From Okamejei kenojei (lineage: Eukaryota), in contig CM069140.1 of the NCBI GenBank assembly GCA_035221665.1, forward strand, positions 4,898,001-4,962,000: a stretch of DNA of 64,000 nucleotides. The letters run 5' to 3'. The translations under genes were made by a program, and so were the position numbers. The notes beneath the pieces are model-generated. The model saw nothing but the letters and a program-made list of their open reading frames with translations, was not told the DNA's origin and searched no databases. Below, piece by piece: positions 1 to 64,000 of the stretch (position 1 is its first letter; every line of letters starts with the position of its first letter).

Positions 1-1393
1 TAGAGTCATAGAGAGTCATGCAGTGTGGAAACAGGCCCTTCGGCACAACCTGCCCACACCGACCAACATGTCCCCTCAACACCTGCCTGTGTTTGGCCCA
101 TATCCCTCTAAACTTGCCCAGAGTAGGGGAATCAAGAACCAGAGGACATATTTTAAGGTGAAGGGGGAAAGATTTAATAGGAACCTTTTTCCACGAGGGT
201 AACTTTTTTCACGCAAAGGATGGTGGGTGTATGGACGAGCTGCCAGAGGAGGTAGTTGAGGTTGGTAGTATTGCAATGTGTCAGAAACATTTAGACAGGT
301 ACATAAATAGAGCAGATTTGGAGGGATATGGGCCAAACGCGGACAGGTGGGAGGAGTATAGGTGGGACATGTTGGTCGGTGTGGGCAAGTTGGGGAGAGG
401 CCTGTTTCCACACTGTAGAACTCTAATCTCTTTTTAGAACTCCCTTACAGACTCCACAACTCTGAACTAGAGCATTACAAAGAAATCATGAGCTTCCATG
501 CAAACAAAAATTCTCCAAGTCACAAATATCTAAGCTCCCATGTTGAATGAGACTTATAATTACAGAAACTATGCCATCTGCAAACACTTCGAACACTGTC
601 AAACCTACCAATTATTTTTACCTCAATAAGTTCTCCTCTCATTCGTCAAGGTCTCGATAACAACAGCCTGCTAACTCCATTATAATGGGCCCATCACCCA
701 AGAAGCGGTCAGTGTATTTTTATTGAATTCCTTTCGCAATGTTTTAGGCAAGGATAATTGTAAATGTTGACTATGGTATAATCTCAAGGAACTGCAGATG
801 CACGTTTACCAGAAAAAAGGGGCAAAGTGCTTTAAGACAGCAATTTTTAAGAAATAATTAGACAGGTACATGGATAGGACAAGTTTGGAGGGATATGGAC
901 CAAATGCTGCCAGGTGGTACTATTGTAGATGGGACATGTTGGTTGGTGTGGGCAAGTTTCCAAGCTGTATGACTCTATGGTGGAGTAACTCAGCAGGTTA
1001 GGCAGCATCCCTGGAGAACATGGAGGGACATTTCAGGTCTCTTTCTTCCCTCCCCCCCTCCCTCCCCCAACAATCAGTTTGAAGAAGGGTTCCAACTCGA
1101 AACATCATCTATCCATGTTCACCATGGACACTGCCTGACCTAGAGTAGTTACTCCAGCAATGTGCCTTTCTATGGTATAGTCTCACACAGGCCATTATCT
1201 GATTGCAATTAATTTCTCTCATATCATAGAAACATAGACAATAGGCACAACAGGAGTAGGCCATTCGGCCCTTCGAGCCAGCACTGCCATTCAATATGAT
1301 TATGGCTGATCATCCAAAATCAGTACCCTGTCCCTGCTTTCACCCCATATCCCTTGATTCCGTAAGTCCTAAGAGCTATATCTAACTTTCTCT

Positions 1394-1647
1394 AACTGCA
1401 GATGACTAACTCAAATCGAAGATAGTCACTAAAGCTGGAGTAACTCAGCGGGTCAGATGGCATCTCTGGAGAAAAGGAATAGGTGACATTTTGGATCGAG
1501 ACCCTTCTTCAGACGGAATTCTGAAAGAGTCTGAAGAAGGGTCTCGACCCGAACGTCACCTATTCCTTCTCTCCAGAGATGCTGTTTGACCCGCTGAGTT
1601 ACTCCAGCTTTTTGTGTCTATGTTCGGTCGAACCAGCATCTGCAATT
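1394..1647. repeat. Palindromic PLE terminal-repeat pair (inverted hammerheads)
   Basis: ~120-bp arms 1394-1514 and 1529-1647 are reverse complements separated by a 14-bp spacer. Similar palindromes at ~8605-8750, 13215-13365, 31755-31940, 41015-41220, 55735-55925 and 59000-59210. Confidence 0.85.
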
Positions 1648-1825
1648 CCTTCCCACTCTTGTGAATATCAATGCATCCCAATTTCTCAACTCACCAGATT
1701 TTCTACCCTTGGCCAATCTTAGATCTTGCTTCAGCATCAACCTCCATCTATCACCCTGTTGGCCTTCACCAAGCCCCGTCGATGGCGGTGGGGCCTCGGG
1801 AGCATAGGAGCCGGGGGAGGGGGGT

Positions 1826-2845
1826 AAGCTCGGTGGCGGTGATGGGAGCCTCGGCGGCGGTGATGGGAGCCTTGGCGGGGGTGATGGGAGTCTCGGTGGC
1901 GGTGATGGGAGTCTCGGTGGCGGTGATGGGAGCCTCGGTGGTGATGGGAGTCTTTGGTGGTGATGGGAGTCTTGGTGGTGATGGGAGTCTTGGTGGTGAT
2001 GGGAGTCCTCGGTGGCGATGATGGGAGTCCTGGTGTGGCGGTGATGGGAGTCTCGGTGATGATGGGAGTCTCGGTGGCGGTGATGGGAGTCTCGGTGGCG
2101 GTGATGGGAGTCTTGGTGGTGATGGGAGTCTTGGTGGTGATGGGAGTCTTGGTGGTGATGGGAGTCTTGGTGGTGATGGAGTCATGGTGATGGGAGTCTC
2201 GGTGGCGGTGATGAGAGTCTTGGTGGGGAGTGATGGGAGTCTTGGCGGTGATGAGAGTCTTGGTGGTGATGGGAGCCTCGATGGTGGTGATGGGAGCCTC
2301 GGTGGCGGTGATGGGAGCCTTGGCGGGGGTGATGGGAGCCTCGGCAGCGGTGATGGGAGCCTTGGCGGGGGTGATGGGAGTCTCGGCGGCGGTGATGGGA
2401 GCCTTGGCGGGGGTGATGGGAGCCTCGGTGGGAGCCTTGGCGGGGGTGATGGGAGTCTCGGTGGCGGTGATGGGAGTCTCGGTGGCGGTGATGGGAGTCT
2501 CGGTGGCGGTGATGGGAGTCTCGGTGGTGGTGATGGGAGTCTCGGTGGCGGTGATGGGAGTCTCGGTGGCGGTGATGGGAGTCTCGGTGGCGGTGATGGG
2601 AGTCTCGGTGGCTCGGTGATGGGAGTCTCGGTGGCGGTGATGGGAGTCTCGGTGGCGGTGATGGGAGTCTCGGTGGTGGTGATGGGAGCCTCGGTGGCGG
2701 TGATGGGAGTCTCGGTGGTGGTGATGGGAGTCTCGGCAGCGGTGATGGGAGCCTCGGCAGCGGTGATGGGAGCCTAGGCGGGGGTGATGGGAGCCTCGGC
2801 AGCGGTGATGGGAGCCTTGGCGGGGGTGATGGGAGCCTCGGCGAC
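1826..2845. repeat. G-rich minisatellite, 21-bp unit (GGTGATGGGAGTCTCGGTGGC) with 18-bp variants
   Basis: About 50 tandem units; it generates the spurious [14 protein letters not shown] and PPRLPS ORFs. Confidence 0.95.
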
Positions 2846-3412
2846 GGCAGCTAGTGCCTCGGCGGCAGGTGGGGGGGGGTCTCGCGATCGACTCGCGATT
2901 AACGGTAGATGAACGCGAGAGGGGAGGGGTGGTGGGGAAGAAAATGGCATGGGGGGGATCGCCATGAGGGACAGTGGGAGAACAAAGGGGGACCTAGTGT
3001 GGGGAAGGGATGGGAGGGCATTCTTGTTTACTATCCTCTGCCCAGGGGATAAGGCTGTATTAAGGGCCTGTCCCACTTTCACGATCTAATTCACAACCTT
3101 TTTTACTGCTACACCACCGTGACTTTATATGTCATATGAAGCACAAGAAATAAGAAATATTGGGGTTGGGGCAATTATATAAGAAGGGAAAGTTGCAAAG
3201 TGATATATCTGCACCTTTGTGCTGCCTGAACATTGTATGAAATGTATGGTCTGGCAGCCAAAACATGGGCTAAATAATGACATTGTATTCATACAAGAAT
3301 TGATGACCACCAGAGATGGTCCATGGGCTGTCTACAGTATTAAACCCTGTAGAAAAATCAATCCAAAAACAACAACATAAAGCGATGCATCACTTCTGTC
3401 AACTGCCATTCT

Positions 3413-3466
3413 GGGGTGGGCGTCTGCAACCTTCACGTGGTCCACCCTGTTTCGAGGAATGCAATC
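3413..3466 (+). ncRNA. HDV-like ribozyme, degenerate (catalytic C changed to G)
   Basis: P1 GGGGUGG/CCACCCU, P3 ACC/GGU and L3 UUCACGU are retained. P2 is weakened (GUCUGCA/UGCAAUC), and J4/2 reads GGAA rather than CGAA (position 3456). Confidence 0.7.
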
Positions 3467-3548
3467 TACCTGGCGTGCACAAACAGAAGGTCAAACAGAA
3501 CAAGTTGTCTTACAACATTAGGCTGTGCACGCCATATGCAAGAAGAAG
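3413..3548 (+). mobile_element. Short non-autonomous retroposon with 5' HDV-like ribozyme, copy 1
   Basis: 12-bp TSD aactgccattct (3401-3412) / aactggcattct (3549-3560), GAAGAAG tail, and an internal 11-bp stem tggcgtgcaca (3471-3481) / tgtgcacgcca (3524-3534). Confidence 0.85.
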
Positions 3549-3884
3549 AACTGGCATTCTACCTCTACAAGAATGGGAATAAATTTCAATTTCAAAATTG
3601 AATTTTCCTCCAACATTTCCATGGCCTTTTTCTGCTTCCCTGCTTGCAACCGTCCCCGATGATATTGAATTGGCACATGTAACAGGTACAGTGAAATGCT
3701 TGGTTTTGCATGTGGCAAAATCATGTAGCAGACCTCACCGGGGCGGTTTCCAAACATCGCCACGTATTAGCGCTGACAAAGTTAGTAAAGTCTACCGTCT
3801 GCCTGCCTCCATATGGGGACTTTGGTTTACGGGCCGTGCCCAGTTGAGGGTGACGGAGGAGGCCCTGCAGCAGCCTGGGGCTTA

Positions 3885-4290
3885 CCTGGAGTGCAGGAGG
3901 ATGAGGAGTGATCTTATAGAGGTGTACAAAATCATGAGAGGAATAGATCGGGTAGATGCACAGAGTCTCTTGCCCAGAGTAGGGGAATCGAGGATCAGAG
4001 GACACCGGTTCAAGGTAAAGGGGAAATGATTTAATAGGAATCTGAGGGGTAACTTTTTCACCCAGAGGGTGGTGGGTGTATGGAACAAGCATCCAGAGGA
4101 GGTAGTTAAGACTGGGACTAAGCCAATGTATAAGAAGCAGTTAGACAAGTACACGGATAGGACAGGTTTGGAGGGATATGGACCAAGCGCAGGCAGGTGG
4201 GACTAGTGTAGCTGGGACATGTTGGCTGGTGTGGGCAAGTTGGGCCGAAGGGCCCGTTTTAACACTGTGTCACTCTATGATTCTATGACG
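3885..4290 (+). mobile_element. Old CR1 3' fragment (similar fragments at ~115-425, 9570-9940, 15720-15980, 16750-17000, 22585-22925, 58465-58695, 61070-61395, 63700-63975)
   Basis: LECRRMRSDLIEVYKIMRGIDRVDA...RGHRFKV and 3' end gggccgaagggcc...ctctatgattctatga. Confidence 0.8.
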
Positions 4291-4447
4291 CGGATCGGGA
4301 GCTGCGCGTGGACCAGACTTTAGACTTTTTGTACAGGGCGCTATAATATGGTGACTCGTGCATGTGTGAGTGATGCAAAACAAATCTCACTGTGCAGTGA
4401 ACATGTGACAATCAAACACCATTGATCCATTGAGTAGGAAGGAATAT

Positions 4448-5000
4448 GCAGGAAGGAACTGCAGATGCTGCTTTAAACCGAAGATAAACGCAAAGTGCTG
4501 GTGTAACTCAGCGGGTCAGACAGCATCTCTGAAGAAAAGGAATGGGTGACATTTCAGGTCGAGACCCTTCTTCAGACTGAGAATCAGGGGAAAGGGAAAC
4601 AAGAGATATAGACGGTGACATGGAGAGATATAGAACAAATGAATACCTCATCTCTCGGTTGCCAAACACTTTAAGTCCTCTTCCCATTCCCACACTGACC
4701 TTTCTGTCCTGGGCCTCCTCCATTGACAGAGTGAGGCCCAACGCATATTGGAGGAACAGCACCTCATATTTCACTTGAGCAGCTTTTTATTCTGATTTCT
4801 CTAACATCAAGTAACCCTTGCATCCTCTCTACTTCCGGCCCCACCCAAGTCATTTCAAAGTTGTCTTGTTGAGTCTCATTATTTGTAACTCATTTTCACC
4901 TAGCCCACAGCTAACAATGGCCTGTTTCCTTTACCATCATTACTTTTTTGCATATCTTTAATTTATTTGTTCTATATATCTCTATATCATCATGTATATC
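4448..5000. mobile_element. PLE remnant: inverted terminal repeat (-) joined to GIY-YIG C-terminal fragment (+)
   Basis: 4448-4645 is the reverse-complement terminal repeat with hammerhead; 4647-4815 is endonuclease tail sequence. Other PLE endonuclease pieces lie at ~7075-7485 (+), 10890-11065 (-) and 60850-61035 (-). Confidence 0.75.
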
Positions 5001-5924
5001 TCTTTTGAGTGAATAATTGGCATTACATTGGCAACTAGTATGTGATAAAAAAACTCAGATTGCTGAAATAAATAAGTCATTAAATATCAGGTGACGATAT
5101 CTGATATAGCATGAAACAGGCCCTTTGGCCCATCGAGTCCATGCCAATCAAGGTCACCCATTCCCTCGTTCCATCCATGACCCTAGGGACTATTTTTATA
5201 GAAGCCAATAAACCTACAGACCTGCACTCTTTGGAGCACCCACAGAAAACCACGTGGTCACAGGGAGAACGTACAAACTCCGTACAGACAGCACCCGAGG
5301 TCAGGATCGAACCCGGGTCTCTAACGCTGTAAGGCTGCAACTCTAACGCTGTAAGGCATGACCTCAAATACACATAAGAAAGTGTTATTTAAAAAGTTAA
5401 TCAAACACAAGGGGTGGTTGAGCAGTTGCTGCCTTACAGCGCCAGAGACCCGGGTTCAATCTGTACGGAGCTTGTACCTTCTCCCCGTGACCTGTGTGGA
5501 TTTTCTCCGGGTGACCCGGTTTCCTCCCACACTCCAAAGACTAACAGGTTTGTAAGTTAATTGGCTTGGTATAATTGTAAATGGTCCTTAGTGTGTGTAG
5601 GATAGTGCTAGTGTATGGGGGTCGCAGGTCGGTGCGGACCTGGTGGGTCGAAGGGCCATTTTCCACACCGTATCTCCAAACTAAAGTAAACAAGATTTAG
5701 CATTTGAGCAGATGTGTGAAAACCACATTGGTGGAAGCGCACTCCAGAAAGAGGAGGAATTTTGGCCAGTGCTCAACATCAATATTAGTGCCATATCTCA
5801 CAGACAGGAGTACCAATACTAAACCCAAGTCACTTGAACACCAGGAACTTGGTAGCAAAGCTCTCAGTGCTATGGCTATTGATCAGTTGGATGCCACTTT
5901 ACAGCAGTGAAATGCTTCAGTTGT

Positions 5925-6356
5925 TCAAGGTCAGGTCGGGGGGAGTTCCCCCCGCCACGGGTACCATGTAATCCCGTGCTACCTGCTCCAGGGTCGGATA
6001 GTCGGCGACTAAACCGTCTCCCCCACCTGGTTTGCCAGGTGAGGAGGGGGCTGTGGACCCCCAGCAGGACCAAAAACAAGACCTGTCAAAGGGCGGATGA
6101 GCTCCTAGCGAGCCAACGGCCATCCACACGTCAGTAGAAGTTGCGATCACTGTCGTACACGGCATTGTAAGGAATGATGATAAGGCACGCACACCAAAAT
6201 CCGATACTTCCAGCGGCGGAAGTCCGCAGGAACTGGCGGTCAGAGACGCGTGGTGCGTCCGTCACCGTTCCCGTCGGAAACCAGCGCCACTGCGTCGGCT
6301 AGTGTTTTCAACGATGATGAATGAGTGAGTGAGTGAATGCATGAATGAATGAATAC
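5925..6356 (+). mobile_element. Short RTE-like non-autonomous retroposon (GC/CpG-rich)
   Basis: Non-coding structured body ending in a GATGATGAATGAGTGAGTGAGTGAATGCATGAATGAATGAAT microsatellite tail. Family assignment is inference. Confidence 0.45.
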
Positions 6357-6599
6357 GTAAAGGGATATCCGGTCTCAGATGTGTCACGCCAGGCATGAGG
6401 ATTGCATGCCACAGTATCAGTCAATCAGACCGTCATTATCAGAGGAAAAATACATACCTCAAGCCGCTAAAGACAAGCCGGAGCTATTGCATTGAAAATA
6501 ATGCAGAGGCCTTGGAAAATCCAAAACAAAAGCAAAAAGTTACGGAAGCTCTCAGTCAGCCAACAGACACCCAGGGGAGAGAAACAAGATCAAAACGGT

Positions 6600-6845
6600 C
6601 AGAGGGGAGAGGGGGGAGAGGTAGAGATGGGGAGGGGAGGGGGGAGAAGTAGAGAGGGAGAGAGGGAGAGGGAGAGGGGAGGGGGAGAGGGGGGGAGAGG
6701 GGAGAGTAGAGAGGGAGAGAGGGAGAAGGAGAGAGGGGGGAGAGATGGAGAGGGAGAGGGGGGAGGGGGAGGGGGGGGGGGAGGGGGAGGGGGGGAGGGG
6801 GGAGAGGTGGAGAGGTGGAGCGGTAGATAGGGGGAAGAGAGAGCA
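6600..6845. repeat. Polypurine (G/A) low-complexity tract
   Basis: Almost exclusively G and A on the plus strand. Confidence 0.9.
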
Positions 6846-9800
6846 GAGCGAGGTTACATGAAATGGTCGAATGTAATATTTTATCCCAGGAACCACATTG
6901 TGCACTTATGAAGGTGGCGTTGCTCCACGCTTATGAAGGTGACGTTGCTCCACGCTTATGCTAGAGACAGAAGTGAGGATGGGACTAATTGTATGAAAGT
7001 TAGACAAATAGGAAACTCAGGATCACCACTGCAGAATGAATTACCCCTGGAAGAGAATCCAAAGTCTCTTACAATTCACAATCCAGCGGTATGAATATTG
7101 AACAAGACGACTTTGAAGCTGATACCATTTGGGTGGGGGAGGAAAGGAGAGCGACCCTCTCTCTCCATTCCTCCCCCATCCAAATAGTCGTCTTGTTGAG
7201 TCTCATTGTCTGTAACTCGTTTTCATCTAGCACACAGCTAACAATGGCCTAACAAGTATCATCCTTGCTTTTTTCCATATCTTTCATTAATTTGTTCTAC
7301 AATATATCTCTCTGCATCAGTCTATTTCTCCGTTTCCTTTCCCCCTAACTCTCAGTCTCAAGGGTCTCGACCCGAAACGTCACCTATTCCTTTTCCACAG
7401 AGAAGTTGCCTGGCCCGCTGAGTTACTCCAGCTTTTTTGTCCATCTTCGGTTTAAACCTACATCTGCAGTTCCTTCCTACACATAAAAGACTCGCTGGAG
7501 TTTGAAGAAGAGTCCCGACCCCAAACATCACCTATCCACGTGTAGCAGTGATAGAGCTTGACCCATTTTGAGTTTATCTACAACGTCTCATATTCTCATG
7601 GATATGAACTCTAATGACTCTTGCGTCAGCTTGGGTAATAAAAAAAGCAATAATAGGAAGATTTGGCGGATCATAAACCTCCAGAGTTCAACGTGCAATG
7701 TGGCATCTATTTATCAGAGAAGGATATTTTATGGAGCAAACTTTGGCATACAACCATGTTGAAGGGCAGTGCCTAATGAGGTTAGAATGCAGACATGAGC
7801 AAAGAGTGCAATAAGAAATATGCTTGCTTTTTCACGAGTTTGACATCCCAAAGATCCCTATAGACCGCATGGCAGCGTCTGATATAGCTGCAAAGAGCAA
7901 TTTTCTATGGAACAGACACCTGCAATAGTTAGATGACTTAGAATACACAAGGGAGGGAGTGCACCAGTAAGCTTTATTATAGTTTAGAGATACAGCGTGG
8001 AAACGGGCCCTTTGGCCCACCGAGGCCACGCCGACCAGCGATCACCCGTATACTAGTTCTACCCTACACACCAGGGACAATTTACAGAAGCCAATTAACC
8101 TGCAAACAGGCACATCGCTGGAATGTGGGAGATAACCAGTGCACCTGGAAAAAACCCATGCGGGTCACAGGGAGAACGTGCAAACTCCGTGCAGACAGCA
8201 CCCATAGACAGAATCGAACCTGGGTCTCTGGCGCTGTGAGGCAGCAACTCTACCGCTGCGCCAAGGTGAAAAAAAGTAAAATATTACTGGTCATTTGCAT
8301 GCTAATACAATTACCAGATGTAAATGTTGCCCTGATTACACACCGTAAAGCAGTCAAATACAGTGAAGGGGTAAAACTAGAGGCCATTTATTGAGCTTAG
8401 GTACGAGGTTCAGCATGGAAAATGGCCCACACCGACCATTGGTCACCCCCATTCACACCAGTTTGTGACAAATACTGTACATGGTACCTGCATGAGCTCG
8501 CAACAACCGAGGATCCCCACCACCTTGGCCATGGCCTCTTCTCACAACCACCAGAAGGTCGTGGGTATAGTACCCGCCATCAAGTTCAGAAACAGCTGCT
8601 TTCAACAGGGCAGGCAGCATCTCTGGAGAAAAGGGATGGGTGACATTACGGGTCGGAAGAACGGTTCTGACCCAAAACGTCACCCATCTTTTTTCTCCAG
8701 AGATGCTGCATGACCCACTGAGTTACTCCAGCACTTTGTGTCTATCTTTGGAAAGGCTTTTATAGTATTTTCAAAGATCTCATGCACGATTCATTATAAC
8801 ACTTGGGAACAGCTCCATCCAAGACCGCAATAAATTGCAAAAGATTGTGGACGCAGCCCAGACCATCACACAAACCGACCTCCCTTCCATTGACTCCATC
8901 TACTCACCCTGCCTCGGCAAGGCCAGCATCATAATCAAGGACCAGTCTCACGTCCGGCCACTCCCTCTTCTCCCCTCTCCCATCAGGTAAGAGGTACAGA
9001 AGTGTGAAAACGCACACCTCCAGATTCAGGAACAGCTGTTCCCATAGGTTATCAGGCAACTGAACCATCCTATCGCCAACAAGAGAGCTGTCTTGAGCCA
9101 CTATCTACCTCATTGGTGACCCTTGGACTATCTTTGATTGGACCTTACTGGCCTTGCACTAAACGTTATTCACATTATCATGTATCTACACTGTGGACGG
9201 CTCGATTGTAATCATGTATAGTCTTTCCGCTGATTGGCCAGCACATAACAAAACAGCTTTTCACTGTACCTCGGTACACGTGACAACAAGCTAAACCTAT
9301 AACCAACACAAAAGCAATGTTCCATCATAACAGGCTGGAATTATCCTATGGAATAACAAGCAAACCTTCTTTCTCTCCACCTCTCACCTCAATTAATATT
9401 TAGATCCCTTCAGAACTCAAAAACAATCTCATGGTCATTTATGGATGAAATGAGGTAGAATGGAAGAAAACTACTCTTGCATCTTCATACATGCAGGAAC
9501 AATGCAAAGTTGAAAAACCAAGACAATTTGTTGCACAGAATGCACTTTGGGACAACAAGCCCAAGAAAATGTACCGAATAGTGGAAGGTCTGGATAGAGT
9601 GGATGTGGAGAGCATGTCTCCACTAGTGGGAGAAACTAGGACCAGAGGGCATAGCCTCAGAATACAAGGATATTCCATAAGGAAGAAGACCAGGAGGAAC
9701 TTATTTAGTCAGATGGTTGTGAGTCTGTGGAATCAATTGTCACAGAAGGCTGTGGAGGCCAAGTCAATGGATATTTTTAAGGTAAAGATGGATAGATTCT

Positions 9801-10377
9801 TGATTGGTACAGGTGTCAGGGGTTATGGGGAGAAGGTGGGAGAATGGGGTTGGGAGGGGGGGATAGATCAGCAATGATTGAATGGTGGAGTATACTTGAT
9901 GGGCCGAATGGTTTAATTCTGCTCCTATCACTTATGGACTTGAGGGAATGAGTTGATTTAAAGCAAAATAAAAAATAATGTTCCTGTTAAAGCCTAAAGC
10001 AAATGTGGATACTATCCTTCAAATTAATGATGATTTGCATTGACTTCGAACTCTTAACAGTCTTACTGGAAGCAAAGATACAGTGGTCTTCACAGACTGT
10101 TAGAAAGTAAAAGTGGCAGCAAAGACTAAAGAACTCCAAAAGCCCATTGCAAACAATGGATCAAACCTTCATGATCCAATATGGACCATAGATAGAAATT
10201 GTTGACCCAAGACATTTAATGCTTATACATGAATTAAAGCACTATAATTTCAAAAGCGTTCAAGTTATGAATTTCCAACACAGCTGGCACCAATTGAAAC
10301 AGTTGTGTCATTGGCATAGCAAGAGCAATGACAAATGCTTATGTTCAGAAAGGAGTTGACCTGGATCAACTCCTTTC

Positions 10378-10820
10378 TGAAAGGTTGAACAAGTTAGGTC
10401 TTTATTCTTTGGAGCGGAGAAGGTTAAGGGGGGACTTGATTGAGGTCTTTAAAATTATGAAAGGGATAGACAGAGTTAACGTGGATACGTTTTTCCCATT
10501 GAGGGTAGGGAAGATTCAAACAAGAGGGCATGACATGAGAATTAAGGGACAGAAGTTTCGGGGTAACGTGAGGGGGAACTTCTTTACTCAGAGGGTGGTG
10601 GCTGTGTGGAATGAGCTTCCAGCAGAAGTGGTGGAGGCAGGATCGATTTTAACATTTAAGAGTAAAGTGGATAGGTATATGGACGTGAACGGGAATGGAG
10701 GGGTATGGTCTGAGTGCAGGTAGATGGGACTAGGGGAAAACAAATGGTCGGCACGGACTGGAAGGGCCGAGAGGGCCTGTTTCCGTGCTGTAATTGTTAT
10801 ATGGTTATATGGTTATATGG
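10378..10820 (+). mobile_element. CR1 3' fragment of a second subfamily with (TATATGGT)n tail
   Basis: RLNKLGLYSLERRRLRGDLIEVFKIMKG; nearly identical inverted copy at ~34921-35345. Confidence 0.85.
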
Positions 10821-11716
10821 ATCATTTTAGCCGATACTACATTCACAGGATTGCAATTATAACAGTCAGAACAAGTTACTGTACAGGATGGAGAGAGAGA
10901 GGGAAAGCAAAGGCTATTTGAAGTTAGAGAAGTCAATGTTCATACCACTGGGGTGTAAACTACCCAAGCGAAATATGAGGTCCTGTTCCTCCAATTTGCG
11001 CTGGGCCTCACTCTGACAATGGAGGAGGCCCAGTACAGAAAGGTCAGATTGGGAATGGGAGGGGGAGCAAAAGGTATGATCTTCCAGCTGGACTCTGAAG
11101 AACCCATTTCCCTAGCAACTAATCTGGTGCAAAGGTCAAGACCACCACCCAACCCAACAGCGCCAGGCCTTTAACCAGTATGTTACGGTCTGAAATATAG
11201 ATTTTGCTTTTGCAATGAGAAACAGAATACTCTATACCACTTAATGACTTCCAACTGTGGCATTTATTTAGATAGACCAGTAAAAATAAGTGAATGCAGT
11301 AAAAATAACCAATGCTTATTTAATTACATGGAGCAGATTCTTCTCAGCAACACCCCATCAAATGATTATGATCTTAAAACATCATCCATCAAAATCAAAT
11401 TACAACCAGACTTCGGGTCACATCATAGCTCGCTCAAATTACAGTACGAAACCCAAAATATTTTGCTGTTCCTCATCATAGGCACAGGTTTTACTGCAGT
11501 TATTTAATGGATTTAGGCGGGGAAACAAAAAACAGGCCAATAATTCCCCCGTGTCCATGCAGAAAGCAAGAGTATGGGGGCAGATGCATTCACATGCCGT
11601 CTGCAAGGATTACAACACTAGAGATCATTTAATAAAAATCATCTGCTGGTTCTTGGCCCAGTCCCATCTGCCTTCAGTAAAGACAAAGCAATTAGATATG
11701 GGAGGAATGTGACTTA

Positions 11717-12016
11717 AGGGCCTGTCCCACTTTCCCGAGTCCTCTGCCGAGTTGAAAGGACCTTAAAAAAAAAAATCAAGATTTTTGTGATCTATGAACT
11801 CCTCCTCCCGACTATCTTTTTACTCGTGGACTTTTTTGTCATCTTGGAAAAAAAGTCCAGACTTACCTGATGCCCCGAGTACCTACGGCTGGCATAACGA
11901 GCCGCTACGATATATCCACGGACTCCTACGGCCTCGCTACGGACATTCTCCGAGTTTGAATCAAGGGGAAAACCCGGGTGAATTCGTGAGTAACTCAGGA
12001 AAGTGGGACAGGCCCT
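11717..12016. mobile_element. PIF/Harbinger-type MITE (300 bp)
   Basis: TIR AGGGCCTGTCCCACTT / AAGTGGGACAGGCCCT with a 3-bp TTA TSD on both sides. Confidence 0.85.
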
Positions 12017-12057
12017 TTAAGGAACTTGAGTTTAGTTTATTGTCATGTGTACCGAGG

Positions 12058-12370
12058 TTGGCACGGTGGCACAGCGGTAGAGTGGCTGCCTCACAACGGC
12101 AGAGACCTGGGTTCGATACCGACTACGGGTGCTGTCTGTATGGAGTTTGTACATTCTCCCCGTGACCTGCATGGGTTTACTTCAAGATGTTCGGTTCCCC
12201 CCCCCCCCACACTCGCACACACAGACGTGCAGGTTTGTAGGTTAATTGGCTTGATATAAATGTAAAATTGTCCCTAGTGTGTGTAGGGTAGTGTTAGTGT
12301 CGGGGATCGCTGCTCAGCACGGTCCCAGTGGGCCAAAGGGCCTGTGTCTGTGCTGTATCTCTAAACTAAA
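12058..12370 (+). mobile_element. V-SINE (HE1-like)
   Basis: A and B boxes, V-domain and tail. Confidence 0.85.
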
Positions 12371-12740
12371 GTGAAAAGCTTTTGTCAATAAATATGCAGA
12401 ATACTTGGTTGCCCAAAACTATTATGGTTTAATTTAATGGAAACATGCACAAAAAAAAATCACGAGGGCACTTTATTAAAATATTTTATCCACCTTTTTT
12501 TGTCCTATTTCCTGGTTTGTAACTTATAATTTCTTCCACCTTAGAATTCAGATCGGAGAGAATATGATATTTGAGCTAACAAATGTATTTAACATGTCGC
12601 AGAACCCAATGAACTATTAAATAAAAACATTTTTTTTTAACGACAAATATTAAATATCAATTATAAGAGTAACTTCAACACAATGCTGTTCGGCACTTGC
12701 AAAATAGGGCTTATTTATGACTTAAAAGTATTCCCCGACT

Positions 12741-12774
12741 GGTCTGAAGAAGGGTCCCGACCCGAAACGTCACC
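12741..12774 (+). ncRNA. Minimal type I hammerhead ribozyme in a PLE terminal repeat (best-preserved copy)
   Basis: GGU-CUGAAGA-A-GGGU-CCCG-ACCC-GAAA-CGUC^-ACC. Both core boxes are present, with stem II, a palindromic mini stem III (ACGU), a GUC cleavage triplet ending at 12771 and stem I GGU/ACC. Confidence 0.75.
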
Positions 12775-15700
12775 CATTCCTTCTCTCCAGAGCTGCTGCC
12801 TGGCCCGCTGAGTTACTCCAGCTTTTTGTGTCTACCTGCTGTGGACTGTTAGGTCAAGAAGCATGTCACACAATAGACCGTGTATAATCACTGAAGCAAT
12901 TGAAGTCCACTCTCATAATGGCACTGTTCAGTTCTGCCGTTCCAAAAGTGTATTTTGCTTCCAACTATTAGCACGCCCCCACTCCCCTTTCACTTCATGT
13001 TCGTTTTGAACTAGAAAGACTGGATAGCGTGCAGCATTTCACAAGCTTGCTAATTGAGTGTTTACTGTTTCAACCTGTTGCAAAGTCATTGTGTGAGTAA
13101 AAGACAATTAAAAAAAGCTGGAAAGCCAAAACAACATTGTTGGCAACACTCGAGCCAGACAGCATTCGCGGAAAGATAAAGCGGTAACATCAAGACAAAA
13201 CCTTCCAGATGTTACACACAAAAAAGCTGCAGTAACTCAGTGGGTCTGAAGAAGTCTCGACCTGAAACGTCACCTATTCCTTTTCTCCAGAGAAGCTGAC
13301 TGACCCGCTGAGTTACTTCACCTTTTTGTGTCTATCTGCGGTTTAAACCAGCATCTGCAGTTGCTTCCAACAAAACTTTCAGATGTTTTTGAGTTAGTGA
13401 TTTGTCATCTGATCAGCAGGCAATAAACGTAATGATGACACTGCCAAGTCTCCAGGCATTGATGCCTCTAGTCCAGTTACTTAACCAGATTTATTTCAGT
13501 CCGAAGCCCATTGCAAGCATTGGGATGGAGTTTGCTGTTGCATCAGCCTCTGGAACATGGTCAAAAAAGAATCTGAACAATTTATGGTAGGAGAGCAAGG
13601 AACTGCTGATGCTGATTTCCAAAAATAAAAGAGCCGGAGCAACTCAGCAGGTCAGGTAGCATCTCTGGAGAACATGGCTACGTGACGTTTCAGGTCGGGA
13701 CCCTTCCTCATTGTAGTGGTGATGGGGGGGGGGGGGGGGGGGGGGGGGGGAGAGACAGGAGGCTTATAAGACGTGGATGGGACAAAGCCAAGCAAGTGAT
13801 AGGTGGATAGACACAAAATGCTGGAGTAACTCAGCAGGTCTGGCAGTATCTCTGGAGAAAAGGCGAGGGAACATTTCGGCCTGAAACGTCACCTATCCTT
13901 TTCTTCCGGGGATGCTGCCACAGTTACTCCAGCACTTTGGTATCTTTGGCCATCATTGGTAAAAAAAAGCAGAGTCTGCAGTTCCTTGTTCCTGCAAGTG
14001 ATAGGTGGATACAGGTGAGGGCGGGGGAGGGGGGGGGGGTTAACTGACAGATGGGTGGACAAAAATGCAAGTGATAGGTGGATACAGGTGAGGGCGGGGG
14101 AGGGGGGGGGGTTAACTGACAGATGGGTGGACAAAAATGCAAGAGATAAAAACATGTGACTTAAGGATGTGAGACAAGAAGAGAGGAGGAACGAAATGTG
14201 AAGCTGGAGGAGAGGATAGCAATTGAAGGGGAGGGGATAGCAATGGAAGGGGAGGGTAAAAAAGGAGAGGGCCAGATAATGAGAGAAATGGATGCCCCAG
14301 AGAAGAGGGGGGAACAGAAATGGGATTGGTGTTTTGGTTAGTTAGATGGCTGTCAAGTGCACAGAAAATATTAATTCAACTTATAAGGGGCTTTCAAACC
14401 GTTATTTTGCAAGTTTAGTTTAAAGATACAGCACGGAAACAGGCCCTTCAGCCTACCGAGTCAGTGCCGACCAGCGAGCATCCGTACACTACCAACGCAC
14501 AGACTGGGGACAAGTTACAGAAGTCAATTAACCTACAACCTGCACAAACCTGCAACAACATACAAACTGGGTATAGACAGCACCCTTAGTCAGGATCGAA
14601 CCCAGGTCTCTGGCGTTGTAAGGCAGCAACTCTACTGCTGCACCACCGTGCCGCCCTTAGGTTGTAAGCTACCCGTGTAAATTAGCATCTGCAGCTCTTT
14701 GGTTTCCCACTTCAATTTGCCGAAAATGTTTTCGACCGATTCCGCACTCTGGCATTGGGGGTTGCCCAGGACTGAAAAGTATCAAGTGTGCTGGACTAAC
14801 GAGGAAGACAATTGGTAATTGTTCTCAAAAAGTAAAAAAAAGTCAGTGCTTCAGAGACAAATAATGTACGTAAAGCAAAAGGCAGAATATGGTCATCAAA
14901 AAGGGCAACAAATTGCGAAAGCCAGGATTCCAAAAGTGAGAGTCAGAGTCACACAGCAGTGAAACAGGCCCTTCGGCCCAACTTGCCCATGCCAACTAAG
15001 ATGTTCCATGTACGCGAGTCCCACCCGCCCGCATGTCCGTCTGAACCCATGTCCAAGTATCTTTTAAATGTTGTTATAGTACCTGCCTCAAATACCTCCT
15101 CTGTTTAAACTTAAGATAGAGCACGGACACAGGCCCTTCGTCCTACCGAGTCCTTGCCGACCAGCGATCGCCCCATACACAAACACGGTCCTACAGACTA
15201 GGGACAATTTTACAACTTACTGAAGACAATTGACCTACAAACCTGCAAGTCTTTGGAGTGTGGGAGGAAACCGGGGCACCCGGAGAAAACCCACTTGGTC
15301 ACTGGGAGTGAACTCTATGTTGTCTAGAGATGCTGCCTGACCCACTGTGTTACTCTAGCACTTTGCACCTATCCATGTTCACCAGAGACGCTGCCTGACC
15401 CGTTGAGTTGCTCCAGCATTTTGTCTCCATCTCTGAATGCTACGTCCAGTGTGGTATCAGTTTGAAGTGATCTAGCTCAGGTGCAAAGGATATTACAAAC
15501 ACCAGTTTTGTTGGTCTACAGTTACATTTGATGGATGACTTGGTTGGAAGCCAGGCAATTAGCAGCATTGGACATGACTTGGAAGTGAATTCTGAAATAC
15601 TCCACTGTTGACTATTATTCATAATTTTAAGTGTCAGATGAGGATCCAAAGAACTGATTTTGGAACATTTGCAACTTTGGTTAAGCACTTTCATGAATTC

Positions 15701-17004
15701 AAAAAGCAATCCATTTATCAGGAGGCCACATGGAGGAATTTCTGTGGTCAGAGGGCAGTGAATCTGTGGAATTCATTGCCACAGACGGCTATGGAGGCCA
15801 AGTCATTGGGTATTTTTAAAGTGGTGATTAACAGATTCTTGATTAGCAAGGATGTCTGGGGTTATGGGAGAAGGCTGGAGAATAGTGTTGCAAGGGAAAT
15901 ATAGATCAGCCTTGATTGAATGATGGAGTGGACTTGATGAGCTAAATGGCCTAATTCCGCTAAAAAAAATAACTTATGAAGAACGAACAACTCATTGGCT
16001 TTTAAATTTTGCAGAAGGCTAACATACAACTCCCTTAGCATCAAGCGGTAGAGCTGCTGCCAGAGACCTAGGTTCCATCCTGACTACGCCTGCTGTTTGG
16101 ACGGAGTTTATATGTTCTCTGTGTGACCCGCGTGGTTTCCTTTGGGTGCTCTGGTTTCCTCACTCCAGAGATGTGCCGGTTTGTAGGTAAAGTGACTTCT
16201 GTAAATTGCCCCTAGAAGGATATAGGACTAGTGTACGGTTAGTGTTGGTTGGCATGGACTCGGTGGGTGAAAGGGCCCCTTTTCATGCCATCTCTCTAAA
16301 ACAAACTATTGCCTTCACCTCATTGGTCTCAGTTTAACATTGTTTGTGAAAGTCAGCAAAGTGCAAGATTCTTTCTATAGCTCTCAGACCAGTGAGCCCA
16401 TGGGCTCATATCTTAACCAGACAGTCAAAACCTTTTTTTAATTTAATTTATAGACACAGCACTGTATGAGGCCCTTCAGCCCACTGAATCCATGTCAACC
16501 AGCGATCCCCACGCATTAACTACCCCGCACACACTAGAGACAATTTACATTTATACAAAGCCAATTAACCTACAAGCCTACACGTCTTTGGAGTGTGGGA
16601 GGAAACTGAAGATCTCGGAGAAAACCCACACGGGTCACGGGGAAAGCGTACAAACTCTGTATTGACAGCACCGATAGTCAGGATCAAACCTGGGAATCTG
16701 GCAATGCAAGCGGTGTAAGCCAGCAACTTTACCGCTGCGCCACCCTTTTTCCCAGGACAGAGATGGAATACTAGAGGGTGTAGCTTTAACGAGAGAGGGG
16801 CAAAGTTTAAAGATGTGTGGAGCAAGTTATTAGAGGTTGGAGTGTGCCTTGAGTGTGTTGCCAGGGTGGTGGAGGCAGACACAATAGTGGCATTTGACAG
16901 GTGTTTGGGTAGTCAGGGAATGGAGGGATAATGATTATGTGTCATGTTTGGCACAGGCATTGTGGGCCGAAGGGCCTGTTTCTGTGTTGTACTGTTCTAT
17001 GCGT

Positions 17005-17858
17005 GAGGGCAGCGCGACCGACGTTGCAGCGGCCTCTGCAGTCTGTCTTTTTTAAAAATGTTGTCCCGTTGAATGTATAGTTTGTTGTGTTTTTTATATT
17101 ATTTTTAGCTGTGTAAATGTGGGGGGCGTGGGGGGGCATGGGGGGCGTGGGGGAAACTTTTAAATCTCTTCCCTGTACAGGTGACCCGACCTTGTCCCTG
17201 TCGGGTCTCCGTTGTCCTTGGGGCCTAGCAACGTGGAGCAGCCTCCAACCAGAATGACCTGGGGCTCCAGTCGCGGAGCCTGCGGACTCACCATTGTGGG
17301 GCTGGCCGGCTTCGGAGCGTGGAGAGCTGTGGTGGCGTGTGGCTGCGACCCGAGTCCGGAGCTCGGAGGCTCCAGCCGCAGGTCCGGTGGACGGTGACAT
17401 CGGGAGCTCGCGGGTCCCTGGTGGAAGATCGCTTTTCGGAGCTCCCACAACGGCAACTTCTCCCGCCTGAGTTGCGGGGTCAAAATTGACCTGGAGTGGG
17501 GCCTTGCATCGCCCGGCGCGACTTTAACGGCCGCGGGACTTGCCATCGCCCGCCGGGGGCTCCAACATTAAGACCCGGAGCGGGGCCTTACATTGCCCGG
17601 TGCGATCTTAACGGCCGCAGGACTTGGCATCGCCCGCCGGGGGCTTTAACATCGGGAGAAGAAATGGAACACAGGGGAGAGACAATGACTTTGCCTTCCA
17701 TCACAGTGAGGAGGAGATTCACTGCGATGGATGTTTGTGTAAATTGTGTTGGTGTGTGTCTTGGTTTTTTCTTGTTGTATGACTGCAGACACCAAATTTC
17801 GTTTGAACTTCTTTTGAGGTTCAAATGACAATAAATAAATTGTATAATTGTATTGTAT
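17005..17858 (+). mobile_element. Unclassified GC-rich non-LTR-type element
   Basis: CpG-rich body with an internal ~84-bp tandem duplication (17498-17652), a 3' hairpin at 17802-17825, then tgacaataaa and an (ATTGT)n-like tail. Confidence 0.55.
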
Positions 17859-17934
17859 ACCTCACGTTATCAATCCATTAACTTTAACAAAGGGTTTGGT
17901 AGGCAAGGAAAGGAGATGAGTTAAGACAAGCTGA

Positions 17935-18240
17935 TTTAGACTTTAGACTTTGGAGATATAGCGCGGAAACAAGCCCTTCGGCCCACCAAGACCGCGCCGA
18001 CCAGCGATCACCCCGTACGCTGGCACTACCCTGCGCACTACGGACAATTTACAATTTTTCTGAAGCCAATTAACCAAGAAAACCCATAGGTCTGTGGAGT
18101 GTGGGAGGAAACCGGAGCACCCATAGAAAACCCACGCTGTCACAGGGAGAATTGGGTACAGGCAGCACCTGTAGTCAGGATTGACCCCGGGTGTCTGGCA
18201 ATGTAAGACTGCAACTCTACCGCTGTGCCACCGTGCCACC
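17935..18240 (-). mobile_element. V-SINE (other minus-strand copies at ~5100-5350, 7978-8262, 14412-14656, 15110-15310, 16450-16745, 40050-40330)
   Basis: Reverse complement of the same consensus. Confidence 0.8.
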
Positions 18241-19014
18241 CACATCAGATTAGACACGTTAGGAAGAAGAACGAGTACAACATTGTAGATTCAACTGCGG
18301 AGCAAGATTACCAGGCATATTTAGATGCGAGAGGCAGCTGTTCTTGTAACAAATTGGTAAAAATAACTAATCATTCACTCCTCATGCCACCATTAACCTT
18401 GGCAAGGAGGATAGGAGGCACAGTTCAGTGGGGCCGAATGGTCCGATTTCCACAAACTAAATGGAGCAGTCTACTGGGATCACCAAACCCACAAAGTGTC
18501 TGGACCCGAAACCCATTCCTTCTCTCCAGAGATGCTGCCAGTCCCGTTGAGTTACTCCAGTGCTTTGTGTCTATCTATGGTGTAAACCAGCATCTGCATT
18601 CATTCCTACTCATTTTGAACTGGTGGTTTGAATGTTTACCTCATGCATTCCAAAAGATTTGAAGCAGATATTACTGCTTCATTTTGAGCAGAGAGCCCAG
18701 TTTCTACTTGGCACTTGACCAAAAACAAGAAGGTATTTTACTTGTCTAAATGTCTCACCCAGCTAGATTTTAAAATAAGCCTGCATTCTTCAATGTGGGT
18801 GGTTTCAGTGGAAAACTACAATTCTGAACTAGGATTAATCCTGTATTATTCACGAATGGCTGCATGCTACACTTGGGAGATTTGTCTTCTTAAAAACATC
18901 TGTCACTAACACAGAAACCTTGAGTGTAACCACTTGGGGATTTTCACTGAACCTTGGCTCACAGCACCCTTGTCTTGAGCATAACTCTTGGATCTAAGCA
19001 AGCACATCACACAA

Positions 19015-19670
19015 TTTCCCCTGCAACCACAGGAGATGCAACACCTGTCCCTAAGCCTCCTTCCTCGACTCCGTCCAAGGACCATGACAGACCTTTCAGG
19101 TGAGGCATTTGCACCTCCTCCAACCTCATCTACTGTATCCGCTGTTCCAAGTTTGGCCTCCTTTATATCAGCGAGACCAAGTGCAGGCTTGATGATCGTT
19201 TCGCTGAACACCACCGCTCAGTCCGCCTAAGCCTACACGATCTCCTGGTTGCTAAACGCTTGAACTACCCCACCCATTCCCATACTGACCTTTCTGTCCT
19301 GGGCCTCCTCCACTGTCAGAGTGAAGCCCAACACAAATTAGAGGAACCATCTCATATTTTGCTTGGGCATCTTACACCCCAGCGGTATCATTATTGACTT
19401 CTCAAACTTCAAGTAACCCTTGCTTTCCCTCTCTCTCCGTCCCTCCCCCACCCTAGTTCTCTGACTAGTTTCACTGTCCTCCTGATTAATTATTACTGAT
19501 TGTATGCCTCGTTGTCACCTTCCCCTCAGCTAATAATGAACCATTCTACGTTTCCTTATCAAGATCTGTTTTGATCTCTCCTTTTCACACCTTTCCCCTC
19601 CATATCTCCACACTCCCTCCCAGTCTGAAGAAAGGTCTTAACCCAAAACATCACCCATTTCTTCTCTCGA
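19015..19670 (+). mobile_element. Penelope-like element 3' remnant (GIY-YIG endonuclease plus hammerhead-bearing terminal repeat)
   Basis: Translation across frameshifts: FPCNHRRCNTCP...CTSSNLIYCIRCSKFGLLYISETKCRLDDRFAEH...HSHTDLSVLGLLHCQSE...DFSNFK* (stop 19414-19416). The Cys-rich linker suggests the Neptune group. Degenerate hammerhead at ~19625. Confidence 0.85.
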
Positions 19671-20319
19671 GGCAGCAGACCATGATCAGTTTAAGACACT
19701 AGACAGGAAAATAGGACATGGGCCTGTCCCACTTAGGCAATTTTTTAGGCGAATACAGGCGACTGTGGAAAAACATGTTGACATTTTTTCGGCGACAGTG
19801 GCAACAGTTTGGGCTGTCGTAGGTTGACATAGGTTGTTGTAGGTGCTGTCGTAGGTTGTCGCCAGGTGACGCAGGTTGTCGACGGTGCTGACTTTAGTGA
19901 ATTCCATTGTCCTAGTTGCTGCCAGTCACATAAAAAATCGCAATATCAGGACAAAACAAAAGGTATGTCGTTTATTTAACATATTATCTTGCTTTTTGGT
20001 GTGGCTTTATGTTAATCTTATGATACAAAAAATGTTATATAGGCCCCCATAAGAATCAGCTGTGTCTTGCCTGCCGATATGGGTTTAAAATTTAAGACAA
20101 TGGCAAAATTCCAATCGATCACATTCCAGAAACATCCACTCTCAAGATAATCATATTCATCATTTTTTTGCACAATCATCTAACTCATCTATATTTTGTG
20201 TTATTGTCTATCCATGATCAATATTTTCATATTAAATATCCACAGTACAGTTTTAGTCAGATGTATTGTGCAAAAAAATAATGATTCTGATTATCTTGAG
20301 AGTGGATGTTTCTGGATTA

Positions 20320-21581
20320 ATTTATGGGAATTAAACTTTAAATTCCTTCCATTTGGCATATAAATGCATGACAAAGTGAGATTTAAAAACCATGTTATAT
20401 TGTGAATTATTTTGTGAATGGGAGCAGTTTGTTATTTGTTATTTGGCTACTTAGGCTATTTAAAAATGGTAGCCTTTTCTTAAGAAATGGATAGATGTTT
20501 AGATCTAGTAATTTAATTTAGATGAATTTAATTGATTAGATGAATTTAATTGATTTGATGAAACTGATGAATATGATTTTTTTGTTGAGTAGTTACTATT
20601 TGTTTAAGCGTTTAACTTTATCATTTCTAAAACTGCAAATAATAACTTGTTTCTGTTAATGCGGTGCAGTGTTTTATTTTTCTTTACATTTTAAACAGAT
20701 GTTTCTGAAGAAGAAATGCAAAATTGTCAATCCAAATGCCCAGCAAAAGAAACTGATTTAGACAGCATTCGCAGAGATTATCCGAATTTGGACTACTCCA
20801 AATGTGATGATCTACATGACAATCTTAATGGGATAGTAGTTGGCAGAAAGGCATGTCATGTGTGGTTTGAAGAGCAAAAACTTGTAGTTTACAATGCCAA
20901 AATTGAAAAGTTGAGGATAAACAAGGTGTTACTTATCGGTTACAATCTGAGGAGTATGATGATGCTACTGATTATGATATGCCAATGTACCAGCTAGCAA
21001 CTAATCTTCTCCATAAAGACTTGGTCTATTGCTAGAAATTGTAATTTTTTTACCTGTCTGTTACGGACTTACAGCATATAATACAATAATATTAAAGTTC
21101 TGATCTTGAGAATATCACATTTTTGAATTTTCAAGGCAGTCTGGGTGTTTATTACTATTTCCGTCACAACGGTCAATTTTGTAATTAGCTACAATTAGGT
21201 AACTAACTAATTATATGCTTTAATTTCAGGTCATCCAAGTAACATGTTTTATATTTGTTTTAGAATGCTTCAATCTATAATAACTGAAAATTTCATTCAG
21301 TTCTGTTAATTTTTAAGAAAGTTATGGGCTTTTGATCACAGCTTTTGTGCTGTTAATTTTTAAGAAAGTTATGGGCTTTTGATCACAGCTTTTGTGTTAA
21401 GTCAATGGAAAAGCAATAGGGAACAAGATGCTAATTTCCAAGTATGAAAATGACCATAACGTTTTTAATACTGAAGATATGAAAGTGAATTAGGTTTCAA
21501 ATTAAACTTCTTGTTATGCTTGATCTGATGGGATAAATTGCAGGCTTGACTTGTAAAATCTCAAAATTGTGTGACATTCCT
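20320..21581. mobile_element. Related hAT-like element remnant carrying an extra ~650-bp internal segment
   Basis: Aligns by eye with ~59800-60443 apart from the insert at ~20520-21180; ends gtgacattccta; contains a ~47-bp tandem duplication near 21303-21396. Confidence 0.65.
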
Positions 21582-21981
21582 ACTCTTTGTGTCTATCTTC
21601 GGTTTAAACCAGCATCTGTAGTTCCTTAAACAACATGTTAGTCTGTTTTGGTTACGCTGGTACATAAGCTAATTAGAAACTCCTGCTCCATAATGAATCA
21701 TTTTTTAAAGACTATTTACAAACAGAAGAGAACTCCAATTCATGGTCTGGTGTTTCGCACAGAGTGAAGGGAATTTCAACAACCTTCAGGGGTACAAACC
21801 GCAGCGATTACCCCCTCGATCTCCGAATGTTGTACCTAGTGTGTTAATTTCAGAAATTCTAGACATCACACAACAGGGATATGAAACCGGGGTGGCCATA
21901 CACAATTCTAATCTCATATTTTAAACAGATGGGCTGAAAGGCCTGTTTCCTTGCTGTATAACTATGATTCCAATTCCCACA

Positions 21982-22497
21982 TAGGGTTGCCACTGTTCCG
22001 TATTAGCCGGGACATCCCAGATTTTGGGCTAAATTTGTTTGTCCCATACAGGACATCCTTGTCCCATATTTGACTGCTACTACTCAGGTCAAGAGGACTG
22101 TCGGGTCGGGGTGCCACGTCCGGCCCCGCCTCTCCCGTCCCGATGTAGTGCAGCCCATGGAATGCAGCAGCAGCATCTCGCCCGTGGCCCCGTCGGTCGG
22201 CAGCCCGTCCAGCTGCCTGACCTTCGGACCTTCGCTTACCGCCGACACCACCACCCCACCTTCTCATGGCGATCATCGGTTCAGAGTTGGATGGGATGCT
22301 GGACTTTGCGCGCAAAGTCACCTGGGCCAAAACTCCTCAGCTGGCCCACCGGCTGGGCTTTGTGTGCAGTCCAGCACCCGGGCCAACTCATCATTCACCC
22401 ACCCATGGCCGAGTCGGTCAACGATTTGCCGTCGGGAACTTGTCCCGTATTTTTACCTTTTGCCCCATATTTGGGAGTAAGAATGTTGGCATCCCTA
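21982..22497. mobile_element. hAT-type non-autonomous element
   Basis: TIR TAGGGTTGCCA / TGGCATCCCTA with an 8-bp TSD ttcccaca / ttgccaca. Confidence 0.85.
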
Positions 22498-25157
22498 TTG
22501 CCACATGTAATCGCACTCTGCCTCAGTCTCAACTGGAAAACTTCCTAAAGTCGGACATGTATCTGCAACTAGTGCTTCCCCATAAATGAGAGGAATAGAT
22601 CGGATAGAAGAACAGAGTCTCTTGCCCAGAGTAGGGGAATCAAGGACCAGAGGACATGGGTTTATGGTGAAGGGGAAAAGATTGAACAGGAATCTGAGGG
22701 GTCATCTTTTCACACAGAGGGTGGTGGGTGTATGAAACAAGCTGCCAGAGGAGGTAGTTGAGGCTAGGACAATCCCAACATTTAAGAAACCTTAAGACAG
22801 GTACATGGATAGGACAAGTTGGGAGGATATGGGCCAAATGCTGGCAGGTGAGCCTAGTGTAGCTGGAACATGTTGGCCGGCATGGGCAAGTTGGGCCGAA
22901 GGGCCTGGTTCCATGCTGTATAACTAAATGCAGAAAGCGATTTTGATTTGCTAGCCCACAAATTTCTCTGCACACTGCTGATATTTTTCTCAGTTCTCTT
23001 CAGTTTATTGTTGATTGTCACGTGTACAGGTGAACAGTAGAAAACCGTGAACATGTTTTTGTCACGTGCTATCCAGTCAGCAGAAAGACAATACATCATT
23101 ACAATCGAGCTATTTACAAGGTACAGATACATAATAAGGGAATAATATTTAGTGCAAGGTAAAGCAAGCAAAGTCCGACCAAGGATAGTCCGAGGGTCAC
23201 CAATAAGGTAGATAGTAGTTCAGCACTGCTCTCTGGTTGTGCAGTTGAGCAATTCCTAGACCAAGAGATGCTGAGAGAATATCACTGCATTATTTTGTGA
23301 ATGATAGATTGACACTGGATGATGCTGGAGTAACTCACCTCTGGATAGAAGGAATGGGTGATGTTTCGGGTCGAGACCCATCTTCAGACCCTTTGTACAT
23401 AGTGTACAAACTTGTGAACATCAGCAAGAGTTCTCCTTCAATAAATCACAGTGTACCTTTCAAAGCCCAACCCATGAGCTGTTCTTACCTGGTCTGTGCA
23501 AACTTCAGGGCAATGCCAGACAAATAACTGGCATTTCTCATTCAGTTTGCACAAATTCTGACTAGTAGATAAGAATTTTGTTTTGCCAGCATGTTTACAG
23601 TTCCAATTAAGCAAACAAAAAAAATAATTAAAGCTTTGAATGGTCAAAACAAATGAAGGGTACCGTACCTGAAATGTTAATGTTTCTCCTTCCACAGATG
23701 CTGCCCCATCTGCTGAGACAGGTTCCAGCATTTTGTTTCGGGTTTTGCAGGTTTGGTTTTTCCAAGGGGCTCTCGCCTGCATTTATACCCTTGACATCTG
23801 CCAAACTTGACAATGAGTTGTGGAGGGATCTTCATAACTATTGGGAAGTTGGTGAGTGGAGGTGGGCGACTTGTGTAGGAAGGAACTGCAGATGCTGGTT
23901 TACACGGAAGATAGACACGAAAAGCTGGAGTAACTCAGCGGGTCAAGCAGCATCTCTGGAGAAAAAGGAATAGTGACATTCCAGGTCGAGACCCTTCTTC
24001 AGGCCTCTTGCTTTTTTCACACAAAGGGTGTTTGAGGCGGGGACTATCCCAACATTTCAGAAACAGTTAGACAGGTACATGGATAGGACAGGTTTATGGA
24101 ATATGGGGCAAACGCAGGCAGGTGGAACGAATGTAGACGATGCATGTTGGTTGGCGTGGGCAAGTTGGGCTGAAGGGCCCGTTCCCATACTGTACGACTC
24201 TATGATAAAGCAAATGTGCATATATACTTATATAACCTCACAACGACACCTTAATATGGGCCAGAGAACAACATGGCCACTTTACTGTTAGTAAGATGGA
24301 TGGATAACACAAGAGCAATGGGAACAATACCGAGCTTCCCACCAACACACTCAGCTACCCAATGTCTTCAGCGTCTGAGGAAGGGTCCCGACCCGAAAGG
24401 CCACTCATTCCTTCTCACTAGAGATGCTGCCTGTCCTGCTGAGTTACTCCAGCATTTTGTGTCTACCTAATGTCACACTTACATCAAAAATACACCATTA
24501 AGGAATGTACGTTTCGATCCTGCAAAGTTGGGGGTCTTCAATCTAGTGTGGGATGCATTACAAATCTAGAGCCTGGTAGCTCACACACAAACAAAGATAC
24601 CATAACTGAAAAGAGGGCAGGATCACAATTGCAATCAAACACCCTGTCGCATATTGAAAACTAGTTTAATTAGCAATAATTGCATCTTGGAAATTTGATC
24701 AAAACTTTTAGGGTGGCACAGTGGTGCAGCTGGTAGAGTAGCTATCTCACAAAGCCAGAGATCAGGGTTTGATCCTGACCTCTGGCGCTGTTTCTGTGGA
24801 GTTTGCAGGTTCCCTCCGTGACCAAGCAAGTTTAGTCCAGGTGCTCCAGTTTCCTTCTGCATTCTAAAGACGTAGGGTTTTATAGGTTAATTGGCCTTTA
24901 GTGTGTAGGATGCAAAAAGTGGGACAACGTGAACCTACTGAACGGGTGAACAATGGTCAGTGTGGATGCAGCGGACCGAAGTCTAAAACGAAAACTAACA
25001 CAATCTGGCTTCCTCTAGTATCCTTCCAAATCCCAAAGACATATGGGTTTGTAGGTTAATGTGTGTAGGGAGTGAATGGGAAAGTGGGATAGCATAGAAC
25101 TATATTGTGAACGGGTGATCTATGGTCAGTATTGGCTGTAGGCCGCAGGGCCCATTT

Positions 25158-63155: not shown

Positions 63156-64000
63156 AGTGGGTGGTTCTCATTCTCTTGCCTATCCATTCTATCTCCCTGT
63201 TGTTGATCAGGGCCATGGAGGACAGCTGAGTCATCGGCCAATTTAAACATAGTGCTGATATGTCTATGGCATTTGGCCAGTCATATCACACACAGAGTAG
63301 AGCATGGGACAGAGTGTAGGAAAAAGGCCAGAACAAATCAGGGCTGGCACCCAATGACCAAGGAAGAGGGCCAATATGGCTCCATCCCCCCTTCTACCTT
63401 CAGAGTGACAAAGGGTTCCGACCCAAAACGTCATCCAGAGACACTGCCTGACCCACTCACTTACTCTAGCACTGTCCATCTCCGGTATTGTCCAGCTTCC
63501 ATAGTTCCTTTCTACACATTGCAACCAAGGTCTGCCAGTCAGGAAGTCCAGAAGCATTTGCAGGTGGAAGCCCCAAGGCCAAGTTACAGAAGTTGAGGGA
63601 TGAGCTGAGTTGGTATCATAGTGTTGAAGGCTGAGCGTTAGTCATGGACAAGCTGATGTTCCTAATGTCAACGTGATTCAGAGCTGACTGCAGTATCATA
63701 AGATATGAGTAGAATTAGGCCATTCGGCCCATCAAGTCTACTCCGCCATTCAATCATGGCTGATCTATCTCTCCCTCCTAACCCCATTCTCCTGCCTTCT
63801 GCCCATAATCTCTGACACCCGCACTAATCAAGAATCTATCAATCACTGTCTTAAATATATCCACTGACTTGGCTTCCACAGCCTTCAGTGGCAAAGAATT
63901 CCACAGAGTCACCACCCTTTGACTAAATAAATGTCTCCACATCTCCTTCCTAAAAGAACAACCCTTAATTCTAGGGCTGTCCCACTTGGGCGACCTAATC

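What the first reader, a model, noticed from the sequence alone, without database searches (positions are those of the whole stretch)
3401..3560. Second copy starts exactly at ribozyme G1 but has lost the catalytic C
Seen: a 12-bp TSD (11/12 identical) ends at 3412 and the element starts at G3413, the first base of P1, as expected if the retrotransposed RNA was the 3' self-cleavage product. P1 varies compatibly between copies (U-A here, U.G in copy 2). The catalytic position is G and P2 is eroded, so this copy is probably dead. Its 3' half folds into an 11-bp stem (3471-3481 with 3524-3534) enclosing a smaller hairpin. Inference: that structure is a candidate LINE RT recognition signal.
Basis: partly seen in the sequence, partly recalled or inferred. 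Interest (0 to 1): 0.7.

Follow-up and report, generated by a model that had tools for sequence, protein, structure and literature searches.

The report
Decayed ribozyme-headed mini-copy of Vingi LINE
This 136-base stretch is one mutated, probably dead copy of an abundant jumping element made of the two ends of a 3-kb retrotransposon; it begins at the predicted cut site of a very small self-cutting RNA fold, and its 3' stem joins the parent's two ends, which are predicted to pair in related elements too.

Summary
Observation confirmed. 3413-3548 is a copy of a family with at least 10,781 genomic hits. It is the 5' ~75 nt and 3' ~45 nt of a 3.04-kb single-ORF endonuclease/RT LINE of Vingi type found in the same genome. 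Of 88 copies with a clear TSD, 60 abut or overlap G1, 28 have 1-4 extra bases, none more. The family keeps the catalytic C (94 of 100). This copy's C-to-G and two broken P2 pairs look like ordinary decay; no excess loss at that site was seen. The 11-bp stem is not a LINE 3'-UTR hairpin: its 5' arm comes from the LINE 5' UTR and its 3' arm from the 3' UTR. In six unrelated Vingi-type elements, own-end pairing ranks 1 of 720 pairings, suggesting a conserved end-to-end clasp. Cleavage, and recognition by RT, are untested. The kind is known (NARTc/RIME, R2 SIDEs). The scan reported this family before on other DNA of this genome, including a hint of end pairing.

The parts
3401..3412 (+). 5' target-site duplication
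   Evidence: 11 of 12 identical to 3549-3560
3413..3466 (+). Minimal HDV/CPEB3-type ribozyme fold without P4 (P1 3413-3419/3442-3448; P2 3422-3428/3460-3466, 2 pairs broken; P3 3429-3431/3439-3441; L3 3432-3438; 7 nt in place of J1.1/4 and P4); damaged in this copy
   Evidence: same head begins the parent LINE
3456..3456 (+). Catalytic position, G here and C in the family
   Evidence: C in 94 of 100 rows, G in 0 (hand count); C in 64 of 68
3467..3485 (+). Continuation of the parent LINE 5' UTR, holding the 5' arm of the stem (3471-3481)
   Evidence: alignment to LINE head L249 over 73 nt
3486..3504 (+). A-rich junction segment not found as such in the LINE; supplies the 5' side of the inner hairpin
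3505..3548 (+). Parent LINE 3' end: last codons, stop codon 3519-3521, 3' arm of the stem (3524-3534), (GAA)n tail 3540-3548
   Evidence: 41 of 45 identical to LINE copy L179
3549..3560 (+). 3' target-site duplication
58312..58435 (-). Second copy of the family: complete ribozyme fold with catalytic C, but the 5' arm of the 3' stem is deleted

Best explanation
This is a decayed copy of a non-autonomous retroelement made of the two ends of a 3-kb Vingi-type LINE, which likely cuts itself out of host read-through RNA with its small HDV-like ribozyme and is then likely reinserted by the LINE's endonuclease/reverse transcriptase. Shown: the two-ended origin, the TSDs, the start at G1, the family's intact fold and this copy's lesions. 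Inferred: cleavage 5' of G1 makes the RNA's start; the LINE protein primes on the (GAA)n tail and joins the 5' end using short microhomology or a few untemplated bases; this copy lost its catalytic C and two P2 pairs after insertion by neutral mutation. Predicted: the segment just after the ribozyme pairs with the segment just before the tail, clasping the RNA's ends; the mini-element keeps this clasp as the 11-bp stem, which is the likely cis signal for the LINE protein.
For: Parent: full-length L264 (3,044 bp, TSD-flanked) has the same head and tail; Pfam RVT_1 and Exo_endo_phos; listed homologues are mostly ~1,000-aa APE+RT proteins with no RNase H domain listed. Junctions: 88 of 115 full-length copies have a clear TSD; offsets 0 (28), +1 to +6 (32), -1 to -4 (28); null 1 in up to 300 mismatched pairs; only 2 of 28 extra-base strings are pure G, so no cap-like G; T at -1 in 49 of 102, p 2e-5. 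Fold: the same descriptor fits copy 2, the LINE head, two sister families and two metagenomic elements with different P1, P2 and P3 sequences (9 of 11 heads tried under the strict rule). Common family variants fall in linkers, loops, CpGs or a G.U/A-U pair. Decay: only 19 of 57 copies keep the whole fold; this copy differs from its subfamily majority at 13 sites spread along its length. End pairing: own-end duplexes rank 1 of 720 assignments at both window sizes; reciprocal best for 6 of 6 at 35/45 nt, 5 of 6 rows at 22/28 nt.
Against: No cleavage assay and no usable RNA reads. The start at G1 fits an internal promoter as well. End pairing is weakest in this family's own LINE copies (shuffle p 0.14 and 0.049); the windows were set after seeing five of the six elements and the larger size after seeing the sixth; in a sliding control the post-ribozyme window was not among the top partners in L264, L246 or L326, nor in L342 and L354 at one of the two window sizes. 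A subfamily with an A.C mismatch in the stem is as abundant (43 against 29 copies). Both arms contain the palindrome GTGCAC. Vingi placement has no tree with named references.
Confidence: 0.8

Rival explanations
1. The G1 start is set by an internal Pol II promoter in the head (as Pr77 of L1Tc), with the ribozyme fold serving mainly as a protective 5' module or as a second route.
For: Pr77 works as both promoter and ribozyme (PMC4035085 passages). An HDV-like fold is reported to protect R2 template 5' ends (PMC13708176 and PMC11331408 passages).
Against: The catalytic C and the following AA are kept in all heads that pass the descriptor across diverged families; no regular extra G at the junction (2 of 28).
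Confidence: 0.12
2. This copy was selected to lose its catalytic C because it would cut a host transcript.
For: C-to-G is rare at this site (0 of 100) and three more changes cluster at 3421-3424. A gene-rich setting is possible (APOBEC4 ORF in the window).
Against: The catalytic CpG decays no faster than the adjacent loop CpG (5 of 44 against 10 of 44); 9 of this copy's 13 differences lie at sites that do not break the ribozyme fold; no host transcript over 3413 was shown.
Confidence: 0.05
3. The 11-bp stem is a by-product (palindromic core, chance) with no role in mobilisation; recognition rests on the 3' UTR sequence and tail alone.
For: Mismatched subfamily equally abundant; copy 2 lacks the 5' arm; sliding controls mixed; 5'-truncated copies were inserted, though from full-length RNA.
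Against: Same position, different sequence pairing in six elements, rank 1 of 720; both deletion breakpoints lie inside the stem, so both arms were kept.
Confidence: 0.3
4. The element is a derivative of, or is mobilised by, the genome's RTE LINE, which also ends in (GAA)n.
For: RTE copies with (GAA)n tails exist.
Against: No blastn match to 20 RTE loci; both ends match the other LINE directly.
Confidence: 0.03

Closest known systems
NARTc / RIME, short derivatives of L1Tc / ingi with the Pr77 HDV-like ribozyme (PMC4035085, passages; PMC5786205, passages and section 23)
   Same: Non-coding element of the two ends of an APE-type LINE, headed by an HDV-like ribozyme whose cut defines +1.
   Different: Vertebrate host, at least 10,000 copies, ~136 bp, no P4, (GAA)n tail, parent without detected RNase H; activity here is predicted, not assayed.
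R2 SIDEs of Drosophila (PMC3414825, passages)
   Same: Internal deletion keeping the 5' ribozyme and the 3' UTR; mobilised in trans.
   Different: R2 is rDNA site-specific; here dispersed insertions with 7-15 bp TSDs; the R2 signal is a structure within the 3' UTR, here the stem needs a 5'-UTR arm.
Internally deleted Vingi derivatives, e.g. of Vingi-1_EE, and Vingi-containing SINEs (PMC5786205, passages and supplement passages)
   Same: Same architecture and probably same clade; the printed 5' end of Vingi-2_Gav closely resembles (by eye) the heads of sister family L141/L146.
   Different: That paper lists six ribozyme-bearing clades and Vingi is not among them; end pairing did not appear in the passages read.
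Minimal (P4-less) HDV-like ribozymes: drz-Mtgn-1 and theta ribozymes (PMC10879173, passages)
   Same: Same nested double pseudoknot without P4; C-to-G motif variants are treated there as inactive.
   Different: Reported as nearly confined to phages and often beside tRNAs; here it heads an animal retroelement.
CPEB3 ribozyme (Rfam RF00622)
   Same: Sister elements in this genome hit RF00622 (42 matches, 30 over the cut-off) and share L3 and J1.1/4 letters with this head.
   Different: This family itself does not hit RF00622; CPEB3 is a single intronic copy with P4.

Membership tests
HDV-like ribozyme | P1, P2, P3, P1.1 nested double pseudoknot | tested here: met
   Met by copy 2 and family heads; this copy keeps P1, P3, P1.1 but only 4 contiguous P2 pairs
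HDV-like ribozyme | Catalytic C in J4/2 | tested here: not met
   This copy has G at 3456; the family meets it (94 of 100)
HDV-like ribozyme | Self-cleavage 5' of G1 | not testable with these tools
   No assay; no raw RNA reads
HDV-like ribozyme (minimal type) | P4 absent | tested here: met
   7 nt between P1 and the catalytic position in this family and family B
Bipartite non-autonomous LINE (SIDE) | 5' end shared with an autonomous-type LINE | tested here: met
Bipartite non-autonomous LINE (SIDE) | 3' end and tail shared with the same LINE | tested here: met
   41 of 45 identity; L264 carries both ends
Bipartite non-autonomous LINE (SIDE) | Dispersed copies with TSDs, no coding capacity | tested here: met
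Bipartite non-autonomous LINE (SIDE) | Mobilised in trans by the parent protein | not testable with these tools
   Inferred from shared ends
Vingi clade (parent LINE) | Compact single ORF with APE and RT, no RNase H (definition from PMC13708176 passage) | tested here: met
   Pfam on broken copies; ~1,000-aa homologues without listed RNase H; single-ORF state read across broken copies
Vingi clade (parent LINE) | RT phylogeny with named Vingi/Ingi references | not testable with these tools
   No named reference protein returned; founding paper not held; indirect anchor only via the Vingi-2_Gav head and protein homology to the sister family
tRNA-derived SINE | tRNA-derived head | tested here: not met
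   Head is the LINE 5' end; no tRNA in window
CPEB3 ribozyme family RF00622 | Rfam gathering score | tested here: not met

The most novel reading that the evidence does not exclude
Vingi-type retrotransposon RNAs are clasped end to end: the strand right after the 5' self-cleaving ribozyme pairs with the strand right before the tail, and this duplex is the signal read by the LINE protein. That would explain why this clade spawns two-ended mini-copies (deletion of the looped-out middle) and why a 136-nt element with a P4-less ribozyme reached over 10,000 copies in a vertebrate.
Probability: 0.45. Interest if true: 0.7.

Novelty: new variant of a known kind. Interest (0 to 1): 0.47.

Why it matters
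The single copy is ordinary decay. The family matters because it puts a P4-less HDV-like fold, described as nearly confined to phages (PMC10879173), at the head of a high-copy animal retroelement, and because the end-to-end pairing gives a testable cis-signal for Vingi elements. Vingi-1 is used for RNA-only gene insertion with donors flanked by both UTRs (PMC13708176 passages), and why only four LINE clades make two-ended derivatives is stated as unknown (PMC5786205).

Tried and rejected
Rfam scans found no ribozyme at either window copy. RTE as parent rejected. No RNA holder listed; the three runs were contigs, probably DNA, and told nothing on starts or exons. Host-gene context unresolved: RasGEF exons lie ~130 kb away on the minus strand and no ARPC5 hit lies near the window, so the recalled human APOBEC4/RGL1 layout could not be carried over and no intronic orientation is claimed. 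Family F (L280-L315) gave 3' ends but no head that I could define, so it was left out of the pairing test; of 80 metagenomic loci only 3 had both usable ends; viral contigs gave none and prokaryotic contigs only partial loci, not analysed. L164 and L279 were dropped from the pairing sets (interrupted or unmatched 3' end). Nine loci were dropped as duplicates before counts. Minimum-energy folding does not see the pseudoknot (z near 0) and was not used for it. PDB search gave only distant RTs. Kojima 2011 and Ruminski 2011 were not held.

Full report
Observation. The window is G000:C10:4898001-4962000 of a 2.76-Gb animal genome; cartilaginous fish is my recalled impression from its repeats, not a tool result. 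The 12-mer at 3401-3412 recurs at 3549-3560 with one mismatch, the element begins at G3413, position 3456 is G, and 3471-3481 is the exact reverse complement of 3524-3534. The only other copy in the window is 58435-58312 on the minus strand. A strict HDV-like descriptor finds only that second copy in the window and nothing in three shuffles; the first copy passes only when the catalytic C is not required and P2 may be 4 bp.

Family. An 18-mer of the ribozyme core has 10,781 exact matches in the genome, the reversed control 0; this is a lower bound and includes LINE heads. I examined 138 loci from four searches and dropped 9 as duplicates. Of 76 copies picked only by their 3' end, 66 start within 4 nt of G1 and 10 are truncated. 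Of 115 full-length copies with a tail, 88 have a clear TSD: 28 abut G1, 32 overlap the G-run by 1-6 nt, 28 have 1-4 extra bases, mostly T or A, only 2 purely G; 27 had no clear TSD under my score. Positions -2 to -10 are close to background and -1 is T in 49 of 102. So nothing upstream of G1 travels with the element. This fits a cleaved, uncapped RNA and does not exclude an internal promoter.

Catalytic C. It is C in 64 of 68 3'-picked copies covering the site and in 94 of the first 100 of 8,990 pattern rows, all six losses being T (hand count). In CpG context it is lost in 5 of 44, the neighbouring loop CpG in 10 of 44 (p 0.26). Only 19 of 57 copies keep every pair and key base, and this copy differs from its subfamily majority at 13 sites along its length. 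The loss here is best read as neutral decay. That C-to-G inactivates is inference: PMC10879173 (passages) treats such variants as inactive motifs and tested C-to-U.

Parent. A pattern asking for a Trp codon upstream of the shared 3' end gave 48 hits, nearly all the end of a long ORF. Walking upstream gave endonuclease and RT frames and 5' ends that begin with the same ribozyme head. L264 is a 3,044-bp copy with both ends and a TSD. This copy aligns to the LINE head over 73 nt and to the LINE tail at 41 of 45 nt. The 120 listed homologues are mostly ~1,000-aa APE+RT proteins without listed RNase H, matching the Vingi description in PMC13708176 (passages). A sister family in the genome is homologous in protein and its head resembles, by eye, the Vingi-2_Gav 5' end printed in the supplement of PMC5786205 (two passages). 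No tree with named references was possible.

Ribozyme fold. Of 11 heads tried under the strict rule, 9 pass (the failures are this copy and L164), with different P1, P2 and P3 sequences across four other lineages. This family and family B have only 7 nt where others have P4. RF00622 hits 42 places in the genome, in sister families, not this one.

The stem. Its 5' arm lies in the LINE-derived 5' UTR and its 3' arm behind the LINE stop codon, about 3 kb apart in the parent. The inner hairpin's 5' side is not in the LINE, where the same 3' strand can pair with a further 5'-UTR stretch. I compared the strand after the ribozyme with the strand before the tail in three genomic families and three metagenomic elements. 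Own-end pairing ranks 1 of 720 assignments at both window sizes, and is reciprocal best in 6 of 6 at 35/45 nt. Against: this family's decayed LINE copies give weak shuffle values (0.14, 0.049); five elements were seen before the windows were set, L326 only after, and the larger windows were chosen after L326; the post-ribozyme window topped the sliding control only in L342 (22/28) and L354 (35/45), not in L264, L246 or L326; a subfamily with a mismatch in the stem is as common. I rate the clasp as real at about 0.65 and as the protein's signal at about 0.45.

Known and new. Two-ended LINE derivatives with HDV-like heads are known (PMC4035085, PMC3414825, PMC6765202 passages; PMC5786205 passages and section 23). 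Searches for Vingi with ribozyme, CPEB3 ribozyme origin, minimal HDV-like in retrotransposons, shark or skate Vingi and end pairing listed no paper on this family or on the clasp; I saw listings for most, subscription journals, Repbase reports, patents and bioRxiv supplements are outside reach, and the founding Vingi paper was not held. Earlier scan notes describe the same family many times and one mentions end pairing; I had noted the pairing idea before seeing that note. They are leads, not support.

Verdict. Observation right; this copy is an ordinary dead member; the family is a new variant of a known kind, with the end-to-end clasp as the testable extra. Interest 0.47.

Noticed in passing
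window 56647-57807 (+): 387-codon frame matching Pfam APOBEC4; the intact-fold second copy lies about 500 bp past it on the opposite strand.
   Followed up: partly
L162-L165: A second short (GAA)n-tailed family with a P4-less head of different sequence; all four heads show T plus four G where P1 needs a G1.
   Followed up: partly
L141-L161: Several sister families headed by near-matches to the CPEB3 ribozyme model, up to 66.8 bits; L146/L246 is a ~3.1-kb LINE with such a head.
   Followed up: partly
L302, L308: Another Vingi-type family whose 5' end looks like a different HDV-like head, without an obvious catalytic C in these two copies.
   Followed up: no
P0001: An intact 1,019-aa ORF from a public assembly is 75% identical to the parent RT stretch, far closer than the ~55% of other hits; a possible active relative.
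   Followed up: no
L225/L261, L211, L196: Mini-copies inserted inside or beside copies of their own parent LINE.
   Followed up: no
L012, L013, L020, L022: Four copies on different contigs sit at the same site of another repeat, either a hot spot or carried along by it.
   Followed up: no
L121-L140: An RTE-type LINE family (DUF6451) that also ends in (GAA)n but shares no sequence with the element.
   Followed up: yes
window 1800-2850: Long GC-rich tandem array of short units giving low-complexity open frames on both strands.
   Followed up: no
G000 RasGEF hits: Many near-identical RasGEF exons on small contigs and a tandem cluster on C4, suggesting an expanded paralogue family.
   Followed up: no
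L416-L418: Vingi-type RT fragments on short contigs of an archaeal metagenome bin, probably eukaryotic contamination.
   Followed up: no
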